From positions 908 through 64,907 of the forward strand of contig JALOOO010000007.1 in assembly GCA_025454375.1 (NCBI GenBank): DNA of 64,000 nucleotides. The letters run 5' to 3'. This document shows positions 1 through 64,000 of this stretch, piece by piece. Made by a program: the position numbers and the translations under genes. The stretch is from Leptolyngbya sp. Prado105. Its GTDB lineage: Bacteria; Cyanobacteriota; Cyanobacteriia; Leptolyngbyales; Leptolyngbyaceae. How positions within the stretch are numbered: the first letter of the stretch is position 1; each line of letters opens with the position of its first letter. The notes under the pieces are model-generated. The model saw only the letters and a program-made list of their open reading frames with translations, ran no database searches and had not been told where the DNA came from.

Positions 1-1618
1 GTGCCGCTTGTTGTTTTGCATCTTTCTCTTTTTGCTGTGCTTGTTGATATTGCTGCTGCGCTGTTTTTTCCTTTTCCTGGGTTTGAGTCAGTCGCTCTGT
101 CAATTGTTGACTCTCGATCGCTAACCCGTCTTTCTGTTTCCTAGTTTCCTGCATTTCCGTTTCTGCTGTCTTACGAGCGTCCTCTGCCCGAAATGAACTC
201 GGAACCGCGATCGCTGCCACCCCAACCGCCCCCACAATCCCCATCAAACTGATCAAATTCCGCCGATTCGCCTTCCGAGTCGCTGTTGCTAACTCTTGTT
301 CCGCCTTCTCCCGCGCCTCCGTCAAAATCTGATTCGCCTCCTGCTCAGCAGCAAGCGATCGCTGATTTGCTTCTAGGGCTTCTCGTTGTTCCAAATCCAC
401 TGAATTCTGAATAAATAGCACTTCTTCTTGTGCCAACCGAGGCTGTCGCATTGTCCATTCTCTTGCCTCGCTCAAAGCTTGCCCCCGCAGCAGTCGAGAA
501 TCATCACGATCGCGCTCCCAAGCCAACAACTGTTCCGAAAACGGTCGCAGCTTCTCCATCTCCCGCCGCACCCATTCCGCATCAAACCGCGTCTGATAAA
601 TCCGGTTATACCCCCGCAGCACACCCTCTCGCAGCACCACTAACCCACTCAACCGCAGCGCCAACTGCTCTGGTGCATCCTCCGCCTCAATCTCTCCCCG
701 CCGCAAAATCTCCTGATAAATTCCCAACCGCTCCCGTCGCTGCTGCTCAGAACATTGCAAAACTCGATCGCGAATCGTCCGCAAATGCGCCTGTTCATCG
801 ATCGCCTTCGCATCCAAAATCTGCGTCTCAATCAAACCTTGAACATCCGTCGAACCATTCTCAACGACTAACTTACACACCCGCTGCGTCAAAAACGGCT
901 GCCCGCCCGTCCAAGCCAAAATCTCTGGCATCACCCCCGCTGCACTTCCTAATCCCGCAGCTAACGGAGCCACCTCCGCCTCAGTAAACCCCGTTAAATC
1001 GATCGCCCGACCAATATTAAACGGCGTGCGCGTCTTATCCTGAATCAACTCCGAAGGAGTCGCCACGCCAAACAACGCAAACGTCACCCGCTCATACTGC
1101 GGCTGATCCACCCGCAAGTTATAGCAAGCCCGAATAAACGCAAAAAAATCATCAATGGGAAACTTCAAACTCAGCACACTATCGATCTCATCCACAAAGA
1201 TCGCAATATTGCCCGCAAGCTCATCAAGTAACCAAACAATCAACAACCCCAACCGCTCCACAGGCGGCAAAAAATCCTGCTCCTTCCACCAACTTCGCAA
1301 CTTAAAGCGATCGCTCAATCCCAACCCACTCAAAAGCTGCCGCGCCACTCCCGCATACCACTGCTCAACCGTCGTACTCTGACTGCCAATTGCCGTAATT
1401 TCGATCGCCGCACAAGCCACCCCCTCTGCTTGCAGCCTTTGCATCGTCCTCATCCGCAAACTCGACTTCCCCATCTGCCGCGAATTCAGCACATAGCAAA
1501 ACTCCCCCGCCTTCAGACCCGCATACAGTTCTGCATCCGCCTGCCGCGTCACATAAGCCGGACTATCCCCCGGCAACGTCCCCCCAACCTGATAAAAACT
1601 AGAATTTGGCATCGTCAT
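1..1618 (-). CDS. AAA_35 (AAA-like/STAND-type) ATPase with TM helix and coiled coil; partial, continues off the left edge (homologues often end in WD40 repeats)
   Basis: Not in ORF track. Minus-strand translation from ATG 1618: [53 protein letters not shown] (Walker A-like), IFVDEID (Walker B), hydrophobic [20 protein letters not shown] (about 200-259), then a Q/E/K-rich coiled coil. The segments read at both ends are in the same frame. Start overlaps the upstream stop (ATGA). Confidence 0.9.
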
Positions 1619-2244
1619 GACTGCGATCGCTCCATCTGTGACACTACCCATCCCAAGTGCTTCATAATTTTCAGCACTCGTCCAATATCCTCCTGATTTC
1701 TCAAGTAAAAATCATCTGATTCTGCATACTCCTGACCCAGCACTTTAATGAACCGAAAATTAATGCCATTCGTCACTAAACCGAATGTCGGTTGACCTGC
1801 CACTGGATTTGCCAGCATGTAAGTCAAAGCTTGGGGTTTCGCCGCTTCCAAAGAAAACGTATTCCGTTTCGACTCCACAACTAGCACCCAAAGCTGTCGA
1901 TGTAACACTAAAACATCGATCACACCTCGATAAACCTTGCCCGCGTCTGTTGCTTGGATCTTGATCGTCTTCTCTGCACTGATCCGAAAAGGCTTACGAT
2001 AAAATCCAGCCAGTGAAAGTAAGGGAGAGAGTACAACCATCTTGACCGCATTCTCATGCATGACCTCTTCGCTCTGGTCGAGATAGTTCATCTGAATCTC
2101 TGTCAGTGCAGTTTGCTCCGCTGCACTTAATTCTGGCAATCCGACTTGCCACTCTAAGAAAAAATCGGCTGCTTGAGTCAACCGTAACCCAAACTGCTCA
2201 TGCACCTCGCGCAACGTTAAATCCCGAATCTGAGTCGCTGTCAT
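1615..2244 (-). CDS. HsdR N-terminal-like PD-(D/E)xK nuclease-fold protein
   Basis: Motif GVIDVLV...LVVESKR; [10 protein letters not shown] matches the cyanobacterial 'restriction endonuclease subunit R' family. ATG 2244 has GGAGGA 7 nt upstream (track start 2259). Confidence 0.75.
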
Positions 2245-2274
2245 CGCCTTATCCTCCATCCCTTTCAGTCAACC

Positions 2275-3861
2275 TTATGCCGATCGTAAGCGATCGCGAA
2301 AATACGCCCGATACAACTCACTGCGAAACTGCACATCATTCCCCAGCAGATCCACTAAGCCCATACTATGTAACTGAAACCCCTGCACCGAAGGCAGTCG
2401 CACCGTTCCTTCTGTCGCCACTAACTGCCGAACGGCTGCCGCCAACTCCGGATGCTGTTCTAAATTCCACAAATGCCGTCGTAAATGATCCCCATACAAT
2501 CCCGACTCCGTTGGCGCATTCCGCAGCAATGTTTCGAGCGTCGTATTCTCTCGCTTAACGTGATACAACGCCAACCGAACCAAGTAAGGATGTCCCCCCA
2601 CCATGCCCATCAATCGCCCAATCTGAGAAGTATTCCAGTTCAAGCCATGTCGCCTAGCTAAGTCCTGCACCTGATCCGCCGTGAATTCTAGAAGCTCGAT
2701 CGGTAAGCCCACATTAAACGGCGACTGATTGATATTCATCGGAATATACACTTCCGTCGAATGCACCACCACTAGGCGAAACCGCTTCCAAAGATCGCTA
2801 CTTTTTCCCATCTCATGCCAATTTCGCAGCAGTCCAAAGAAATCTGATGCGATCGACAAATGCTGAAACACCATGTCCACTTCATCCAGACAGAGTGCTA
2901 AAGGCTGATCTAAAGCAGGCAGTAAATACTCCTCAAAATAGGCTGTGCAATTATCCTTACTTCCAAATACCTCATCCCAATACTCATTCAACCGATTTGG
3001 AACTTTTAACCGCCGCCCCACACTTGCCGCAAACCAGCGCAAAAACTGATCCAAATCCCCAAACACAACTGAATCCGCCACCTGAAAACTCAAGGGCACA
3101 CCCAAACATCCTTGCTGTTCTGCATAGCGTAAAATTCTTGCCATCAGCGAAGTCTTGCCCATCTGCCTCGGCGCTTTGATCCGAATCAACGCCCCTGGAG
3201 TGACGATCGCTTCATAACACTGCGCCTCAATCTTGCCCCGCTCCACATAAAACCGTGATGCCAAATCGACCTGTCCCCCCGGCAATTCTGGCTCTGCCAC
3301 AGGTAAAGGCGGCATTTGCACCGATTCTTGCTGCGCGAACTCTTCCGCGATCGTCGGTGAATACAGTTCTTCGAGAGGGTCAAGCGGTTGCTCAACTTTC
3401 CCTTCGCTGAGCAGCGCTAAAATCTCCGCCAAAATTTCAGCAGTATCTTCAACCGTCTGCCATTGCCGTTGCTGAATCCGTTGCTGATAGCCGCGTAAAT
3501 CATAATTTAATGGAGCAGAAATCGGAAAATTCAGCCGAATCGGTAAAATCGTCGGCTTTCCAGTCTGATCGTGCAGTTGTTTTGCCCGTCTGACTTCTTC
3601 TGTGACCATTTCGCTCACGGACGATCGCTCTGACAGCAGCAGCAGAAAATAATCACACTGCAACAGTTCTGCATCAATTCGCTTCGCCCAATCTTCCCCA
3701 AGCCGAATACTTTCCCCTGCCATAAAGGTGCTGTACCCAGCCTCTTCCAGCCCATGATGAAACTCTTGCGCCAAACTCATGTCTGGGTCTTGGCTGCGGT
3801 AGCTAATAAATACTTTGACTTGAGAAAGTGTTGCCTTTTTCTTTTGCGGTGTTCGACTCAT
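2275..3861 (-). CDS. TIR domain + AAA_35 ATPase protein
   Basis: N-terminal VFISYRS...CDYFLLLLSERSSVSEMVTEEV (TIR_2-like); APRQMGKTS Walker A; LCLDEVD Walker B; HSTEVY and GGHPYL motifs typical of AAA_35. Confidence 0.9.
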   Translation of the reverse strand: MSRTPQKKKATLSQVKVFISYRSQDPDMSLAQEFHHGLEEAGYSTFMAGESIRLGEDWAKRIDAELLQCDYFLLLLSERSSVSEMVTEEVRRAKQLHDQTGKPTILPIRLNFPISAPLNYDLRGYQQRIQQRQWQTVEDTAEILAEILALLSEGKVEQPLDPLEELYSPTIAEEFAQQESVQMPPLPVAEPELPGGQVDLASRFYVERGKIEAQCYEAIVTPGALIRIKAPRQMGKTSLMARILRYAEQQGCLGVPLSFQVADSVVFGDLDQFLRWFAASVGRRLKVPNRLNEYWDEVFGSKDNCTAYFEEYLLPALDQPLALCLDEVDMVFQHLSIASDFFGLLRNWHEMGKSSDLWKRFRLVVVHSTEVYIPMNINQSPFNVGLPIELLEFTADQVQDLARRHGLNWNTSQIGRLMGMVGGHPYLVRLALYHVKRENTTLETLLRNAPTESGLYGDHLRRHLWNLEQHPELAAAVRQLVATEGTVRLPSVQGFQLHSMGLVDLLGNDVQFRSELYRAYFRDRLRSA

Positions 3862-4058
3862 CACTCAGAACCGGGGATATTCCTTTTCTCAGAATAATGA
3901 CTTTTCCTGATTCAGTCGAATAAAGCACGCAAGAGTTAATTTTTTAGCGTGCCTGCACTCCTTGAGCGATCGATTGATGAGCTTGGACTTCCGCAGCGGG
4001 AATGGAACCGACTTCACGATAACAATTCAGTTGATGAAAATTTATGGCGATACAATCG

Positions 4059-4733
4059 TTATGCCAGAGTACGGCGGGAAAATCCCCAAGCAAATAGTCC
4101 TGCAATCAAGCTGACCATCAGCCACTCAGGAGGCACTAGAGCGGGAGCAACGACCCGTAACAATAATCGCATTCCTACCAAAGCGACCGCAAGATATCCC
4201 GCACTTTCTAGATGCTCATACTCTTCTAACCATCGAATGAATAACCCTGCTAGAAACCGCAGTGCGATGACTCCGATCGTACCTCCTAGAACGATCAACC
4301 AGAGTTCCTGAGAAATCGCGATCGCGGTCGTTACACTATCTAGCGAGAATGCTAGATCGGTCACTGCAATCAAGGGAATGACTTGCCAGAGCGATCGTGC
4401 TGGCACAATAGAATCAACGCCATCCGTCTGTTGAGTGGCGAAATATTGCCAGGACAGCCACAACAAGTAGAGCGCTCCAGCCAGTTCAAATTGCCAAAAC
4501 TGAACGACCCAAGTGGCACTGACAATTAGGAGCATTCGCAGCACATAGGCAATGCCGAGTCCAATGTCGAGTGCCCGTCGTTCTAGTCTCGTATTCTGTA
4601 ACGATTGGGACAATGCGGCGAGTGCGATCGCATTATCGGCAGATAAAACTGCTTCTAATGCGACTAGCACAATCAGTACAAAGAGGGTTTCAACCCCTAG
4701 ATTAAACGGAGAATTAAAAATCTGATCTAGCAT
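4059..4733 (-). CDS. TerC family integral membrane protein (YkoY-like)
   Basis: LEAVLSADNA and DLAFSLDSV motifs; multiple TM helices. Confidence 0.9.
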   Translation of the reverse strand: MLDQIFNSPFNLGVETLFVLIVLVALEAVLSADNAIALAALSQSLQNTRLERRALDIGLGIAYVLRMLLIVSATWVVQFWQFELAGALYLLWLSWQYFATQQTDGVDSIVPARSLWQVIPLIAVTDLAFSLDSVTTAIAISQELWLIVLGGTIGVIALRFLAGLFIRWLEEYEHLESAGYLAVALVGMRLLLRVVAPALVPPEWLMVSLIAGLFAWGFSRRTLA

Positions 4734-4769
4734 TGCTTCGATTCCATATCTGTGTAATTGAGCAACTGA

Positions 4770-5120
4770 CTAAGCGGGAAACCTAATCAGTTGAGTGATA
4801 TGCCCTGCTCGCCGCCATGCGATGACTCCTCCTTTTAGAACATAGATAGAGTGATATCCTCTCTGAATCAATTGTTGAGCCACCCTAAAACTGCGCTGCC
4901 CAGAAAGACAAGTCACCAAAATTGATTGTGTTTTAGCAATGTCTTTCAATTCAATGTCCAGGTTCAAGCGCTGTGCTTTGGGAAGCATTTTGGTGGCATA
5001 TTTTGGATTCTGCACATCGAGGACAATTAGCTTGTCTAAAAGACTGCTTGCTTCATCCGAACTCAGCAAGATAGGAGAAGACTGAACTCTTGACGATGCA
5101 GGTTTAGGGCGAGATTGCAT
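4770..5120 (-). CDS. Rhodanese-like domain protein
   Basis: IVLDV..., active-site loop CLSGQRS, C-terminal LKGGVIAW. Confidence 0.85.
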   Translation of the reverse strand: MQSRPKPASSRVQSSPILLSSDEASSLLDKLIVLDVQNPKYATKMLPKAQRLNLDIELKDIAKTQSILVTCLSGQRSFRVAQQLIQRGYHSIYVLKGGVIAWRRAGHITQLIRFPA

Positions 5121-5323
5121 GAACTGTTCTCCTGAATTTCAAAGGAATGGGTAGAGTTTTTGGACTAGAGTAAGTGCGATCGCAGCGATGACCAAAGCCA
5201 CGCAATGGTCGTACACCAAATGCTGATAGCAACGCTTGCAGACAAACACAACCGACGTAGTAGCGGATCATTCATTCTCATCATGAGTACCTAGTAAATA
5301 GCAGTGTGAAAAACGCCGTATGG

Positions 5324-6460
5324 CTAAAGAATCGGAGTGGAATACAACTGTTGGTGAATTTCAAAGCCCCGGCTTTGCATTGCGGCTTCAAACATCGGAG
5401 TGGTTAAGGCTTGCTCTGGTGTCCAAACTCCAGACTGCTTAAGATCACCGGATAGTAGAAGTTGCGCGATCGTTCCCGTACCCACTCCCGCCGCTCTAGC
5501 CGTATTTGGATGAAACAAAGTAGAACGACACTGCACCAGTTGCCCATATTTCAACCCGATGACTTCGGATCGAATCGCAACCCCTACGCCACTCAGGAGA
5601 TCGCTGAACCGTGTCATTGCAAAACTTAAGTGTGACAAAAACTCAATCACTCGGTTCGATTGCAGCAACCGAGGATGCCACCGTGCCACACCCCAAGTGA
5701 GATAGTTATAAAAGCGCGGAACCGAACCAAATTTTGTCACGACTGTTCTGACCGGAAATGTATCCGCTAGGGTGAACAATTCTGGCAGATCAAACCAATA
5801 CACGCCTACTTTGCCATAGTGTGGAAACTCAATGACTTCGCGTTTGCTATACGGCTTGACTTGCTCCTGTTTTCCATTGATCTGGGCTTCAAACGGACGC
5901 TGCAACCCTAGAAAAGTAGATCGCATCACCGTTAATCCAGCTCCTCCAGAACCTCCAACCACATAGCTCAGATGAATTTTATGAGCTTGATCAAGTTGTT
6001 CGACATCTCGCCGCACCATACTATTCGAGATTCCTGGAAAAATTCCAGTGTTGAGAATCGCGGTGATGCCTGCGGTTGCCGCTTTTGACTTCAACGCGAT
6101 CGCTTTGCAAGTAAATGAAGGATGATCACTGACATCGACATAGTTTACGCCCGCATCAATGCAAAGCTTCAGAACAATTGCATTGCGATGATGAAAGGGT
6201 CCTGCACAGTGAATAACCAGATCAGATTGTGCGATCTGATCCTGTAGAGCTATCCAATCATCCAAGTAGAGCGGAATGAATCGACAGCGATGAGAACCTG
6301 CTTCCTGTATGGAATGTGTCAACTCTTGGAGCGCTTTTCGCCCCGCTGCTAAATTGCGTCCTGCGATCGTGATTTTAGCTGATGTGTGCTTCAGCAAGTC
6401 TGCGGCAACATTGCGCCCAATACGACCACTTCCACCCAAAATGAGTACGTGTTGTGTCAT
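5324..6460 (-). CDS. Saccharopine dehydrogenase-like NAD(P)-binding oxidoreductase
   Basis: GGSGRIG Rossmann motif, HCAGPF, YVDVSD, NTGIFPGISN. Start placed at MTQHVLILGG (track start 6481). Confidence 0.85.
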   Translation of the reverse strand: MTQHVLILGGSGRIGRNVAADLLKHTSAKITIAGRNLAAGRKALQELTHSIQEAGSHRCRFIPLYLDDWIALQDQIAQSDLVIHCAGPFHHRNAIVLKLCIDAGVNYVDVSDHPSFTCKAIALKSKAATAGITAILNTGIFPGISNSMVRRDVEQLDQAHKIHLSYVVGGSGGAGLTVMRSTFLGLQRPFEAQINGKQEQVKPYSKREVIEFPHYGKVGVYWFDLPELFTLADTFPVRTVVTKFGSVPRFYNYLTWGVARWHPRLLQSNRVIEFLSHLSFAMTRFSDLLSGVGVAIRSEVIGLKYGQLVQCRSTLFHPNTARAAGVGTGTIAQLLLSGDLKQSGVWTPEQALTTPMFEAAMQSRGFEIHQQLYSTPIL

Positions 6461-6544
6461 TTTTTTCCGAAATTTAGACAATAAATTGGTACTTGAAGCG
6501 AGTAAGAAACGGCTTCAAGTCTATGAATTCTGAGAATCTCCTGA

Positions 6545-6784
6545 CTATGCTGCTCTCTGAATTTGGTTGATTGCTCGATCGCTAAAAAACAAAGTGCTGG
6601 ATATCGGTGGTCGAGCCTGATCAAGTTCGATGAGGGAGGAATCGATCCATTCCAACAACGACAAAATAGCAAGCACTAGCAGTACTGAAATCACAGCAGT
6701 AATCTGCCAACGTGATATCCAGCGAATTAGCAAACGCAACCGTGACTGCGCAGATTGAACCGTGCAGCAATTAAAGTTCATCAT
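6545..6784 (-). CDS. Hypothetical small single-TM protein
   Basis: One hydrophobic segment (ITAVISVLLVLAILSLL); no recognisable family; start uncertain. Confidence 0.4.
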   Translation of the reverse strand: MMNFNCCTVQSAQSRLRLLIRWISRWQITAVISVLLVLAILSLLEWIDSSLIELDQARPPISSTLFFSDRAINQIQRAA

Positions 6785-7310
6785 GATGAAGATGCCTAAC
6801 TTAAGCCGAATTGAACCAAGCGGAAATAGCACAACTGAAGCGACATTCAAATCTACGCGAATCAGTTGCCACAAGGCTTTGGCTTAGATTGAAGAAATGA
6901 TTTAACGAAGACAAAACTTGGCTAAACGAACACCGCGAACCAGCAAGATTTGCCTTAACGAAGCGAGAGCAGCTTTTGCTTGACGGTTCTTTCCCAGTGC
7001 CGAGCCGTAAAATGGTCAGGTTTTGAGTTGACAGCAGTGCTTGAATTTTGCTTCAAACATCGGTGAACATCAGCATTCATGTCCTTAAGGGTTATAGTTT
7101 TGACTTTGAGGTAAACATTCTTAACATACCACATTACTGTCAAAAAGCAACCTTTTTTCGGCAAGTCTTTAGCTCAATCGAAGGATTTTGACAGGTAGGG
7201 CAGAAAGTAACTCGAAGACCCCGCCGAGAGTAAGAAACCCAAAACATTTATATGTTTCAACGGCAAAACTTTGATCAAATGACGAATTACCCCCTAGACA
7301 GGCATCATCC

Positions 7311-9035
7311 CTAGCTCCCCGGCTTCAAATAATCCAACAATCGATCGCCCGAATCTGCTCTGACCAATCCCACCGCAATATCCGGCAACACTCGCCGACT
7401 CGGAAACACCAAATAGCGCGGCTCCCACCTCGGGCGAAACTTCTCCTTAAACTGATGCAATCCCTTAAAGTTATAAAACTGATTCAAATGCTCAAAGAAG
7501 TAATGCAATCCCTTCTCCACCCGCTGAGCATCTGCCGCCTCTCCCACCCCAGCTAAAGGCGACAAACTAAAATTAAAACTGTCATACCCCTCTTGCTGAA
7601 AATGCTTTAGCATCTCTGCAAACAGAAAATCCATCGTGCCTTTCTCAGCGCGATCGACATGTCGCATCAAATCCACAGTTACTTCCTTGCGATTGTAGCC
7701 AGAAAGTAAATTAGAAAACGCGATCGCGTCTCCATTGCCATCTTCAATCACGGCAATATGGCATCCTTTCAAATACTCAGGATTAAACCAGCCGATCGAA
7801 AACTGCTTTTCTGAACCTTGCTTTGACTTTAACCATTCATCACTCACGGGTTTGAGTCTTGCAATTAAGCGATCGTCGATCGGAGGAGCATAAACCTGAA
7901 GCTGATACCCCGCTTTTGAGAGCTTATTAATTGCGGTTCTAAAGTCTTGATTTGCTTTTCCTTTCAAGTTAAAAGTACGCAGATCAATGATTGCTTCTTC
8001 GCCAATCTGTACCCAGCGGTAGCCTAAAGACTGATAGAGCGGCAATGTCTCAGGTAGCACTTCGTAAAATGTCGGAAACCAATCATTTTGATGGCAAAAC
8101 TCTCGAAAGCTCACAATTGCTTCTTTACGATCGTCACTGTGCCCGATCGGATCGCCCAAAGTAATCGCAGCCCGACCCTTTGCAACATAGGCAATCACGC
8201 TTTTACCGGATGGGCTAAAGTAGTAAGACTTGTCGGGGAGTAACGACAATCGAGCGAGCGAAGTCTGACCATACTCATCAATAATCTGACGAGCTTTCTT
8301 ACGATCGAATAACGTTGCGGGATCACCTCGGAGTAACACCGGACGCAGCAACATCAACAAGGCATAAGTCATCGTGACTAACCCGACCGCATAGATCGAA
8401 TGGGCAAAGAAATCGCCATAGCGTCTAGATGGCTCTAACCCAGCATTATCTGCTGTAAAAAACATCGCAAGCGTCTGCCAAATCGCCTGCTTGAAACTGA
8501 AATTAATCGGCTGTCCACTGACCTTAAAGTAACCATCGAGCCAATAAAACCCGATCGTGCCGTAAGCCAAAGTAAATAGAATTGCAACAACTAGCGCTCG
8601 AATCCCTTGCGCGATCGAAGGCGGATCGGATTTTGCCGTATAAACCTTTCTCAAGACAATCAGTTGAATCAATAAAATCATTGCTAAAGTACTTTCTTCA
8701 ATATCAAAGCCTTTAATCAAATGGCTCAAAATTGACAGAATGAGCAATCCAACGGTGAGGTACCAAGCCACCTTTTTTCGTCTGAGTAAATTCGCAGCTA
8801 AAGTTAGTAAAATAAACCCGGATAATGCCGCAAATAAATGTCCTCCAGCCCGAACCGAGAAGGGCAGAAAATGCTTCAGCCAAGCCGTCCGCTCAGGATA
8901 GCTCGGCGCGATCGCAGAAATCAAATTCACCCCTCCCATCACAGCCGTCAAGATCGCGGTCGATCCAATCCCGAAGCGAGTTTTGCGATCGACATTTCCC
9001 TCAATAGTTTTACGGCTTGAAAAGAACTGCTGCAT
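7311..9035 (-). CDS. mprF: Aminoacyl-phosphatidylglycerol synthase, MprF/LPG_synthase_C (DUF2156) family, short membrane domain
   Basis: About 6 TM helices then a cytosolic domain with DKSYYF, GDPIG, GEEAIIDL, FSIGWF, VDLMRH, FYNFKGL..FKEKFRPRWEPRYL. ATG 9035 lies 4 nt after the esterase stop. Confidence 0.85.
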   Translation of the reverse strand: MQQFFSSRKTIEGNVDRKTRFGIGSTAILTAVMGGVNLISAIAPSYPERTAWLKHFLPFSVRAGGHLFAALSGFILLTLAANLLRRKKVAWYLTVGLLILSILSHLIKGFDIEESTLAMILLIQLIVLRKVYTAKSDPPSIAQGIRALVVAILFTLAYGTIGFYWLDGYFKVSGQPINFSFKQAIWQTLAMFFTADNAGLEPSRRYGDFFAHSIYAVGLVTMTYALLMLLRPVLLRGDPATLFDRKKARQIIDEYGQTSLARLSLLPDKSYYFSPSGKSVIAYVAKGRAAITLGDPIGHSDDRKEAIVSFREFCHQNDWFPTFYEVLPETLPLYQSLGYRWVQIGEEAIIDLRTFNLKGKANQDFRTAINKLSKAGYQLQVYAPPIDDRLIARLKPVSDEWLKSKQGSEKQFSIGWFNPEYLKGCHIAVIEDGNGDAIAFSNLLSGYNRKEVTVDLMRHVDRAEKGTMDFLFAEMLKHFQQEGYDSFNFSLSPLAGVGEAADAQRVEKGLHYFFEHLNQFYNFKGLHQFKEKFRPRWEPRYLVFPSRRVLPDIAVGLVRADSGDRLLDYLKPGS

Positions 9036-9039
9036 GGGG

Positions 9040-9993
9040 TTAAAAGTGTTGATGTTTTTTCTGGGTATGAACATGCTGAAACTGTCGCCCAACAAAACTG
9101 AGTGAATCGATTAAATGCTTTCTCCAATAGTTCCACCCTACATCTTGACCCACAATTCCATGCCCTCCAGGAAATACACGAAGTTCATTGTAAATTCCTA
9201 AACGATCGAGGACTTTGTGAAAATCGCGAGTCGCATCAAGATATTTCTCATCACTTTCGCCTGCATCAAGATAGGCTCGAATTCGTTGACGCTCAGCTTT
9301 GGGAATCTCTACAACAAACATCTGTGGGCTATTCTGCTCCCCACTATTATCGATAAAGTATCCAGTATGGCTAAAGAAAATTGTGAATTTGTCTAAGTTC
9401 TTCAATCCAATATTAAACGCGCCCCAAGCTCCTGAAGACAGTCCGCCCATTGCCCAATAGTGCGAGTCTTCGATCGTCCGAAACTGCTCCTTCACTTCCT
9501 CGACTAAATCTTCAGCAATATACGTTGCAACCTTGCCATTCACCCCATCAAAATAGTCAGAATCCCAAAATGGACTCGTTCCACGATTGTCATTGCCATC
9601 GGGCATGATGATCAAAGCCGCAGGCAGGAGTTTCTTCTGGTAGAGAGCTTTGAGTGTTGCAGTGATCCCGGCTTTTTCGTAGTAATCTCGTTCGTCTCCA
9701 TGTCCGCCATGCAGCAGAAAGATGACAGGATAACGCCGTTTTGGATGCTTTTCATAACCGGGTGGCAAAATCACTCCGTATCGTCGCTGCTCTGCCATCG
9801 CATCACTGTAAAAGCTTCTGACTTGAAAAGTTAGCCCAGCAACTTCTTCGATCGGGGGCGTATCTAACTGAGGCGCACCTGCGATAAAGACGTACCAATA
9901 ACCAATCGCTCCTAACATTGAAAGCACGATCGCGCTGACAATCAACACAGAGGTTCGGATTTTTTTACCTTTCGGCTTAAAAGTTAACGGCAT
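9040..9993 (-). CDS. Membrane-anchored alpha/beta hydrolase, putative esterase family (Fes/antigen-85-like)
   Basis: N-terminal basic plus hydrophobic anchor; YPVIFLLHG, nucleophile GLSSG, DAGESD, C-terminal GGHG. Confidence 0.85.
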   Translation of the reverse strand: MPLTFKPKGKKIRTSVLIVSAIVLSMLGAIGYWYVFIAGAPQLDTPPIEEVAGLTFQVRSFYSDAMAEQRRYGVILPPGYEKHPKRRYPVIFLLHGGHGDERDYYEKAGITATLKALYQKKLLPAALIIMPDGNDNRGTSPFWDSDYFDGVNGKVATYIAEDLVEEVKEQFRTIEDSHYWAMGGLSSGAWGAFNIGLKNLDKFTIFFSHTGYFIDNSGEQNSPQMFVVEIPKAERQRIRAYLDAGESDEKYLDATRDFHKVLDRLGIYNELRVFPGGHGIVGQDVGWNYWRKHLIDSLSFVGRQFQHVHTQKKHQHF

Positions 9994-10171
9994 ATGTAAA
10001 AGCGAATACTCACTTTTTTGATGAGTGTTTTTTTGATGACTGTACTGCGAAGGAGCGAGAAGCAGCGTATTCTAAATTGCTTTCGTAGTAAATACAGATT
10101 CACCTTCCGATTTCCAGAGTCTAATTGGGGCGATTGCGTTATAACACACAGTAGGAGATTGGGAGAAATTC

Positions 10172-11539
10172 ATGTGTGCTGCAACTTATCGTGAACGAGC
10201 CGATGCAGGAATGGCAACATTACAGATGTTTTACAATCCTGCAACCGGATTATGGAACACTACAGGCTGGTGGAATTCTGCGAATGTGTTAGAAACCACG
10301 ATCGATTACTGCATCTTCACCGATTCGTTAACCTACCGCACAAACATATTCAACACATTTGAGAAAAACAAACGTAATAATTTCTTAAATGAGTTTTACG
10401 ATGATCAGGGATGGTGGGCACTGGCTTGGATAAAAGCGTTTGACCTGACTGGAGAATCCCGCTATCTCAATGCTGCTCGAATTATTTTCACCGATATGAC
10501 CAAAGGCTGGGATAACACCTGCGGTGGCGGAATCTGGTGGAATAAAGAGCATAAATATAAAAATGCAATCTCAAATGAATTATTTCTCTCGATCGCGGCT
10601 CGATTGTTTCTCCGCACTCGCGATCAGCGCTACCTCGATTGGGCACAGCGAACCTGGACTTGGTTTAGTAAAACCGGAATGATCAATGCAAGTAACTTGA
10701 TCAACGATGGTCTGAACAATCAATGTAAAAACAATGGACAACCGACTTGGACCTACAATCAAGGCGTAATTTTAGGTGGATTGATTGATCTCCATCAATG
10801 TACAAACAATCGAGCATTGCTCAAAACCGCAGAAGCGATCGCCGATGCCGCGCTCAAAAATCTTGCCCCTAAGGGGGTGCTAAAAGAACCTTGCGAACCC
10901 AACTGCGGCTTAGATGGTCCTCAATTCAAAGGCATCTTTATGCGCAATCTTTCTGACCTATACCGAACAATCAATAAGCTGAGCTATCGCGACTTTATCC
11001 TTCGCAACGCAGATTCGATCTGGAACGTTAGCCGCAATCCAAAGAACCAATTTGGCTTATGCTGGGCGCAGAAATTTGATCAAGCTGATGCGGCTCGGCA
11101 AAGTGCTGCAATGGATACTTTGAATGCCGCGATCGTTGCCAGTCGAACCCCGATCATTTTGCAAGCTGAGACTGGAACCTTGCACAATCTCGTGCTAGAA
11201 GCCGTCTATACAGGTTACGAAGCGGCAGGGTATGTCGCAAACTGGAATCGAGACGGACAATGGGTTGATTTTGAGTTCACATTGCCGACTACTGGACGAT
11301 TCGATTTGATCTTCCGCTATGCCGCTGCTGCTGGGAATGCAACGCGATTTATCTTTGTCAATGGGAGAGCGATCGTCAATGCTCAAATCTTCCCCGGAAC
11401 CGGAGACTGGACGGTTTGGAACACCGTAACAATTCCAAATGTTTCACTGAAAGCCGGAAACAATACGGTTTCTATCATTTTTAATCAATCAAAAGGAAGT
11501 CGAAACTGGCTCAATCTCGATCAGCTTATAATTCGTTGA
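10172..11539 (+). CDS. Glycoside hydrolase family 76 + C-terminal CBM35/CBM6-like module
   Basis: FYDDQGWW catalytic DD motif, CGGGIWW, YKNAISNEL, WTYNQG, FKGIFMRNL; C-terminal QAETG...GYVANWN...NTV...LNLDQL. Confidence 0.88.
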   Translation: MCAATYRERADAGMATLQMFYNPATGLWNTTGWWNSANVLETTIDYCIFTDSLTYRTNIFNTFEKNKRNNFLNEFYDDQGWWALAWIKAFDLTGESRYLNAARIIFTDMTKGWDNTCGGGIWWNKEHKYKNAISNELFLSIAARLFLRTRDQRYLDWAQRTWTWFSKTGMINASNLINDGLNNQCKNNGQPTWTYNQGVILGGLIDLHQCTNNRALLKTAEAIADAALKNLAPKGVLKEPCEPNCGLDGPQFKGIFMRNLSDLYRTINKLSYRDFILRNADSIWNVSRNPKNQFGLCWAQKFDQADAARQSAAMDTLNAAIVASRTPIILQAETGTLHNLVLEAVYTGYEAAGYVANWNRDGQWVDFEFTLPTTGRFDLIFRYAAAAGNATRFIFVNGRAIVNAQIFPGTGDWTVWNTVTIPNVSLKAGNNTVSIIFNQSKGSRNWLNLDQLIIR

Positions 11540-11560
11540 TTAATATTGTGCTAGCGGGCT

Positions 11561-12445
11561 ATGAACTCTCGATCCAGGCGCTCTCACCGAGTCCACATCA
11601 ACATCGAAAATGGGCGGTTTCAAATCCAAGGCATGAATGCTTGGTACTCCTACTGGCGTGATCCCTACCATTTGGTTTTAACGCTACCTTGGGCTGGATT
11701 TGTTGGATTTATCTTCACGGTCTACCTGGGCATTAACCTGGGATTTGCGCTCCTCTACATGGTAGGAGGAGACACTGTTGCAAATGCAACCCCCGGAGCG
11801 TTTTGGGATTACTTCTTTTTCAGTGTGCAAACCTTTGCTTCTATTGGCTACGGAGCCATGTATCCCAAAACCTTCTACTCGAATACGCTCGTCACGATCG
11901 AAGCGATGGGCGGACTCTTAGCGATCGCCATTCTCGCCGGACTTGCCTTTGCTCGATTTTCTCGCTCAACTGCACGAGTCGTCTTCAGTGATGTCGCAAT
12001 CATCGCCCCGCATGAAGGTCTGCCAACTTTGAGCTTTCGTGCAGCAAACGAACGCCGCAACCTGATCTTAGAAGCCCAGATGCGCGTCTACTTGCTGCGC
12101 GATGAAATCACTTCAGAAGGACAATACATACGCCGAATTCACGATCTCGCACTCTTACGCAGTCGAACTCCTGGATTTGCCCTCTCCTGGCTCGTCCTGC
12201 ATCCAATCGATCAGTCTAGCCCACTCTATGGCATGACTGCTGAAGAAATGACCGAGACAAACTGCGTAATTCAAGTCAACCTGAGCGGAGTCGATGAAAC
12301 CGTGATCCAAGTGCTACACGATCGACATAGCTATGTGCCCCAAGACATTTTGTGGAATCATCGATTCATCAACATCATTCACAAAACCCCGGACGGACAT
12401 CGCTATATTGATTACAGGCACTTTCACGACTCGGAACCCATTTGA
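11561..12445 (+). CDS. Inward-rectifier-type potassium channel (KirBac-like)
   Basis: DPYHLVLTLPW slide helix, FFFSVQTFASIGYG pore, FARFSR, and cytoplasmic Kir domain. Confidence 0.92.
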   Translation: MNSRSRRSHRVHINIENGRFQIQGMNAWYSYWRDPYHLVLTLPWAGFVGFIFTVYLGINLGFALLYMVGGDTVANATPGAFWDYFFFSVQTFASIGYGAMYPKTFYSNTLVTIEAMGGLLAIAILAGLAFARFSRSTARVVFSDVAIIAPHEGLPTLSFRAANERRNLILEAQMRVYLLRDEITSEGQYIRRIHDLALLRSRTPGFALSWLVLHPIDQSSPLYGMTAEEMTETNCVIQVNLSGVDETVIQVLHDRHSYVPQDILWNHRFINIIHKTPDGHRYIDYRHFHDSEPI

Positions 12446-12662
12446 TCTGATCGCACAACAACGCGACCATTTTCGACTTTGGTGCAGCGTTTGTGCTGCT
12501 TTGGAGCAGGATGCGGACAGAGCAGCTCTTCAGATGCTTGATGTTGAACAACCGACTGGTAATCTTTGAGAACCTGGACACAGCTAGTACAAGCGGTTAC
12601 TGAAGCGGGAGACATAGAGATTAGCTCACTCTGTTTCTATTATCGCGTAACCTGAAACATAA

Positions 12663-13553
12663 TTAAGTGCGGGAAGTACGATCGATAATCTCGCTCCGCA
12701 CCTGCTTAAAGGCAAAATCTCCCAACACTTTATGTGCGGTCGTCGTCGGATGAATGCCATCCCAAAACAAGAATCGATCGCAGTTCGTTGCCGTTTCCAA
12801 GCAAGCATTCGTCACATTCGTAAACCCATACCGATTGGGATCATTGATTGCCGTCCGATAGATTCCAAACACATCTAGCTCAGCAATGGCTAAACCTGGT
12901 TTTCTGAACTTCTCGATCGTGGTTTTCAGCGCTTGATTGTAGGCAATCGCAAACTCTGTCAAACTCTGAGCGTTCTGCTTGCCCCGAGTTGCAGGCAGAT
13001 TTCCTAGATCGGGTAAATTTGCGACCAGTAAGCGTTTTGCACCTTGGTCAAGCAGCAATTGCAGCGACTGAGTAAGATTCTGAATCGAAGCATTGGGCGT
13101 TTCTGTACTGAAGAGATAATCATTTGAACCTGCCCAAACTACAAACAGCGATTGCGGTTGAATCTGCGGCTGATTTTTTAGAAACGTTTCGACCTGCGCC
13201 AAAACGCCCGGAACTTGATTCATACCCACTTCGCCTGTCGTAGCTCCACCCCAAGCAAAATTCTTCACTTGATCGCCGCTCAGATTTAACTTTGCCGCTA
13301 GTTCTTCTACCCAAACTTTTCCATTCGAGTGTCTGCCCTGAAAGTAAGGCGGAGCAGGAACAGCCCCCCCTGTCGCCCGAAATACATTGCCGACATCAGA
13401 CAAGCTATCGCCAAAGACATAGAGCCGATCGATCGGCTGAACGAGTTGTTGAGGTTCAGGAAGCATTGCAGGGAGCGTAAACGCGATCGCGGACAAGCAA
13501 AACGCAGCGACAAAGAGTATAACTCTCCGCGAGCGCAAAAAGGACAATCTCAT
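12663..13553 (-). CDS. SGNH/GDSL hydrolase (lipase/esterase), exported
   Basis: FGDSLSD, GSND, C-terminal DGIHP; N-terminal signal-like segment. Confidence 0.92.
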   Translation of the reverse strand: MRLSFLRSRRVILFVAAFCLSAIAFTLPAMLPEPQQLVQPIDRLYVFGDSLSDVGNVFRATGGAVPAPPYFQGRHSNGKVWVEELAAKLNLSGDQVKNFAWGGATTGEVGMNQVPGVLAQVETFLKNQPQIQPQSLFVVWAGSNDYLFSTETPNASIQNLTQSLQLLLDQGAKRLLVANLPDLGNLPATRGKQNAQSLTEFAIAYNQALKTTIEKFRKPGLAIAELDVFGIYRTAINDPNRYGFTNVTNACLETATNCDRFLFWDGIHPTTTAHKVLGDFAFKQVRSEIIDRTSRT

Positions 13554-13738
13554 CTTCAGAAATTTGGAACACTAGAGACAAACTTAGCAAATTTGCTCAA
13601 AAATCTACTTGCACGATAGAGAGAAATCGCTCCAAATTAATCTCTCTTTGGACTAATGCAATACCCACTCGCATTTACATAAAGTGTACAAGAACAATAT
13701 GGGTCAGTAATCGGGGGTGTAGCGATGCAACACCCCTT

Positions 13739-13771
13739 TTATATTTTATAAAGCTTATATTTTATAAAGCT
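13739..13771. repeat. 16/17-bp tandem duplication TTATATTTT(T)ATAAAGC just after the NYN stop
   Basis: Copies at 13739-13754 and 13755-13771; preceded by hairpin GGGGTGT-AGCGATGCA-ACACCCC (13714-13736). Confidence 0.8.
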
Positions 13772-13774
13772 GAA

Positions 13775-14392
13775 TTAGGGAGCAATGCGAACGCGATCGC
13801 TCATATCACTGCGCTGAATCAAAGGCTGAATCTTTGCAAGATCCACATAGCGATCGGCAATATTGACTAAACTATCGCTCGTCATCGACTGCAAACTTAC
13901 GACCTCAACCTGCACCCCCCGATAAGAAACGGTATTCACCACATAGGTTAAATCCCCGTCTCCACTCAGTAAAACCATCGTGTTGCAGTATTGGGACAAT
14001 TCCAGCATATCGACTGCAATCTCGACATCTAGATTGGCATGTTTTGAGCCATCTGAATGCTGAATCAATTCCTTTGTGACCACTCGATACCCGTGGCGAC
14101 GCATCCATAAGAGAAATCCCTGCTGTTTCTCATTATTCGGATCGACCCCAGTGTAAAAGTAAGCGCGTAAAAGCCTCCGTCCCCCTGCAAGATACTCCAG
14201 CAATTTTGAGTAATCAATCTCTAACCCAAGCTGCATCGCAGCATAGAACAAATTCGACCCATCAATAAAAATTCCAACACGATCGCTCTTTAGCAAATTT
14301 TTTGGATCAGACGGCGCGAATCCGTCGTCTGAATCGTAAACATCTTCGGACTTGCCTGAAGATGTCCGACGGTTACGGGGAACAAATTGCAT
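13775..14392 (-). CDS. LabA/NYN domain protein (paralogue A, acidic motifs intact)
   Basis: IFIDGSNL, KHANLDVEIAVD, LSGDGDL, GVQVEVV, ADRYVDL. Confidence 0.92.
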   Translation of the reverse strand: MQFVPRNRRTSSGKSEDVYDSDDGFAPSDPKNLLKSDRVGIFIDGSNLFYAAMQLGLEIDYSKLLEYLAGGRRLLRAYFYTGVDPNNEKQQGFLLWMRRHGYRVVTKELIQHSDGSKHANLDVEIAVDMLELSQYCNTMVLLSGDGDLTYVVNTVSYRGVQVEVVSLQSMTSDSLVNIADRYVDLAKIQPLIQRSDMSDRVRIAP

Positions 14393-14627
14393 AGAAATTT
14401 ATGGCGAATTGTATAAAGCCAGCCTGAATTCCGGCTGCTTTCACAGTCAATCTGGCGCGCGAGCGTAAAGTATTCTGGCTTCGACTAGAGCCAATCTTAT
14501 AAATCGGGAGAAATACTCTATGCTGGGTGCTTACCGGAAGAATTCAAGACTATTTTTAGGTTTTACCGCGCTTTTCTCAATCACAGGGGATTGTGAACGG
14601 ATGGAACACGATTCGTTACTTTTATTC

Positions 14628-14743
14628 TTTTTAATTCAAAAATAAACTAACTTTAGACGGTCAGGTTTTTTGCAAATTTCTTTATTTTTTAATTCAAAAA
14701 TAAACTAACTTTAGACGGTCAGGTTTTTTGCAAATTTCTTTAT
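14628..14743. repeat. Perfect 58-bp direct tandem duplication in the AT-rich intergenic region
   Basis: TTTTTAATTCAAAAATAAACTAACTTTAGACGGTCAGGTTTTTTGCAAATTTCTTTAT at 14628-14685 and 14686-14743; TATAAT at 14741-14746. Confidence 0.95.
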
Positions 14744-14831
14744 AATGTTTTAAGATTCATATATTATTGATAAAAAAGGCTTCAATCCTATAACAGAGCC
14801 TCCAAACCTAGTTGCTCGGAGGTAAATTTAG

Positions 14832-14999
14832 ATGGAATATGGATGCTCTTTGGCAGAGGCGGCGAGACGGCTTCAGGTTGACCAAGCAACAGTTTTATTC
14901 GCGATGCAGAAAGGTGCGATTGCAACGCAGCAGAGAAATGGGCGCGTCATTGTGGCTCAAGCTGCGATCGCCGAATATCAGGCACGATCTCGTCGGTAG
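14832..14999 (+). CDS. 55-aa excisionase/HTH_17-like (MerR-superfamily winged HTH) protein
   Basis: Below the track cutoff. MEYGCSLAEAARRLQVDQATVLFAMQKGAIATQQRNGRVIVAQAAIAEYQARSRR; GGAGGT SD at 14818-14823, 8 nt before ATG. Pattern SL.EAARRL.V...TV......G.I......GR matches HTH_17. Confidence 0.8.
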   Translation: MEYGCSLAEAARRLQVDQATVLFAMQKGAIATQQRNGRVIVAQAAIAEYQARSRR

Positions 15000-15262
15000 C
15001 AGATTCAGACATTACAAGTCATCAGGCAAATTTCTTAAGCTTTCTAACAAACGGTAGCGAAATTTGCGAGGAAAAGTAATGCTCTGAATACCAATACCAT
15101 TGGGTTTTCAAATCCGTTCCATAATAAAACCCAATCTTTCTATCCCCCAAGTGCCCCCGGCATTTTTTTGGGAAAACCCTTTTTATATATGAACAATTCC
15201 CCTGCATGTGAAACGATATCGCGTTTTGCATGGGGAGAAATTTATCCGAGCTTTCGCGATTC

Positions 15263-15889
15263 ATGATCCAGTTAGTACGAGAACCGGATGGTATAGAGCC
15301 ATCACTTCCCCAAGTCCCAGAGGATTCATCCGAACAACTCCCGCTACTCTTTCCCGAAGAATTCGATGAAACAGATGCCCCTGTACATTTGCATCGAGGT
15401 CGATTGATGATTTTTATCGATGGTGCAAATTTATTTTATGCAGCGTCACAGATGGGAGTTGAAATTGATTATGCAAAATTATTGAACTACCTCCAGCAGC
15501 ACAGTACTTTAATTTATGCGTTTTTCTATACGGGCGTTGACCCTGGAAATCTCCGTCAACATGCGTTTTTAACCTGGATGCGGCGCAATGGTTATCGAGT
15601 CGTGACGAAAGATGTGGTGTTAAATGCGTCGGGGTCAAAGCGGGTGAGCAGCATGAATGTTGAGATTGCGGTGGATATGATGCGATTCGCTCAAGATTGT
15701 GACACTGAGATTTTGATTAGCGGCGATGGCGATCTCGCTTATGCGGTGAATGCCGTTTCCTATTTAGGAACGAAGGTAGAAGTAATTTCTTTACGATCGA
15801 TGACCCATGAACGCTTAGTGACGATTGCGGATAATTTTATTGATATTCTTAGTATTCGCGATGAGATTCAGAAATCTCCAAGATCTTAG
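15263..15889 (+). CDS. LabA/NYN domain protein (paralogue B, central Asp replaced by Asn)
   Basis: IFIDGANL, SSMNVEIAVD, ISGDGDL; acidic N-terminal extension. Start may be 15230. Confidence 0.9.
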   Translation: MIQLVREPDGIEPSLPQVPEDSSEQLPLLFPEEFDETDAPVHLHRGRLMIFIDGANLFYAASQMGVEIDYAKLLNYLQQHSTLIYAFFYTGVDPGNLRQHAFLTWMRRNGYRVVTKDVVLNASGSKRVSSMNVEIAVDMMRFAQDCDTEILISGDGDLAYAVNAVSYLGTKVEVISLRSMTHERLVTIADNFIDILSIRDEIQKSPRS

Positions 15890-17441
15890 CAAGCTGCGAT
15901 CGTAACAGTTGAAGTTGATAGTGTTTTGCAGTTTCAGAGGCAATGGGTTTAATTTCAAATTGCAAAATCGGTCTTGCGGCTTGTTCGTACTGTGAGATCG
16001 CGGCTAGATTCAGTTGGCTAAAATGCGTGAAATAGCTTTGAATCCGATCTTGACAGGTTTCTAATAATTCCTGTGGATTGGTTTTTCTAAGCGGCTGATC
16101 ATCGAATAGAAATGAAGCACTTTCTCGCATGATCGACGCGATCGTTCGACCCAATAGCAAGTCTAATGGGGATGAGTCGTCAGGCTGCTGTACTTGAATC
16201 AAGTCTTGCTTCATCGTTGGAAAGGTAATGAGAAGCTGATTTGGGCGAGGCTGGTCGAAGAATTCGCAGGCTTGATGCACCCATTTGATCAAGGCTTGCT
16301 GATAGTTGATCGCGCTTCGCTTAAAGTCGCCTGTCTCCCAGATCTTAAAAGAATTTGTTTGCAGTGCGAGACTGGCATCGATTTGGTATTGAGACAGCAA
16401 TCGATCGAGACTGAGCCAATCGCGAAATTCTTCCAAGCTCGATTCAAAGCCTTTCTGAACCAGCCCTTGCGCCTTTTGTTGAATTTGAAACCGTTGCTTG
16501 AGGGTTTCTGTTTCAGACAGAATTTCTGATTCGAGATCCCTAATTTTTGGTTGAAGTGCGTGTTGAATTTGGCGTGCGATCGACTGAATTCGGGCAGTCT
16601 GAGTCACTCGTGAGGCTTGAAAATGCGCTGCGATCGTTTGCAATGCAGATTCAAAAATGGGCAGCCCCGATTCTTTTGCTGCCGAACTATCTCCTTTCAA
16701 ACGAGCGCGAAGTGCGGGAAGCGCATCAACGCGGTAGAGATTGCTCACTCCTGACGGTAAGTGAGATCGAAAGCTTTCTGCAACGAATCTGAGGCGGTGA
16801 TAGACCCGAAGTTGATCTTCAGATTCGAGCAGATTGAGAAAATTAACGACAAAAACGACCGTTGTAATCCCGCGATCGAGTAACCAATCTCGCAGTTGTT
16901 CTCGCTCTCCAAGCGTCATCAATTTCCGTCCATCTAGAACTTGAATGATCACATCCGCGCCGAGCAATTGATTTTTGACGAGCGCGTCTTGCGCGTCTCG
17001 ATCGTCGGTTCCTGGTAAATCAACGAATTCAACGCCCGTTTTGAGCAAAGGGTGCGGGCAAAAGACTTCAACCGATTTCACATCTTCGCGCATTCGTCGA
17101 TCGTGGTCTAAAATCGCGAATTGTTTGAGCAAATCAGTTCCAGGTTTGCGGAGGATGAGATCGTCTTGAAATTGAATCGCGGTTTCCAGCGTATCGCCGT
17201 ATTGAACTCGAATCGCTGCGCCCGTCGTCGGGATAATGTCGATCGGTAAGGCGCGTTCGCCAAGCATTGCATTTAATAATGTAGATTTGCCGTAATTGAA
17301 TGGGGCAAAAATCGCAACGCGCAACTGGTCAGAATCGCGTTGAGAGATGGATTCGAGGTCTTGCCGAATGGGGTGATTGGGAGGTAATTCGAGGGTGCCG
17401 ATTGCAGATTTGATGATTTCGATTTGTGATTGTATTGACAT
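15849..17441 (-). CDS. Dynamin-like GTPase, second and shorter member of the pair
   Basis: AIFAPFNYGKSTLLNAM, PTTG, DLPGTDD, VVNFLN, DALPALRAR; helical C-terminus. Start placed at MSIQSQIE (track start 17504). Confidence 0.88.
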   Translation of the reverse strand: MSIQSQIEIIKSAIGTLELPPNHPIRQDLESISQRDSDQLRVAIFAPFNYGKSTLLNAMLGERALPIDIIPTTGAAIRVQYGDTLETAIQFQDDLILRKPGTDLLKQFAILDHDRRMREDVKSVEVFCPHPLLKTGVEFVDLPGTDDRDAQDALVKNQLLGADVIIQVLDGRKLMTLGEREQLRDWLLDRGITTVVFVVNFLNLLESEDQLRVYHRLRFVAESFRSHLPSGVSNLYRVDALPALRARLKGDSSAAKESGLPIFESALQTIAAHFQASRVTQTARIQSIARQIQHALQPKIRDLESEILSETETLKQRFQIQQKAQGLVQKGFESSLEEFRDWLSLDRLLSQYQIDASLALQTNSFKIWETGDFKRSAINYQQALIKWVHQACEFFDQPRPNQLLITFPTMKQDLIQVQQPDDSSPLDLLLGRTIASIMRESASFLFDDQPLRKTNPQELLETCQDRIQSYFTHFSQLNLAAISQYEQAARPILQFEIKPIASETAKHYQLQLLRSQLAKILEISESHREY

Positions 17442-17463
17442 ATTTTTTACCGAAAACCCTGGG

Positions 17464-17487
17464 AGAGACGCGATGAATTGCGTCTCT
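17464..17487. repeat. REP/SDR-like palindrome AGAGACGC-GATGAATT-GCGTCTCT between the two dynamin genes
   Basis: 8-bp perfect arms; closely related to the element at 60719-60758. Confidence 0.7.
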
Positions 17488-17521
17488 GCGATCAACCATT
17501 GCACCCCTCGATCAACCCCGA

Positions 17522-19573
17522 TTATCCCAATAGCGATTGATAAATCGATTCCACTCGATCGTAGTGTTGGTCAAGATTTGATCGCCCCTTGATCAATCGA
17601 TCGACTTCGACATCGCGATCGATCTGTCTTGATTCTTTTTGTCGTACTAAATTATCCAATTCGGACTTTCTCGATCGAATATCATCATCAATCCGTTGAA
17701 TAATCCCGTTCTCATAGGTCTCAAAACATTCCTGAACCGAATTGTAAATGGGCTGCCATTGTTCTTGCGCAATACTTGGCAAATGCTGCATCAATTCCTT
17801 TTTCACCGCTTTAGCAAACCGTTGTCGCGCATCATCTGCTTGAAAGGCTCCGATCGCCAGACCTGCTAGCAACACCCCAAACGGACCCAAAATCGACCCA
17901 AACAAAAACGCAACGCCAACTGTTGCAACTAGATTCAGAGTCACCGTGCCAAAGTCAAATCCACTGATCGCAAGAGCCGCCCCTGCCAAATTTCCACGCG
18001 ACAAGGAGAACAATCCCATCGCCCACTTTGCCCAACTCGGTGCAGTCTCGTCTTTCTCACTAGATTTTAGCCGCGCCTGAATGCCCGTCATCTTCTCACT
18101 AATCTGTGCTGTCACCTCACTATAGGTAGCACCATGCTTTTCAGCACTGCAAGACAGTTCAGAAAATGCCGCTTTCAATTCTTGATCGGCGGTCAATGCC
18201 CAGGCCGCAAATTTATCACTCACATACTGCTGAAATCCCTGTTTTGATTTGGCATTAAAGCATTCTCGTTTCGACTCACTAAAGAAATCCAAAAACTGAA
18301 GTTCATTCGGCTGATATTTAAGAAAATCCTGCTCAAACGTCGCTTCCATGCCCATCAAGTAACTCCGAAACGAATCTGCGATCGCGCGAGCTTTCTTGTC
18401 TTCCAACTGCCGAATTTCACTGCGAAAGCGATCGCGAATCTCAGAAAGCTTCTGAAACTCAGGCTCAACGGATTCAATTCGTTGCTTCAATTCATTGAGA
18501 TCTTGATCTAGCAAGGGAATCCGCAGGTCGATCGCTTCTCGGACGCGACGTTGAGTTTGCCACACCAAAGCTCTCGCTTTTCTCAATTCAGAAACCGCTC
18601 GCTCCTGCGTCAAAAACACATTTAAGGCAGCTAAAAACTCAGGAAATCCTGTCCCATTTAACGCTGCATTTTGATCTTTGATGCGTCGTCGCAGTGCCTG
18701 GATCGCTGAAATCTCGAATACTCGTTCATCATAGAGATCGTGACCCTCAACTTGACAGTACTCCGCCAAGTTTGATCGAAAGACTCGTCTCAATTTGGAC
18801 TCTGCTTCTGCTAACTCCTCCGGATCATCTGGATCAATCAAACTCTCTTTCACTTGATCCCAGGCATTCACCAAAAAGAATACAGACAACCCGCGCTCTT
18901 TGATGTAATTCTCCAAATATCGACGTTCTGCAAGCGTGCAAGGCTGAGTAGATCGCATCACAAACAAAATCGCATGACAGTTGTGAATGTAGCTCAGCGA
19001 GAGTTCATTCCGCGCTTCCGTATCATTCAAACCAGGACTGTCAACGATTTCTACTCCTTTCTCAAGCAATGCCAAGGGATACTCAACAACCGCGTGACTG
19101 ATATCTGGAAAGGCTTGCTGATTATTTTGCTCCAGTGCTTTGGCTTCTTCAGGTGCGATCGTGTATTGCGTTTTGAAGGTTCTAAAATCAACCTCTAGCG
19201 GCGACTTCCCATCATTAAAATGAATCGTGACGCGCTTCTCAGCGCCATATTTCAGCACCGTCAACAGCGCTGTGCAAGGATTCACATCACTAGGCAGCAG
19301 ATTCTCACCTAGCAACGCATTGAGAAACGTACTTTTCCCACGTTTCATATCTCCCAGCACGAGGAGACGAAACACTCCCGCTTTCAGGGCTTCCCCAGCA
19401 TTCTTCAAATCCTCAATCTCGCACTCTAGCCCTAACTGACCGGAAGCTCCTTCACTCTCAGTCTCGACTTGATTTAAAGCGGTTGCGATCGCATGGATTT
19501 CATTTGCCATCGCAGCCCGACTCTGCACGACTCGATCGAGGTCGCTGAGAAAATTCATTGTTTCAATTCGCAT
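17522..19573 (-). CDS. Bacterial dynamin-like protein, BDLP1-type
   Basis: GDMKRGKST, SDVNPCT, DSPGLND, LVNAWD, PSWAKWAMGL, hydrophobic paddle LNLVATVGVAFLFGSILGPFG; resembles recalled Nostoc punctiforme BDLP1. Confidence 0.95.
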   Translation of the reverse strand: MRIETMNFLSDLDRVVQSRAAMANEIHAIATALNQVETESEGASGQLGLECEIEDLKNAGEALKAGVFRLLVLGDMKRGKSTFLNALLGENLLPSDVNPCTALLTVLKYGAEKRVTIHFNDGKSPLEVDFRTFKTQYTIAPEEAKALEQNNQQAFPDISHAVVEYPLALLEKGVEIVDSPGLNDTEARNELSLSYIHNCHAILFVMRSTQPCTLAERRYLENYIKERGLSVFFLVNAWDQVKESLIDPDDPEELAEAESKLRRVFRSNLAEYCQVEGHDLYDERVFEISAIQALRRRIKDQNAALNGTGFPEFLAALNVFLTQERAVSELRKARALVWQTQRRVREAIDLRIPLLDQDLNELKQRIESVEPEFQKLSEIRDRFRSEIRQLEDKKARAIADSFRSYLMGMEATFEQDFLKYQPNELQFLDFFSESKRECFNAKSKQGFQQYVSDKFAAWALTADQELKAAFSELSCSAEKHGATYSEVTAQISEKMTGIQARLKSSEKDETAPSWAKWAMGLFSLSRGNLAGAALAISGFDFGTVTLNLVATVGVAFLFGSILGPFGVLLAGLAIGAFQADDARQRFAKAVKKELMQHLPSIAQEQWQPIYNSVQECFETYENGIIQRIDDDIRSRKSELDNLVRQKESRQIDRDVEVDRLIKGRSNLDQHYDRVESIYQSLLG

Positions 19574-19890
19574 TAGAACTTCCGCCCATCAATAAAAACT
19601 TTGTAGAGAGCAAACGCGATCGCAACGACAATCACGAGAGTCGCCAATGCACTGGCAATCCGAACTGCCGCAATCACACAAACTACAATGCCAACAAAGC
19701 TGGCAATCTTGATTGCGTTACGTTTCCAACGTTGAAATCGTGTTTCGGGAGACTGATGTTTGACAGTTTGATGAAATGGGGGCGAGTTCACTTCCGCTTC
19801 AAGTTCGCGCAGTCGCATAGCGAGTTCGCGTTCTTCAAGCTCCTTTTCGCGCTGGCGCAACTCTTCTTCTCTTGAATTTGAAGAACTCAT
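19573..19890 (-). CDS. Small membrane protein (DUF3040-like): N-terminal coiled coil plus TM hairpin
   Basis: REEELRQREKELEERE followed by two hydrophobic segments; stop overlaps the BDLP start (TAATG). Confidence 0.8.
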   Translation of the reverse strand: MSSSNSREEELRQREKELEERELAMRLRELEAEVNSPPFHQTVKHQSPETRFQRWKRNAIKIASFVGIVVCVIAAVRIASALATLVIVVAIAFALYKVFIDGRKF

Positions 19891-19942
19891 GATCGAGATC
19901 GACTAAAGTTTGCTGTTCTAGCATTCCCACAATCCAAGAGCT

Positions 19943-20674
19943 TTAAATTGATCGACGAATCTCCGATCGCAATTTTTCTAATTCTGGATCAACAGGCGGA
20001 CTCGCAGGCAACGAACCCTGATTCATTTGCCCTTTCATCGCAGCGAGTTCGGCATCAATCTCATCCCCTTGACCCAACGACTCAAACCGCTTTTCTAATG
20101 TATCGTTGCTCAATTCTGCCATCGCTTCCGATCGCGCTTCGAGTTGCAGCACCTTATCTTCCATACGCTCAAACGCATTCATTGCGCTGCCTGTTCTGAC
20201 TCGATTTAGCATTTCATTCAATTGCTCAGACGCTTTTGCCGATCGCGCCCGTGCAATATACATATCTTTTTTCGTTTTCGCCTCAGAAATCTTGCCCTCA
20301 AGCTTCATCATGTTCTGCTTTAGTTGAGTGACGATCGCGCCTTGTTGACTTAACTGCGCTTCCATGGCACTCGCCGTTTCTACATAACTTTTTCGCCGCG
20401 CTAGGGCTTCGCGTGCCAAATTCTCATCGCCTTTTTGTAGCGCTAACTGCGCCCGACGATACCATTCCTCTGAATTGGTACGGGCTTGGGACGCTTGACG
20501 TTCGGTGCGTTTTTGAGTCGCGATCGCTTGCGCGACGGCTTGGCGAAGCTGAATCAAATCATTCTGCATATCCAAAACGGTCTGCTCCAGAATTTTCTCT
20601 GGATCTTCCATTTTGCCAACCAGGTCATTTAGATTTGCACGAATCACGCGCCAAATTCGGTCAAACAGTCCCAT
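19943..20674 (-). CDS. PspA/IM30 (Vipp1-like, ESCRT-III superfamily) protein
   Basis: MGLFDRIWRVIRANLN...EDPEKILEQ...KISEAKTKK...AFERMEDKV; short C-terminal helix VDPELEKLR; GGAGAGG SD before ATG 20674. Confidence 0.95.
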   Translation of the reverse strand: MGLFDRIWRVIRANLNDLVGKMEDPEKILEQTVLDMQNDLIQLRQAVAQAIATQKRTERQASQARTNSEEWYRRAQLALQKGDENLAREALARRKSYVETASAMEAQLSQQGAIVTQLKQNMMKLEGKISEAKTKKDMYIARARSAKASEQLNEMLNRVRTGSAMNAFERMEDKVLQLEARSEAMAELSNDTLEKRFESLGQGDEIDAELAAMKGQMNQGSLPASPPVDPELEKLRSEIRRSI

Positions 20675-20760
20675 AGCAGCCTCTCCGCAGAATGGTGAAG
20701 GGGAATACCCTAGCTCTAGCTCACTCAATCCTACCGCAGGTTACTGAACCGTGAGTCTTC

Positions 20761-21885
20761 TTAGGGTTTGACTTCTGCCGCAATTCCCTGGCTTTTCAAT
20801 TCCTGAGCTTTGCGTTGTGCCTCAGCTTGATTGGTAAAAGCTGCAAGCTGAATCTTGCCATCGGAACGCACAAACGCATCGGGTATGACTCGACGGGCTG
20901 CACTCAAAGATTGATCTCCTGTGAATGGCACCTCAACTTTATATTGATAGGCACTATTGTTGGGTGGAGTCGCTGTCGGGGATTTGGCAACAGTAATAGG
21001 CGGCAATAGAATCGAAGACCCTGCCATCGGCATCGGCTGTGGGGAAGGTTGTGGAGAAGCAACAACGGTCGGCGCAGGAGAGGCATTCGGTGTGGGTGCA
21101 ACTAAAGCCGCAGCCGCAGCTTGAGTCGGAGTCGGACTGGGAGAAGCGGCAATTGTGGGAATGGGTGCGGGTCTAGTTTGCAGTGCTGAAAGCGTGTCTA
21201 ATCCTAAATCTGAAAATTCATCGCGATCGAGTCGAGGCGAAGTTGGGGTCAATCCAGTGGGAGATTCGCTTGCAGGCGAGTCACTCGAAGAATCTGCGAC
21301 TTCTGATGTGCCCGAATTTTGCCAGAGTCCACTGACGATCGTCGGATTCATAATTACATAGCCCAACATTGCGCTCGATACGAGCAATGTCAGCATCGAG
21401 CCAATTCCCAGCGGGGTGGATAAACTCTGCAAAAAACCGCGTTCAACTTCGACTTTTGCTTCTTCTCGCTTCAAACTTTTCAGCAAATGCTCAGAAGATT
21501 CTAAATAGTCATCCGGTGGCGTTGAAGCTTCGGCAACAGCATAAGGATCGCCTGCGGTTTCAGAGGTATAGGGAACCATTGCGCTTTCGTCAAAGTCCGG
21601 GATGTGAATTTCCCCGATCGCAGCGGCTCCAAGATCAAACGAAATAGCTTTGGGCGGTTCAGTCACGCGTGCAGCTTCGACCGTTGCAGTTCCGCCAAAT
21701 GACATCAAATCGAGGGGCTTTTTTGCAGGTTGCTTAGGACGCAATACGATCGGGGCAACGCTCAATCCTGCACGCTGCCGTCGATAGCGGGTCAATTCAT
21801 CTTCGAGACGCAGATCCAAACAGCCTAAAGCCTCTTGCAATCTAGCATTAGGGGCACTTTTTGAAGTAGCTCGATCGCGACGCAT
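20761..21885 (-). CDS. Membrane protein with Pro-rich linker and C-terminal SPOR-like domain
   Basis: ALGCLDLRLEDELTRYRR, one TM helix, C-terminal KIQLAAFTNQAEAQRKAQELKSQGI; AGGAG before ATG 21885. Confidence 0.7.
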   Translation of the reverse strand: MRRDRATSKSAPNARLQEALGCLDLRLEDELTRYRRQRAGLSVAPIVLRPKQPAKKPLDLMSFGGTATVEAARVTEPPKAISFDLGAAAIGEIHIPDFDESAMVPYTSETAGDPYAVAEASTPPDDYLESSEHLLKSLKREEAKVEVERGFLQSLSTPLGIGSMLTLLVSSAMLGYVIMNPTIVSGLWQNSGTSEVADSSSDSPASESPTGLTPTSPRLDRDEFSDLGLDTLSALQTRPAPIPTIAASPSPTPTQAAAAALVAPTPNASPAPTVVASPQPSPQPMPMAGSSILLPPITVAKSPTATPPNNSAYQYKVEVPFTGDQSLSAARRVIPDAFVRSDGKIQLAAFTNQAEAQRKAQELKSQGIAAEVKP

Positions 21886-22047
21886 AAGGGGAAAACTCCT
21901 CGATTGAAAGCCGTAAAATTCGGAAACACTCGGAACAGCAAAATCTGAGATTTCAGTGTAGTTCAGAGTTTTCAATTCGACGCAAAAATCTTGGCAACGC
22001 AGGTCACAATAGATCCAGAGCCAGATCCAAAGCCCTCGGTGAGTCGT

Positions 22048-22587
22048 ATGTCGTTTCAAGAACTGCAATCCATTTTGGGTGCGATCGAACCGCACTATCA
22101 TTCACCCGAACGCCAACAACTTCAGCAGATTCTTGAGCATTGGGTCGATCTAGCGGGGACAGATCTCGCAACCGCAACCCAGCCGATCTCGCTGCAACGC
22201 AACACATTAGAAGTGGCAACAGCTAGCCCAGTTTGGACGCAAACCCTCGTGTTCAAACGGTTTGGTATTTTGAAGAAAATTCGCGATCGCTTTGCGATCG
22301 ATCTCAGTGACATTCGCTGTTCTACTGTGCAGTGGAGAACCGCACCGAACCCCACTGCCCTCGAAGGCGACCTTTGGCAAAATCATCCCAGTCAAGTTCC
22401 AGCGACGACTCAACCACGCGAAACACAACTTGCCCTCTTTCACGACAGCCGTACTGCATTTGAGCGCTGGTCCTCTACGATTCAAAGCCGCTCCCAACAC
22501 TTACCCCTCTGCCCAAAATGTAATAGCCCTACCCCACCCGGCGAATTAGAACGCTGGTCAGTTTGTGCAATTTGTGAATCAAGCTGA
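22048..22587 (+). CDS. DUF721/DciA-family protein with C-terminal Zn ribbon
   Basis: ILEHWVDLAG...LEVATASPVWTQTL...IRC; CPKC...CAIC. Confidence 0.8.
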   Translation: MSFQELQSILGAIEPHYHSPERQQLQQILEHWVDLAGTDLATATQPISLQRNTLEVATASPVWTQTLVFKRFGILKKIRDRFAIDLSDIRCSTVQWRTAPNPTALEGDLWQNHPSQVPATTQPRETQLALFHDSRTAFERWSSTIQSRSQHLPLCPKCNSPTPPGELERWSVCAICESS

Positions 22588-23225
22588 GGAGGCCTGGATA
22601 CACAATTCGTAGATTTTCTATTTTGTACACCGTCTATATACGCAAGTATAATTCCTCTATTTTTCAGACGTTCAAATTTACTTCCTGAGTGACACTTAGG
22701 TGAGGCATTTTTTCAGAAATTAAGATGTTTCTAAGGCAAACAATTGTCTTTGGATTCTCATAACCTTTAAAGAATTTACTCTCTAAAAACAGAAGGTTGC
22801 TTTCTGTTCTCTATGATCCCCATCGTTTTTTTGATGAAGCGAATTCGATTCATTAGAAATCCAAGCGGTTATCTTTAGAGTGATCCCCAAAATCTAAAAA
22901 CAATATGAACTTTATTTCTCGAAATTAAGCTCTAAAATCGAGGCACATCAATCGCTTCAAAGGTTTTCGATAGATTAGCCCCACTTTCGCTTCGATTCAC
23001 AATAAACGTTAGAAACTACGTCTTCTCTTGTCATTGCAACTTCGCTAATTTTGAATCGCTCCAACTCGATTTGATTGAGATTAGTTAATTTGCTTCATTT
23101 AATTTCACTTACTCGCGGTCATCAAGAATAAAACTGAAGATTTTGTTAAGAAATCATAGACGTTTTTTCACATTTGTAAACACTTGTCCGAAACATGAAA
23201 AGTAGCTTGCTCTCTAGCGACTCCT

Positions 23226-23410
23226 ATCTTTGAACCGGAATGGGGATTTTCAGCAATTCCCGTCTGGCATCGTGAGTCTTCGTTTGCACTCTCGACTCAC
23301 CCTGAAGGCATCACCTTCACTCAGCCTGTAGAACCGATGATCTCTGATGCTGAAGTGAAGATTTAGAGCGCACTAAAAAAACGCACCCCGATTCGGGGTG
23401 CGTTTTTTTA
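23226..23410 (+). ncRNA. Structured small RNA candidate, identity unresolved
   Basis: No ORF; stems GGGGATT/AATTCCC (23242-23261), GTGAGTC/GACTCAC (23272-23300), CTTCACTCAGC/GCTGAAGTGAAG (23315-23360), then a terminator with a U7 tract on the plus strand. Ends are approximate. Confidence 0.55.
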
Positions 23411-23413
23411 GTG
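23371..23413. terminator. Bidirectional Rho-independent terminator
   Basis: CACTAAAAAAACGCACCCCG-ATT-CGGGGTGCGTTTTTTTAGTG: perfect 20-bp arms with A7 and T7 tracts. Confidence 0.92.
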
Positions 23414-23427
23414 TCAATTGCGTCAAA

Positions 23428-23841
23428 TTAGGGAGCCTGGGTCGGTTGAGCTTGAGTCGGTTGTATCAGTGGCTCAACATCTCCTAGAACAACGGTACGC
23501 GAATCCGCTGGGATTCGATTTGCTTGCTCTTGGACGACCGTAGAAGTTTGATGAGGATCAAATAGATTTGCAAATTCTGCTTTTAAGCGATCGACCCGTA
23601 CATTCGCCGTTTTGACTTCAGATTGGATCTCTTGAAGCTTGGCTTGTTGGCTGACACTATAAGGAATAAGCTGTGTCAAAGCCGCGATCGCAGCGCTAGA
23701 AATTAAAGCATTCACACCCAGTTTCACGATCGCTTCGGCAGCTAGCACACGAGAGCGCACTTGGCGACGTGCAGGTTGATGGGCGCGAGAGCGGCGTGAT
23801 CTTGGCGATTCAGGGGGTTGTGGTAGAGGAAGTGCGTTCAT
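23428..23841 (-). CDS. Slr1601-family putative cell-division (FtsB/L-like) protein
   Basis: Basic N-terminus, TM helix, coiled coil QAKLQEIQSEVK...VDRLKAEF, FDP...QEQ motif. Confidence 0.7.
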   Translation of the reverse strand: MNALPLPQPPESPRSRRSRAHQPARRQVRSRVLAAEAIVKLGVNALISSAAIAALTQLIPYSVSQQAKLQEIQSEVKTANVRVDRLKAEFANLFDPHQTSTVVQEQANRIPADSRTVVLGDVEPLIQPTQAQPTQAP

Positions 23842-24289
23842 GGGTTCATATAGCGGGACAGCATCGGAAAGCTACTCAAGCACAGCAAAGATTCACTTAA
23901 AAATCGGACGATGTGCGAGCAATGTTGGCAGCGTGATGAACAGTCTTCACCTCTTGCAAGTGAAGAAAATTGAACCTCAGTGGATCAAAAAATTGATTTA
24001 CTGTCGGTAGAGCTAATCCAAGATTGCAAATCTGGAACCCAAAATCAAGGCGTACTAGTGAACTAAGCTGGGTTATCACCTTGAAAAACTTGACAGAATT
24101 GTCAGGATTTTCGCTTGCTTTTGAGTGGCTTTCTAATCCAACCTGTCTAGGGGAAACCCTTTTCAGGCAGGAAACTTGCCTTGATAGTCTACTCGCTGAT
24201 TGCGAAAATAAACCCGTGAATTTACGGTTTTCTCCCCTCAACTTTGCGAATCGGCATCGAAACAAGTTTCCTACTTGTTGGTTAGAACC

Positions 24290-24385
24290 TTACTTATAAA
24301 GCTCGGTTGATAACCGGAACGCCAAAACTCCCGGAATGAGAGCGATGACGAGCGCGACCAGAACTTGAGTATCGGATAAAGGCAT
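24290..24385 (-). CDS. psaM: Photosystem I reaction centre subunit XII
   Basis: Not in track. [31 protein letters not shown]; AAGGAG SD upstream. Confidence 0.97.
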
Positions 24386-24543
24386 GTTTTGAAACTCCTT
24401 ATCTCAGGGTTATAGTTCCTCAATGTGAACGAAAACGCACATTTCGGAAAGTCTTTGTAACAAGATGCAACAGAGAATGTGCGTAGATTTGTACTGTTTG
24501 CGGCATTTTCGGAATCGTAAATCTCGCAAAAATTGTGGAATGC

Positions 24544-25353
24544 CTAGCGCGATCGTGCCTGTGCGGTGGTCAAAACTCTCAGCGCTTCAGCTTGGGTCAT
24601 TCCAGGTTTGAGTTCGGGCATGTAGAGCATTTGGATCAGGGCTTTATCGAGGTCTGAGAAGCGGGTGATATCTGTCCATGACTGGTAGAACATGCTATCA
24701 GAATAGCGATAAGAATCTCGCATGAGACCGAGCGACTGGGTAAGTTCTTCGCGGATCAGATGCGATCGCTCTTTTTGTGTGATGCCTGTGCTGGCGACCA
24801 AGATATTGGCATAGTTAATCATGCCTCGGGTATTCCAGCGGGTAATGAAAAAACCAAAGTTAACGGGCACATAAGCAGGCTCAAGCTGCTTGAATCGAGA
24901 TTCTGGAGCGAAGTGAATCGTGAGATTGGGATTGCGATTGGTGATCTGCATCCGAATTGAACCCCGTGTCAACTCATTGATCTCACGAATGACGGTCTGT
25001 AGCGTAGTCCGATCTGCTGAGGTCGGTCTGCCCAGAACTTGAATCCGAATCTCGCCGCTCCACTTGCGAATTCTAGGCGCAGATTCTTGGTTGTATTCTG
25101 CTCCCATCGCGATTTCCATGAAGTAATCGATCTGCGCTTGGCTAAACGCAGATCCGGAACGAATTGTTTTTGCTTGGGAGGAATAGACTGAAGTTTTCGG
25201 AGGGAGATTCGATGCGATCGAGCCACCACCCATCGTGGAGGTATCGTCTTGCGATGAAGTCATCGATCGTCCAATGCCTGCTGCCAAGACTCCAAGGGTC
25301 AAAGCACCTGTAAGCATTAAACTTCGACTGACAAGCTGCACATTCGATTTCAT
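24544..25353 (-). CDS. DUF2927 domain protein (exported)
   Basis: Signal/anchor segment; IRKWSGEIRI, HLIREELTQSLGL, YSDSMFYQ. Confidence 0.8.
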   Translation of the reverse strand: MKSNVQLVSRSLMLTGALTLGVLAAGIGRSMTSSQDDTSTMGGGSIASNLPPKTSVYSSQAKTIRSGSAFSQAQIDYFMEIAMGAEYNQESAPRIRKWSGEIRIQVLGRPTSADRTTLQTVIREINELTRGSIRMQITNRNPNLTIHFAPESRFKQLEPAYVPVNFGFFITRWNTRGMINYANILVASTGITQKERSHLIREELTQSLGLMRDSYRYSDSMFYQSWTDITRFSDLDKALIQMLYMPELKPGMTQAEALRVLTTAQARSR

Positions 25354-25442
25354 TCATTTCCCTCTCAAAGTCAGACGCTTCATGCACTCTAGAGTTCCCT
25401 AGAAGGCAGGTATGTGTCTCTCTGTCCTAAATTTTCAGCCGA

Positions 25443-27173
25443 TTAAGCTTCAATCGGGATAGTCTGCTGAATTGGAATCTGGATCACAAATTCTGTGCCT
25501 TCGCCCAGGGTTGAGGTGTAATCTAACTTGCCCTTGTGCTTCTGCGTAATAATCTGATAGCTGATCGACATACCCATGCCTGTGCCTCTGCCAACAGGTT
25601 TAGTGGTGAAGAAAGGATCAAAAATCCGCGATCGCGCCGATTCAGGAATGCCGCAACCATTGTCAGAAATTGCAATCTCAACCCAATTGGAATAAATCAT
25701 AGACGTGCGAATTTTGATATGAGCATTCGTTGTTGAATGCTTGTCCTCCAGTGCATCGATCGCATTGGCAATGATGTTCATAAAAACCTGATTCAGTTGT
25801 CCTGCATAACATTCAACACAAGGCAGATCGTCATAGTCTTTGACAATTTGAATCGCAGGCAAATTTCGCTGTTCTAATCGATGCTGCAAAATCATCAGAG
25901 TGCTATCAATTCCTTCATGAATATTGACGGGCTTGAATTCTGCTTCATCCATGCGAGAAAAACTTTTTAGCGACAACACAATTTGCCGAATTCGTTCAGT
26001 TCCGATTTTCATAGAAGACAAAATTTTGCCGAGATCTTGTTGAATAAAACTCAATTCAAGATCTCGCTCATCTTCAAATTCAGACACGAGTTCTGGTGCT
26101 TTCTGTTGGCATATTTCGACTAATTCGGTAATGTCTTTTACATATCTGTCTACATAGACAACATTGCCATGAATAAAGTTAACTGGATTATTAATTTCAT
26201 GTGCAATTCCGGCAACGAGTTGCCCTAGGCTGGACATTTTCTCGCTTTGAATCAGTTGGAATTGAGCGTGTTGTAATTCTTGAATTGCTGCTTCTAGATC
26301 AAGCTTCTGCTGTCGCAAAAGGGCTTCAGACTCTCTCAAATCCAATTCAATGACTTTACGTTCTGTAATTTCAGTTTCCAATTTTTGGTTGGTAACAATG
26401 ACTTCTGTACTGCGATCGAGCAAAGATACATAGGATTCTCGCAGTCGATCAGTCATATGATCGAACTCATTCGCCAACTGTTCAATTTCATCGCCTGTGT
26501 TGAAATTTAATCGGTAGTTGAGATTGCCTTGAGCCAATTCAGATGCACCAAATTGCAGCTTCTCGATCGATCGAATTACAGGCATTAAAATTAGCCAGTA
26601 CTGCGCTCCTAAGACCAGAATAATTAAACCAAGCGCTGCATAAGTGACGACTTGATCGATTCGTTTTAATCGACCTAATTCTTTGCGGCTTTCGCCATCT
26701 TTTTGCAGAAAGTCTTTTAGCAGCTTTTCTAGATGACGACTAATATCAGCTTCAAACCGATTAATCTCGCTAAAATCTGCTTGAAGATGTTCGATCGGAT
26801 GATCGGATGGTTTTAGCGTTTTGGAGCTAATTCTTTTTAAGGATTGGAATTGATTTTTAATTTGAGCAACTTCAACATTGCCCCCAAACCCTCTCTCGAA
26901 TTGGTTGATCGCGTCGAGAAATCCCTGCTGTTCCTGCTTGAAATCTGATGAATTTTGATCATTGAGCAAAACAATATCTTTAAGCCGATTCACTTGCCCT
27001 CTAAGATTTGCCCGCATTTGATGGACGGCTTCTAATCCATCATTCAGTTTCTGCCGTTTGATAAAAATATCTTCTTGTGCCCGTCGAACCCAGGATTGCC
27101 CCCCGACCAACACCGCAGCCATGACGATCGCAATGACGATCGAAGAACTCGAAAACTTACTCGAAATTCTCAT
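25443..27173 (-). CDS. Membrane sensor histidine kinase (HAMP-HisKA-HATPase)
   Basis: Two TM helices, GDEIEQLA HAMP, AGIAHEINNP H-box, NQVFMNII N-box, DNGCG, FDPFFTTK, GTGMG. Confidence 0.95.
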   Translation of the reverse strand: MRISSKFSSSSIVIAIVMAAVLVGGQSWVRRAQEDIFIKRQKLNDGLEAVHQMRANLRGQVNRLKDIVLLNDQNSSDFKQEQQGFLDAINQFERGFGGNVEVAQIKNQFQSLKRISSKTLKPSDHPIEHLQADFSEINRFEADISRHLEKLLKDFLQKDGESRKELGRLKRIDQVVTYAALGLIILVLGAQYWLILMPVIRSIEKLQFGASELAQGNLNYRLNFNTGDEIEQLANEFDHMTDRLRESYVSLLDRSTEVIVTNQKLETEITERKVIELDLRESEALLRQQKLDLEAAIQELQHAQFQLIQSEKMSSLGQLVAGIAHEINNPVNFIHGNVVYVDRYVKDITELVEICQQKAPELVSEFEDERDLELSFIQQDLGKILSSMKIGTERIRQIVLSLKSFSRMDEAEFKPVNIHEGIDSTLMILQHRLEQRNLPAIQIVKDYDDLPCVECYAGQLNQVFMNIIANAIDALEDKHSTTNAHIKIRTSMIYSNWVEIAISDNGCGIPESARSRIFDPFFTTKPVGRGTGMGMSISYQIITQKHKGKLDYTSTLGEGTEFVIQIPIQQTIPIEA

Positions 27174-27338
27174 AGCTCTAGACTCCAGTCGTTTCAGGAT
27201 GAGCTAGAGCTTGAAAATTGAAAAAAAACTGGGCATTCACGTGCTGCATGGGGAACTACGAAACAGGGACATCTCGCCCATAATTCCCGATTAGCGCACA
27301 ACTAAAACGCTCAGAAATTCTTCAGTGGCAAATAAAAC

Positions 27339-27719
27339 TTAGAACCCTAACAATGATTTAGAGCCTCGATAATACGTTGCCCAGCGCTTTGCATCAGGAC
27401 GAGACTGCCACTGCGATCGCGTCACCCAAACTGAGACAACTGGAGATGCCATGCCGCCATTTCGCCCCACAATGACGACTGAAACCTCATTTGCCAGCAA
27501 ATCGCGATCGAAGCCTCGCTGAATTGCTGCCCGCGCCACGACTTCTGCACGGCGAACAAGCGAATCATAGGTTTCATTGGGTCTACGATCGAGGGTGACA
27601 TCAAGCCTAGTCGTATAGGCTTGGACAGAATTTGGAGTCGTGACGGCATCTATTCCCCAGACTGCTGCACCGCATCCTAACGTGAGAAAGCCCACCATCA
27701 AAGAATTCCGAAGTTTCAT
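27339..27719 (-). CDS. Conserved hypothetical exported protein
   Basis: Signal-like N-terminus (MKLRNSLMVGFLTLGCGAAVW); globular C-terminus; start uncertain (track 27776). Confidence 0.65.
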   Translation of the reverse strand: MKLRNSLMVGFLTLGCGAAVWGIDAVTTPNSVQAYTTRLDVTLDRRPNETYDSLVRRAEVVARAAIQRGFDRDLLANEVSVVIVGRNGGMASPVVSVWVTRSQWQSRPDAKRWATYYRGSKSLLGF

Positions 27720-27869
27720 AGGACAAGAAGTTACAAAACGAACAAAGGGATCAAGATTGGAAGCGTTGAGATTCATGTTAGTTCTTTGTTGCAGAAAAGC
27801 ATTTTTTTTCTATGATGTGGTAGCGCAAGCGGTTTACATATAGTCTTCAAAAACAGTCGAGGTGTTGGG

Positions 27870-29369
27870 ATGAGCAATTATTGGGCGATCGCCGTTGGAA
27901 TCAATCACTACCAGTTCCTGCAACCTCTTCATTTTGCCCAGACGGATGCCCAATTTCTCTGTGAAAGCTTGGTGAGTAATGCTGGTTTCTTACCTGAACA
28001 ATGTGTATTGATGACGGATACGTCCCCGGATTTTGCGGATCATTCGAGCGATCCCACCGCCGAGAATCTGCGCTATTGGACGACTGTATTGCAAGACAAA
28101 CTCCAGCCAGAAGATGGATTGTGGTATTTCTTCAGTGGGTATGGAGTCTGTGTCGATGGCGAAGACTACTTACTCCCGATCGATGCCGATATTTCTCGAA
28201 TTCAAGACAGGGGTTTTTCAGTGCGATCGCTGTTTCAAACCTTGAAAACGTTGCCGACGCAAAAGATTTTTGTCTTACTGGATATCAATCGATCGGCTTC
28301 AGTCTCTCATGAGAAAGTTGGAACTCAAACTGTCGCAATCGCTCGTAAAGCTGGAATTCCAACGATGTTGTCCTGTCGTCCGGAGCAGTTTTCGCATGAA
28401 GCCCCTGCCTTAAATCATGGACTTTTTACCCAGGCATTGCTAGAAGGATTGCGATCGCATCAATGCTCAACCTTGGCAACGTTAGAAGATTTCTTAAGAG
28501 ATAGATTGCCAGAGCTATGTGATCACCACGATCTCCCGATTCAAGATCCGATCCTAGTCGTATCTGATCCAGAGCAGCTTTACCGAGTGATCATGCCTGT
28601 GAATTGGGCTGAGACTGAATCTTGGGTTCCGGCACCGACAAATCCATTTTCTGTAGAAGGCGACCTATATCTGAATGCGTTAGAGTCTGAACCTGAATCT
28701 CGTTACGAATTTCAGCCGACGGTCATGGGTGCGACTACGACCGAGATTCCCGACAATCTGGTGCTGAATCCAGCCGAATATGACCCGATCGAATATCAAC
28801 CGACTGAATATGAACCCATCCAAGCCGATCTGACGCTGCCTGAAGACGCGGATCAACCTGCGCCAACGCCAACCATTTCGCCGATTCCCGAAGAGCCTGA
28901 CTTGCCGGATCAGATGTTTTGGGAGCGACTGCTGTTTGGGGGAAGTGCAGTGTTGCTTGTGCTGCTGCTAGGTGTGCTGTTCCGAAATTGGTCAGCATTT
29001 ATGGGGGGACAGCAGCAAACCGCGAATCAGAATCCTGCCACTCCAGAAGTTGCGGCATCACCTGCTGCTGCCATCGATTCTGCAAAGATCTTGAACGAAG
29101 CTCGGTCGTTTATCAAACCTACGCTAGCATCAGATGCAAATCGTGCGATTGAACGCGCTCGTGCGATTCCACCCAGTGATCCACTCTATGCTCAAGCGCA
29201 ACAAGACATCGATCGATGGAGCCGCAATATTTTAGAGATTGCACGTAAGCGGGCAGAACAGAAAGAGTTTCAACAAGCAATTTCAGCCGCCCAACTGGTT
29301 CCCAAAGATCGACCTCAAGTTTATGCTGAGGCACAGAAAGCGATCCAGCAGTGGCGCAAAGCTCGTTAG
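27870..29369 (+). CDS. Caspase-like (peptidase C14/p20) protein with substituted catalytic dyad, TM helix and helical C-terminal domain
   Basis: WAIAVGINHY..LQPLHFAQTDA; FSGYG (H->Y); LLDINRS (C->N); HGLFTQALLEGL; TM near LLFGGSAVLLVLLLGVLF. Confidence 0.88.
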   Translation: MSNYWAIAVGINHYQFLQPLHFAQTDAQFLCESLVSNAGFLPEQCVLMTDTSPDFADHSSDPTAENLRYWTTVLQDKLQPEDGLWYFFSGYGVCVDGEDYLLPIDADISRIQDRGFSVRSLFQTLKTLPTQKIFVLLDINRSASVSHEKVGTQTVAIARKAGIPTMLSCRPEQFSHEAPALNHGLFTQALLEGLRSHQCSTLATLEDFLRDRLPELCDHHDLPIQDPILVVSDPEQLYRVIMPVNWAETESWVPAPTNPFSVEGDLYLNALESEPESRYEFQPTVMGATTTEIPDNLVLNPAEYDPIEYQPTEYEPIQADLTLPEDADQPAPTPTISPIPEEPDLPDQMFWERLLFGGSAVLLVLLLGVLFRNWSAFMGGQQQTANQNPATPEVAASPAAAIDSAKILNEARSFIKPTLASDANRAIERARAIPPSDPLYAQAQQDIDRWSRNILEIARKRAEQKEFQQAISAAQLVPKDRPQVYAEAQKAIQQWRKAR

Positions 29370-29411
29370 ACTGAGATAAGCAAATTTGCGAGACAAGATT
29401 GAGGAACCCTA

Positions 29412-29657
29412 ATGATTAGCCCGGATCAAGTTGAGGCAATGATCAAAGCAGGATTGCCGGATGCTCAAGTCACGGCCAATAGTCCTGATGGCGAGCATTT
29501 CGAGGTGACAGTTGTTTCCTCCGTATTTGCTGGAAAGCGTCGTGTTCAACAGCATCAGCTTGTGTATGGTGCGGTTCAACAAGCCCTTTCTACTGAAGCG
29601 ATCCATGCGCTCTCGCTGAATACGTTCACGCCCGAAGAATGGGCAACCAAAAACTAA
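29412..29657 (+). CDS. BolA family protein
   Basis: [24 protein letters not shown]...IHALSL. Confidence 0.95.
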
Positions 29658-29680
29658 CTCTCTTACCCCTTGAAACTACC

Positions 29681-29998
29681 ATGACTACATCAAACCGAAT
29701 CAAATCGATCGTGGACGGCGACAAGATCGTTGTCTTTATGAAAGGCAGTAAACTGATGCCGATGTGCGGCTTTTCCAATAACGTCGTTCAAATTCTGAAT
29801 ACGCTCGGTGTTCCCTACACGACTGTAGATGTGCTGGAAGATCCCGAAGTTCGACAAGGCGTGAAAGAATTCTCAAACTGGCCGACGATTCCCCAAGTGT
29901 ATGTGAATGGGGAATTTCTCGGCGGTTCGGACATCTTGATCGAGATGTACCAGAGTGGCGAGTTGCAGCAACTTGTTGAGGTCGCGCTCGCTTCCTAG
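29681..29998 (+). CDS. grxD: Monothiol glutaredoxin (Grx4 family)
   Basis: FMKG, CGFS active site, [18 protein letters not shown]. Confidence 0.96.
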
Positions 29999-30043
29999 GG
30001 GACTGGGGGGATCACTCCCCATATTCTGAAAGCTCACCGACCA

Positions 30044-30081
30044 AAATCAAAAAGGGGCGCACAAGCACCCCTTTTTGATTT
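30044..30081 (-). terminator. Intrinsic terminator between convergent grxD and the DUF6761 gene
   Basis: AAATCAAAAAGGGGCGC-ACAA-GCACCCCTTTTTGATTT; the single mismatch is a G.U pair on the minus strand; A/T tracts on both sides. Confidence 0.8.
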
Positions 30082-30322
30082 ATCGATAATCCGGTTCCGG
30101 CATTGCCATGTCAAAATTCGACGGATCATAGATGTAGCGAGTAATTTCCTCTTCTAAACGGTTGATCTGATACGGCTCTAACACACTGGCATGTCGGAGC
30201 GCTGCCAAATACCCATCCAGGTAAAGGCGCAAATCATCGTAACGATAGCCCCGATTCCAGAGTTCGACGAGAGCGTCGGAGAGGCGTTGATAATAGCGAA
30301 TCGTCAAAGAGTCTTGAAGCAT
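30080..30322 (-). CDS. DUF6761 family protein
   Basis: MLQDSLTIRYYQRLSDALVELWNRGYR...YLDGYLAAL; small conserved cyanobacterial family. Confidence 0.8.
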   Translation of the reverse strand: MLQDSLTIRYYQRLSDALVELWNRGYRYDDLRLYLDGYLAALRHASVLEPYQINRLEEEITRYIYDPSNFDMAMPEPDYR

Positions 30323-30479
30323 ATGCGATGACGCGAAAACAACAGATGCCGTTTGGCATTCCACTCACTGAGCTATGTACTTAGCTTAACATTACAGTCA
30401 CTACTCTCTCGGTTTGTATCGAAATTCTATAGAAAGACATATTCGGAAATGCTTCGTTGTGCAAGCTGAGTCCATCTGA

Positions 30480-30522
30480 GTAGCACCCGTTACAAATCAA
30501 AACTAAGAAGCTTTGATACCCT
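30480..30522 (+). promoter_or_regulatory. NtcA-activated promoter of nrrA
   Basis: GTA-GCACCCGT-TAC (30480-30493), 23-nt spacer, TACCCT (TAN3T) at 30517-30522. Confidence 0.85.
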
Positions 30523-30553
30523 TAACTCAAGCATTTTGAGGTCAACAGCCCCC

Positions 30554-31336
30554 GTGGGAGCCATTAATATACAAATCGTTGAAGGGAATCCGCACCTTCG
30601 ATCGCTGCTAGGATGGCATCTTCAGCAGGCGGGCTATCAAGTCCACCAATCGGCTGATTTGCACCAAGCGCGTGAGATGTTTCTGTTGCGGCAGCCGAAT
30701 CTCATTATCCTTGATTCTGAGATGCCAAGTGGAGATGGGTTAGAGTTTTGCCGCTGGGTAGGAACTCAACAGACGGCACTCGTGCTGATGCTGTCGGCTC
30801 GGACGACGGAATCGGATATTGTCGAGGGATTGCGATCGGGGGCGGATGATTATTTGACGAAGCCGTTCGGGATGCAGGAATTCTTGGCGCGGGTGGAGGC
30901 GTTATTGCGACGGCAGCGAGTAGCAGCTCCTCCCGTGAATCTCGATTTTGGGGATTTGAAGATTGATTTAGTGCATCGACGGGTGCGGTTTAAGGGCGAG
31001 TTGATTGAGTTAACGCCGCAGGAGTTTAGTTTGCTGTATGTGTTAGCTCAGGCGGGTGGGACGGCTTTGAGTCGGGCGGATCTGCTGCAACGAGCCTGGC
31101 CGGATGAGATTGATAATCCTCGAACGGTCGATACGCATGTGTTGTCGTTGCGAAAGAAAGTGGAGATTGATCCTCGGCAGCCAAATTTGATCCAGACGGT
31201 GCGGAATGTAGGATATCGATTGAATTTAGAGATTTTGAATGTGACTCCGATTCATCAGAATGGAGGACAACCGCCCCGCAAGCCTACAACAGTTCCTTTG
31301 TCGAGGATGGCAACGGCTCCACGTCCGCGAATTTAA
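30554..31336 (+). CDS. nrrA: OmpR-family response regulator NrrA (Rre37-like)
   Basis: IVEGNPHLRSLLGWHLQQ...LTPQEFSLLYVLAQAGG...DNPRTVDTHVLSLRKK, characteristic of NrrA; GTG 30554 aligns with the homologue N-terminus. Confidence 0.88.
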   Translation: MGAINIQIVEGNPHLRSLLGWHLQQAGYQVHQSADLHQAREMFLLRQPNLIILDSEMPSGDGLEFCRWVGTQQTALVLMLSARTTESDIVEGLRSGADDYLTKPFGMQEFLARVEALLRRQRVAAPPVNLDFGDLKIDLVHRRVRFKGELIELTPQEFSLLYVLAQAGGTALSRADLLQRAWPDEIDNPRTVDTHVLSLRKKVEIDPRQPNLIQTVRNVGYRLNLEILNVTPIHQNGGQPPRKPTTVPLSRMATAPRPRI

Positions 31337-31992
31337 GGAATGATTTCGACGATCGTACCAACTTTTACAACGTTATAGATTTCGTCAACGTCTTTATTTT
31401 TCAAAGCAGGGCAGCCCAATGTCCAATGGGTGCGATTTTCAACGAGTGAATCTTGACCTGTTGGGACACCATGAATTCCGACCTCGCCGCCAATGCCACT
31501 GAAAGGCGGAATTTCTCCTTGCTGCTTGGATTGCTGATGCTTGCATTGAGATTGAGCATTGGGGTAGTCCAACCAGAGAAACTTTGACCAGCTTGGATGG
31601 GGATATTTGTCTTGAATTCGGAAAATTCCTTCCGGGGTTTTGCGATCGCCCTCGCGCCGTTTATCTCCCTGAGGATCACCAAATACGACTGGATAAGATT
31701 TAATCGGTTTTTGATTGTAGTAGAGCGTTAATCGATGTTTTGATTTCTCAATCAGAATCGAGATTTTTGAGGTGTCGAAATTCGATGGAAGCAGTTGTGT
31801 GATCAGTCTTTGCGAATTTTCAGCCCGAGTGGGTGGAACATGCAGCGTCTCATCCGGTGGGCAAGTCATCGGCGTAAGTGAAAGAGGTGGAAGAATTCCT
31901 CGCTTGAGGGCAACCCAGGAGATCAGTCCGAATCCTGCGATCGCTAATGTCAAAGCTCTCAGATGTGACGGCTTGAGATTCTTAAAGGGCAT
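31333..31992 (-). CDS. L,D-transpeptidase (YkuD) family protein
   Basis: ILIEKSKHRLTL, KTPEGIF, GIHG...TLGC catalytic motif; N-terminal anchor. Confidence 0.9.
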   Translation of the reverse strand: MPFKNLKPSHLRALTLAIAGFGLISWVALKRGILPPLSLTPMTCPPDETLHVPPTRAENSQRLITQLLPSNFDTSKISILIEKSKHRLTLYYNQKPIKSYPVVFGDPQGDKRREGDRKTPEGIFRIQDKYPHPSWSKFLWLDYPNAQSQCKHQQSKQQGEIPPFSGIGGEVGIHGVPTGQDSLVENRTHWTLGCPALKNKDVDEIYNVVKVGTIVEIIP

Positions 31993-32147
31993 AGTGGCTT
32001 AGAATCCTCGGATCGATCAGATTTTTACTGAGCTACAGCAGCATGGTTTAGGATTCCCAACTAAAAATGATTGAGTAGACGCAAAAAAAACATGGGCAGA
32101 TTTCTGGTTGGCTCGATACACTTACGATGAAGATTTGAATCCTCCAT

Positions 32148-33179
32148 GTGAATATGCTTCGCTTCGTCTTGCTAGCTGCTCTGAGTTGTGCGACTGTTAC
32201 TGCCTGTGGTACTCCGCCAAAGATTGCGATTGAAAATCGGGCGATCGCGAGTAGTCCATTGGCGATTGAGAATCAGTTCGATACGGCAACTGATTTTGTC
32301 GAAGGAGCAGCACTTGTACAACTCGGTCGAGAATTTCGATACATTGATCATTCGGGTCGGATTACGGTAACTCCGAAGCAGGAATTTGAAGCGTATTCGC
32401 CTTTTTCAGAAGGGTTAGCGGTGATCAAATTAGGCGATCAATATGGCTATTTGAATCGCAATGGAGAAGTTGCGATCGAGCCGAAATTTGAACGAGTGAC
32501 TCGATTTCGAGAAGGATTTGCGGCGATTCAAGCTGGAAGACTGTATGGATTTATCAAACCGACGGGTGAGATTGCGATTAAGCCTCAATATCAGTTGACC
32601 TCGGGCTTCTCGAATGGATTTGCGGCAGTCAAAATTGGAGAGAAATATGGCTATATCAATTCGTCGGGTAAAACTGCGATCGCACCCAAATTTGATGATG
32701 CTTGGCAGTTTTCAAATGGGCTAGCTGCTGCAAAGATTGGAAAAAAATGGGGCTACATCAATCAAAGCGGGCAATTTGTTGCACAACCTCAGTTTGATGG
32801 GGCATTTAATTTCTCAGATTCGATGGGACGAGTTCGGATTGGAAATCGCTGGGGATTTGTGGATTCGAGTGGGAAGATTGCGATCGCGCCTCAATATCAA
32901 TTTGCGTCTGATTTTTCTAATGGATTGGCATTAGTTGAACAGAATGACAAATGGGGCTACATCAACAAATCTGGAAAATTTGCAATTGCACCAAAATATC
33001 AGTTTGCGGGCAGTTTTTCGGATGGGTTTGCGCCTGTAAAAATTGGCGAGAAGTGGGGTTACATTGATCCAACTGGGAAGATTGCGATCGCGCCACAATT
33101 CGACGAAGTTGGAGATTTTAAGGAAGGATTTGCGCGGGTGCGACTGAATGAAAAATGGGGCTATCTTCGCAAGCCTTAA
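32148..33179 (+). CDS. WG/KWG-repeat lipoprotein
   Basis: Repeated F(S/R)(E/N/D)G(L/F)A.V..G.K(W/Y)GYI...G..AI.P.F units of about 36 aa; lipobox-like VTAC. Confidence 0.9.
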   Translation: MNMLRFVLLAALSCATVTACGTPPKIAIENRAIASSPLAIENQFDTATDFVEGAALVQLGREFRYIDHSGRITVTPKQEFEAYSPFSEGLAVIKLGDQYGYLNRNGEVAIEPKFERVTRFREGFAAIQAGRLYGFIKPTGEIAIKPQYQLTSGFSNGFAAVKIGEKYGYINSSGKTAIAPKFDDAWQFSNGLAAAKIGKKWGYINQSGQFVAQPQFDGAFNFSDSMGRVRIGNRWGFVDSSGKIAIAPQYQFASDFSNGLALVEQNDKWGYINKSGKFAIAPKYQFAGSFSDGFAPVKIGEKWGYIDPTGKIAIAPQFDEVGDFKEGFARVRLNEKWGYLRKP

Positions 33180-33266
33180 GAGAGAGAAAGGATCTATCAC
33201 GAGGTCATAGGTCGAAAGCGATCCTGCCATTACAGTAAGCGTGAAGGCAAACTGTGGGGCAATTCT

Positions 33267-34529
33267 GTGGATATATACATTCTCGATTTATTAGTGATTG
33301 GGCTTTTATTGTTGACGATTACTTTAGGATCGGGTTGGATTGCTCGATTGCCGCTTTCTTATGCCTTGATTTATTTAGTGGTTGGGATTCTGCTGAGTCC
33401 TTATGGATTCAATTTAATTCAAGTTCGCCCCGACGCAGAATTTTTAGAGCGAGTTGCAGAGCTTGTTGTGCTGATTTCGCTCTTTAGCTGCGGGCTGAAA
33501 ATGAATCGACCGATGCGATTTTTTGCATGGCGATCGACGACTCGATTAATTGGGCTATTGATGCCAATTACCATTTTTGCAGTGGCAGCGATCGGGCATT
33601 TTATTCTGAAATTAGATTGGGGATTATCGATTCTTTTAGGGGCGATTTTAGCGCCAACTGATCCAGTTCTTGCGTCAGAAGTGCAGCTTTATGATCCGAG
33701 CGATCGAGATGAATTGAGATTTGGACTTACTTCTGAAGGCGGGTTGAATGATGCTTTAGCGTTTCCGTTTGTTTACTTTGGGATTCACTGGCTGGAGAAA
33801 GGTGACTGGCACACTTGGTTTCGGGATTGGGTTTTAATCGATGTGATTTGGGCGATCGCGGCTGGATTGGTTGTCGGATTTGCGATCGCGAAAGGGATTA
33901 AGCAAATTGATAAACGCTTAGAATCGTTTCGGACTCCGGATGATTTGATGGAGGATTTTGTTGCACTGAGCGCCATTTTTATTACTTATGCAGTCACTGA
34001 GTTGGTGAATGGATATGGATTTCTAGCAGTCTTTGTTGCTGGAGTTGCGATGCGGAGAAGACGCAATGCAGAATACACCAGAAATCAACTGCACTTTATT
34101 GAACGCTTAGAAAAGCTCGCAGAAATTGGCACGATTTTGCTCCTGGGATCAATGTTGCGATTTCAGCCGATGCTCGCTTTTGCAGGCGATGCGTTTGTGA
34201 TTGCATTTAGCTTGATTTTTGTGATTCGACCGCTGGGAGCTTGGATTAGTACGATCGGGTTAAAGGTTCATCCTGCAACGCGCTGGCTCTATGGCTGGTT
34301 TGGTATTCGAGGAGTGGGATCGATTTACTATCTTGCCTATGCGTTTGGGAATGGATTGCAAGGACAAGATGGAGAGCAAATTGCTTGGATTACCTTTTGG
34401 ACGATCGTGATTTCAGTTTTTCTGCATGGTGTAACTTCAACGCCATTGATGCAATGGTATGAACGCAATGTCGAACACAATAGAACGATCGAAGACCATG
34501 CGGCTCAACATGAAGAGCAAGGCGCGTGA
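33267..34529 (+). CDS. Cation:proton antiporter (CPA1/NhaP-like)
   Basis: LAPTDPVLA, TSEGGLND, WFGIRGVGS motifs; many TM helices. Confidence 0.9.
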   Translation: MDIYILDLLVIGLLLLTITLGSGWIARLPLSYALIYLVVGILLSPYGFNLIQVRPDAEFLERVAELVVLISLFSCGLKMNRPMRFFAWRSTTRLIGLLMPITIFAVAAIGHFILKLDWGLSILLGAILAPTDPVLASEVQLYDPSDRDELRFGLTSEGGLNDALAFPFVYFGIHWLEKGDWHTWFRDWVLIDVIWAIAAGLVVGFAIAKGIKQIDKRLESFRTPDDLMEDFVALSAIFITYAVTELVNGYGFLAVFVAGVAMRRRRNAEYTRNQLHFIERLEKLAEIGTILLLGSMLRFQPMLAFAGDAFVIAFSLIFVIRPLGAWISTIGLKVHPATRWLYGWFGIRGVGSIYYLAYAFGNGLQGQDGEQIAWITFWTIVISVFLHGVTSTPLMQWYERNVEHNRTIEDHAAQHEEQGA

Positions 34530-34689
34530 TGCGTGATCTTGAACGCCTAAACGCTCGTACAACAAGCGCTTTTGACCGAGATCAGGATTGAGGGTTGTAG
34601 ATGAAATCTCGATCGCTCAACTCTTCAAGTGGCTTCAGGAATAGACGCACTTGCGCTAAGATACGTGAGCCAATTTCAATAAAGCTATC

Positions 34690-35325
34690 ATGCAAGCCCG
34701 TCGCATTGCCCGTGAACTCGCGCTATTAAGCTTGAGTCAGATCTCCTCTGATCCGAAGAAAATCAATAGTCAGAAAATTCAAGAACTTGTGGTCGAGTCG
34801 GTTCGGACGCTTGCAGAAGAGGCGCGAGATAATTTAGAGACAGCGGCAGCAGAGCTACAACGCGGAGATAGCCAATTGCTCAAAAGCCAAACTCGTGCTG
34901 GAAACGTTGACAGTGCAAGGGTAATGGTGCAAGAAGCGATTACCCTCGCCCAAACCGCAATTAATCGCCTTGGAGGCGCGATCGAACTTCCCGAATTTAT
35001 TCAACTGGCAAATCAAACTGAAGTGCGGGCATACACCATGGAGATTATCACGCGCTTTCAGGTCGAACGAGAAACGGTGGATAAATTGCTGAATGAGATT
35101 TTGATCGATTGGAATCTGGATCGACTGGCAACGCTCGATCGAGATTTATTACGAATCGCGACCACTGAAATGATGTTTTTGGGTGTGCCCAATAAAGTGG
35201 CGATTAATGAAGCCGTAGAACTCGCGAAACGCTACAGCAATGAAGACGGGCACAAATTCATTAATGGGATTCTCAGGAAAGTGACCGAAGCGATTCATGG
35301 CATCGACACAAACGCGAGTGGCTGA
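34690..35325 (+). CDS. nusB: Transcription antitermination factor NusB
   Basis: RRIARELALL, DRDLLRIA, AINEAVELAKRYS, FINGILRK. Confidence 0.96.
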   Translation: MQARRIARELALLSLSQISSDPKKINSQKIQELVVESVRTLAEEARDNLETAAAELQRGDSQLLKSQTRAGNVDSARVMVQEAITLAQTAINRLGGAIELPEFIQLANQTEVRAYTMEIITRFQVERETVDKLLNEILIDWNLDRLATLDRDLLRIATTEMMFLGVPNKVAINEAVELAKRYSNEDGHKFINGILRKVTEAIHGIDTNASG

Positions 35326-35365
35326 TTTCCGCTAAATTTGATAAGAGCAATCTGGGAATTTCGAC

Positions 35366-36964
35366 ATGGCTTTTAATTGGTTCAATCGATTCAACAAACA
35401 AGAAGAAGGGAGTCAGCCCGAACCTGCTCCTATTGAACCAGCGGTAGATGAGTCTCCGACTGAGAACCCTTCAACCGTCTCAGAAGAGGATGCACGCATC
35501 GCCAATGCAAGAGCGATCGTCGAAAATTTCCGCCGCAAACAGCAAGAAAAAGCCCAAACTGAAACGACTGCTGCGGTCGAAGAAATCTCTCAACCTGTTG
35601 AAGTTCCAGACTCTATTGAGGAAGCTGAAACAGAATTAATCGAACAACTCGACGCAGACCCAATTGCAGCGGCTGAAGCTGAAGTGATCGAGCAATTTGA
35701 CGCAGACCCAGTTACAGAAGAAGTTCTGCCTGAATCTGATCCTGTTGCAGAAGCACCTGAAATTGCAGAAGTGCCTGAAGTTGCAGAAGTGCCTGAAGAA
35801 ACGCCTCAACCCGCAGCCGTTCCGTTCTGGGCGCAAGCAGCCGAAGCCGATCGACAAGCGCGATTAGAACGACTCAGAGCCAATGCGATCGAGGACGTTG
35901 TCCCAGAACCGGAACCTGTCGCAGCGCAAACGGCTCCAGAAATTCCGCCTGAATTTCTAATCGATGAAGGCTTCCTCTGGTCGGCAGAAGTTCTCTCAGC
36001 CATGGGACGACGCGCAGAAGATGTCTCGATCGAAGAAATCACCTGGCTAAAACGCTTGCGGCAAGGATTGGATAAAACTCGGCGCAGTCTGGTCAATCAG
36101 CTTAAAGCGATCGTGGGTCAAGGTCCATTAAATGAAGATGCTGTCTTTGAAATCGAATCGCTGCTGCTCCAAGCCGATGCGGGTGTTGAAGCAACCGATA
36201 AGATCATCTCGGCATTGCAATCGAAATTGAGAGAAGAAGCATTACCTCCCGATCAAGCGATCGCGTATCTCAAGCAGATTCTCAGAGAGTTACTCGATCA
36301 ACCTTTGCAAGGATCGCACTCTGCATTTTTTGCGCCCGAAAAAGAAACCTTCAACATTTGGCTGATGACCGGGGTAAATGGAGCAGGCAAAACCACCACG
36401 ATCGGCAAACTCGCCCATATTGCAACCAAGTCGGGCTATAAGTGCTTAATCGGTGCGGCAGATACGTTCCGGGCGGCAGCAGTTGAACAAGTCAAAGTTT
36501 GGGGACAAAGAAGCAATGTCGAAGTGATCTCGAACCCTGGACAAAATACTGATCCGGCAGCCGTTGTGTTCGATGCGATTAGTGCAGCCCAGGCGCGTGG
36601 GACAGAATTGCTGTTAATCGATACCGCCGGACGACTTCAGAACAAGAAAAATCTCATGGACGAATTGAGCAAAGTTCGTCGAATTATTGATAAGAAGGCG
36701 GGAGATGCCAAAGTCGAATCTTTACTCGTTCTAGATGCGACGCTTGGGCAAAATGGGCTGAGACAAGCGGAAGTATTTGCTCAGGCGGCGCAATTGAGTG
36801 GCGTTGTCTTAACAAAACTAGATGGAACGGCAAAAGGTGGCATTGCTTTGGCTGTGGTCGAACAACTCGGATTGCCGATTCGGTTTATTGGGGCAGGAGA
36901 AGGGATTGAGGACTTACGACCCTTTTCGAGCTATGAATTTGTTGAGGCTTTGATCAGCGGCTAA
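35366..36964 (+). CDS. ftsY: SRP receptor FtsY with long acidic N-terminus
   Basis: GVNGAGKTTT, DTFRAAA, DTAGR, TKLDGTAKGG, GAGEGIEDLRPF. Confidence 0.97.
   Translation: MAFNWFNRFNKQEEGSQPEPAPIEPAVDESPTENPSTVSEEDARIANARAIVENFRRKQQEKAQTETTAAVEEISQPVEVPDSIEEAETELIEQLDADPIAAAEAEVIEQFDADPVTEEVLPESDPVAEAPEIAEVPEVAEVPEETPQPAAVPFWAQAAEADRQARLERLRANAIEDVVPEPEPVAAQTAPEIPPEFLIDEGFLWSAEVLSAMGRRAEDVSIEEITWLKRLRQGLDKTRRSLVNQLKAIVGQGPLNEDAVFEIESLLLQADAGVEATDKIISALQSKLREEALPPDQAIAYLKQILRELLDQPLQGSHSAFFAPEKETFNIWLMTGVNGAGKTTTIGKLAHIATKSGYKCLIGAADTFRAAAVEQVKVWGQRSNVEVISNPGQNTDPAAVVFDAISAAQARGTELLLIDTAGRLQNKKNLMDELSKVRRIIDKKAGDAKVESLLVLDATLGQNGLRQAEVFAQAAQLSGVVLTKLDGTAKGGIALAVVEQLGLPIRFIGAGEGIEDLRPFSSYEFVEALISG
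35744..35797 (+). repeat. In-frame 18-bp tandem repeat x3 in ftsY (V/I-A-E-A/V-P-E)
   Basis: gttgcagaagcacctgaa / attgcagaagtgcctgaa / gttgcagaagtgcctgaa. Confidence 0.85.
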
Positions 36965-37041
36965 ATTAGCGTGATTTGGCTGGGATGAAGCTTGAACTGT
37001 CAATACTGAGTAGGGCACTCCATTCATCTCTAATCAGTATC

Positions 37042-38367
37042 ATGCGCGATCCTGTCGATCCTCAAATCGAATTCTATCTCCGGCAAGCGCGTCGGCTGAG
37101 TAAAGCTGGAATCTATGAGGATGCGATCGCTCAATTCGATAAAATTTTGCAGCGGCAGCCCAGTTTGTCCGAGGTCTGGTTTGAGCGAGGCAAGGCATTT
37201 TATAGACTGCGACGCTATGACAGCGCGATCGAAAGCTTCAAAGAGTCAATTTTGCTCCGATCTGACTACGAATCTGCCTGGAATATGCAAGGCATGGCAC
37301 TGTCTCAACTCGATCGCTATGCCGAAGCGATCGCCAGCTATGACAAAGCGATTAAACTGATTCCAACCAACTTTAAAGCTTGGTACAATCGGGCGAATGC
37401 GCTTTTGAAGCTAGGCTCAACCTATGAGGCACTGCACAGCTACGAGGAAACGCTAAAGCTGCGCCCCAATTACACAAAAGCTTGGTACAACCGAGGCATC
37501 GTGTTGACGCGACTGAAGCGATATGAAGCAGCGATCGACAGCTATCAGCAAGCCTTGGTCACTCGTCCTCATTTTTCTTCGGCGCATTACAATCAGGGCA
37601 ATCTTTTTTACCGCCTAGAACGATACGAAGAAGCGCTAGCAAGCTATGCACAGGTGCTAGAAATTCGTCCTGATTTGTATGAGGTCTGGTACAACCAGGC
37701 AAATGCGCTGCACCGATCCGGGCGACATGAACGGGCGATCGAGAGCTATACTCAGACCCTTGCACTCAAACCCAACTCGGTAGAAGCCTTGTACAACCGA
37801 GGCAATACGTTTGATGCGCTATGCCAGTACGAGCAGGCGATCGCCGATTACCAACGAGCGCTCAAACTCAATCCTGATTTTTATGAGGCTTGGTACAACC
37901 TGGGCGGAGTCTGCCAGAAATTAGGACGTTACGAAGACGCGATCGCGCATTACGATCGGGCAATTCAATGCAACGCAAAGTTTTATGAGGCTTGGAGTAG
38001 TCGAGGAGTCGCGCTGCGAAAAATTAGCTGTTATGAAGAAGCGATCGAGAGTTTTGATCGGGCAATTGCACTCAATCCAGATGCGGATGAAATTTGGTAT
38101 CGCCGAGGCAAAGCGTTAGAACATTTAGGCAAGAGTGATCGGGCGATCGCAAGCTATGACACTGCCCTGAGTCTCAATCCAAATAGCGATAAGATCTGGT
38201 ACAGTCGCGGGATTTCATTAAGTCGAGCCGGACGAGATGCAGAAGCCGTCGAGAGTTTTGAAAAAGCAATCACGTTAAATGCAGATCCCTCCGATGCCAA
38301 CAATCGACTTGAAAAAGCGATCGCCTCAAATTTCGACTTGCTAGAAGTCAATCATCCTAATCTGTAA
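37042..38367 (+). CDS. Tetratricopeptide repeat protein
   Basis: Successive 34-aa units W(Y/F)NRG..L..L.RYEEAIASYD.AL...P; start uncertain (track 36976). Confidence 0.92.
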   Translation: MRDPVDPQIEFYLRQARRLSKAGIYEDAIAQFDKILQRQPSLSEVWFERGKAFYRLRRYDSAIESFKESILLRSDYESAWNMQGMALSQLDRYAEAIASYDKAIKLIPTNFKAWYNRANALLKLGSTYEALHSYEETLKLRPNYTKAWYNRGIVLTRLKRYEAAIDSYQQALVTRPHFSSAHYNQGNLFYRLERYEEALASYAQVLEIRPDLYEVWYNQANALHRSGRHERAIESYTQTLALKPNSVEALYNRGNTFDALCQYEQAIADYQRALKLNPDFYEAWYNLGGVCQKLGRYEDAIAHYDRAIQCNAKFYEAWSSRGVALRKISCYEEAIESFDRAIALNPDADEIWYRRGKALEHLGKSDRAIASYDTALSLNPNSDKIWYSRGISLSRAGRDAEAVESFEKAITLNADPSDANNRLEKAIASNFDLLEVNHPNL

Positions 38368-38370
38368 CGA

Positions 38371-38610
38371 TCACCAAGTGGGGTCAAAAAATAGATTGAC
38401 GGTGACTAACTCACGTCCAGGTGGCACAGATGAAATGCAGCTTCGTACCGTTTCGCCATCATCTAGTTCAACCTCGCAGGCGTGACACGAACCCATCAGG
38501 CAACCTGTAGGAATCGAAACCCCTGCACGATCCGCAACTTGCAAGAGCGATTCGCCAACTTCTGCATTGACCGTAACATCATCGGGAAGGAATCGGATGC
38601 GAACACTCAT
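38371..38610 (-). CDS. Small 2Fe-2S ferredoxin-like protein
   Basis: CLMGSCHAC...C cluster motif. Confidence 0.92.
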   Translation of the reverse strand: MSVRIRFLPDDVTVNAEVGESLLQVADRAGVSIPTGCLMGSCHACEVELDDGETVRSCISSVPPGRELVTVNLFFDPTW

Positions 38611-38771
38611 GACCCATCTCTCAACAAAATTCTAAAGAATATCTAAACGCCAAAGGATTTGAAGGATTTTGCCTCTACTGTATGAATCAAGGACAAACGG
38701 GTACGTTGCACCGAAAGGGTTAGGGATAAGAGCGCATACAGGTAATCTGATGCGCTTGTTTTTTTTAAGTG

Positions 38772-40241
38772 TTACGGAAGAATCGGCTTGAGATCAAGAT
38801 GCGGCTCGATCGAATCTGCCAATTGATCCAGCATCATTTCCCGTTGTTCGCGGTAATTCGCAACGCCTGTCGGCAGCGATCGCAGTCCACGCTGTTGCCG
38901 CAGTCGGTTTAACCAAGCCCGTCGCCAAGGTCCATTATCAAAGAGTCCGTGCAGATAGGTTCCCCACACCGATTGGCTGTCATCCACGATGCCGAGATTC
39001 GGGTCATCAAATAATGCGTGCGTACCCTCTTCGGATTCAATCACGCGCGTTCTGCCCTGGTGAATTTCATAGCCCGATACTGGTAGACCTTCCTGGGGAA
39101 AATTCGAGGTCACATTGCGCTGACGAGCCACTTTTTGACCTGCGATTACCGTTTTCAGCGGCAGCAAGCCTAACCCCCGATAGCGCCCTTCCTGACCTTC
39201 GATGCCTTCAGGATCAGCCAAAATCTTGCCCAGCATCTGGAATCCGCCGCAGATGCCAAGCACCGTTCCGCCTGCTGCAATATAGTTCTGGATTTCTTCA
39301 GCCATTCCGGTTTTGTGCAGCGCGATTAGATCCGCGATCGTCGTTTTCGATCCTGGAATAATCACGGCATCGGGATGTCCCAAAGATTGCTTGGGATGCA
39401 GATATTTCACGCTGACAGACGGTTCTGCCTCAAGTGGGTCAAAGTCCGTAAAATTGGAAATTCGCGGCAGGCGAACGACTCCAATCGTCAAATCACTTTT
39501 TGGAGCGGAAGAACTGCGATCGAATAAAGACAGCGAATCTTCGGCTGGAAACACTTGATCTAGCCAGGGGATCACTCCAATTACCGGAATTCCGGTCTTT
39601 TTCTCTAACCATTCGATGCCCGAATCTAAGAGCGATCGCTGTCCTCGGAATTTGTTGATCACGATGCCTTTAATCAAAGCCCGCTCATCGGGATCAAGGA
39701 GTTCCAACGTTCCGACAATATGGGCGAAGACTCCGCCTCGCTCAATATCAGCAACCAAAATCGTCGGCGCATTCAAATGCTTCGCCACCCGCATGTTGGT
39801 TAAATCGCGATGCTTGAGATTAATTTCCGCAGGGCTGCCTGCCCCTTCACAGACGACGAGATCGAATTCTTCGCTAATGCGTCTGAGTGATTCTTCGATC
39901 GCAGTCCAGCCGGGTTCAAAAAACTGCTCATAATAATCTGCCGCAGTCGTCCGCCCAATCACTCGACCTTTTAAGACCACTTGTGAGGTCATATCTCCCT
40001 GAGGCTTGAGTAAGATCGGATTCATCTCGACCCAGGGTTGAATCCCGGCTGCCCAAGCTTGAACTGCCTGTGCGTAGCCAATCTCACCCCCATTTGCCGT
40101 GACATAGGAATTCAGTGCCATATTTTGCCCCTTAAAGGGAGCAACTCGAAACCCCTTCCGTGCCAAAATTCGGCACAAGGCAGTTGAGATCATTGATTTA
40201 CCAGCGTGGGAAGTCGTCCCTACAACCATCACTGCTTTCAT
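38772..40241 (-). CDS. cobQ: Cobyric acid synthase
   Basis: GTTSHAGKS, FKGQNMALNS, EGAGSPAEIN, ISNFTDF, GICGGFQMLG, GTYLHG. Confidence 0.97.
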   Translation of the reverse strand: MKAVMVVGTTSHAGKSMISTALCRILARKGFRVAPFKGQNMALNSYVTANGGEIGYAQAVQAWAAGIQPWVEMNPILLKPQGDMTSQVVLKGRVIGRTTAADYYEQFFEPGWTAIEESLRRISEEFDLVVCEGAGSPAEINLKHRDLTNMRVAKHLNAPTILVADIERGGVFAHIVGTLELLDPDERALIKGIVINKFRGQRSLLDSGIEWLEKKTGIPVIGVIPWLDQVFPAEDSLSLFDRSSSAPKSDLTIGVVRLPRISNFTDFDPLEAEPSVSVKYLHPKQSLGHPDAVIIPGSKTTIADLIALHKTGMAEEIQNYIAAGGTVLGICGGFQMLGKILADPEGIEGQEGRYRGLGLLPLKTVIAGQKVARQRNVTSNFPQEGLPVSGYEIHQGRTRVIESEEGTHALFDDPNLGIVDDSQSVWGTYLHGLFDNGPWRRAWLNRLRQQRGLRSLPTGVANYREQREMMLDQLADSIEPHLDLKPILP

Positions 40242-40286
40242 TCGGTCACCTCCGGGAAAAAATCGAGTATCGGGTTCATTATGTTT

Positions 40287-40688
40287 CTAAATTGGCAATC
40301 GCAACCAACGGGTCAGGGCATTGAAGACCTGATCGCGAAAACTTGCCTTGCCAAATCCGCCTACCGATCGCCATTGCGAGACAAGCTGCCGTCCGAGGGG
40401 AGTTAACCGAAAGCTATCCGTCAGACCTTGCCCATCCACTTCGCGTCGTAATAGCCCAACTTGAATCAACCAGAGCATTTCACCATCCGCGCTTAATTCA
40501 GAAAGCATTCGCTTGGTCAGTTGCTGCCTTGTCCCAGACAGTCCTACCAATGAGCTAAGTGTGACACTCTGATCGAGCATCAGCGTATAGAGTCTCATGT
40601 AGAAAGGAGCGCAACGAACGGCACGAGTCGCACGATCGAGCGTTTTTTGAGAATGTCGGAAGACAGGGTTGGGTGTCGTGGGTGTCAT
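40287..40688 (-). CDS. Npun_F0494-family conserved cyanobacterial protein
   Basis: RAVRCAPF...WLIQVGLLRREVDGQGLTDSFRLTPLGRQ. Confidence 0.85.
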   Translation of the reverse strand: MTPTTPNPVFRHSQKTLDRATRAVRCAPFYMRLYTLMLDQSVTLSSLVGLSGTRQQLTKRMLSELSADGEMLWLIQVGLLRREVDGQGLTDSFRLTPLGRQLVSQWRSVGGFGKASFRDQVFNALTRWLRLPI

Positions 40689-41070
40689 CAGGGATTGTGA
40701 CTAGGTTTAATAAAATTTTGATGAATTTTAAGAGATTCAGACTCTATTATTGACAAAAATATTACTGATTTGCTAGTTAGAACGAGCAGAGGTATTGAAA
40801 TTGTCCCATCCTCGATAAATTTTCTCAAACTTTCAGACAAAATCCGGGTAAAGTTGCAGTTTTTACTCAGTAATTTCAGTAATTTCTTTCCCAAATTCCT
40901 AAAATCGCTTCTCAATCTAAAGACAGATCCATTTTTTTTAAGACTGACCACTCCAGATAGATCCGAGGTTCACTCTATACATCTTAAGATTGCCTCACTG
41001 ATAGAAATTCGTAGATCCTCACAGTTTGTGATGTTCGACCTAGATAAAGAAATGAGGCTTGGCGGTAGGC

Positions 41071-41778
41071 ATGATTCGAGTCATTTTGATTGAAGACCAT
41101 GATTTAACCCGTGTTGGCATTCGTGCTGCTCTGCAACAGCGAGAAGGATTCGAGGTGATTGGAGATGCGCGGGACGCAAAATCGGGGTTGAAGCTCGTCA
41201 AAACAGCACAGCCTGATGTCGCGATCGTCGATATTGGTTTGCCTGACTTTACCGGGATTGAACTGACGCAGCAGTTTAAGCAGGCACAGGCAACAGGTGA
41301 ATGCCCAAATACAAGAATCCTGATCATGACGATGCAGGATAGTGAAGATACCGTTCTTGCGGCTTTTGCGGCAGGGGCAGATTCTTACTGCATGAAGGAT
41401 GCCAGCATTGATAAGTTAGCTCAGGCGATTCAGACCACTGCTGGAGGAAATGCTTGGATCGATCCTGCGATCGCTCGAGTTGTGCTGCACCAAACGCAAA
41501 AAGCTTATCGCTCTAGTCAGCATTCACCGGAACCTGCGACGATTTCGATCAATCGCTTATTAGATGAAGATCTAGTTCCTGCCTATCCGCTGACTGAACG
41601 AGAGCTAGAAGTCCTCAAGCTAATTGTGGATGGCTGTAGTAATGCTCAAATTGCTGAAAAGCTCTACATTACAGTTGGCACAGTTAAGACTCATGTTCGC
41701 AACATCTTGAATAAGCTCTGTGCAGATGATCGCACCCAAGTTGCAGTTCGTGCTTTGAGAACTGGATTAATTCAGTAA
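41071..41778 (+). CDS. NarL/LuxR-family response regulator
   Basis: IEDHDLTR, VDIGLPD receiver; LTERELEVL...IAEKLYITVGTVKTHVRNI HTH. Confidence 0.95.
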   Translation: MIRVILIEDHDLTRVGIRAALQQREGFEVIGDARDAKSGLKLVKTAQPDVAIVDIGLPDFTGIELTQQFKQAQATGECPNTRILIMTMQDSEDTVLAAFAAGADSYCMKDASIDKLAQAIQTTAGGNAWIDPAIARVVLHQTQKAYRSSQHSPEPATISINRLLDEDLVPAYPLTERELEVLKLIVDGCSNAQIAEKLYITVGTVKTHVRNILNKLCADDRTQVAVRALRTGLIQ

Positions 41779-41805
41779 GCAAAAAAATGAGTTTAATACA
41801 ATCTG

Positions 41806-41835
41806 AAGAGACGTTTCGCTGAAACGTCTCTTTTT
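41806..41835 (+). terminator. Intrinsic terminator after the LuxR regulator
   Basis: AAGAGACGTTTC-GCT-GAAACGTCTCTT followed by TTT. Confidence 0.85.
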
Positions 41836-42202
41836 ACACGGTAAACGCTTCGATATGTTCTAGTAGCTTTAAGAAGTCGATCGGCTTTTGCACATATCCA
41901 TTCGCGCCTGCATCTAATCCAGATTGAATCTCTGTCACATCATGCGCTGAGATCAATAGAATCGGCAGCGTATCGTTGCGCGATCGAATTCTCTCGGTCA
42001 CTTCCAAGCCATTCATTCCGGGCATCATCACATCGAGTAAAACCAAATCTGGACAGCCCTGTTGAAGCTGTTCTAGTGCCGAAACGCCGCTATTTGCAAC
42101 TTCAACTTCAAAGCCTTCTGCTTCTAGAAAGACCTGTAACAGCAGTAGATTGTCTAGCATATCGTCAACTGCTAAGATTCGATGCACCTTTCGTCCTAAC
42201 AC
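41834..42202 (-). CDS. Single-domain response regulator (CheY-like)
   Basis: AVDD, LLDVMMP, ISA, QKP. Confidence 0.92.
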   Translation of the reverse strand: MLGRKVHRILAVDDMLDNLLLLQVFLEAEGFEVEVANSGVSALEQLQQGCPDLVLLDVMMPGMNGLEVTERIRSRNDTLPILLISAHDVTEIQSGLDAGANGYVQKPIDFLKLLEHIEAFTV

Positions 42203-42393
42203 TGCCTAAGTCCTCGCTATAATTTTTGTATTTCTTGTTACCTATATTTGCTTTTATTTACTGAAGATCAGTCATACCTAGGATGGATTCCCGCGAAGAA
42301 TCTATCTTGCGATTTTCGTCTCTGCCTTGAGAGGCTTATCAATTCGGTTTGTGATTCTCTATTCTTACGGCTGTGAATTTGGAGAAGACAGCG

Positions 42394-42954
42394 ATGACAA
42401 CCACTATTGAAACAAAAAGTAGAAACGGAGCGCTTTGGTCAGGAATTTTATTGCTGGCTTTGGGGTTAGGGGCGATCGTTGCTCCGGTTTTTTCGACGAT
42501 CGTGACGGAAACCTGGTTAGCTCTGATTGTGATCTCAGCAGGATTTACAAAGTTGGTCTATGCAGTGCAAACTCGTGAACAAGGTGGATTTATTTGGAAA
42601 ATTTTACTGAGTGCTTTGTACCTTTCAACGGGGATTATGCTATTCGTCGCACCTTTGACAGGCGTTCTAACGCTGACGCTGTTGCTGGGAGGCTTTCTGG
42701 TAAGTGAAGGCACATTTGAGACGATTCTGGCATTTCGACTGCGCGAGCAAAAGAACTGGGTTTGGTTGCTAGGAAATGCGATCGTGACATTGGGCTTGGG
42801 TGCTTATATTCTGTTGCAGTACCCGTTTGATGCGCCTTGGTTGTTAGGAACTGTGGTGGGTGCTAGTGTAGCGGCGAGTGGTTTGTCACGGGTGATGTTC
42901 TCGCTGAATCCCCAGGTTCAGACAAATAATGAAAGTTCAGCCACTTCTGCTTAG
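42394..42954 (+). CDS. HdeD/DUF308 family membrane protein
   Basis: Six hydrophobic segments with HdeD-like pattern; GGAG before ATG 42394. Confidence 0.85.
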   Translation: MTTTIETKSRNGALWSGILLLALGLGAIVAPVFSTIVTETWLALIVISAGFTKLVYAVQTREQGGFIWKILLSALYLSTGIMLFVAPLTGVLTLTLLLGGFLVSEGTFETILAFRLREQKNWVWLLGNAIVTLGLGAYILLQYPFDAPWLLGTVVGASVAASGLSRVMFSLNPQVQTNNESSATSA

Positions 42955-43205
42955 GGATTTGCGATCAAATAACATCCCTAAGCTTCGATTGGGTTCCGCC
43001 GCGCGTAAACGGCGGGCGATTGTCTCAACTCCTCTGGAACTGGACTCAGCCTTGCTGAGCGAATGCAGCCCGGTTTAGCAGGGTTGGTTTGATTAGCCCA
43101 CCATTCATACAAGCAACGCAGCATGGTTGATACGTTTGGGACTTTATGAGTGAGTAAGTTCCTTAGGTCGATTCGTTGATCAAATTATTCATTTCAGTTT
43201 TGCCG

Positions 43206-43243
43206 CCACCGATGTCTTTTAGATATTGGTGGTTTCACTTTTT
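43206..43243 (+). terminator. Plus-strand terminator-like hairpin
   Basis: CCACCGATGTCT-TTT-AGATATTGGTGG (two G.U pairs on plus) then TTTCACTTTTT. Confidence 0.6.
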
Positions 43244-43571
43244 ATCTAGATGAATTCTGCCAAATTAGGGGCGAATTTCATCAATGCCTCAAGAAAACTG
43301 CAATCTAACAGGTGTTAACGCGCAAAATCTCTCAGTATTTCTTCCGTTAGGATCTGTAAATTCCGTAGATGTTCTAGTTAACGAGATCTGACCCTACAGA
43401 GCATTATATGAGGAGATTTCATATTTAAGTAAAGCGCAGTAAGTACCTACGTAAAATCTAGGAGCTTTTAGGGTTTTCACTTAAAAACCTGCCTCATCTC
43501 AACTTCTAAGCCTCCCAAGGTAACAAGAAATTGAGCAGATTTCTTTGTTCTATCGATGATCCTGTAGAGTT

Positions 43572-46346
43572 ATGCATCGCTATTTATACGTTCTGTCTTT
43601 AGCAGTCAGCCTGCTGGTTAATCTTCTCTCTATAAAAAGCGCGATCGCAACTTCTAATCTGAAGATAGAACCGATCAATCCTTCAGAAATTTCAGATGAG
43701 AATAGGCTCAAGTCAATCTCTGAAATCAGCGAAGACAGTCCAGTCATTGCACAAGTCATTAATCCGCCGCCCAGCGAGATCATTGTTCCGCCGCCCCTCG
43801 ATGAGCCAGAGATCAATCAGCCGCCTCAGCCTCCGGATCTGAAACCTCCAGAACTTCCGAAACCTTCAGAACCTCCGAAACCCACGATCGCAGATCCAGA
43901 AGTTTCTAAAAAACTACTTAATGCCATTATTTTAAATGCGATCGGCAATAGCTCGAAGCGCTTTCCCTGGCTGGTTAATCCAGCAAGTAACTTACTAGAA
44001 TCTACTACATCATTTACGCCTGCCAAGACCGAAAACTATACCGATATTGACATTCAGTATCGCGATAATCAGCTTCTGATTCGAGAGTTTGATGCAGCAA
44101 ATTTTCCTAAATCCGATCAGTTCTATTGGGTCTTACCCAAAAATCGGATTGTCATCGAAACTCGAGGCTGGCAAGCTGGAATTGACTATCAAGGACAAGA
44201 AAGAACGCTTGAAATCGATCAACGAATTCGCTTGACCCAGGCACTGTGGGGATTACAAGCTGTTTGGTCTTTACCTCAGCCGTTTCAAGACCTATACGGT
44301 AGAACAGATACAAGCCAATTTACGATACAAGCCATTTCGGGCGAGGTCAGCAATCCAGTTGGAGTCGCTGCTCCTCCTGTGATCATTAACAATACAACGC
44401 TGAGTCCCACTGCGATTCGCATTGCTCCACCGCCAAGACTTGGCACTGGCTCAAGCAACAATTCCAATGGTGGAGGCTCACTGTTCCAGTTTCTTGAAGC
44501 TGAAAATGCACCTTTGATCCTTCAAGCCTATCCAACAAGCAATTTGCAGCCGCTTATGGAAGCAGAAGGATTATTCGTAGGCGCAAAAATTCCGCCATCT
44601 GTCTTAGAAGCAGCCAGAATTGGCTGGAAAAATCCATTCACAGGCGAAGGGCAGTCAACGGCTCCGGTGATGAGTTCTGCTCCTGGCATTAAAGTTGGGC
44701 AGTTAGGTAAGTTTGACAATCTTGATTTGCTCAATCTGCTCGTGAATCCTAGCCTCGATTCAACAGAGCGAACCTTAGCTTATCTCAATTCATTATTCTG
44801 GATTCCATTGGGGCAGAGAAAACCCGATATTTTACGCACGCGAGTAACCCAGCAAGATGAGCTTTTTTGGCATCGGTTGTCGCTCAATCAGCCTCACAAT
44901 CGTACTCTACTGCAATATGATGCGGTTCGACCTCAAGCAACTTACACAAATGTCTTTGCGAATCCTGGCTTTTCTCTATCATTTTCGATGAAGAAAGGTC
45001 AGGTCAATGATCTCCAGTCGTTGAATTCGAGTTTGGGACTGTTACTGGGGGGAGTGTTTAGTTTTATTCGACCGCAAGATCTGACGCAAAGTTTAACAGA
45101 GAGCCGCGATCGCTACGATCGCCGAGAAGCATTTTCTGGCATTGTGACTAAAGCCACATCGAATCAAAGAGTTGCAATTAATCAGCGTCTGAATCGAGGC
45201 TTGTACTATGCTAATACAACCAGTGGTCTGAGACAGATTTCAGGGACATTCACGTTTCCTAGCATCATTACACCGACTCATGCTGAACTCTTTCAGATCC
45301 GTGCTGGCAATCAACGCCGCTTAGCCCGTTTTTTGCAAGTCGAAAGTACTTGGATACCTGGAAATACTTATTTCTCACGGTTAGAACTCTCAAATCGAGA
45401 CTTTGGACAACTATCGTTTATTGGGATGCCAGTAAATTCGAGTTTAACTGGACTTACCTCGAATCGTTCTTCTGCGACTCAAGTGGTAATTCAAGCCCCC
45501 GATGGACAGGAGTTTGTACAGGATTTCTCGTCCTCTTCACCTGATCCTACCGTTGTGCCGATTGGGATTCGATCGTCGGATATTGCCTTCGATCGCATTG
45601 AATTCACGCAATTTGGTCGCGGCAAAACTCAAACCAATCGGTTTGAGGGATATCTATTTCTTCCGGCAGTGGAAGCGATGTTAGCAGGCTCTTCGGGGAA
45701 ATGGAACTATGCAGTGAATACGGGAGTTTGGTTTAACCTCAATGGAGATGCTGCTTTTGAAGTTGCAAGGAATAACCTAGGTGATCCTGAGCCTAGTGTT
45801 GGGGTTTACCTGAACTCTTTGATCAATCATATTGACACTCGTGTGGTCAATGGCTCTGATGGAAAAGCAAAAGCGATCGTCAATCTAATTCCTTCTTTGC
45901 GCTTATCTTGGAGTAGTGTGCCGAATGCGTCTAATCCAGCTTATCTGAACTTGAGCTATACCTACACGCGACAGCAAAGACAGCTTAACTATTCCATCAC
46001 GCCTGGTTTCTTTTTAAGTTATAGCAGCGATCGTTTAGCTCCAGTCGGCTTCTTTCAGGGACAGCTTGGATTTAAGAGAGGTTTAGAATTTCGCTCTTCC
46101 CTTGAACTCAATAGTCAATTCTTTTATAGCTTGGAAGCATCGCAACGCTTAAGTGCGATTTGGTCAGCAGGTTTCTATGTGCAGAACTATCGATCGACTG
46201 AGAGCCTGATTAATCGAGAATCTGCTATGTCCTATGGCATTATTTTGAGAAATCGTTCTGCAAAACAGGGATTCGATTGGCGATCGCGCTTTGGCATGAG
46301 TGGCAATCAGCTTGAGATTCGGCTAGAAGGCGGCTATCAGTTCTAA
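43572..46346 (+). CDS. Large hypothetical exported protein (924 aa), probable C-terminal outer-membrane beta-barrel
   Basis: Signal peptide, Pro-rich linker, alternating hydrophobic beta-strand pattern in the last 150 aa or so, terminal EGGYQF. Confidence 0.75.
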   Translation: MHRYLYVLSLAVSLLVNLLSIKSAIATSNLKIEPINPSEISDENRLKSISEISEDSPVIAQVINPPPSEIIVPPPLDEPEINQPPQPPDLKPPELPKPSEPPKPTIADPEVSKKLLNAIILNAIGNSSKRFPWLVNPASNLLESTTSFTPAKTENYTDIDIQYRDNQLLIREFDAANFPKSDQFYWVLPKNRIVIETRGWQAGIDYQGQERTLEIDQRIRLTQALWGLQAVWSLPQPFQDLYGRTDTSQFTIQAISGEVSNPVGVAAPPVIINNTTLSPTAIRIAPPPRLGTGSSNNSNGGGSLFQFLEAENAPLILQAYPTSNLQPLMEAEGLFVGAKIPPSVLEAARIGWKNPFTGEGQSTAPVMSSAPGIKVGQLGKFDNLDLLNLLVNPSLDSTERTLAYLNSLFWIPLGQRKPDILRTRVTQQDELFWHRLSLNQPHNRTLLQYDAVRPQATYTNVFANPGFSLSFSMKKGQVNDLQSLNSSLGLLLGGVFSFIRPQDLTQSLTESRDRYDRREAFSGIVTKATSNQRVAINQRLNRGLYYANTTSGLRQISGTFTFPSIITPTHAELFQIRAGNQRRLARFLQVESTWIPGNTYFSRLELSNRDFGQLSFIGMPVNSSLTGLTSNRSSATQVVIQAPDGQEFVQDFSSSSPDPTVVPIGIRSSDIAFDRIEFTQFGRGKTQTNRFEGYLFLPAVEAMLAGSSGKWNYAVNTGVWFNLNGDAAFEVARNNLGDPEPSVGVYLNSLINHIDTRVVNGSDGKAKAIVNLIPSLRLSWSSVPNASNPAYLNLSYTYTRQQRQLNYSITPGFFLSYSSDRLAPVGFFQGQLGFKRGLEFRSSLELNSQFFYSLEASQRLSAIWSAGFYVQNYRSTESLINRESAMSYGIILRNRSAKQGFDWRSRFGMSGNQLEIRLEGGYQF

Positions 46347-46489
46347 TTCACCAGAGATCGAGGTTGTAAAATTGGCAGGGGAGGTGCGAGAATTGCACCG
46401 CTGATTGATGAGGTTTGTGCTGATGCCGATGTAGCAGTCACTGCCACCATACTCGCTAACCCAACTAAAATAAATACGCCGCGCAACAA
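46343..46489 (-). pseudogene. Frameshifted, truncated paralogue of the 46715-47164 gene
   Basis: TTG 46489 with GGGGAG SD gives ILVGLASMVAVTATSASAQTSSISGAI; after a 1-nt loss (ATT-CT-CGC vs ATT-ACC-CGT) the other frame gives RTSPANFTTSISGEL, versus VLVGLAGLVAIAAAPASAQNASVSGAITRTSPAGFSTSISGEM. Confidence 0.8.
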
Positions 46490-46621
46490 CGAACTTCTCC
46501 CCTAAGAGATATGAATTACGATCAGAAAACCTTACAGCCTTTATTGCCCGACTTATCAATCTATCTGGCACTGTAATGGAGTTGAATAGATGATGAATAG
46601 AGTCTCGCTGAAGGATGAGAT

Positions 46622-46659
46622 AAAAAAATCAGAGATGCGATGAATGCACCTCTGATTTT
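46622..46659 (-). terminator. Intrinsic terminator of the 46715-47164 gene
   Basis: Minus strand AAAATCAGAGGTGC-ATTCATC-GCATCTCTGATTTTTTT. Confidence 0.8.
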
Positions 46660-46714
46660 GACTTAGACAATACTGCTCAAAGGCAGTAGAGGTCAGTTAA
46701 GTTGATTACTAGAC

Positions 46715-47164
46715 TTAGGGCAAGGGGGGTTCTTCAGCAGGGATCTCGATAAAACCACCAGTCGGATTAGATTCCAATCCATCAACACCAGCAGCAGCCT
46801 TCAAGATTGCAGCATAAGCATCAATGCCCATTTCTTCGGTGAGGGGAAGATCTCTTAGAGTTTCAGCAACAACTTGCTCAAGCAAAGATGAAGCACCTGA
46901 AGTCGGCATGAATTCGATGGCTGCATCGATTTCTAACGTCGGATCAGTTGAGCTAGCAGTTCCTGTAACGCTCAAAGGACCCTCGAAGTACATGCCTGCG
47001 GGTGCAACCATTTCACCAGAGATTGAGGTTGAGAAACCAGCGGGAGAGGTACGGGTAATTGCACCACTAACCGACGCGTTTTGTGCAGAAGCAGGTGCAG
47101 CAGCAATTGCTACTAATCCAGCCAAGCCAACTAAAACAGACGCAGAACGAGATAAGAAACTCAT
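46715..47164 (-). CDS. Small secreted Ala/Ser/Thr/Gly-rich hypothetical protein
   Basis: GAGGAG SD before ATG 47164; signal peptide ending ASA-Q; C-terminal AYAAILKAAAGVDGLE plus acidic Pro-rich tail. Confidence 0.8.
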   Translation of the reverse strand: MSFLSRSASVLVGLAGLVAIAAAPASAQNASVSGAITRTSPAGFSTSISGEMVAPAGMYFEGPLSVTGTASSTDPTLEIDAAIEFMPTSGASSLLEQVVAETLRDLPLTEEMGIDAYAAILKAAAGVDGLESNPTGGFIEIPAEEPPLP

Positions 47165-47504
47165 TGTCAATACTCCTCTAACTTTTACGCATCTAACTCT
47201 GTAATTCATACAAAGTTTGTATGGATTTATTATTCAACAATTAACGATGAACTCCCATAGAGACTTTACTTAATCTATGTAGTAACTTACTAAATTTCGC
47301 TGCTTAACTTAGGTATAAATTACATATTGCTCTGACAAGTAGAAGAGTTTGATTTTACTGTTCATTTGCTTCTTGTACGAACTTAAATTACTTAGGTTAG
47401 GAAGGTTTGAGCGAGTCCTCAATCCCCTTAAATGCTTATGTATACACTATCGTATCCATAAGCATCAGCCGCAGTTATCCCAAATCAATCTGGTACTAAA
47501 ATGC

Positions 47505-47533
47505 AAAAGCGGGATGCGTTAATTCATCCCGCT
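47505..47533 (-). terminator. Terminator-like hairpin after the RTX gene
   Basis: AGCGGGATG-CGTTAATT-CATCCCGCT with a short T run on the minus strand. Confidence 0.65.
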
Positions 47534-47568
47534 CGTTTCAAATCAAAGTGAGTTTAGCGAACTGTCAG

Positions 47569-50500
47569 TTAGGCAAAGAAGAATGTCGCTTGATTGCCAA
47601 GGGCTAAGTTCTGATTGAAGTTGCTAGGGGTAAAACCACTGGTACTCATCAAAACAATCAATTGTGTGCCTTGACCAAATCCTAGCGCTTGATTTCGCAA
47701 GGATAAGACTGTGGTTGAACCATTATCAACCACATCAATATTCATAGCACTGTCAATTCTGAGTTGATCACCATCGACCCCTCGCCGGAAATTGGTGATC
47801 ACATCGCGACCATCCCTTGATGTATAGACCACCAGATCAATTTCTCGATCGAGTCCCAAATCAATGAGATCGTTGCCGCGTCCACCGATTAAAGTATCGG
47901 CTCCTCTTCCACCTCGAATCGAGTCATCCCCTGCAAATCCTCTCAAAAGATTGTTCTCGTCGTTGCCAAAAATCTGATTATTCAGCGCATTGCCTGTGCC
48001 ATTGAGCGCAACCCCAGTTAGAGTTAAGTTCTCGATATGGTCACTCAATGTCCAATCCACTGAGGATGTGATAGAGTCTGTTCCTTGATTCAAAGCTTCT
48101 GTCACAACATCAGCGAGATTATCCACAACGTAGTTGTCATTTCCCAATCCTCCAATTAAGATGTCTGCACCTAAACTGCCATCTAGATTGTCATTGCCAG
48201 CACCCCCGACTAAACGATTGTTGCCTGCGTTCCCGATGAGAGTATTTGCGAGGCTGTTTCCAGTGCCATTGATTGCAGCCGAACCCGTTAAGGTGAGATT
48301 CTCAACATTGGCTGGGAGCATATAGGTCACAGAAGAGATAACTTTATCCGTTCCCTGACCTGCTAGCTCAGTGATTGTATCGCTAGCAGACTGAATGATA
48401 TAGGTGTCACTGCCAAAGCCACCGATTAAGATATTGGTTCCAGCGCCACCACTAATCAAATCATTACCAGAGCTACCATCCAATCTATCGTCACCAGCAC
48501 CGCCCCAAATTGAATCAGCATTGCTACTTCCAGAGAACGTAATCGCACCTGCATAGGTTGAGAAATCGAATTCTTCAAATTTGCGAATCACCAATCCTGG
48601 GACATTTGTGATTTGTGTGTTGACATTGGTCATGTCTACGGTAATAGATATCGTTCCATTGGTTAGCACAAAGCGATCGTCACCGTCTCTTCCATTAAAT
48701 TGATCGTTTTGCTGCACTTGAGCAGAGTCAACAATGACACGATCGTTGCCGAATCCACCGATGAATTGATCGCTTGAGATCGTTCCTAGAAAAGTGACTG
48801 CCCCGAAATAATCACTAAAATCGAATTCCTCAAAATTCTGAAGCGTCAGTCCTGAAATACCGCTAATTTGGTTACTTGCTGCTGGATTGATCGTCAAGTT
48901 GACAAACCCAGCACTGAGCGCAAACCGATCTCTCCCGGCTCCACCATTGATGTCATCATTTTGCACAACCTGCTCAAATTGAGCATTAACGGTGTCATTT
49001 CCGCCCCGTGCGTTCAGTTGATCACGTCTCAGCGTGAGTGTGAAAGTTTCGTCAGCACTCGTGCCATTGATGACTTCTCCAACATTGATCAGAATCGATT
49101 GACCCACTTGCAATGCTGTAATGCCACTATCCCCATTGCCATTGTCATTGACAGTTACTGAAACTGTATCGGTTGTAGAAGCAGACCCACTCTGGTAGGA
49201 CAAAGAAGCAAGCGCCGCGTTCAGATTATTGAGGCTACCGCTCAGTTGAAAACTTTGACCACTGTTACCCGGCACAACCGTTAGACCATTGGTTGTCCCG
49301 AATATGAGGGTTCCAGTTCCGACAGCAACAGTGACCGTCAGAGGAATTGCGTTATTCGCATCAATATCAGCGATACTGATGCCAGAAATCGCAGTTGAGC
49401 TATTCGTGTTCACGTTCTGGAATCCAGGAACACTGAGCGTCGGAGCATCGTTGACCGCTGTAATATTTAGCTTTGTTGTGGCGATCACACTGGTTTGTGC
49501 GCCATCATTTACGACAAATTGAATTTCTCGACTGGTAGTGTTTGGATTGTCGCTGAGGTTGCGGTAGGCGATCGACTTGAGTGCGTTCTCGTAGTTCGCA
49601 ATTGTAGTGGTTCCGGTAAGTGCTAATATCCCATTGTTAAACGTTCCTGAAATCCCGTTTTGATTGGTAAATAGGAGTTCGTCTTGTCCTGCAACAAAAT
49701 TCGCGATCGTGATGGTCGCTCCATCTATATCGTTATCGAAGTTGGTAATGGTTAGGTTGGAACTGGTTAAAGTTGCTGAACCATTTTCGGTAAAGCTGGT
49801 TGCAAAATTACTGCCGGGACTTGCACCATTGAGATCGAGTGTCAGGGGTGGGCGAAGTTGAATCGATCGAGTCGCAGTGAGTGGATTGCTCCCATTTGCA
49901 CCATTTCCATTGTCGTTTACAGTAATGGAGAGGGTGTCTACAGTATTGCTGCTGGCTCGATACGACAAAGAGGCAAGGGCTGTATTGAGATCACTGAGAC
50001 TGCCACGAATCTCAAAACTCTGCACATTTGTAGTTCCGTTCCCCGATACTACGGTGATTCCATTCTGTGTACCGAGCGAGAGAGTTCCAGTTCCCGCAGA
50101 AACTGTAACATTCAGAGGGATCGTACTGTTGGCATCGACATCAGCAATACTGATGCCAGCGATCGCAGTTGAAGCATTAGAATCAAATCCCTGAGTTGCC
50201 GGAGCGTTGAGAAGTGGAGCATCATTGGTCGCGGTGATGCTGAGGGTTGTGGTGACGATCGGGCTAGAGCGCACATCATCGAATAGAACAAACTGAATGT
50301 CTCTTGCGATCGTGTTTGGATTGTCACTGGAGTTTCGGTACTGAATCGAACTTAGAGCAGTTCGGTAGTTCGCGATTGTTGTCGTTCCCGTTAGGGTAAG
50401 GACTGCGTTTGTGAAAGTTCCGCTGATGTCATTTTGATCAGTAAATAGAAGTTCATCTTGTCCGGCGACAAAATTTACGATCGTAATCGTTGCTCGATCA

Positions 50501-52440
50501 ATCTGATTGTCAGAATTGGTAATTGCTAAAGTGTTGCTAGCTAGAGAAACCGTCGCACCGTTTTCAATAAAGGCTGCTGCGAAATTGCTACCCGCACTTG
50601 CTCCATTGAGATCTAGCGTCAGTGGAGTTGGAGGATCGAGTCTCCATAAGCGATCGCCACCAGAGCCGCTATTTGCCGAGAAATACAGCGTTCCATTGAC
50701 ATTCGCCAAATTATCCACGTCAGATCCAGTACCGCCTAGTCGAATGTCTTTTACAAGTAAGGCTTGACCGCTCAGAGGATCAACTTTCCAGAGTTCAACT
50801 CCATTGGCGGCAGAACCATTTGTGGCTGAGAAGTACAATGTGCCATCGACATTGACGAGCGATCGCGGATCGGAATCGCCTGAAGTATGAATGTTTCTAA
50901 CCAATGCTGCCTGACCATTCGCATCAATCTTCCAGAGTTCAAGGCCATTCACACCATCATTTGCTCTGAAATACAGCGTTCCGTTGACATTCGTAAGAAG
51001 TTGCGGATTAGAGTTACCTGTAGGGTTAATATTGCTTACTAGCTCTGCTTGTCCATTTGCATCAATCCTCCAGAGTTCAACTCCATTCGTACCATCATTT
51101 GCTGTGAAGTATAACGTTCCGTTGATATTAGTAAAATTCGAGAGAGAAGAACCCGTTGATCCACCCCGAATGTCTCTCACTAAAGTAGGAACTGCTCCTA
51201 GCGCGATAGTATCAAACTTCCAAAGTTCGGCTCCAGTTGCAGGAGTGGTAGTGCCTGCTGCTGAGAAGTAAAGAATTCCATTAACGTTGGTGAGATTCCT
51301 AGGTGTGGAACTTGCAATACCCGATCGAATATTATCAACAAGTTGAGCTTCACCATTTGCATCCAGTCTCCACAACTCAATGCCATTCGTCGTATCTCTT
51401 GCTACAAAGTAAAGTGTTCCATTCACATTTACCAGAGATTCAGGATCAGAATAGCTTGGGGCTGTAGCACTTGCCACGACGCTTAGTTGTCCAGTTGGAT
51501 CAACCTTCCACAGTTTTCGACTTGCGCCATCATCTGCTGAAAAGTAGAGTGTGCCATTGATGTTAATCAACTCTTCAGGAGCAGCATTTCCACCTGCATT
51601 GATGTTGCCGACTAACGATGCTGTGCCTGTGGGCGAGTCAACTTTCCACAGTTCAACCCCGTTTACCCCATCATTGGCGGTAAAGTAAAGTACCCCATTT
51701 ACATTCGTCAGATTAGTAGGAGAAGAATTGAGACTGCCCGCAGCAATGTTTCTAACCAGTGCGGCTTGACCTGTCGTAGGGTTGATTCGCCACAATTCAG
51801 TTCCATTGCCATCGCTTGCCGAGAAGTACAAAACACCATTGACATTGACAAGATTAGTCGGAGCGGTGTAAGTCCCTGCTACAGGCACAGGATCATTTGC
51901 TAAAACCGATCGGTAATTCGATCGCGCTTCTAGCCCAAAAGCCAATTCAGTCCGAATTTCTCCAGTTCTAACTTCTAGCTGCCAATTCCCGCCAAGTTCC
52001 GCAGATCCGGTCTTGGTTACAGAAGCTGCGATCGTGGCTCCAGTCAGTTCGCTCATCTGCTGCAAGAAGGCTTGTGAACCTTGAGCCACTTCGCAACCGT
52101 AGATTAAAATCTCTGCATCTGCACCCAATGATCTAGCCCATTGCATCAACGATCGAGCATATGGTTCAATCGTCGATGTACTGAGTTTTGCTGTCCCTAG
52201 TAAAATCGTGCCTGGAGTTCCATGAGACACGATATGAATGGCTCCAATCTGCCTTCGTTGGGCTAATACTGTACTGATCTGGATTACACCATCGCCATTC
52301 AGCAAAATGACTTCAACGTTCGATCTCACTCCTGCAACGAGACTAGAAAAATCAGGAACAGACGGATCGATAAACGCAATTTCTGTACAATCGCTTAGAT
52401 CTAAAACAGCAGCGCCAAACTGGGGTGCAGAAGCAGACAT
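47569..52440 (-). CDS. Giant surface protein: DUF4347 + ELWxxDGT-like repeats + two cadherin-like modules + RTX Ca-binding repeats
   Basis: FIDPSV..HIVSHGTPG..YGCEVA..GGNWQLE (DUF4347); nine xLW(R/K)xD/N repeats with LVNVNGTLYFSA; duplicated 259-aa module starting 50625 and 49848; GGAGDDRLDG/GGAGNDNLDG nonapeptides; no signal peptide. Confidence 0.9.
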   Translation of the reverse strand: MSASAPQFGAAVLDLSDCTEIAFIDPSVPDFSSLVAGVRSNVEVILLNGDGVIQISTVLAQRRQIGAIHIVSHGTPGTILLGTAKLSTSTIEPYARSLMQWARSLGADAEILIYGCEVAQGSQAFLQQMSELTGATIAASVTKTGSAELGGNWQLEVRTGEIRTELAFGLEARSNYRSVLANDPVPVAGTYTAPTNLVNVNGVLYFSASDGNGTELWRINPTTGQAALVRNIAAGSLNSSPTNLTNVNGVLYFTANDGVNGVELWKVDSPTGTASLVGNINAGGNAAPEELININGTLYFSADDGASRKLWKVDPTGQLSVVASATAPSYSDPESLVNVNGTLYFVARDTTNGIELWRLDANGEAQLVDNIRSGIASSTPRNLTNVNGILYFSAAGTTTPATGAELWKFDTIALGAVPTLVRDIRGGSTGSSLSNFTNINGTLYFTANDGTNGVELWRIDANGQAELVSNINPTGNSNPQLLTNVNGTLYFRANDGVNGLELWKIDANGQAALVRNIHTSGDSDPRSLVNVDGTLYFSATNGSAANGVELWKVDPLSGQALLVKDIRLGGTGSDVDNLANVNGTLYFSANSGSGGDRLWRLDPPTPLTLDLNGASAGSNFAAAFIENGATVSLASNTLAITNSDNQIDRATITIVNFVAGQDELLFTDQNDISGTFTNAVLTLTGTTTIANYRTALSSIQYRNSSDNPNTIARDIQFVLFDDVRSSPIVTTTLSITATNDAPLLNAPATQGFDSNASTAIAGISIADVDANSTIPLNVTVSAGTGTLSLGTQNGITVVSGNGTTNVQSFEIRGSLSDLNTALASLSYRASSNTVDTLSITVNDNGNGANGSNPLTATRSIQLRPPLTLDLNGASPGSNFATSFTENGSATLTSSNLTITNFDNDIDGATITIANFVAGQDELLFTNQNGISGTFNNGILALTGTTTIANYENALKSIAYRNLSDNPNTTSREIQFVVNDGAQTSVIATTKLNITAVNDAPTLSVPGFQNVNTNSSTAISGISIADIDANNAIPLTVTVAVGTGTLIFGTTNGLTVVPGNSGQSFQLSGSLNNLNAALASLSYQSGSASTTDTVSVTVNDNGNGDSGITALQVGQSILINVGEVINGTSADETFTLTLRRDQLNARGGNDTVNAQFEQVVQNDDINGGAGRDRFALSAGFVNLTINPAASNQISGISGLTLQNFEEFDFSDYFGAVTFLGTISSDQFIGGFGNDRVIVDSAQVQQNDQFNGRDGDDRFVLTNGTISITVDMTNVNTQITNVPGLVIRKFEEFDFSTYAGAITFSGSSNADSIWGGAGDDRLDGSSGNDLISGGAGTNILIGGFGSDTYIIQSASDTITELAGQGTDKVISSVTYMLPANVENLTLTGSAAINGTGNSLANTLIGNAGNNRLVGGAGNDNLDGSLGADILIGGLGNDNYVVDNLADVVTEALNQGTDSITSSVDWTLSDHIENLTLTGVALNGTGNALNNQIFGNDENNLLRGFAGDDSIRGGRGADTLIGGRGNDLIDLGLDREIDLVVYTSRDGRDVITNFRRGVDGDQLRIDSAMNIDVVDNGSTTVLSLRNQALGFGQGTQLIVLMSTSGFTPSNFNQNLALGNQATFFFA

Positions 52441-52626
52441 TCCGGTGAACTCCAAACAGAACGTCCCTAGCATTCCCGATGCTGATCGCAACTTAGATGG
52501 GCTTATCTCGTTAATTTCACGAATTCAGTAATATAACCGAGCAATTACATGCCTTAAGTTTGGGAATGCCGCTGCAACCGTGAAATTCCCGGGAATTTCT
52601 TGCCGAAAGATGAGCAATTTTGTGGA

Positions 52627-54441
52627 TTAGAAATTCCCGTGAGTTGCGATCGCATGTTTAAGGCGATCCGTCACTTCACTCAGCGCGATCGCGCCTAGCT
52701 CTCCAGAAGCCCGCGTCCGAATATTCAGCGCATTCGATTCGACTTCTTTTGCCCCCACGACTGCCATGACTGGAATCTTTTCCTTCTCAGCATTGCGAAT
52801 CAATTTGCCCAGTCGATCGCCACTTGGCGCAACTTCCGCTCGAATTCCCGCAAGTTTCATTTGCTCAACCGCCTGCTTCGCGAATGGCAAAAATTCATCA
52901 CTCACGGTGAGTAACCGAATCTGCTCTGGAGCAAGCCACACTGGAAAATCTCCGGCGTATTCTTCAATCAGAATCCCGATCAATCGCTCCAATGAGCCAA
53001 ACGGTGCGCGGTGAATCATCACAGGACGTTTGCGGCTGCCATCTTCTGCAACATATTCGAGATCAAAGCGTTCCGGTAAGTTGTAATCGACTTGAACAGT
53101 TCCAAGTTGCCATTCTCGATCGAGCGCATCACTAAAGATAAAGTCCAATTTCGGACCATAAAACGCTGCCTCACCGATCCCTTCAAAATAGTTCATCCCT
53201 AGGGTTTCGACTGCACGACGAATTGCACCTTGAGCTTTATCCCAAGCCTCATCAGACCCAATATACTTATCTGAATCTGGATCACGGAAACTCAAGCGAG
53301 CTTTGAAGTTCTTCAGTTGCAGACTCTTAAAGACGGACAAAATCAAATCTACAACGCTGAGAAACTCTGCATCAAGCTGTTCAGGGGTAACGAACAAATG
53401 AGAGTCATCCACAGTAAAGCCGCGCACTCTGGTCAATCCGCCAAGTTCACCCGATTGCTCGTAGCGATAGACTGTTCCAAATTCTGCTAATCGCATCGGT
53501 AAATCTCGATACGATCGCAGTTCACTCTTATAGATTTGAATGTGGAATGGACAGTTCATTGGCTTCATTACAAAGCCCTGTTCTTCGGTTCGAGCTTTGT
53601 CGTCTTCCGCCATCATCGGAAACATATCTTCGCTGTACTTCTGCCAGTGACCTGATGTTTTGAACAGATCAACTTTTGCAATGTGCGGCGTAACCACAGG
53701 CAGATAACCGCGCTTGGTTTGCTCTTGTTTGAGAAAGTCTTCGAGCGTCGATCGCAAGATTGTGCCTTTGGGTGTCCACATCGGCAAACCTGGACCCACG
53801 AGATCTGAAAAGATAAATAGTCCCAACTCCCTCCCCAATTTTCGATGATCGCGCTTCATCGCTTCTTCTTTGCGGCGCTTGTACTCGGCTAACTGCTCAG
53901 GAGTCTCCCAAGCGGTTCCATAAATCCGTTGAAGCTGAGCTTTGGTTTCATCTCCGCGCCAGTATGCACCCGCAACGGATTCAAGCTCGATCGCATCGGG
54001 GTTTAATTCTTCCGTACTCTCAACGTGTGGACCTGCACACAAATCCCACCACTGATCGCCTAGGTGATAGATCGTGATCGGCTCTTGCTTGATGTCGTCA
54101 AGAATCTCTAACTTGTACGGCTCATTCAGCACTTGAATTCGGCTCTTTGCTTCTTCGCGACTGACTTGCTCACGAGTGACGGGCAATTTGCGCCGAATGA
54201 TTTTTGTCATTTCTTTCTTAATCGCCTTGAGATCCTTTTCAGTAAAAGGATCTGGGCTATCAAAATCGTAGTAAAACCCATTCTCAATCCAAGGACCGAT
54301 CGTCACCTGCGCTTTCGGAAAGAGTTTCTGAACCGCCATCGCCAACACATGCGAAGTCGTATGGCGAATTTTCTTTAACGCTTCAGATTCGCTGGTCTTG
54401 GGCAAATGAATTTTTTCCGGCTGGTTTGAATCGGCAGACAT
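52627..54441 (-). CDS. thrS: Threonine--tRNA ligase
   Basis: IRHTTSH, DLCAGPH, RDHRKLG, KPMNCP, RVRGFTVDD, FYGPK, IHRAPFGSLER. Confidence 0.98.
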   Translation of the reverse strand: MSADSNQPEKIHLPKTSESEALKKIRHTTSHVLAMAVQKLFPKAQVTIGPWIENGFYYDFDSPDPFTEKDLKAIKKEMTKIIRRKLPVTREQVSREEAKSRIQVLNEPYKLEILDDIKQEPITIYHLGDQWWDLCAGPHVESTEELNPDAIELESVAGAYWRGDETKAQLQRIYGTAWETPEQLAEYKRRKEEAMKRDHRKLGRELGLFIFSDLVGPGLPMWTPKGTILRSTLEDFLKQEQTKRGYLPVVTPHIAKVDLFKTSGHWQKYSEDMFPMMAEDDKARTEEQGFVMKPMNCPFHIQIYKSELRSYRDLPMRLAEFGTVYRYEQSGELGGLTRVRGFTVDDSHLFVTPEQLDAEFLSVVDLILSVFKSLQLKNFKARLSFRDPDSDKYIGSDEAWDKAQGAIRRAVETLGMNYFEGIGEAAFYGPKLDFIFSDALDREWQLGTVQVDYNLPERFDLEYVAEDGSRKRPVMIHRAPFGSLERLIGILIEEYAGDFPVWLAPEQIRLLTVSDEFLPFAKQAVEQMKLAGIRAEVAPSGDRLGKLIRNAEKEKIPVMAVVGAKEVESNALNIRTRASGELGAIALSEVTDRLKHAIATHGNF

Positions 54442-54583
54442 GGGACGAAAGCTAATAAAATCACCCATCTATCTTACCGATCTGGCGGTAATTCGGGTTG
54501 AATCTGCAAAGTTTCGAGCTAAGATATAAGTGTTACGAAATGTAACAAATATTAGGATTTGCTCACGTGGTCACTCTCGAAAA

Positions 54584-54901
54584 ATGTTTAATCCCAACAT
54601 CCCCGATCCAAATATATTCAAAACCGTTTTAGAACCGCTTCTAGAGGACTTCCAGTACTGGTTTTCGCGATCGCGGAAGCTTTTGGAGGCAGAATCGATT
54701 TCGTTTCTGAGCGAAGCTGAACAAACCGAACTTTTGCAGCGAGTCGTTAGCGCTCAACAAGCCGTCAGTGTCACTCAAGCCTTGATGAAAGCGACAGATG
54801 GGCAGGCAGGTGTCGATTCTTCGATTTTAGTCACCTGGCACAAAGTTGTGACAGACTGTTGGCAAGTCAGTCTCAAACTGCGATCGCAGCAATCGAGTTG
54901 A
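54584..54901 (+). CDS. DUF2605 family protein
   Basis: LEPLLEDFQYWFSRS...TWHKVVTDCW. Confidence 0.85.
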   Translation: MFNPNIPDPNIFKTVLEPLLEDFQYWFSRSRKLLEAESISFLSEAEQTELLQRVVSAQQAVSVTQALMKATDGQAGVDSSILVTWHKVVTDCWQVSLKLRSQQSS

Positions 54902-55056
54902 ATTTTTCCAAACTCTCTCTTTTTTGGGATATCGAGATTCGTAAAAATCTGAGAGACTATTAGATAATAAGAAGATTAATTTTCACAATTCAGCATGGGC
55001 ACATCACTGTGTGTTCCCAACAGCTTTCTTTGTCAATCTTTATTGGCGCGAGGCAT

Positions 55057-55347
55057 ATGATTCTGCACCTACTTTATATTCTGGCGTTTACCGCATTGGC
55101 GTTTTTGGCGGTTGGGAATTTGATTCGGAATCTCATGACGTTGGGGATTGAGTCGCAGCGTCAGTATCCCTCGACGACAAAGAATCGTCCTACGCCTCAC
55201 CCGGAACTGCTGGATGAGAATGGACGGATGATTGACGAGCCGCTACTGGTGATGAGATCGATGAGTGTGGAAGATGCTCGCGAGCAGTTAGATGCGATTT
55301 ACAAGTCCTCACCCGGTGGGGAATCCGCACAGTCTGGGGACGAATAG
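55057..55347 (+). CDS. DUF2973 family protein
   Basis: LLYILAFTALAFLAVGNLIRN...HPELLDENG..IDEPLLVMRS..VEDAREQLDAIY. Confidence 0.85.
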   Translation: MILHLLYILAFTALAFLAVGNLIRNLMTLGIESQRQYPSTTKNRPTPHPELLDENGRMIDEPLLVMRSMSVEDAREQLDAIYKSSPGGESAQSGDE

Positions 55348-55428
55348 CCCCCTTAAGAAACGCCATAATTGTGAGTGAAGGTGCGGTGATGTTCGCGCCT
55401 TCTCTAATATTGAGGTGAGGGTGGAACT

Positions 55429-56673
55429 ATGAAGTGGGATAGTTCTTGGTTGAATCAAGTTCGAGACGGAATTGCCGCAGCAACAAAGCATGTCTCGATC
55501 GAGCCGATGGCAAAGACGGTTCAGGGTTGGTTCAAGGTGGACGAGGCAGAGGTTGAAGAAATTTTGCGAAAAGTGCGATCGGAGTTGCCGACGACTGAGG
55601 CATTGCTCGTTGGAAAACCGCAGTCGGGAAAATCTTCGATCGTGCGCGGAATCACGGGCATTTCGGCGGAAATCGTCGGGCAGGGATTTCGTCCGCATAC
55701 GCAGTACACCCAGCAATATTCCTATCCCACTGAAGAGTTACCGCTGTTAGTTTTTACAGACACTGTGGGGTTAGGAGAGGGTCTTCAAGAAACCTCTGAA
55801 GTGATTCGTGAATTAGTGGGTGAGCTTCAACCTGGCGAGTCAAATGCAAAAATTCTCATTCTGACCGTTAAGATCAGCGATTTTGCTACGGATACTTTGA
55901 AGCAGATTGCCGCTCGAATCCGGCAGAAACATCCAGACGTGCCTGTTTTGCTAGCGGTGACCTGTACGCATGAACTCTATCCCACTGAGGTTAGCGATCA
56001 TCCTGACTATCCCCCAAGTCTTGCAGAAGTCGATCGAGCATTTACTCGCATCCAATCAGACTTTAAGAGTTTGTTCGATCAAGCCGTTTTAATCGATTTC
56101 ACCTTAGAAGAAGATGAATTTCATCCAGCGCTCTATGGATTAGAACCGTTGATGGATACGATCGCGCAACTGTTACCTGAAGCAGAAGCGAGAACGATTT
56201 CGCAGTTGCTTCACGATCGCGATGCAGGCAAGCAAATTAGCGATCTTTACCGAGAGGCAGCGCGGCGATATATCCTACCGTTTTCAGTCATGGCAGGGGC
56301 AGCCGCAGCAATTCCTTTACCTTTGGCAACGATGCCTGTTCTAACCGCGTTGCAGGTTTCGATGGTGGGGGCGTTGGGGCAATTGTATGGACAGACGTTA
56401 AGCCCTTCACAAGCAGGAGGAGTCGTGAGCGCGATTGCGGGTGGATTTGTTGCACAAGCGATCGGGCGAGAGTTGATTAAATTCGTGCCGGGATTTGGCA
56501 GTGTGATCGCGGCTTCTTGGGCGAGTGCGTATACCTGGGCGTTGGGGGAGGCAGCCTGTGTGTATTTTGGGGATTTGATGGGAGGCAAAACGCCTGATCC
56601 GAAACGGATTCAGACGGCGATGCGCGAAGCCTTTCAGGATGCGAAAGATCGATTTAAACCTTCAAAAGAGTGA
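55429..56673 (+). CDS. GTPase with C-terminal DUF697/YcjF-like membrane domain
   Basis: GKPQSGKSS, DTVG; C-terminal hydrophobic AAAIPLP...IKFVPGFGS. Confidence 0.85.
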   Translation: MKWDSSWLNQVRDGIAAATKHVSIEPMAKTVQGWFKVDEAEVEEILRKVRSELPTTEALLVGKPQSGKSSIVRGITGISAEIVGQGFRPHTQYTQQYSYPTEELPLLVFTDTVGLGEGLQETSEVIRELVGELQPGESNAKILILTVKISDFATDTLKQIAARIRQKHPDVPVLLAVTCTHELYPTEVSDHPDYPPSLAEVDRAFTRIQSDFKSLFDQAVLIDFTLEEDEFHPALYGLEPLMDTIAQLLPEAEARTISQLLHDRDAGKQISDLYREAARRYILPFSVMAGAAAAIPLPLATMPVLTALQVSMVGALGQLYGQTLSPSQAGGVVSAIAGGFVAQAIGRELIKFVPGFGSVIAASWASAYTWALGEAACVYFGDLMGGKTPDPKRIQTAMREAFQDAKDRFKPSKE

Positions 56674-56750
56674 GGGCGATGCGAGCAAGTTGCACATCGG
56701 ATTAAATCGGGATTCGCTAGAATTTGCGTATCTGCAACTTTTTATTACAA

Positions 56751-57353
56751 ATGCACCTTCGTTTCTCGCAGGATATCGAATCTCTGATCAATCGGCTTTC
56801 TGAAGAACCGTTAACGATCGCAGCGATTCTCTCCGAAACTTCAGAACGCGGATTTAGTCTTGTGATTGGGCTGTTAGTGATTCCCTTTCTATTCCCTGTC
56901 CCGCCAGGGCTGACTGGAATTCCTGGAACCGCCTGCGTCTTACTGGGGGTGCAAATGGCACTGGGAAGACGCGCACCCTGGCTGCCTAAAAAAGTTGCCC
57001 AGTTCAAATTTCCAACTAGCTTTGCAAAACAGCTTTTACAGAATGTGCGAAGAGTTACGCGGATTTTAGAGAAAATTACGCGCCCTCGCCTCAGCCGCAT
57101 CGCCTCGAATTCGCGGATTTGGCAGTTTAATGGCATCTGCATTACTTGGCTTTCAATTTTATTAATCGCGCCGATTCCTTTGACGAATCCATTTCCGACG
57201 GTTGGAATTTTGCTTCTCGTTGTCGCAATGCTTGAATCAGACGGGCTGCTAATGTGTGTCGCCTATGCACTGACTGCTTCAATTACAGCCATCTGCGCCA
57301 CGATCGTTTATTTACTTTGGAAAGCTCCCGATCTGCTAAACCAATGGCTATAG
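56751..57353 (+). CDS. Exopolysaccharide synthesis ExoD family protein
   Basis: ERGFSLVIGLLVIPFLFP..PG; APIPLTNPFP; ESDG. Confidence 0.9.
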   Translation: MHLRFSQDIESLINRLSEEPLTIAAILSETSERGFSLVIGLLVIPFLFPVPPGLTGIPGTACVLLGVQMALGRRAPWLPKKVAQFKFPTSFAKQLLQNVRRVTRILEKITRPRLSRIASNSRIWQFNGICITWLSILLIAPIPLTNPFPTVGILLLVVAMLESDGLLMCVAYALTASITAICATIVYLLWKAPDLLNQWL

Positions 57354-57980
57354 ATCCATTTTTCCAATTATCTCAAACCGATTTTGATCATTCAGTTGCA
57401 GAATGATGGCATCGCCCTGGTCAGGAATTTTATCCGCGATCGCAGTCATGTTGACTTGATGCGTCACCATGACGACCACTTTTTTCTCCGCTTTATGTTT
57501 CAACATAAATTGCCGCAGTTCTTCAGTTTGGCGAGAGGCGGTTTGAGGATTTTTAAAGAATGAATTTAACGCAGTCAATTGCTCGACTTTGCCTAAATTC
57601 AGCAGTCGCGCCGTCTCTAAACAGCGACACCACTGGCTAGAGAGAACGCGCGCCACAGGAATTTGATTTTGGCGAAAGGCACGACCAATTCTCTTGGCTT
57701 GCTGTTTGCCTTCGGGCGAGAGGTTGCGCTGTGTTGTGCAATTGTCCAGGCGAAAATTGACTGGATCACCGGTACCCGGTGCGATCGCATGTCGCATCAA
57801 AATGACGGTGAATCGTTCTGCCTGACGCAGTTGTGCCCAAGTTGCTGAGCTTGCTGAAGTTTCAGAGCGATCGGATCTGACCGGACGAGACGATTGGGAG
57901 AAAGCACGGAGCGTATCGACGTAGTAAACGTTGCCAATTCCTGCGAGGCACAGCAAAGCAAGGACAATCAATGGTTTCAT
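57348..57980 (-). CDS. Histidine phosphatase superfamily protein, exported
   Basis: LMRHA, QRNLS..G, SSQWCRCLETA, VTHQ. Confidence 0.9.
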   Translation of the reverse strand: MKPLIVLALLCLAGIGNVYYVDTLRAFSQSSRPVRSDRSETSASSATWAQLRQAERFTVILMRHAIAPGTGDPVNFRLDNCTTQRNLSPEGKQQAKRIGRAFRQNQIPVARVLSSQWCRCLETARLLNLGKVEQLTALNSFFKNPQTASRQTEELRQFMLKHKAEKKVVVMVTHQVNMTAIADKIPDQGDAIILQLNDQNRFEIIGKMDL

Positions 57981-57996
57981 CTGTGACGATAAGGAG

Positions 57997-60027
57997 CTAG
58001 GACACGAGGTAAGTGTACCCGCTTAAGCTGCGTTCATAGTTCTGAAGCAATAACTGCGATTCTTGCAGAGTAATTCGATTTTCCGCGAGCGCTAGTTCTG
58101 TCTGGAGTCGAATACTTTCGATCATGTCTTCTGGATCGTATTGGACATAGCCTAGAACTTCTTTCATCGTGTCGCCGCGCACTACATGCTGGATTTGATA
58201 GCCCTTGGGCGTAAGCTGAATGTGAACGGTGTTGGTATCGCCAAACAGGTTGTGCAGATTACCCATAATCTCCTGGTAAGCTCCGTTCAGGAACATGCCG
58301 AGATAGTAAGGTTCACCCGGTTTCAAAGCATGAAGTTCTAGTACGGGTTTGACATCGCGCAGATCGATGAATTGATCGATTTTGCCATCGCTATCACAGG
58401 TCAGATCGGCAAGCGTCACCCGGCTTGTCGGTTCCTCGTTGAGACGGTGAATCGGCATGATCGGAAAAAGTTGATCGATCGCCCAACTATCAGGAGCCGA
58501 CTGAAAGACCGATAGGTTCATATAGTACATGGATGCCATGATCTGTTCGAGATCGGCGAGATCATCAGGAATGTAGTCAAGCTGACGCGAGAGCGCAATG
58601 ATTTTATGGCAGCATGACCAATACAGACGCTCTGCTCTAGCACGTTCGGTCAGACTGAGGTAGCCGAACCCAAACAGGTTGACCGCTTCATCTTTGAATT
58701 GAGTTGCATCGTGATACATCTCTAGGAAATTCTCAGAGGTAATCGAGGTGTAGGTTTCGTAGAGATTTTGCACAATCATATGTTCATCTTTCGTCGGAGA
58801 TTGTGGAACCTCGCAGGAGACATCGCTGGTGCCAAGAATGTTGAAGACGAGTACGGATTGATGTGATGCGATCGCTCTACCGCTCTCACTAATCAAAGTT
58901 GGAACGGGAAGAGTTGCAGCGGTGCAAGCATCTTTTACGGCTGCGACGACATCATTAGCATAGTTCTGAGTCGTGTAATTTTTAGACGCATGAAAATTCG
59001 TTTGCGAGCCGTCATAGTCCACACCTAAACCGCCACCGACATCCATATATTTCATGTCGGCTCCGAGTTTGCAGAGTTCGACATAGATTTGACTCGCCTC
59101 TCGCATCGCTTCTTTCAAGACACTAATTGCGGAAATTTGAGAGCCAATGTGAAAATGCAGCAGTTGTAGGCATCCCAGCATATTTGCTTCTTTCAACCGA
59201 TTCACCGCATGAATGATTTCGGGAATGGTCAGTCCAAATTTTGCTCGATCACCAGCAGATGTCCCCCAGCGTCCAATCCCTTTTGCGTTCAATTTGGCAC
59301 GAACGCCTAGAATTGGCTCGACTCCGAGTTTCTTGCTCGCTTCGATCGCAAATTCAACTTCTTCGGGTTGTTCTAGCACAATGATCGAAGTTTGTCCCAG
59401 TCGCCGTGCCAACATTGCGGTTTCGATGTACTCCCGATCTTTGTAACCATTGCAGACCAGCAGCGCACCGGGAGTTTTGAGCGATGCGAGGGCAATCATC
59501 AATTCAGGCTTTGATCCCGCTTCTAAGCCAAACTGATGCGGCTGTCCGAAGCGAACGAGGTCTTCGACTAAATGGCGTTGCTGATTGCATTTCACTGGAA
59601 AAACGCCGCGATAGACTCCGGGATAGCTGTATCGTGCGATCGCTTTTGCAAAGGCAGAATTAATCCGCTCAATCCGATCTTCTAAAATATCCGAGAAGCG
59701 AATCAGCAGCGGCAGTCCTAGATTTCGCTGTTTGAGAGCATTCACCAATTCAAAGAGGTCGAGCGATCCGCCCCGATTTCCTTTAGGAGAAACGGTGACA
59801 TGTCCTGCTGCATTAATTGAGAAATACGGATCGCCCCAGCCCTGGATGCGGTAGAGTTCTTCGCTGTCTTCGATCGTCCATTGTTTTTGGCTTGAGGTCG
59901 GTTCAGTGGGGCGCAGTTTTCCATTTGATTTACCGTTCGGCTTGCCGTTTGAGCGATGACTTGGGGTTTCTAACGTCTCTTCAGGCTGTAGGTTTTCCGG
60001 TTTGGCAGTAGCAGTGCGCTCTCCCAT
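57997..60027 (-). CDS. speA: Biosynthetic arginine decarboxylase
   Basis: FPVKCNQ, EAGSKPE, HFHIGSQI, DVGGGLG, SESGRA, DLTCDSDG, GAYQEIMGNLHNLFG. Confidence 0.97.
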   Translation of the reverse strand: MGERTATAKPENLQPEETLETPSHRSNGKPNGKSNGKLRPTEPTSSQKQWTIEDSEELYRIQGWGDPYFSINAAGHVTVSPKGNRGGSLDLFELVNALKQRNLGLPLLIRFSDILEDRIERINSAFAKAIARYSYPGVYRGVFPVKCNQQRHLVEDLVRFGQPHQFGLEAGSKPELMIALASLKTPGALLVCNGYKDREYIETAMLARRLGQTSIIVLEQPEEVEFAIEASKKLGVEPILGVRAKLNAKGIGRWGTSAGDRAKFGLTIPEIIHAVNRLKEANMLGCLQLLHFHIGSQISAISVLKEAMREASQIYVELCKLGADMKYMDVGGGLGVDYDGSQTNFHASKNYTTQNYANDVVAAVKDACTAATLPVPTLISESGRAIASHQSVLVFNILGTSDVSCEVPQSPTKDEHMIVQNLYETYTSITSENFLEMYHDATQFKDEAVNLFGFGYLSLTERARAERLYWSCCHKIIALSRQLDYIPDDLADLEQIMASMYYMNLSVFQSAPDSWAIDQLFPIMPIHRLNEEPTSRVTLADLTCDSDGKIDQFIDLRDVKPVLELHALKPGEPYYLGMFLNGAYQEIMGNLHNLFGDTNTVHIQLTPKGYQIQHVVRGDTMKEVLGYVQYDPEDMIESIRLQTELALAENRITLQESQLLLQNYERSLSGYTYLVS

Positions 60028-60242
60028 TGTTGCTGATCCTCACTTTAGCGATTCTTTAAGAGTTTAGTGTATCGCGGAGTTTATGAAATCGTGGTCATTC
60101 AGATTACGTAGTTTGGAGAGTGAGGGAGTGGGGGAGCGTTTTGTCAATTTGTGGGCTTCTCCAATGCTTCAAATTCGTCCCGATTCTCCAATCTGGGCTA
60201 ATCTAGGTTTGGTAAATTTCACTTCATTCTTGGGAGTCCAGC

Positions 60243-60692
60243 TTGGAACGCACATTTTTAGCCATTAAGCCCGATGGTGTACAACGGAAATTGGTCGGTG
60301 AAATCATTCGCCGCTTTGAAACGAAGGGCTTTACTCTCGTCGGATTGAAATTCATGAATGTCAGCCGTGAGTTGGCTGAGAGCCATTACGGGGTTCACCG
60401 TGAGCGTCCGTTTTTCGCTAGCTTGGTGGAATTTATTACATCGGGTCCTGTTGTGGCGATGGTTTGGGAAGGAGATGGAGTGATTGCGGGTGCGCGAAAG
60501 GTGATTGGCGCAACGAATCCTTTGACGGCTGAACCTGGCACGATTCGCGGTGATTTTGGTGCGAATATTGGGCGGAATTTGATTCACGGTTCGGATGCTC
60601 CAGAAACGGCACAGAGCGAGATCGCATTGTGGTTTAAGGACGAAGAATTGGTGAATTGGTCGCCGACGATCATGGGTTGGATTCACGAGTAA
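60243..60692 (+). CDS. ndk: Nucleoside diphosphate kinase
   Basis: KPDGVQR, GATNP...PGTIRGD, NLIHGSD. Confidence 0.98.
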
Positions 60693-60718
60693 TGGATTAA
60701 CCCGATCCCCGGTAATCA

Positions 60719-60758
60719 ACGCGATTCATCGCATCTCTACGATGAATCGCGTCTCTAC
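60719..60758. repeat. REP/SDR-like element between convergent ndk and the oxygenase gene
   Basis: ACGCGATTCATCG-CATCTCTA-CGATGAATCGCGT (13-bp perfect arms), with two CTCTAC ends (GTAGAG on the other strand). Confidence 0.75.
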
Positions 60759-60782
60759 CCCGATCTAATTCGATCGACATAT

Positions 60783-62210
60783 TCAATTCATCGGTTTCCA
60801 TGTGCCGTGAAATCCGATTGGAATCACTTCGGGTAATGCTAATCGACACACAGGTTGATCCGCTAGATGATCGCGATCGTAAATCCAAACCTCGCTTGTA
60901 TTCGTATTGCCATCGTAAATCACGGTAATAATCCAACCTTGATTCGGATCGATCGCATCAGGGGCATAAATCGGCTCCGTTGGATAGCGATTGTCACCAC
61001 AGTCTGCTTCGGTTAAGGTTCCAGTTTTTTGATCAAATTGTCCGATCGCTCCGAAGAAATCTTTGACTAGATTACTGCCGTTGCGGTGCATTGCAAAATA
61101 GGTGTAGCGCCAGTTTTGTCCGACATCAATCGGGTTGACCACTGGAAATTCTAAGAGTCGATCGAGGAGTTCCTGCTGTTCTAACACTTTTCCAGTTTTG
61201 GGATTGACTCGCACTTGCCAAAGCGTTGACTTTGCTGATGTATGCGTTTCACCCGTAGCGACCTGTCTCAAATATTCATTCGTATTAAAGTCGGCGAGTC
61301 GAATGATATCTACCACAGCATTCCCGTCAGTATCAACACAAGCATTGCTAAAGTGCCATTGAAACCACGGGTCAGTTTCGCCTTTGCTGACAAGTTGTAG
61401 GGTTTCTCGATCGAAGACCAACACCTGAGTTCCAAGTTCTGGCTTCCAGTCGAACGATTCACTAAAACTCTTAATTCTTGCTAACAGCAAAAACGAGTTT
61501 AACCGCAGAGGTGAAACAAAAAATAGTAAGTACTGACCTGCCATCACAAAATCGTGAATAAGGGGACAACCGTCTAGGGTGTAGCTGTCTCGCCGCTTAA
61601 GTTTGCCAGTCGCATCGACACAATACAAATTCAGAATCGCGTCTTTCCCAAAGCTCACACCGAAATTGTAGATATCTCCGGTTTTCGGATCACGTTTTGG
61701 ATGAGCAGAAAAAGGAATTGCCTCCGGTAAGCCTCCTAAAGGGTCAGGTTTTCCAGTCTCTAAGGTTTCTAGATTGAGCGTGTACGGATGTGCGCCTTCC
61801 CAGAGAGCGAGTAAGCGATCGCTCAATGCTAAGACTGAAGTATTTGCCGCATTTTTCAAGCCTTTTGTGAATCGATTGATCAATCCTCCCGGCGGTAGCA
61901 TTCCATAACCGCTATAGATCAATCGTCCGGCTTGTTCCTCGTCTAGGAATTGCGGCGTTTCTACATAGCGATAAACTCCCGTTGCGTCTGCATTGCTAAA
62001 ATGCACAGCTAAGATTGCGCCGTCGCCATCAAACCAATGCCCCACTCTTGTATTGCCTCGTTCTAGGCGACCGGGACCGTTGCGATACAATGAGCCTCTT
62101 AATCCTGTGGGGATTTTGCCTGAGAGTACTGATAGAGATGTCGGCGAAAACCCTTGAGCAGTATGGAGAACAGATTTAATCCAGGGTTGTGATCTGACAG
62201 TAGTAACCAT
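60783..62210 (-). CDS. Carotenoid oxygenase (CCD/RPE65) family dioxygenase
   Basis: GSLYRNGPG, HWFDGDG, four Fe-ligand His contexts FSAHPK, LIHDF, QWHF, GFHG; EFP and TEPIY. Confidence 0.93.
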   Translation of the reverse strand: MVTTVRSQPWIKSVLHTAQGFSPTSLSVLSGKIPTGLRGSLYRNGPGRLERGNTRVGHWFDGDGAILAVHFSNADATGVYRYVETPQFLDEEQAGRLIYSGYGMLPPGGLINRFTKGLKNAANTSVLALSDRLLALWEGAHPYTLNLETLETGKPDPLGGLPEAIPFSAHPKRDPKTGDIYNFGVSFGKDAILNLYCVDATGKLKRRDSYTLDGCPLIHDFVMAGQYLLFFVSPLRLNSFLLLARIKSFSESFDWKPELGTQVLVFDRETLQLVSKGETDPWFQWHFSNACVDTDGNAVVDIIRLADFNTNEYLRQVATGETHTSAKSTLWQVRVNPKTGKVLEQQELLDRLLEFPVVNPIDVGQNWRYTYFAMHRNGSNLVKDFFGAIGQFDQKTGTLTEADCGDNRYPTEPIYAPDAIDPNQGWIITVIYDGNTNTSEVWIYDRDHLADQPVCRLALPEVIPIGFHGTWKPMN

Positions 62211-62219
62211 GATTTTTCC

Positions 62220-62891
62220 TTAGTAAAGTAGCTTACCATCTTCGAGTTCGACAATACGATCGGCGATATCTAAGATGCGATTGTCATGAGTCACGAGTAA
62301 AATCGTGCAGCCTTGTTCTTTAGCAAGGTGTTGCATCAGTTCGACGACATCTCGACCGGATTGTTTATCAAGTGCGGCAGTGGGTTCATCGGCGAGAATA
62401 ATTTTTGGATGACCGACTAATGCGCGAGCAATCGCAACTCTTTGTTTTTGTCCACCCGATAAGTCTGCCGGATAGTAATCGATGCGATGTTCGAGTCCGA
62501 CCGCTGTTAGAATTTGCTCTGCCATTGCCGACGCGGTTGTGTAAGAGGGTTCACTTAATTCTAACGGCATCATGACGTTCTCTCGCACGGTGAGACATTC
62601 AAGGAGATTGTGCGCTTGGAAGATGTAGCCTAGCTGTCTTCTCGCTTGTACGAGTTGGGAGTGAGCAGCATTTGAGAGTTCTTGTCCGAGCAGATTGAGT
62701 CTGCCGGATTGTGTCGATCGTAGACATCCAATTAAGCTCAAAAGTGTCGTTTTCCCTGAGCCGGAAGGTCCTGTCATGATCACGATTTCACCGCTTTGAA
62801 TGTCGAGATTGATATCAGACAAGACTTGCTTTTTCAGTTGACCTTGACCATAGTAATGATCGAGATTTTGAATTGAGATTGCGGTTTTCAT
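62220..62891 (-). CDS. DevA-family ABC exporter ATP-binding subunit
   Basis: GPSGSGKT, IFQAHNL, LSGGQKQRVAIAR, ILADEPT, VTHD. Confidence 0.93.
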   Translation of the reverse strand: MKTAISIQNLDHYYGQGQLKKQVLSDINLDIQSGEIVIMTGPSGSGKTTLLSLIGCLRSTQSGRLNLLGQELSNAAHSQLVQARRQLGYIFQAHNLLECLTVRENVMMPLELSEPSYTTASAMAEQILTAVGLEHRIDYYPADLSGGQKQRVAIARALVGHPKIILADEPTAALDKQSGRDVVELMQHLAKEQGCTILLVTHDNRILDIADRIVELEDGKLLY

Positions 62892-62893
62892 GA

Positions 62894-64000
62894 TTAGAAA
62901 ATATCAGCAGGATCAGCCGATCGCAGTTTTCGTACCGAAATTGCGGCTGAGATAGTACACATCATTGCCGTTAGCACTAACACAAATATGGCTCTTCCAA
63001 GGGTCATCACCATGGGCAAAAGAGTTGCCTGTCTTGTCACTTGATAGAAGCCGAGAGAAATCGCAAATCCAGGGAGAAACCCAATGAATGCCAGGATTAA
63101 TGCTTCTTGAAATACGACTGAAAGCAAATAATTATCGTTAAACCCGATCGCTTTTAGCGTTGCATACTCAGGTAGATGGTCAGAAACATCACTATAGAGA
63201 ATCTGATACACCACTACTGCACCGACGATAAAGCCAATGACTGCGCCTAAATCAAACACATACCCGACAGGGGTGCTGGTATTCCAAAAGCTTTTTTCTT
63301 GCTCCATAAATTCTGCTTTTGACATGACTCGGACATCGTTTGGCAACCCCGATCGTAGATTTTGTAGCACTTGATCGGGGTTTGCATTCGATCGCAGTTT
63401 TACGATGCCAACATCAATCAATCCTTTCTGCCGCCGCTCGCGAAACATTCGCAAAAAGTTTAAATCGCTCGTGATCAGATGCCCGTTAATTCCAAACGAA
63501 GTTCCGAGCTTAAACAATCCAACGACATCAACTCGTCGATTTTCAACCTCAGTCGTCACATTGCCCGAAGCTTGAAATAACTGTGGAACCTGCCCAAATT
63601 CTCTTCGCGCTCCTGCATCAAACATCACAGTGTCAGGACGTCTGAGTAATTCGGTATTGGATCTAACTTCTGGTAACAGAATCGCTTGATGATCTGGATT
63701 GATCCCGATTGCATAGAGATTCCAAATCTGTTGGTTTTCTGGATTCTTCCATTGAACTGGACTCAGGTAAACCGGAGTCACAGATTCTACTCCTGAATAG
63801 CCTAAGGCTTGATATAGTCTGCGCTCTGTAAATCGATCGAGAGAAATTACTGCTTTATAGCGATCGCTCACTAGAAAAATCTCACCATCCAAAACACTGT
63901 GAAGCTGGACTGCACCTTCAAACAATGCACTGCGAAATCCCATTTGCAAAAACATCAGCACATCTGCAAAAGCAATTCCCGCGATCGCAACCAACATTCG
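62894..64000 (-). CDS. DevC-family ABC exporter permease, 5' end probably beyond the window
   Basis: AGIAFADVLMFLQMGF, ILYSDVSDHLPEYATLKAIG, terminal ADPADIF; the frame is open at the window edge. Confidence 0.92.
   Translation of the reverse strand, partial: RMLVAIAGIAFADVLMFLQMGFRSALFEGAVQLHSVLDGEIFLVSDRYKAVISLDRFTERRLYQALGYSGVESVTPVYLSPVQWKNPENQQIWNLYAIGINPDHQAILLPEVRSNTELLRRPDTVMFDAGARREFGQVPQLFQASGNVTTEVENRRVDVVGLFKLGTSFGINGHLITSDLNFLRMFRERRQKGLIDVGIVKLRSNANPDQVLQNLRSGLPNDVRVMSKAEFMEQEKSFWNTSTPVGYVFDLGAVIGFIVGAVVVYQILYSDVSDHLPEYATLKAIGFNDNYLLSVVFQEALILAFIGFLPGFAISLGFYQVTRQATLLPMVMTLGRAIFVLVLTAMMCTISAAISVRKLRSADPADIF

Follow-up and report, generated by a model that had tools for sequence, protein, structure and literature searches.

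Among described systems with paired NTPase genes, nSTAND2 is a bacterial two-gene STAND system predicted by Kaur, Iyer, Burroughs, and Aravind in 2021 (PMC8195603). In nSTAND2, adjacent genes encode paralogous STAND NTPases that are proposed to form a hetero-oligomer and predicted to counter invaders, and they are found preferentially in multicellular bacteria; in one of the two partners the NTP-binding motifs have eroded, and this partner carries GT4 or HEPN effectors (PMC8195603). A search of the literature under PF14516 or AAA_35 returned nothing.

We analyzed such a pair in a 64,000-nucleotide stretch of DNA from Leptolyngbya sp. Prado105 (the window), where a TIR-AAA_35 gene (A) and a second AAA_35 gene (B) are separated by a gene for a candidate nuclease (N). 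Adjacency of the two NTPase genes is common to nSTAND2 and A/B, but the pair falls outside nSTAND2 as described, since neither A nor B has lost its Walker A or Walker B motif and no GT4/HEPN effector is present; the effectors here are TIR, CHAT, trypsin, and caspase, carried on the partner without repeats. Our main reading, to which we assign a probability of roughly 45%, is that this two-gene locus of filamentous cyanobacteria serves immunity or cell death as a split NLR-like system (AAA_35, STAND/ORC-type), in which the nuclease is facultative and not core.

The first-pass annotation had described three co-oriented genes, a 30-nt gap with a strong Shine-Dalgarno sequence between the TIR gene and the nuclease, and an ATGA overlap between the nuclease stop and the next start. 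All of these are present in the window, in the gene order A-N-B:

1..1618, minus strand: gene B, AAA_35 "sensor" partner, first 539 of 810 codons (translation, Pfam); continues off the window
1615..2244, minus strand: nuclease N, candidate stand-alone HsdR-N/MmeI-type PD-(D/E)xK protein, 209 aa from M6 (alignment, Pfam, PADLOC)
2245..2274, minus strand: A-to-nuclease spacer, 30 nt from the sequence, homologs starting at the M6 equivalent
2252-2257, minus strand: Shine-Dalgarno GGAGGA, 7 nt ahead of the nuclease ATG at 2244..2242
2275..3864, minus strand: gene A, TIR-AAA_35 "executor," 529 aa (Pfam)

The nuclease ORF as a whole occupies 1615..2259 of the minus strand, and its homologs begin at M6. 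An upstream in-frame ATG at 2257-2259 overlaps the GGAGGA, and if the nuclease is counted from this first ATG, the gap to A is only 15 nt. At the other junction, the nuclease stop codon (TGA 1617..1615) overlaps the ATG of B at 1618..1616, while a second ATG of B two codons downstream (1612..1610) aligns with the start in relatives. From this arrangement, the nuclease is predicted to be tightly coupled in translation to both A and B in the window.

Gene A joins a TIR domain to an AAA_35 module:

3460-3813, minus strand: TIR of A (Pfam TIR_2, residues 18-135, 69.8 bits, cutoff 28)
3592-3615, minus strand: SEMVTEEV catalytic-Glu motif, residues 84-91
2296-3282, minus strand: AAA_35 of A (Pfam PF14516, residues 195-523, 486.3 bits, cutoff 27)
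3148-3168, minus strand: Walker A RQMGKTS (sequence motif)
2875-2889, minus strand: Walker B LDEVD (sequence motif)

E89 and E90 of the TIR domain are invariant across 34 homologs, in agreement with the earlier claim that the glutamate of SEMVTEEV is kept, and Walker A was found in 32 of 40 A ORFs. The AlphaFold2 (AF2) model of A (pLDDT 76) contains a nucleotide-binding domain, a helical bundle, and a beta-hairpin winged helix. Its best Foldseek match is the plant TIR-NLR RPP1 tetramer (E = 1.5e-10), with further matches to 2qen, 2fna, ORC2, Apaf-1, WRR4A, and Avs4, and the TIR part matches SPARTA TIR, AbTir, and SARM1, with TM of 0.7-0.8 relative to the AbTir and SARM1 TIR domains. With this fold and a conserved catalytic glutamate, A is a candidate TIR NADase or signal generator. 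Homologs of A number more than 7,564. TIR-AAA_35 is constant among them and the extra effectors ahead of it are variable: besides TIR, a homolog may or may not carry CHAT, trypsin, caspase, or cyclase.

B is a paralog of A (25% identical, E = 6e-13) and was absent from the ORF listing because it runs off the window start. Its features within the window are:

584-1582, minus strand: AAA_35 of B (Pfam, residues 13-345, 90.7 bits, cutoff 27)
1460-1480, minus strand: Walker A RQMGKSS (sequence motif)
1181-1195, minus strand: Walker B VDEID (sequence motif)
188-256, minus strand: predicted N-in transmembrane helix, residues 455-477, a single hydrophobic helix (transmembrane scan)
1-187 and onward off the window, minus strand: coiled-coil-like Q/A-rich region (composition and heptad check)

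The annotation was right in giving both ATPases RQMGK(T/S)S and DE motifs, and in describing the second as membrane-anchored, to the extent that a helix is predicted, and as missed by the ORF track. A basic flank, RKANRRN, precedes the hydrophobic helix, and the stretch that follows is rich in Q, A, K, and E, free of proline, and has hydrophobic residues spaced in a heptad-like manner. A helix at residues 451-499 with a basic N-flank recurs in 26 of 31 B proteins, all 31 of which have both Walker A and Walker B intact. The topology of B was derived from hydrophobicity and the positive-inside rule, and a C-out orientation would agree with the periplasmic-type amidase that one B protein carries at its C-terminus. 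The C-termini of B vary, and include WD40, PD40, TPR, HisKA-HATPase, and WD40 plus Amidase_3. The full-length B of the source contig (L001) has 810 aa, and its C-terminal part, off the window, holds a single WD40 repeat, or blade, and a C-terminal cap. The WD40/TPR sensor sought in this part of B is represented by that one blade and no others are left, so this copy may be sensor-defective. The fold of A, the split between effector and sensor, the Walker motifs, and the predicted helix of B support a pair that is NLR/STAND-like, as modeled.

The residues that characterize N are these:

2053-2055, minus strand: E69, invariant in the homolog alignment
1915-1917, minus strand: D115, invariant in the homolog alignment
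1873-1875, minus strand: E129, invariant, of E129-x-K131
1867-1869, minus strand: K131, invariant, of E129-x-K131
1819-1833, minus strand: QxxxY (Q143-xxx-Y147), invariant in the homolog alignment

Pfam HSDR_N (PF04313) scores 23.9 bits on the window nuclease against a gathering cutoff of 25.1, and many homologs carry a precomputed PF04313 match and are annotated "HsdR N-terminal domain-containing protein." The Cas-associated PD_DExK model of PADLOC matches N with E = 4e-7. In a comparison of the nuclease profile with the PDB, the D..ExK..QxxxY..NG register aligns with MmeI (E = 0.014) and EcoR124I HsdR (E = 0.07). The AF2 model (pLDDT 84) has an alpha-beta-beta-beta-alpha-beta core, for which Foldseek gave no strong match in the PDB. 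The D...ExK with a downstream QxxxY is that of PD-(D/E)xK proteins of the HsdR-N/MmeI type, making N a candidate nuclease.

A survey of gene neighborhoods for an intervening HsdR_N-like gene gave different answers from the two sides. Starting from the nuclease, about 22 of the 80 best loci, in other cyanobacteria, show the order A-N-B again, which speaks against a chance arrangement. Starting from A, B follows without an intervening nuclease in 15 of 16 related pairs. The closest relatives of A are among these 15, at 84% (L082), 80% (L083), and 79% (L086) identity, and in these and other loci (L084, L087, L089, L090, L098, L100, L111, L114, and L122), B comes directly after A with anything from an overlap to a 23-nt gap. 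Unrelated insertions also occur at the A|B junction (L088, L091, and L101). Most nuclease homologs stand alone in housekeeping or plasmid contexts without an AAA_35 neighbor, adjoining genes such as CTP synthase, aminotransferase, and ABC transporters, and the family is scattered and multi-copy in cyanobacteria. None of the 150 best nuclease representatives is longer than 317 aa, which leaves no fusion to AAA_35 among them. By these comparisons, the A/B pair is the conserved unit; the nuclease is not a core part but an optional addition that was acquired repeatedly. The NLR-like unit proposed for the adjacent AAA_35 genes stands in its fold, motifs, and predicted B helix, while the trio is not a conserved unit.

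DNA and protein comparison with the insert-free loci (L082, L083, and L086) delimits what appears to be the inserted segment:

1617..2286, minus strand: putative inserted segment of about 670 nt
2289-2296 and 1623-1630: HIP1 palindromes GCGATCGC at both insert edges

The segment consists of the nuclease's own 5' leader and ORF, supplies the last three codons and stop of A (RSA*), and stops at the point from which the sequence is again homologous to the start of B in the relatives. The leader is common to the window copy and a stand-alone copy (L115). A gene that has inserted between two conserved genes, while relatives keep the uninterrupted allele, is the arrangement of free-standing homing endonucleases. 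In the tree of A, L001 and L021, which have the nuclease, fall at separate places within nuclease-free pairs, and the tree of the nuclease puts the window copy at a large distance from the clade of Nostocales junction copies. Insertions on the same strand and at the same position are found in the window, L021, L046/L066, and Nostocales CHAT-type pairs, and different nuclease clades have entered this junction in separate events, in two lineages at the least and probably in three or four. The Nostocales junction nuclease has a dN/dS of about 0.22 over 78 pairs, indicating purifying selection. In other loci (L105-L108 and L022), the nuclease is intact beside relics of A or a truncated B. This persistence despite the decay of A, of the NTPase part of B, or of both argues that the nuclease does not depend on the pair.

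The several independent insertions and the tight coupling could equally fit a functional partnership or the target-site preference of a selfish gene. In a partnership, the nuclease would be an integral third component, an effector held or activated by A/B, and sensing would lead to both NAD+ depletion and DNA cleavage. PD-(D/E)xK nucleases are frequent as defense effectors, and the Cas-associated PADLOC match, the repeated use of one strand and position, the predicted translational coupling on either side in the window, and the purifying selection on junction copies all lean this way. We nonetheless hold an integral role to be unlikely: the nuclease is missing from nearly all of the A-side pairs, most family members lack an AAA_35 neighbor, it survives the loss of A and of the NTPase module of B, and it has no ligand-sensing domain, no shared adaptor, no detectable similarity to A or B, and no fusions among the representatives above. 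The extra effector proposed in the first-pass annotation is in this way favored by position, selection, and coupling and disfavored by distribution. A selfish or opportunistic free-standing endonuclease that inserts preferentially at the AAA_35|AAA_35 junction, with no role in the pair, would explain a precise, non-disruptive insertion of a gene with its own leader between two conserved genes, the use of the same site by different clades in different pair lineages, the scattered multi-copy distribution that extends to plasmids, and the unrelated insertions at the same junction. PD-(D/E)xK homing endonucleases are known in cyanobacteria (I-Ssp6803I). The HIP1 palindromes at the insert edges would also fit, but with roughly one HIP1 per kb in this DNA, these sites may be chance. 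Many nuclease copies lie in conserved housekeeping synteny across Nostocales, which is untypical of an actively mobile gene; its catalytic residues are invariant, purifying selection continues long after insertion, most stand-alone copies have no detectable relic of A upstream, and no homologs were matched in phage genomes. We consider this origin, whether through an intron-less homing-like route or through recombination, improbable as well. Similarly doubtful is a broader proposal in which AAA_35 pairs are split membrane-spanning NLR-like receptors that pick up cues outside the cytoplasm and pass the signal inward, and the nuclease is either a third subunit recruited several times independently or a junction-homing element. 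If it were a third subunit, one receptor complex would gate both a TIR NADase and a DNase; in the variant, the nuclease would be a homing-type element specialized on an immune-operon junction.

A further question is whether the pair is directed against phage at all. It could instead serve envelope stress, kin recognition, or developmental cell death and signaling in filamentous cyanobacteria, with the TIR output put to regulated death or signaling in the filament and the nuclease incidental. The identity of A, 63-88% across orders, is unusually high for an immune gene and atypical of arms-race genes, which counts against an immunity reading. The predicted location of the B sensors is outside the cytoplasm, HisKA-HATPase signaling domains or a peptidoglycan amidase are present on some B proteins, and the window neighbors are housekeeping genes (TerC, rhodanese, and saccharopine dehydrogenase; source contig L001). 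Enrichment of the systems in multicellular taxa matches themes of Kaur et al. (PMC7159879, PMC8195603). Against this, TIR, caspase/CHAT, and trypsin plus Trypco1 are effector sets of predicted conflict systems, and the diversification of B sensors resembles that of immune receptors. AAA_35 pairs are also found on plasmids, and one of these loci, an A gene without an adjacent B, lies beside other defense genes (NB-ARC, AIPR, and ATPase-DUF4276). On balance, a function other than anti-phage defense seems to us quite unlikely.

Our best reading remains that of a split NLR-like pair in which the nuclease is a facultative, co-expressed passenger or accessory, most likely contributing a second activity (candidate DNase); pair and nuclease would each be able to do without the other. 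B would be a single-pass membrane protein with its AAA_35 module in the cytoplasm and its coiled-coil stalk and repeat sensor (here a WD40 remnant) across the membrane on the far side, and A would be the soluble paralogous AAA_35 module carrying the TIR effector with its catalytic Glu. A cue sensed by B may drive ATP-dependent co-oligomerization of B with A, bringing the TIR domains together and switching on NAD+ cleavage or TIR signaling, so that the affected cell stops growing or dies. The nuclease, from an autonomous multi-copy cyanobacterial family, would have inserted precisely into the A|B junction with its own leader and would now be co-transcribed and translationally coupled with the pair.

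Known defense systems share parts of this locus. The proposed check with PADLOC returned TIR-domain matches for A and PD_DExK for the nuclease but nothing for B and no system model; its Avs/bNACHT models match neither A nor B, and no PADLOC or NCBIfam system model matches the locus beyond the TIR domain. NCBIfam ThcB4 (Thoeris) scores 33.6 bits on A against a cutoff of 220, and retron-TIR 27.3 bits against 600. A has TIR_2 and the catalytic Glu in common with bacterial TIR systems (Thoeris ThsB, SPARTA TIR-APAZ, AbTir, and TIR-STING), but no ThsA, SLOG, SIR2, Argonaute, or STING partner is present here. Thoeris is ruled out, as no ThsA-like gene neighbors A and the PADLOC ThsB match is weak (E = 2e-4). 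N shares the register D-x13-E-x-K-x11-Q-xxx-Y followed by (S/T)NG with the nuclease domain of HsdR (EcoR124I) and MmeI, yet belongs to a stand-alone family of about 206 aa without a helicase/translocase or methyltransferase domain. Type I restriction-modification is likewise ruled out, with a 209-aa nuclease domain alone and no HsdM/HsdS or methyltransferase gene in the locus. PARIS (AriA/AriB), Septu (PtuA/PtuB), and Gabija are defense pairs of an ATPase and a nuclease, and in PARIS and Septu ATPase scaffolds gate the nucleases. The analogy is functional, an oligomeric ATPase beside a small nuclease that could be sequestered or released, whereas the ATPase and nuclease families are unrelated and the nuclease here is missing from most pairs and common without them.

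The closest likeness of the pair itself is to NLRs, with the Walker A and B motifs, helical domain, and winged helix of a STAND/NLR NOD module present in motifs, AF2 model, and Foldseek matches. A single-polypeptide STAND/NLR protein, with effector, NOD, and repeat sensor together, is ruled out by the TIR on A and the repeats on B. The AAA_35 module is no closer to NB-ARC than to ORC and the archaeal ATPases 2qen/2fna. Like A, plant TNLs of the RPP1/ROQ1 type place TIR directly N-terminal to a nucleotide-binding oligomerization module with helical and winged-helix domains. Unlike TIR-NLRs, A/B have no LRRs, and it is the partner of the TIR protein that bears the sensor repeats, beyond a predicted transmembrane helix. 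The division into a sensor NOD and an executor NOD is common to A/B and to sensor-helper NLR pairs such as NAIP-NLRC4.

Three minus-strand genes occupy the first 3.9 kb of the window, and their description in the first-pass annotation is confirmed by sequence and Pfam features. They are A, a TIR-AAA_35 gene and the proposed executor; N, a nuclease gene of the HsdR-N/MmeI PD-(D/E)xK type; and B, the proposed sensor, which combines AAA_35, a TM helix and a coiled coil.

2275-3864, minus strand: gene A, 529 aa, TIR_2 followed by AAA_35
A, residues 18-135: TIR_2, 69.8 bits against a cut-off of 28
A, residues 195-523: AAA_35, 486 bits against a cut-off of 27
A, motifs: Walker A RQMGKTS, Walker B LDEVD
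1615-2259, minus strand: nuclease ORF, whose homologues begin at its sixth codon
B, residues 13-345: AAA_35, motifs RQMGKSS and VDEID
B, residues 455-477: hydrophobic helix with a basic N-flank
B, about 160-230 aa: Q/A/K/E-rich, proline-free stretch with heptad-like spacing
B, C-terminal end (on the source contig L001, beyond the window): one WD40 repeat and a short C-terminal cap

The SEMVTEEV motif of A falls at residues 84-91, and E89 and E90 are invariant across 34 homologues. Because the nuclease start is taken at the sixth codon (ATG at 2244-2242), as in its homologues, the spacer after A is 30 nt, the length reported earlier, with GGAGGA 7 nt upstream of the ATG. The described overlap between the nuclease stop and the next start is likewise present, as ATGA at 1618-1615, and a second ATG of B, two codons downstream of the first, marks the start position in relatives. 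B extends past the window edge and reaches its full length of 810 aa on L001, identified by exact protein look-up as a 74-kb wetland metagenome contig whose sequence occurs in one wetland DNA metagenome only. A scan for promoters and terminators gave nothing above chance. Antisense to the AAA_35 region of B, at 430-987 on the plus strand, lies a 185-aa ORF with a Pro/Ala-rich, low-complexity translation that is almost certainly not a gene.

A search of PDB sequences with A returned weak TIR matches and nothing else. The AF2 model of A (pLDDT 76) has as its best PDB match the tetramer of the plant TIR-NLR RPP1 (E = 1.5e-10). Its TIR part matches SPARTA TIR-APAZ, AbTir, and SARM1 in structure, and when AAA_35 is taken by itself, the matches are the archaeal ATPases 2qen and 2fna, ORC2, Apaf-1, WRR4A, and Avs4. 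These matches make AAA_35 a nucleotide-binding module of the STAND/ORC type that includes helical and winged-helix domains, and those to RPP1, Apaf-1, and Avs4 support the label of NLR-like module that the locus had been given. The A family is very large (more than 7,564 matches at E < 1e-10), with 63-88% identity across cyanobacterial orders. Its TIR-AAA_35 core is constant, with CHAT, trypsin, caspase, or cyclase domains often found N-terminal to it, and where A bears trypsin, a Trypco1 gene lies upstream.

The directly downstream gene in these pairs, B, is an AAA_35 paralogue of A with 25% identity. All 31 B proteins examined, and most A proteins, keep intact Walker A and B motifs. The C-termini of B vary between WD40, PD40, TPR, HisKA-HATPase, and WD40 with Amidase_3, and whatever the sensor type, a single TM helix is predicted in 26 of the 31, about 100 residues past AAA_35 and with a strongly basic N-flank. 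By the positive-inside rule, this sequence pattern predicts a cytoplasmic NTPase and a sensor outside the cytoplasm, and a plasmid-borne B that ends in a peptidoglycan amidase fits such an extracytoplasmic sensor. In that protein (L111:7046-11374, on plasmid pNsp_e of Nostoc sp. ATCC 53789), AAA_35 and the TM helix are followed by some 12 WD40 repeats and, at the C-terminus, Amidase_3, an N-acetylmuramoyl-L-alanine amidase that ties the sensor arm to peptidoglycan; its A partner is a trypsin-TIR-AAA_35 protein with a Trypco1 gene upstream. AAA_35 pairs are found on at least 39 cyanobacterial plasmids, and one plasmid A-type gene without an adjacent B adjoins NB-ARC, AIPR, and ATPase-DUF4276 genes. 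The pair has the architecture of an NLR divided between two proteins, an executor and a sensor anchored in the membrane.

At the end of the window's own B (L001:12760-13074) there is a single WD40 blade, and in the relative L083 the propeller is about 7-bladed. Because this lone blade aligns both to the first blade of L083 and to its last blade plus C-terminal cap, the sequences suggest that recombination between repeats shortened the propeller in frame. The remaining sensor could be defective, or may have to oligomerise to build a propeller; with its propeller down to one blade, this copy of the system may be partly decayed.

Nuclease-free A|B junctions are found in close relatives. There is no gene between A and B in L082 (A 84% identical), L083 (80%), or L086 (79%), and the same is true of L084, L087, L089, L090, L098, L100, L111, L114, and L122; in these 12 loci, the B start either overlaps the A stop codon or follows it by up to 23 nt. 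The junction of L088 is a non-coding, repeat-rich gap. In two TIR-type pairs (L101:821-2125 and L091:7608-8351), A and B are parted by opposite-strand genes unrelated to the nuclease, namely MTHFS-like genes (~247 aa) and, in L101, also a 172-aa macro-domain protein; beside a TIR gene, a macro domain, which binds or hydrolyses ADP-ribose, could regulate what TIR produces. When filled and empty junctions are compared at the DNA level, an insert of ~670 nt falls at window 1617-2286. It supplies the last three codons and stop of A, carries its own leader, common to the stand-alone nuclease copy L115, and stops at the point where the sequence is again homologous to the B start of relatives. HIP1 palindromes (GCGATCGC) lie at 2289-2296 and 1623-1630, ~10 nt or less from both insert edges; with 64 copies in the window (~1 per kb), their placement could be coincidental, or could be a hint of recombination at these sites.

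The nuclease belongs to a multi-copy cyanobacterial family with more than 586 confirmed genomic loci. Its clusters at 50% identity number 167 at E 1e-30, 626 at 1e-10, and 1,213 at 1e-3; it occurs on 30 plasmid records, and phage genomes yielded no homologue. E69, D115, E129-x-K131, Q143-xxx-Y147, and an NG motif are invariant in the alignment, QxxxY being a hallmark of the RecB family, and a profile of the family brings these residues into the same register as in the nuclease domains of MmeI (E = 0.014) and EcoR124I HsdR (E = 0.07). The AF2 model (pLDDT 84) has an N-terminal helical region followed by the expected core; Foldseek returned only weak, long-rmsd matches to mitoribosomal proteins, which we judged uninformative. 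No "Rosetta stone" fusions were seen among the 150 best representatives, since all are 317 aa or shorter, and BLASTP found no adaptor common to the nuclease and A or B. Uma2 (DUF820) genes, which encode putative endonucleases of a further multi-copy PD-(D/E)xK family in cyanobacteria, are found repeatedly close to AAA_35 pairs and to stand-alone nucleases (L082:1-2381, L083:13683-16028, L108:3098-3748).

About 58 of the 80 best nuclease loci have no AAA_35 neighbour, and the genes beside them encode CTP synthase, a class-V aminotransferase, ABC transporters, ROK, and AhpC, in synteny conserved among Nostocales. The other ~22 have the exact order A-N-B; they are made up of a group of Nostocales loci whose A has a small CHAT domain in place of TIR, and of the TIR-bearing L021 and L046/L066. 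The order of the proposed trio does recur, but viewed from A the nuclease is seldom there: it was present in ~1 of 16 pairs, that of the window only, in a small sample, the metagenome scan with A having given 16 loci only. What is common is the two-gene system; the trio is a rare form of it, restricted to certain lineages. In some Nostoc loci (L009, L048, and L072 at about 6500-8600; L022 at about 6200-8300), the nuclease follows not an AAA_35 gene but a Ser/Thr kinase with C-terminal membrane helices, and the same kinase type lies two genes upstream of A in Nostoc trios. Just upstream of the Nostoc CHAT-AAA_35 gene in L018 (Nostoc mirabile CHAB5784, an A-N-B locus), an ORF of tandem NPVQRW(I/M)HPVQRLV-type repeats (L018:5728-6099; cluster c13, present in 5 loci) may be a repeat-rich non-coding region and not a gene.

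A neighbour-joining tree of the nuclease placed the window copy with L002-L006, distant from the Nostocales junction clade, L021, and L046. In the A-domain tree, L001 and L021, both with the nuclease, hold separate positions nested within nuclease-free TIR pairs. Different nuclease clades have therefore entered the same junction in at least two pair lineages, and probably in three or four. In Nostocales trios the nuclease has a median dN/dS of 0.22 (78 pairs; dS up to about 1.1), which indicates purifying selection.

The window's own nuclease clade presents a more mixed pattern. In L105-L107 the nuclease, 69% identical to the window's, is preceded by a ~20-codon relic of the A 3' end (SELYRMYFRDRL), with a stop before it, and followed by a 475-aa B tail (TM helix and WD40) that has no AAA_35 domain; the L105 contig ends just upstream of the relic, with the remainder of A beyond view. 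In L108 the A 3' end survives upstream of the nuclease as a decayed relic at the DNA level, and B is missing; in Nostoc L022 an A relic precedes an orphan nuclease (24.3 bits against a control maximum of 21.6). Because the nuclease is present beside A relics or an AAA_35-less B in these loci, we conclude that it outlives the ATPases. The decayed trio of L105:1-2254 (also L106 and L107) retains an intact nuclease and a B tail with 6 WD40 repeats. The close relatives L102, L115, L116, and L119 have no A relic upstream. We rejected the idea that A relics lie upstream of all stand-alone copies, L022 alone having exceeded the controls, and also that the insertion is unique and recent, as L105-L107 and L108, of the same clade, carry A 3'-end relics.

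Judged from sequence, the A/B pair is the best-supported functional unit. Homology and architecture lead us to propose that B would detect a cue on the other side of the membrane and co-assemble with A in an ATP-dependent manner, bringing together TIR domains that would cleave NAD+ or make a signal. The nuclease is best supported as a facultative passenger or accessory: the window copy is predicted to be co-expressed and functional as a protein, and to be neither needed by the pair nor dependent on it. That it recurs at a single junction is more specific than chance would allow, and is accounted for about equally well by a real, optional partnership with the pair, which would make it the extra effector originally envisaged, and by a selfish, free-standing endonuclease that prefers a site between two very conserved coding sequences. 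A further alternative concerns the pair itself, which might serve envelope-stress or developmental cell death and not phage defence; this would be compatible with how unusually conserved A is and with the B variants of signalling type.

The value of the locus lies in an uncharacterised split transmembrane NLR-like pair and in repeated nuclease capture. Few NLR-like modules of filamentous cyanobacteria are as abundant as AAA_35 pairs, whose homologues on chromosomes and plasmids number in the thousands. The nuclease provides a natural experiment in which one family repeatedly entered the same operon junction and outlasted its hosts, a pattern that, combined with simple assays, could tell an accessory effector from a selfish passenger.

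The suggested PADLOC check for a known defence system did not yield one: no PADLOC or NCBIfam system model fits, with TIR-domain matches only, far below cut-offs. We found no paper on AAA_35 pairs or on this nuclease family, and literature searches under PF14516 or AAA_35 gave nothing or noise only. Among published concepts, the nSTAND2 two-gene STAND operon (Kaur et al. 2021, PMC8195603) comes nearest; unlike the AAA_35 pair, it has one inactive partner, which bears GT4 or HEPN. Avs and bNACHT are single-chain cytosolic receptors, whereas the AAA_35 pair has its effector and sensor arms on separate paralogous ATPases, with the sensor behind a predicted TM helix; because of this arrangement, the split architecture is a testable bacterial counterpart of sensor-helper NLR pairs.

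What the first reader, a model, noticed from the sequence alone, without database searches (positions are those of the whole stretch)
13775..15889. Divergent LabA/NYN paralogue pair, one apparently intact and one with Asp->Asn, enclosing an HTH gene and a tandem repeat
Seen: NYN-A (minus) has DGSN / NLDVE / SGDGD. NYN-B (plus) has DGAN / MNVE (AAT at 15656-15658) / SGDGD, plus a one-residue insertion and an acidic N-terminal extension. Between them lie the 58-bp duplication, the 55-aa HTH gene and a hairpin (TCCCCTGCA...TGCATGGGGA) just upstream of NYN-B. Established: NYN is a PIN-fold RNase family with conserved acidic metal ligands, and Synechococcus LabA modulates circadian output. Inference: a self-contained RNase / attenuated-RNase / regulator module, such as an enzyme-inhibitor heterodimer or a clock- or stress-linked RNA decay switch. 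I know no description of this arrangement.
Basis: partly seen in the sequence, partly recalled or inferred. Interest (0 to 1): 0.72.

Follow-up and report, generated by a model that had tools for sequence, protein, structure and literature searches.

The report
LabA-type RNase gene with Asp-to-Asn twin
A group of filamentous cyanobacteria (Leptolyngbyaceae) duplicated their LabA-type putative RNase gene and have kept, under strong selection, a second copy in which one of the three core catalytic aspartates is asparagine; it usually sits back-to-back with the normal copy, often with a tiny DNA-binding gene between them, which makes it a tidy but modest case of a probable "dead-enzyme" paralogue in a family whose biochemistry is still unknown.

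Summary
NYN-A (13775-14392, minus) and NYN-B (plus, true start 15263, end 15889) are PF01936 NYN proteins, 55% identical. A 55-aa Xis/BldC-like HTH gene, a perfect 58-bp tandem duplication and a hairpin lie between them.

NYN-B's Asn132 replaces the Asp equivalent to VPA0982 D92 and MARF1 D426, one of three universally conserved active-site Asp. The Asn and a one-residue insertion are fixed in all 28 NYN-B orthologues, all from Leptolyngbyaceae. The other active-site residues stay invariant and dN/dS is 0.05-0.24, so NYN-B is a maintained gene.

A shared MQLV N-terminus shows that NYN-B arose from NYN-A within this lineage, then diverged quickly.

The back-to-back A/B pair is ancestral: it occurs in 9 of the 17 loci examined and in 4 of 5 subclades, but it has been split at least twice. 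The HTH gene occurs in three subclades and is absent or decayed elsewhere. The 58-bp repeat is strain-specific. The hairpin is a covarying 5'-leader RNA structure of NYN-B.

Best reading: a cleavage-impaired, RNA-binding regulatory paralogue of a LabA-type nuclease. No toxin-antitoxin or defence signature was found, and activity and interaction remain untested. Loss of catalytic Asp recurs elsewhere in cyanobacterial LabA-likes. Verdict: a new variant of a known kind, of moderate interest.

The parts
13775..14392 (-). NYN-A: canonical single-domain LabA-like NYN protein, 205 aa, with all active-site residues intact (D in DGSN, D in NLDVE, AVD, SGDGD). It belongs to the type found throughout cyanobacteria.
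   Evidence: PF01936 E 2.1e-34. VPA0982/2QIP E 1.6e-15. 4298 homologues at E<=1e-10, including Gloeobacter, Gloeomargarita and Thermosynechococcus. dN/dS 0.07-0.2.
14393..14831 (.). Divergent promoter region shared by NYN-A and the HTH gene. Blocks are conserved even in the distant locus L028, for example CTTTATAAT..TTTAAGATT (a TATAAT at 14741-14746) and CAAGACT..GCTTT.
   Evidence: Alignments. Consensus promoter-like hits on the plus strand at 14739-14767 and on the minus strand at 14580-14552 (pattern matches only).
14628..14743 (.). Perfect 58-bp tandem duplication (2.0 copies) in the divergent promoter region. It is strain-specific. Its 3' boundary falls inside the conserved TATAAT block, and copy 2 keeps that block intact.
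   Evidence: Single copy in L019/L020. Repeat unitig at twice the flanking depth, plus a junction unitig, in the source run.
14799..14822 (+). CCUCC...GGAGG stem that could sequester the Shine-Dalgarno sequence (GGAGG, 8 nt before the ATG) of the HTH gene.
   Evidence: The sequence is identical in L019/L020 and largely changed in L028, so there is no covariation evidence. Weak.
14832..14999 (+). Small HTH gene (55 aa), a minimal MerR-like winged helix of the Xis/BldC type. It belongs to a very small family.
   Evidence: HTH_17 25.5 bits, below the gathering score of 27. Orthologues 52-84% identical upstream of NYN-B in L001, L002, L019-21, L026, L028 and L030. Only 15 representatives at E<=1e-3 among 1.84 billion proteins. 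AF2 pLDDT 86.5; TM 0.75-0.79 to Pukovnik Xis and BldC.
15099..15135 (+). Conserved stem-loop in the spacer between the HTH gene and NYN-B (AUUGGGUUUU / AAAACCCAAU, 10 bp).
   Evidence: I4. Conserved in sequence in 8 loci but essentially without compensatory change, so its status as a structure is open.
15198..15236 (+).
   Evidence: RNAalifold on 8 loci finds 5 pairs with compensatory changes. 91% of cells are paired, against 60% or less for slid controls; covariation score 0.36 against 0.17 or less; 0 of 500 shuffles reach it. The covariance model R1 hits only NYN-B leaders, in 10 loci, and hits nothing upstream of NYN-A or elsewhere in the window.
15263..15889 (+). NYN-B: lineage-specific LabA-like paralogue, 208 aa from the corrected start (the ORF opens at 15230). 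It has a disordered acidic N-terminal region carrying a conserved QLPLxFPEEFDETD motif, followed by a confident NYN fold.
   Evidence: PF01936 E 6.3e-28. Orthologues P0001-P0027 at 58-92% identity. AF2 pLDDT above 90 over most of residues 47-202, with residues 1-41 below 50. Foldseek TM 0.84 to 2QIP and about 0.7 to MARF1 NYN. dN/dS 0.05-0.24. N-terminal motif.
15638..15658 (+). Loop carrying the one-residue insertion (KRVSSM against KH-ANL), followed by Asn132 (AAT 15656-15658), which replaces the catalytic Asp.
   Evidence: The Asn codon is AAT in 16 loci and AAC in 1, never GAY. The position equals 2QIP D92, MARF1 D426 and B. fragilis NYN D118. The loop has lower model confidence (residue block 121-130, pLDDT 63).

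Best explanation
In an ancestor of a Leptolyngbyaceae lineage (Leptolyngbya, Plectolyngbya, Myxacorys), the cyanobacterial LabA-type NYN gene underwent a local inverted duplication.

One copy, NYN-A, stayed canonical. The other, NYN-B, diverged quickly. It acquired three changes:
- Asp->Asn at one of the three universally conserved active-site aspartates;
- a one-residue insertion in the adjacent loop;
- an acidic, disordered N-terminal region with its own conserved motif.

NYN-B has been held under strong purifying selection ever since.

Shown: the origin of NYN-B, the fixation of the Asn, the selection acting on it, the fold, and the synteny pattern.

Inferred: NYN-B is a cleavage-impaired NYN protein that still binds metal and RNA, a natural 'D->N trap'. 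It would act as a regulator rather than a bulk nuclease. The likeliest modes are competing with NYN-A for the same RNAs, or pairing with NYN-A.

The expression of NYN-B appears to be controlled separately. A structured 5' leader hairpin precedes it, and in most subclades a small Xis/BldC-like DNA-binding protein is encoded just upstream.

The 58-bp repeat is an incidental recent duplication in the shared promoter region.
For: Paralogy: the two proteins are 55% identical, E 5e-68.

The Asn and the insertion are fixed in 28 of 28 NYN-B orthologues, while other cyanobacterial LabA-likes have D or E there.

Position mapping: the alignment to 2QIP places NYN-A's D of NLDVE on SEQRES D95, which is D92 in the published numbering. 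The offsets of 78 and 23 to the other two Asp agree with D14/D92/D115, which correspond to MARF1 D358/D426/D452 (PMC11346440). The MARF1 D426A/D427A double mutant strongly loses RNase activity (PMC6294520).

The Asp is conserved in distant bacterial and archaeal relatives.

NYN-B D53, N56, E134, D138 and D155 are invariant; D157 is D in 27 and E in 1. dN/dS is 0.05-0.24, comparable to NYN-A. Asn is kept through a synonymous AAT/AAC change and never reverts to Asp.

Origin within the lineage: the N-terminal motif MQLVPR occurs only in NYN-A of this group and a few close relatives, and as M[IVT]QLV[RQ]E in NYN-B.

Rapid divergence after duplication: the NYN-B clade is monophyletic (84% bootstrap) on a long stem and never groups with the co-resident NYN-A.

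Synteny:
- The divergent pair occurs in the window, L019, L020, L005-7, L023, L028 and L029.
- HTH lies upstream of NYN-B in the window, L019-21, L001, L002, L026, L028 and L030.
- Genomes where the pair is split still carry NYN-A elsewhere: NIES-3755, Plectolyngbya WJT66 and Phormidium tanganyikae.

The leader hairpin shows covariation. NYN-B has the NYN fold and the HTH protein an Xis/BldC-like fold.
Against: - No biochemical data exist for any cyanobacterial LabA-like protein, so 'NYN-A active, NYN-B impaired' rests on homology alone.
- Asn can still ligate Mg2+ through its carbonyl oxygen. The strict conservation of every other active-site residue fits retained catalysis as well as it fits metal-dependent RNA binding.
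- The pair is split in 8 of the 17 loci examined, and the HTH gene is absent or decayed in 8. Neither co-location nor the HTH protein is therefore required.
- The same Asp is Leu in six other LabA-like proteins and Asn in three outside the NYN-B clade. The first Asp of SGDGD is Asn in three more. If any of these is the only copy in its genome, the family's conserved function may not need catalysis, and the A/B contrast loses meaning.
- No transcript data could be found.
- A-B interaction could not be modelled with the tools available.
Confidence: 0.5

Rival explanations
1. NYN-B is still an active ribonuclease that has been sub- or neo-functionalised. The Asn, the loop insertion and the new N-terminus would change metal preference, rate or substrate choice rather than abolish cleavage. 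On this view A and B are two enzymes with different targets.
For: All remaining active-site residues (D53, N56, E134, D138, D155, D157) are invariant or nearly so across the clade, even though synonymous sites are saturated. Pseudoenzymes usually let such residues drift. A cyanobacteria-specific invariant Glu lies two residues after the Asn and could partly compensate. The pair is often split, which suggests independent function.
Against: The position is one of only three Asp conserved from bacteria to MARF1. Mutating it together with its neighbour in MARF1 strongly reduces activity. From my own knowledge, D->N changes at PIN-like metal ligands are the standard way to make nuclease-dead proteins, for example Regnase-1 D141N; I did not test this here.
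Confidence: 0.25
2. There is no module. The adjacency is only the scar of an inverted tandem duplication, and the HTH gene is an unrelated small neighbour. A, B and HTH would then function independently.
For: The pair is split at least twice (the NIES-3755 subclade and L022), and NYN-B is retained in new neighbourhoods. HTH is missing in Myxacorys, L022, L023 and L029 and is decayed in L003 and L004. A more distant HTH relative, P0235, has no NYN neighbour.
Against: The divergent pair persists in 4 of 5 NYN-B subclades at 58-65% protein identity and with saturated dS, while the flanking genes differ. When the pair split in the NIES-3755 group, HTH moved with NYN-B. The HTH family is tiny, and its closest members are all next to NYN-B.
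Confidence: 0.2
3. The HTH gene and NYN-B form a VapBC-like type II toxin-antitoxin pair, with a small DNA-binding antitoxin upstream of a PIN-like toxin.
For: The gene order resembles such a pair: a small DNA-binding protein followed by a PIN-fold protein.
Against: A 263-nt spacer with its own conserved leader separates the two genes, with no overlap or translational coupling. The putative toxin lacks a core catalytic Asp. The 'antitoxin' has been lost or has decayed in 8 of 17 loci while NYN-B stays intact. Inheritance is vertical and syntenic within one family. PADLOC returns only a generic NYN domain hit.
Confidence: 0.03
4. NYN-B is a decaying duplicate, that is, a pseudogene in the making.
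For: It has lost a catalytic residue and sits on a long stem branch.
Against: The ORF is intact in all 17 loci. dN/dS is 0.05-0.24. The clade spans 58-92% identity with the motifs fixed.
Confidence: 0.01

Closest known systems
LabA and LalA of Synechococcus elongatus PCC 7942 (Synechocystis Slr0755 is the LabA orthologue; Slr1870 and Slr0650 are NYN proteins, Slr1870 with an added OST-HTH domain)
   Same: They belong to the same Pfam family (PF01936, LabA-like NYN.COG1432). NYN-A has the single-domain architecture and the phylum-wide distribution expected of the LabA type. A cyanobacterium carrying two LabA-family paralogues is already known (PMC12232666, PMC5499597).
   Different: LalA-type paralogues differ in domain architecture, not in a catalytic-site substitution. 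NYN-B is a single-domain copy restricted to Leptolyngbyaceae, with D->N, and is adjacent and divergent to its parent gene. No kai genes occur among the neighbours examined.
VPA0982 of Vibrio parahaemolyticus (PDB 2QIP)
   Same: It is the closest solved structure: E 1.6e-15 for NYN-A by sequence, 7e-27 for the family profile, and Foldseek TM 0.84 for the NYN-B model. It shares the D14/D92/D115 triad with NYN-A.
   Different: Its function is unknown. It has no N-terminal extension. NYN-B has Asn at the D92 position.
MARF1 NYN domain and the Bacteroides fragilis CRISPR-associated NYN ribonuclease
   Same: They share the fold and the active-site triad. Both are experimentally shown Mn2+/Mg2+-dependent endoribonucleases, and mutants of their catalytic Asp lose activity (PMC6294520, PMC11346440).
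   Different: They are only distantly related (12-15% identity to MARF1) and sit in other contexts (P-bodies; a type III CRISPR locus). There are no cas genes here, and PADLOC gives only a generic domain match.
Utp24/Utp23 and similar PIN-domain nuclease/pseudo-nuclease paralogue pairs
   Same: In these pairs one paralogue keeps the acidic active site, while the other has lost catalytic residues but is retained as an RNA-binding factor (table in PMC5499597). This is how I think the A/B pair works.
   Different: They are eukaryotic and belong to the VapC-like group rather than the NYN group. Utp23 has lost several residues, whereas NYN-B has lost exactly one and keeps the rest invariant. No evidence exists that A and B act in one complex.
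BldC (Streptomyces) and phage Xis proteins (for the HTH gene)
   Same: They are also roughly 55-70-aa stand-alone MerR-like winged-helix DNA-binding domains. The best structural matches have TM 0.75-0.79.
   Different: Foldseek E-values are weak (0.08-0.1) for so small a protein, and the Pfam HTH_17 score is just under threshold. There is no integrase or mobile-element context. DNA binding is untested.

Membership tests
NYN domain, PF01936 (LabA-like, NYN.COG1432) | Pfam HMM score above the gathering threshold | tested here: met
   NYN-A 119.5 bits and NYN-B 98.5 bits, against a gathering score of 24.2.
NYN domain, PF01936 (LabA-like, NYN.COG1432) | PIN-like alpha/beta fold superimposable on VPA0982 and MARF1 NYN | tested here: met
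   The NYN-B AF2 model has pLDDT above 90 over the domain. Foldseek gives 2QIP TM 0.84 and MARF1 NYN TM 0.69-0.74. NYN-A was tested by sequence only.
NYN domain, PF01936 (LabA-like, NYN.COG1432) | The three universally conserved active-site Asp (VPA0982 D14/D92/D115, equal to MARF1 D358/D426/D452) | tested here: not met
   NYN-A has all three. NYN-B has D53 and D155 but Asn132 at the D92/D426 position, in 28 of 28 orthologues. NYN-B is a family member by homology but not by active site.
NYN domain, PF01936 (LabA-like, NYN.COG1432) | Divalent-metal-dependent endoribonuclease activity | not testable with these tools
   This needs recombinant protein assays. No activity data for any cyanobacterial LabA-like protein were found in the literature searched.
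LabA orthologous group (S. elongatus LabA / Synechocystis Slr0755) | Sequence orthology to S. elongatus LabA | not tested
   The reference sequence could not be obtained, and the Taniguchi 2007 paper is not held. NYN-A is called 'LabA-like' only through source annotations.
LabA orthologous group (S. elongatus LabA / Synechocystis Slr0755) | Single NYN domain without OST-HTH, present across the phylum | tested here: met
   This holds for NYN-A: it has one Pfam domain, and close homologues occur from Gloeobacter to Nostocales. NYN-B is confined to Leptolyngbyaceae.
LabA orthologous group (S. elongatus LabA / Synechocystis Slr0755) | Role in circadian output (KaiC negative feedback) | not testable with these tools
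   This is a genetic phenotype. The neighbouring genes examined are unrelated to the clock (lipase, K+ channel, dynamin-like proteins, IM30).
Type II toxin-antitoxin (VapBC-like) | Tightly coupled bicistronic operon of an antitoxin and a catalytically intact PIN toxin, always found together | tested here: not met
   There is a 263-nt spacer with its own leader. The putative toxin lacks a core Asp. HTH is absent or decayed in 8 of 17 loci. No TA or defence model is matched.
Enzyme / pseudoenzyme paralogue pair (works-like comparison) | A paralogue with a lost catalytic residue kept under purifying selection, co-occurring with the intact paralogue | tested here: met
   dN/dS is 0.05-0.24 and Asn is fixed. 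NYN-A is adjacent in 9 loci and elsewhere in the genome in 3 named genomes. The remaining loci are fragments and could not be checked.
Enzyme / pseudoenzyme paralogue pair (works-like comparison) | Physical or functional interaction of the two paralogues | not testable with these tools
   No multimer prediction or experimental data were available.
Xis/BldC-type minimal MerR-like HTH (for the 55-aa gene) | HTH_17 signature and a winged-helix fold | tested here: inconclusive
   Pfam gives 25.5 bits, below the gathering score of 27, although the relative P0235 carries PF12728. The AF2 model has pLDDT 86.5, and its TM is 0.75-0.79 to Pukovnik Xis and BldC, but Foldseek E is only 0.08-0.1.

The most novel reading that the evidence does not exclude
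NYN-B is a natural 'substrate-trapping' pseudo-nuclease. It would bind the same RNAs as the canonical LabA-type nuclease NYN-A, or bind NYN-A itself, and so protect or redirect those RNAs. Its own mRNA leader hairpin would be a target, and the BldC-like HTH protein would set its transcription. Together these would form an autoregulated RNA-decay switch, and the system would give the first biochemical handle on what LabA-family clock-output proteins actually do.
Probability: 0.2. Interest if true: 0.65.

Novelty: new variant of a known kind. Interest (0 to 1): 0.4.

Why it matters
LabA-family NYN proteins modulate circadian output and global gene expression in cyanobacteria. Deleting labA is even used to boost transgene expression (PMC11127020). 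Yet no one has shown what these proteins do biochemically.

This locus offers a naturally occurring, selectively maintained pair: a canonical copy and a copy with Asp->Asn at a core catalytic position, in the same genome. Comparing A, B and B(N132D) in vitro would be a ready-made experiment. It would show whether nuclease activity exists and whether it matters in this family. The conserved leader hairpin is also a candidate RNA ligand.

The significance is limited in four ways:
- the clade is narrow (Leptolyngbyaceae);
- predicted inactive NYN members are already catalogued;
- similar substitutions recur elsewhere in the family;
- nothing here yet ties the pair to the clock.

Tried and rejected
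- Rfam scan of 13400-16000 at E<=1: only two sub-threshold chance hits, NrrF at 24 bits and RsmV at 13.6 bits. No known RNA family covers the spacer.
- NCBIfam: no specific model for any of the three proteins.
- Word-indexed homologue search with the HTH protein: only 3 proteins found. The exhaustive profile search had to be used instead.
- RNA-seq: only one DNA wetland-metagenome run holds the window. No RNA run was found for L001. Operon structure and transcription start sites therefore remain unknown.
- Taniguchi 2007 (the labA paper) is not held, and the PNAS 2024 supplement is not held. Orthology of NYN-A to S. elongatus LabA could not be tested.
- Extending the leader hairpin to Myxacorys, L022, L023, L028 and L029: model R1 finds nothing there and MAFFT/RNAalifold gives no consensus. 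Single-sequence folds do place hairpins at the same relative position, but they are no more stable than shuffled sequences. Homology of those hairpins is not established.
- Upstream stem 15099-15135 and the CCUCC/GGAGG stem at the HTH Shine-Dalgarno sequence: both are conserved in sequence but show no covariation, so I do not claim them as structures.
- The first bootstrap script timed out. It was redone with a faster distance method. The tree is NJ on 160 columns, so the basal placement of NYN-B is treated as a long-branch effect and not as evidence of antiquity. The shared MQLV N-terminus argues for a duplication within the lineage.
- Toxin-antitoxin, defence-system and pseudogene readings were considered and rejected; see the rival explanations.


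Full report
**1. What is in the sequence**

The region holds the following features.
- NYN-A lies at 13775-14392 on the minus strand: 205 aa, PF01936 E 2.1e-34.
- On the plus strand an ORF spans 15230-15889: PF01936 E 6.3e-28.
- Between them lies a 55-aa ORF at 14832-14999 that scores 25.5 bits against HTH_17, just under the gathering score of 27.
- The two NYN proteins are 55% identical over 175 residues (E 5e-68). They differ by a single one-residue gap just before the motif NLDVE in A and MNVE in B.
- A perfect 58-bp x 2.0 tandem repeat lies at 14628-14743.
- The region of NYN-B ahead of its NYN domain has 11 acidic and 2 basic residues in 46. NYN-A has 7 and 6 in 37.

One correction concerns the start of NYN-B. 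Almost all full-length orthologues are 206-218 aa and begin M[ITVL]Q, most often MIQLV, MTQLV or MVQL. The closest relative has an in-frame stop where the window has ATG 15230. The real start is therefore ATG 15263, giving 208 aa, and the hairpin lies in the 5' leader.

**2. The Asn is at a core catalytic position and is fixed**

The only close solved structure is VPA0982 (2QIP): E 1.6e-15 for NYN-A and 7e-27 for a family profile.

In that alignment three correspondences hold.
- The D of NYN-A's IDGSN aligns with SEQRES residue 17.
- The D of NLDVE aligns with residue 95.
- The first D of SGDGD aligns with residue 118.

The spacings of 78 and 23 match the published active-site triad D14/D92/D115 of VPA0982. 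That triad corresponds to MARF1 D358/D426/D452 and to B. fragilis NYN D13/D118/D143 (PMC11346440).

NYN-B's Asn132 (AAT, 15656-15658) therefore replaces the equivalent of D92 and D426. In MARF1, the D426A/D427A double mutant loses most RNase activity (PMC6294520). The Asp is also conserved in distant bacterial and archaeal relatives.

An AlphaFold2 model of NYN-B is confident over the NYN domain and disordered over residues 1-41. It matches 2QIP at TM 0.84 and MARF1 NYN at about 0.7.

Among 236 aligned sequences (231 cyanobacterial LabA-like proteins, counting the window's own two, plus 5 distant outgroups), all 28 NYN-B-type sequences carry the Asn and the one-residue insertion. D53, N56, E134, D138 and D155 are invariant in them, and D157 is D in 27 and E in 1. 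The Asn codon is AAT in 16 loci and AAC in one, never GAY.

Pairwise dN/dS for NYN-B is 0.05-0.24, the same range as NYN-A (0.07-0.2). Synonymous sites are saturated between subclades. NYN-B is therefore a functional, constrained gene.

**3. Origin**

Every named carrier of NYN-B belongs to the Leptolyngbyaceae: Leptolyngbya spp., Plectolyngbya, 'Phormidium tanganyikae' and Myxacorys.

In a bootstrapped NJ tree the NYN-B clade is monophyletic in 84% of replicates. The figure rises to 96% when one metagenomic sequence that also has Asn is included. The clade sits on a long stem outside all other cyanobacterial LabA-likes and never groups with the co-resident NYN-A.

I read that placement as acceleration after duplication, not as evidence of antiquity. 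The N-terminal motif MQLVPR is found only in the NYN-A orthologues of this same lineage and a few near relatives. NYN-B starts with the matching M[IVT]QLV[RQ]E.

The divergent, adjacent arrangement fits a local inverted duplication.

**4. Synteny**

I examined 17 NYN-B loci: the window and 16 fetched loci. L019 and L020 are near-identical. They fall into four groups.
- A<- HTH-> B->: the window, L019, L020 and L028. L028 belongs to a distant subclade (65% identity), and its 61-aa HTH protein is 64% identical to the window's. An unexamined 11,441-bp contig probably belongs here too, because it is listed as the longest contig for P0004, P0123 and P0232 alike.
- A<- B-> without HTH: three Myxacorys genomes, L023 and L029.
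- HTH-> B-> without NYN-A nearby: L001, L002, L021 (NIES-3755), L030 and L026, the last with a divergent HTH.
- B alone, or with an HTH relic: L003, L004 and L022.

The genomes in which the pair is split still encode NYN-A elsewhere. In NIES-3755, for example, NYN-A is LEP3755_07710 and NYN-B is LEP3755_00470.

The divergent pair is thus ancestral, being present in 4 of 5 subclades, but it is not obligatory. The HTH gene is old and travels with NYN-B, but it is dispensable.

**5. The HTH gene and the non-coding elements**

The HTH family is tiny. An exhaustive profile search of 1.84 billion representative proteins finds 15 at E<=1e-3. A more distant member has no NYN neighbour.

The AF2 model of the HTH protein (pLDDT 86.5) is a minimal winged helix. 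Its best matches are mycobacteriophage Pukovnik Xis, Streptomyces BldC and the SoxR DNA-binding domain, at TM 0.73-0.79 but with weak E-values.

The promoter-like block upstream of the HTH gene (CTTTATAAT..TTTAAGATT) is conserved even in L028.

The 58-bp duplication is absent from the closest relatives, whose NYN-B is 92% identical. It is nevertheless real in the reads: the repeat unitig has double depth and a separate unitig spans the junction. Its 3' boundary lies inside the conserved TATAAT block, and copy 2 keeps that block intact. It is a recent strain-level event.

The leader hairpin has good support.
- Across 8 loci, 5 pairs show compensatory changes, and many G-U pairs are specific to the plus strand.
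- 91% of cells are paired, against 60% or less when the partners are slid.
- No shuffle out of 500 reaches the observed covariation score.
- A covariance model finds the hairpin only in NYN-B leaders of the window and NIES-3755 superclade, in 10 loci. It finds nothing upstream of NYN-A or elsewhere in the 64-kb window.

Other subclades have hairpins at the same relative position. Their homology could not be shown.

**6. Mechanism**

The duplication, the fixation of Asn at a catalytic position and the purifying selection are shown. The rest is inferred.

NYN-B has lost exactly one metal-ligand carboxylate and keeps every other active-site residue. This is the pattern of laboratory D->N 'nuclease-dead but substrate-binding' mutants of PIN-like enzymes (my own knowledge, not tested here).

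I therefore think NYN-B most likely binds metal and RNA but cleaves poorly. It would act as a regulator of the RNAs handled by NYN-A, or of NYN-A itself. Its own expression would be set through the structured leader and, where present, the Xis/BldC-like DNA-binding protein.

The main rival is that NYN-B remains an active enzyme with altered properties. The invariance of the remaining acidic residues fits that reading equally well.

A second rival is that the three genes are functionally independent and their adjacency is historical.

The toxin-antitoxin reading fails on spacing, on the active site, on loss of the 'antitoxin' and on database matches. The pseudogene reading fails on selection.

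**7. What lowers the significance**

- Matelska et al. 2017 already record that the LabA-like NYN cluster contains members with 1-5 acidic residues, predicted both active and inactive (PMC5499597).
- In my own alignment the same Asp is Leu in six sequences that group with the Leptolyngbyaceae NYN-A sequences (the P0189 group, a stand-alone gene next to rpsD). It is Asn in Gloeocapsa PCC 73106, in one related sequence and in one metagenomic sequence, and Glu in a small Fischerella/Chlorogloeopsis group.
- Three other sequences have SGNGD.
- Whether those variants are the only copy in their genomes could not be tested. If they are, catalysis may be dispensable for the family's core role.
- No paper found describes RNase activity of any cyanobacterial LabA-like protein or this paired arrangement.

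**8. Verdict**

NYN-B is a conserved, lineage-specific Asp->Asn subfamily of LabA-like proteins, born by inverted duplication. An associated mini-HTH gene and a covarying leader hairpin accompany it.

It is a new variant within a known family, of moderate interest (0.4). It would be considerably more interesting (about 0.65) if NYN-B proves to be a trapping partner or antagonist of the canonical LabA-type nuclease.

Noticed in passing
window 15849-15889, with 15849-17504(-), 17522-19573(-) and 19943-20728(-): The 3' end of NYN-B overlaps convergently, by 41 bp, the 3' end of the first of two tandem bacterial dynamin-like genes (Dynamin_N; the second also has Dynamin-like_hel_bact at E 3e-152). 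A PspA/IM30 gene follows, which together suggests a membrane-remodelling cluster. The same overlap and cluster are present in L019/L020.
   Followed up: partly
window 13714-13771: Just downstream of the NYN-A stop codon lie two features. One is a GC stem (GGGGTGT..ACACCCC) followed on the plus strand by a T-rich run. The other is a perfect 16-bp x 2.1 tandem repeat (TTATATTTTATAAAGC). Together they may be a bidirectional terminator between NYN-A and the GDSL lipase gene.
   Followed up: no
P0189, P0204, P0206, P0213, P0221, P0227 (L025:469-1077); P0073 and P0116 (L024:6001-6633); P0048 (L027:1109-1756); P0171, P0177, P0184: Catalytic Asp has been lost independently in other cyanobacterial LabA-like proteins. 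There is D->L at the same position together with SGDGE (the gene lies next to rpsD), D->N in Gloeocapsa sp. PCC 73106, and SGNGD variants. All are stand-alone genes in the loci seen. Whether each is the sole copy in its genome is unknown.
   Followed up: partly
L029:3790-4389 (-): In this one metagenomic locus the NYN-A copy reads SGTGD instead of SGDGD. Its close relative L023 has SGDGD. This could be a real strain variant, in which case both copies there lack a catalytic Asp, or it could be a sequencing error.
   Followed up: no
L003:3450-3968, L004:5500-6000, L026:5622-5780: The HTH gene upstream of NYN-B looks frameshifted or decayed in L003 and L004. In L026 it is intact but has a scrambled middle, which suggests compensating frameshifts or assembly error. 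In L026 the C-terminus of NYN-B (P0066) is also aberrant.
   Followed up: partly
window 15251-15265 and the equivalent positions in 8 loci (A6/A8): The 12 nt immediately before the NYN-B start codon (CGCGATTC before ATG, usually preceded by GAA) are invariant across the Leptolyngbya subclade, although no Shine-Dalgarno sequence is evident. The 3' arm of the leader hairpin (GCAUGGGGAGAAAUUUA) resembles the Shine-Dalgarno region of the HTH gene (GCUCGGAGGUAAAUUUA; repeat D3).
   Followed up: no
window 15140-15170: An insertion of about 30 nt, shared only with L019/L020, contains a short GC stem (GUGCC/GGCAU). In the window alone a U7 run follows it, giving a terminator-like element between the HTH gene and NYN-B. 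The simple scan did not report it.
   Followed up: no
window 11561-12445(+), 10172-11539(+), 27870-29369(+): The surrounding genes include a prokaryotic inward-rectifier-type K+ channel (IRK_C, E 4e-30), a GH76 glycosidase with CBM35/CBM6, and a caspase-domain (Peptidase_C14) protein. The block esterase, GH76, Kir channel is syntenic with L019/L020 and L022.
   Followed up: no

Follow-up and report, generated by a model that had tools for sequence, protein, structure and literature searches.

A 55-residue winged-helix protein encoded upstream of a LabA-like NYN gene in Leptolyngbya: a candidate local regulator

INTRODUCTION

What is a gene of 55 codons, with the look of an excisionase gene, doing directly upstream of a gene for a LabA-like NYN protein, in DNA where no integrase is found? 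The question is raised by a 64-kb stretch of the genome of Leptolyngbya sp. Prado105 (64,000 nucleotides, hereafter the window), in which the short gene, here called the helix-turn-helix (HTH) gene, is flanked by two NYN genes, NYN(+) and NYN(-), named for their strands. To our knowledge, paired LabA-like NYN genes are poorly understood, and a dedicated regulator, together with a covarying hairpin in the leader of one of them, could aid their study.

Known proteins suggest more than one answer. BldC of Streptomyces is an α1-α2-β1-β2-α3 monomer that lacks a dimerisation or effector domain, binds head-to-tail to 9-bp direct repeats, and controls a dispersed regulon (PMC5859096). Gp36 of phage D29 is a small MerR-like repressor, likewise without an effector domain, that binds direct repeats and represses downstream genes (PMC12266134). 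RdfS exemplifies the HTH_17-class excisionases, or recombination directionality factors (RDFs), of phages and integrative and conjugative elements (PMC11963761). Here, we ask whether the 55-codon frame is a gene, what fold its product would adopt, what travels with it in related genomes, and which of these modes of action best accounts for the locus.

RESULTS

Conservation and coding evidence

The features of the locus are collected in Table 1. The 55-codon frame and the Shine-Dalgarno sequence GGAGGT 8 nt upstream of it are present where the original prediction had placed them, and both are conserved. In particular, the sequence CGGAGGTA, the spacing between the Shine-Dalgarno sequence and the ATG, and the ATG itself are the same in all orthologous loci. 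A frame of 81 codons that starts at a TTG (14812..15057) overlaps the 55-codon frame in a different phase, and had been described as a spurious frame that masks it. This description holds: the frame exists, a Pfam scan of the 81-aa frame and of an antisense 80-aa frame yielded no match, and the relatives do not keep the 81-codon frame open.

Table 1. Features of the HTH–NYN(+) locus, in positions of the window
Feature	Position	Strand	Details
NYN(-) paralogue, divergent	13775..14392	-	Pfam NYN, E 2e-34
Perfect 58-bp tandem duplication, 2 copies	14628..14743		TRF: 2.0 copies, 100% identity
Promoter-like block GCAAAtTTCTTtATaATGTTTTAAGATT	14727..14757	+	Candidate -10 TATAAT at 14741-14746
Two 14-bp direct repeats, ATAA[G/C]AGAGGCT[T/C]C-like	14770-14783, 14790-14803	+	Start-to-start 20 bp
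Shine-Dalgarno GGAGGT	14818..14823	+	ATG 8 nt on (gap 14824-14831)
55-aa winged helix-turn-helix ORF	14832..14999	+	ATG start; HTH_17 / Xis / MerR / BldC-like fold
Long imperfect hairpin	15003..15089	+	Starts 4 nt past HTH stop; MFE -26.8 kcal/mol, z = -5.17
Hairpin ATTGGGTTTT-N17-AAAACCCAAT	15099..15135	+	10-nt arms, 100% complementary; z = -2.89
Covarying RNA hairpin in NYN(+) leader	15197..15240	+	RNAalifold; ends 22 nt before conserved ATG
NYN(+) gene, LabA-like PIN-like domain	15263..15889	+	Pfam NYN, E 6e-28

Of 11 other genomes of the genus, 5 have an orthologue of the 55-codon gene, among them those of Leptolyngbya sp. AN10 and of Leptolyngbya sp. NIES-3755 (G004; LEP3755_00450, hypothetical protein). 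Further orthologues are carried by metagenome contigs, where the frame was called by independent gene callers. A related-locus search with the single 55-aa protein as query found nothing, and one with a 5-member alignment returned only Leptolyngbya sp. AN10. Conservation of the frame in relatives, proposed in the original prediction as a check, is borne out by these orthologues and by the way in which they differ from one another. Specifically, among seven copies, pairwise dN/dS is 0.08-0.28 (pairs with unsaturated dS), and the variable alignment columns at codon positions 1, 2, and 3 number 21, 17, and 44 of 56, respectively. Judged from sequence comparison, the 55-codon frame is a real gene under purifying selection. 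It is not new to public annotation, where it is listed as a hypothetical or HTH protein: the window's own 55-aa protein is already among the gene calls of NCBI nr, JGI, and ENA, and the gene had been hidden, as first described, only from the ORF track then at hand.

Predicted fold of the 55-residue protein

The protein matches the Pfam family HTH_17 (PF12728) with an E-value of 1.6e-5 and a score of 25.5 bits, which is 1.5 bits below the gathering cut-off of 27 bits; the match aligns residues 6-53 with profile positions 3-50 of 51 and thus spans the full domain. The precomputed annotation of the protein database gives PF12728.14 for this exact 55-aa protein, and HTH_17 is matched by 10 of 13 family members (best E 5e-9). 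An AlphaFold2 model, for which three orthologues served as input, has a mean pLDDT of 82.6 for the 55-aa protein and comprises a short N-terminal strand, helices at residues 7-14, 18-26, and 43-53, and a β-hairpin at residues 32-42 (strands 32-35 and 38-42). The modelled topology is α1-α2-β1-β2-α3, that of the MerR/Xis-type winged helix, in which an α1-α2 HTH is followed by a β-hairpin wing and α3. The wing motif N-G-R, together with L14, G28, and R38, is invariant in the 13 family members.

A Foldseek search of the PDB with the model placed Xis of mycobacteriophage Pukovnik at the top (TM 0.78), and also returned BldC (TM 0.74-0.76, rmsd 1.7-1.8 Å), the DNA-binding domain of SoxR (TM 0.72-0.74), RacA, CbpM (TM 0.80), and Rv2018 (TM 0.67). 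Among the viral models of BFVD, the matches were phage HTH, excisionase, PrtN, and MerR-like proteins (TM 0.75-0.92). When a sequence profile was run against all PDB sequences, 3onq (E 0.58) was the sole match at E<=10, and BldC did not appear. The Pfam match, the AlphaFold2 model, and the Foldseek matches agree with one another, and the description of the product as an HTH_17/Xis-like winged helix was therefore correct. The winged helix covers the entire 55-aa protein, leaving neither a coiled-coil for dimerisation nor an effector domain, and the model is that of a stand-alone, single-domain winged helix of the MerR/Xis (HTH_17) fold.

The conserved unit and its surroundings

At every locus that has the 55-codon gene, an orthologue of NYN(+) lies directly downstream on the same strand. 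NYN(-) is the left neighbour in one sub-clade only (the window, genome G002, and two metagenome contigs); in the other sub-clade (G001, G004, G007, and G009), a metallophosphoesterase-like or WD40 gene occupies the left flank, and NYN(-) is absent there. The right flank also varies by locus, with dynamins in the window and PspA in loci L007 and L010. Since both flanks vary and NYN(+) is constant, the conserved unit is the HTH gene with NYN(+), and not the NYN pair. The original suggestion that the HTH protein regulates the NYN pair therefore keeps its NYN(+) half, which is supported by synteny, and loses its NYN(-) half; the regulatory role itself is argued from position, fold, and a candidate operator.

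Orthologues of NYN(+), with 73-92% identity and no stops, are found in nine genomes within the genus and also in a single neighbouring genus. Ten orthologues share the start at 15263 (an ATG; MIQLVREPD); the longest ORF starts at the ATG at 15230. The dN/dS of NYN(+) is 0.04-0.17 within the genus and reaches 0.23 against the out-genus orthologue G013. All NYN(+) orthologues have the motif MNVE, with Asn where the LDVE motif of NYN(-) has Asp. Because the change is common to all of them, it is ancient and selected, and not a sign of decay. In a second motif region of NYN(+), SGDGD, two genomes that have lost the HTH gene are altered, with SGDGE in G003 (L038) and SGDGDMSYAI in G010 (L036), at an overall low dN/dS.

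The remainder of the window has the gene content of an ordinary chromosome: Pfam identified GH76, a Kir-type channel, a GDSL lipase, two dynamin-like proteins, PspA/IM30, and CobQ, along with the housekeeping genes for NusB, FtsY, ThrRS, and arginine decarboxylase. The statement made at the outset, that the window has neither integrase nor transposase, was confirmed by a Pfam scan of every ORF of 130 aa or more in its 64 kb, which found no integrase, recombinase, or transposase, and by a search of the 73.9-kb contig, which found no match to the tyrosine integrase family PF00589; 11 tyrosine-integrase-like matches exist genome-wide, none on this contig. The GC profile shows no island apart from AT-rich intergenic DNA. 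A mad1 match reported by PADLOC for the locus (E 0.0026) was set aside as generic HTH similarity, with no other MADS match among five neighbouring proteins scanned, and the Pfam scan of the window found no methyltransferase or restriction genes near the HTH gene. Elsewhere in the window, 27870-29369 (+) encodes a protein of 499 aa whose N-terminus carries a caspase (Peptidase_C14) domain; it adjoins a HAMP histidine kinase.

Promoter-like block and direct repeats upstream of the HTH gene

The approximately 110 nt 5′ of the ATG are nearly invariant in both sub-clades. They include the block GCAAAtTTCTTtATaATGTTTTAAGATT, which hardly varies among 8 loci, including those with a different gene farther upstream, and which we regard as a putative promoter on account of its TATAAT. 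A sigma-70 consensus scan yielded a single plus-strand match upstream of the HTH gene, which uses a non-conserved -10 hexamer, and no conserved promoter in the spacer between the HTH gene and NYN(+). Just upstream of the promoter block lies a perfect 58-bp tandem duplication, of which the second copy alone runs into the TATAAT; the unit is single-copy in all eight related loci, indicating that the duplication is recent and specific to this genome.

Between the candidate -10 element and the Shine-Dalgarno sequence are two 14-bp direct repeats. The 14-bp motif, at up to 2 mismatches, occurs within the window in these two copies only, and a single tandem pair is present in the whole 5.7-Mb genome, against 0 in a reversed control. 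Both repeats are also exact in the second sub-clade, with exact copies in 6 locus records, which represent four relatives (G003, G004, G009, and G010). The repeats are a candidate operator for a winged-helix protein that binds head-to-tail. The repeats also fall inside what is presumably the 5′ UTR, and their action could instead be on the RNA. In this connection, the second repeat includes an anti-Shine-Dalgarno sequence, CCTCC (14800-14804). A hairpin in which CCTCC would sequester GGAGG was considered and was kept as a lead only: the 5′ UTR fold has a z of 0.21 against shuffles, and the alignment fold contains one compensatory pair.

The structured leader of NYN(+)

The spacer of 263 nt from the HTH stop to the NYN(+) start is as conserved as coding DNA and is predicted to contain three hairpins (Table 1). 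For the first, none of 200 shuffles was equally stable; its 3′ arm, GTAATGCTCTGAAT, does not vary among relatives, and its outer stem re-forms in most orthologues, with differing 5′ arms. The second is largely kept, apart from one G-U change and a few breaks, and shows no compensatory pairs. The third shows strong covariation. Specifically, 9 of the 10 pairs of its inner helix show compensatory changes across 9 loci; 89.5% of cells pair, versus 37-55% with slid partners; and its covariation score was reached by none of 500 shuffles. This third hairpin has no U-tract and is a candidate cis-regulatory RNA of the NYN gene. An Rfam scan of 14350-15320 found no family; its only match was a sub-threshold one to NrrF (24 bits against a threshold of 60), which we dismissed as chance.

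Repeated loss of the HTH gene

The HTH gene is intact in G000, G004, G007, and G009, and is broken or missing in five of the nine genomes (G001, G003, G005, G010, and, tentatively, G002), in all of which NYN(+) is intact. G001 has an in-frame TGA at codon 33. G002 has a 1-nt insertion at codon 6, after which translation may restart; its wing and tail have diverged, and the otherwise invariant Arg38 is lost. G010 retains a frameshifted remnant with an internal deletion. In G003, the HTH ORF has been cleanly deleted, joining the block of promoter plus repeats to the distal spacer and NYN(+), whereas in G005 the HTH gene and the upstream block are both deleted, and the spacer and NYN(+) are kept. 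In a tree of NYN(+), G003 nests among HTH-bearing genomes; with this nesting, and with each lesion different from the others, the losses are independent.

The HTH gene is dispensable for retention of NYN(+) in these genomes. The idea that the HTH protein is an essential activator of NYN(+), which predicts relaxed selection on NYN(+), was rejected: the HTH-less genomes show a dN/dS of 0.08-0.17.

A small family with dispersed distant members

The family is tiny. A profile search of 1.84 billion representatives returned only 15 proteins at E<=1e-3, and a search of 400 genomes of the class gave strong matches in a few other families. The distant relatives have 58-86 aa, many of them with a basic N-terminal extension; relatives are annotated as ‘excisionase family DNA binding protein’ or ‘helix-turn-helix domain-containing protein’. 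The more distant members (38-52% identity), from other cyanobacteria, have no adjoining NYN genes, and the family is therefore not dedicated to NYN. No phage homologue of the 55-aa protein was found in a phage genome collection or in PHROGs.

A 62-aa homologue (L060, 44% identity, annotated as an HTH protein) is encoded by Nostoc sp. PCC 7120 at pCC7120alpha 180074-180262; on this alpha megaplasmid, its gene is divergent from a gene for an RpoD/SigA-family sigma factor and lies 1.6 kb from a transposase. PCC 7120 is a model strain, and this homologue would offer a tractable place to study the family. A homologue with 52% identity on a Calothrix megaplasmid lies ~2 kb from an integrase gene. 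Since these two distant homologues are on megaplasmids near an integrase or a transposase, the family may have an ancient mobile origin. In the cyanobacterial family f32, distant 72-aa members (L011-L013) have the basic N-terminal extension RRKRxxxGM and are flanked by a gene for a livG-like ABC ATPase and a gene for a 193-196-aa protein that is, by inspection of its sequence, a putative ArsR-type HTH protein.

DISCUSSION

A local, autoregulatory factor

Our analysis of the locus reveals a conserved order of elements: promoter block, two 14-bp direct repeats, strong Shine-Dalgarno sequence, 55-codon gene, 263-nt structured spacer, and NYN(+). We favour, with moderate confidence, the reading that the HTH protein is a local regulator that acts on its own gene through the direct repeats and thereby controls the promoter and read-through into the NYN(+) leader. 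In this proposal, HTH monomers would bind head-to-tail on the direct repeats (14770-14803), between the -10 element and the ribosome-binding site; occupancy of the repeats would modulate, and probably repress, transcription from the upstream promoter; and the HTH protein would in this way set its own level and the extent of read-through into the NYN(+) leader. An autoregulatory local factor is the best reading because the tandem repeats lie between the -10 element and the Shine-Dalgarno sequence, because no other such pair exists in the genome, and because the HTH gene is strictly syntenic with NYN(+).

We infer four elements of this proposal: that the protein binds DNA, that the repeats are its operator, which sign the regulation has, and that the HTH gene is co-transcribed with NYN(+). 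Repression is the more likely sign, given that the site is downstream of the -10 element and that loss of the HTH gene is tolerated while NYN(+) remains under selection; both arguments are inferences. A shared promoter is supported by G003, in which deletion of the HTH ORF has fused the block of promoter plus repeats to the distal spacer and NYN(+). NYN(+) probably also has its own promoter in the spacer, as suggested by G005, which keeps the spacer and NYN(+) without the upstream block; with such a promoter, the HTH protein may control NYN(+) only in part or not at all. As a counterpoint to a DNA-binding role, the same fold is found in protein-protein modulators, as in CbpM.

A bolder reading would make the HTH gene, the direct repeats, the three-hairpin leader, and the NYN(+) protein with its Asp-to-Asn change a single self-contained regulatory cassette, in which the HTH protein gates transcription, the NYN protein acts on, or is controlled via, its own leader, and the losses of the HTH gene represent recurrent rewiring by derepression. 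We hold this to be rather improbable. If true, it would give a first functional handle on the LabA-like NYN paralogues of filamentous cyanobacteria.

Other explanations

The alternative to a local regulator that survives best is an orphan or global BldC-like regulator, or an architectural DNA-binding protein, with targets elsewhere, whose position before NYN(+) would reflect a shared promoter or inherited gene order. We consider such dispersed action unlikely, while giving it some weight: distant members occur in unrelated contexts (with genes for a livG-like ABC ATPase and an HTH protein, with a sigma-factor gene on pCC7120alpha, and on the Calothrix megaplasmid), and BldC itself has a dispersed regulon. 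However, the tandem direct-repeat motif is found only once in the genome, at the gene's own 5′ region, and synteny with NYN(+) is held in two sub-clades whose outer flanks differ.

A second alternative is that the HTH protein is a partner of the PIN-like NYN(+) protein, either as an antitoxin of the VapB kind or through direct contact of the kind made by TorI and CbpM. VapB proteins combine neutralisation with autorepression, TorI and CbpM are winged-helix proteins that modulate a partner by direct contact, and the genes of toxin-antitoxin operons usually overlap or abut. The order of the genes, with one for a small DNA-binding protein before one for a PIN-like nuclease, is VapBC-like, and the structural matches include a MerR-like protein-protein modulator, CbpM (TM 0.80), as well as Rv2018 (TM 0.67). 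Yet the two genes do not form a tight bicistronic operon, being separated by a structured spacer of 263 nt; the 55-aa protein is a bare domain, without a toxin-binding tail; and the genes are not co-retained. In particular, the HTH gene is broken or deleted in up to five genomes where NYN(+) is intact and under purifying selection, which argues against an antitoxin. Moreover, NYN(+) has a conserved Asp-to-Asn change in its catalytic motif, and the PADLOC output amounts to generic NYN matches plus the weak mad1 match. A partnership of this type is clearly improbable.

A third alternative, an excisionase left behind by a decayed integrative element, is very improbable. It draws on the top match among solved structures being a phage Xis, on the excisionases among the BFVD matches, and on the proximity of the Calothrix plasmid homologue to an integrase and of the PCC 7120 homologue to a transposase. 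Against this stand the lack of a cognate tyrosine or serine recombinase nearby (no PF00589 match on the contig, and neither recombinase nor transposase in the 64 kb), housekeeping flanks with no GC island beyond AT-rich intergenic DNA, a dN/dS of 0.1-0.3, which is not expected of a relic, and the absence of a PHROG match or a phage homologue. The gene does not appear to lie inside an integrative element, and the unit travels with NYN(+) rather than with element genes. For the same reasons, namely purifying selection, housekeeping flanks, and no recombinase or phage homologue, the suggestion in the original prediction that the gene is a relic of the element that delivered it is not supported, and a mobile-element relic is unlikely.

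Finally, a non-functional frame, open by chance inside a conserved non-coding (RNA or promoter) region, would fit the high conservation of the non-coding DNA that flanks the ORF and its absence from about half of the species, but is excluded for practical purposes by the codon-position pattern and low dN/dS, the full-domain HTH_17 match and confident fold model, and the independent pipelines that call the 55-codon gene.

Significance and comparison with known systems

The locus is a clean cyanobacterial case of a minimal BldC/Xis-type winged helix outside mobile elements. Its importance is modest, and it changes no general concept. More unusual are two by-products of the analysis, the covarying, multi-hairpin leader of NYN(+) and the recurrent loss of the HTH gene. 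The locus is also a simple test system, made up of a 55-aa protein, a candidate operator of 34 bp, and a single downstream gene, for which the HTH-less relatives G003, G005, and G010 provide a natural comparison series.

The locus shares with VapB systems a small DNA-binding protein encoded upstream of a protein with a PIN-like (NYN) nuclease fold, and differs from them in the long structured spacer, the absence of a C-terminal extension, and the fact that the HTH gene was lost repeatedly from genomes that kept NYN(+). Pukovnik Xis (PDB 4j2n) is close in fold and size (54-56 aa) and probably shares the Pfam family; in contrast to Xis and other RDFs, the HTH gene has no integrase, mobile context, or phage homologues, has no att sites as judged by a non-exhaustive search, and is conserved with a chromosomal NYN gene.

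BldC (68 aa; PDB 6ama and 6amk) is likewise a single MerR-type winged helix of the same topology, superimposing over ~52 residues, and, as in BldC, the 55-aa protein has neither a coiled-coil nor an effector domain; the tandem direct repeat is a possible head-to-tail site, as a candidate only. The similarity is structural, with 23-24% identity in the structural alignment and no detectable homology, or relationship, at the level of sequence. The systems differ further in that the family here is cyanobacterial and tiny, that the candidate repeats are 14 bp long at a 20-bp period rather than 9-bp units, and that a nearby target, not a developmental regulon, is likely here. D29 Gp36 is phage-encoded and has GC-rich repeats, unlike the HTH protein; like it, Gp36 is small and MerR-like and lacks an effector domain, and repression through direct repeats is the mode of action that we propose for the HTH protein.
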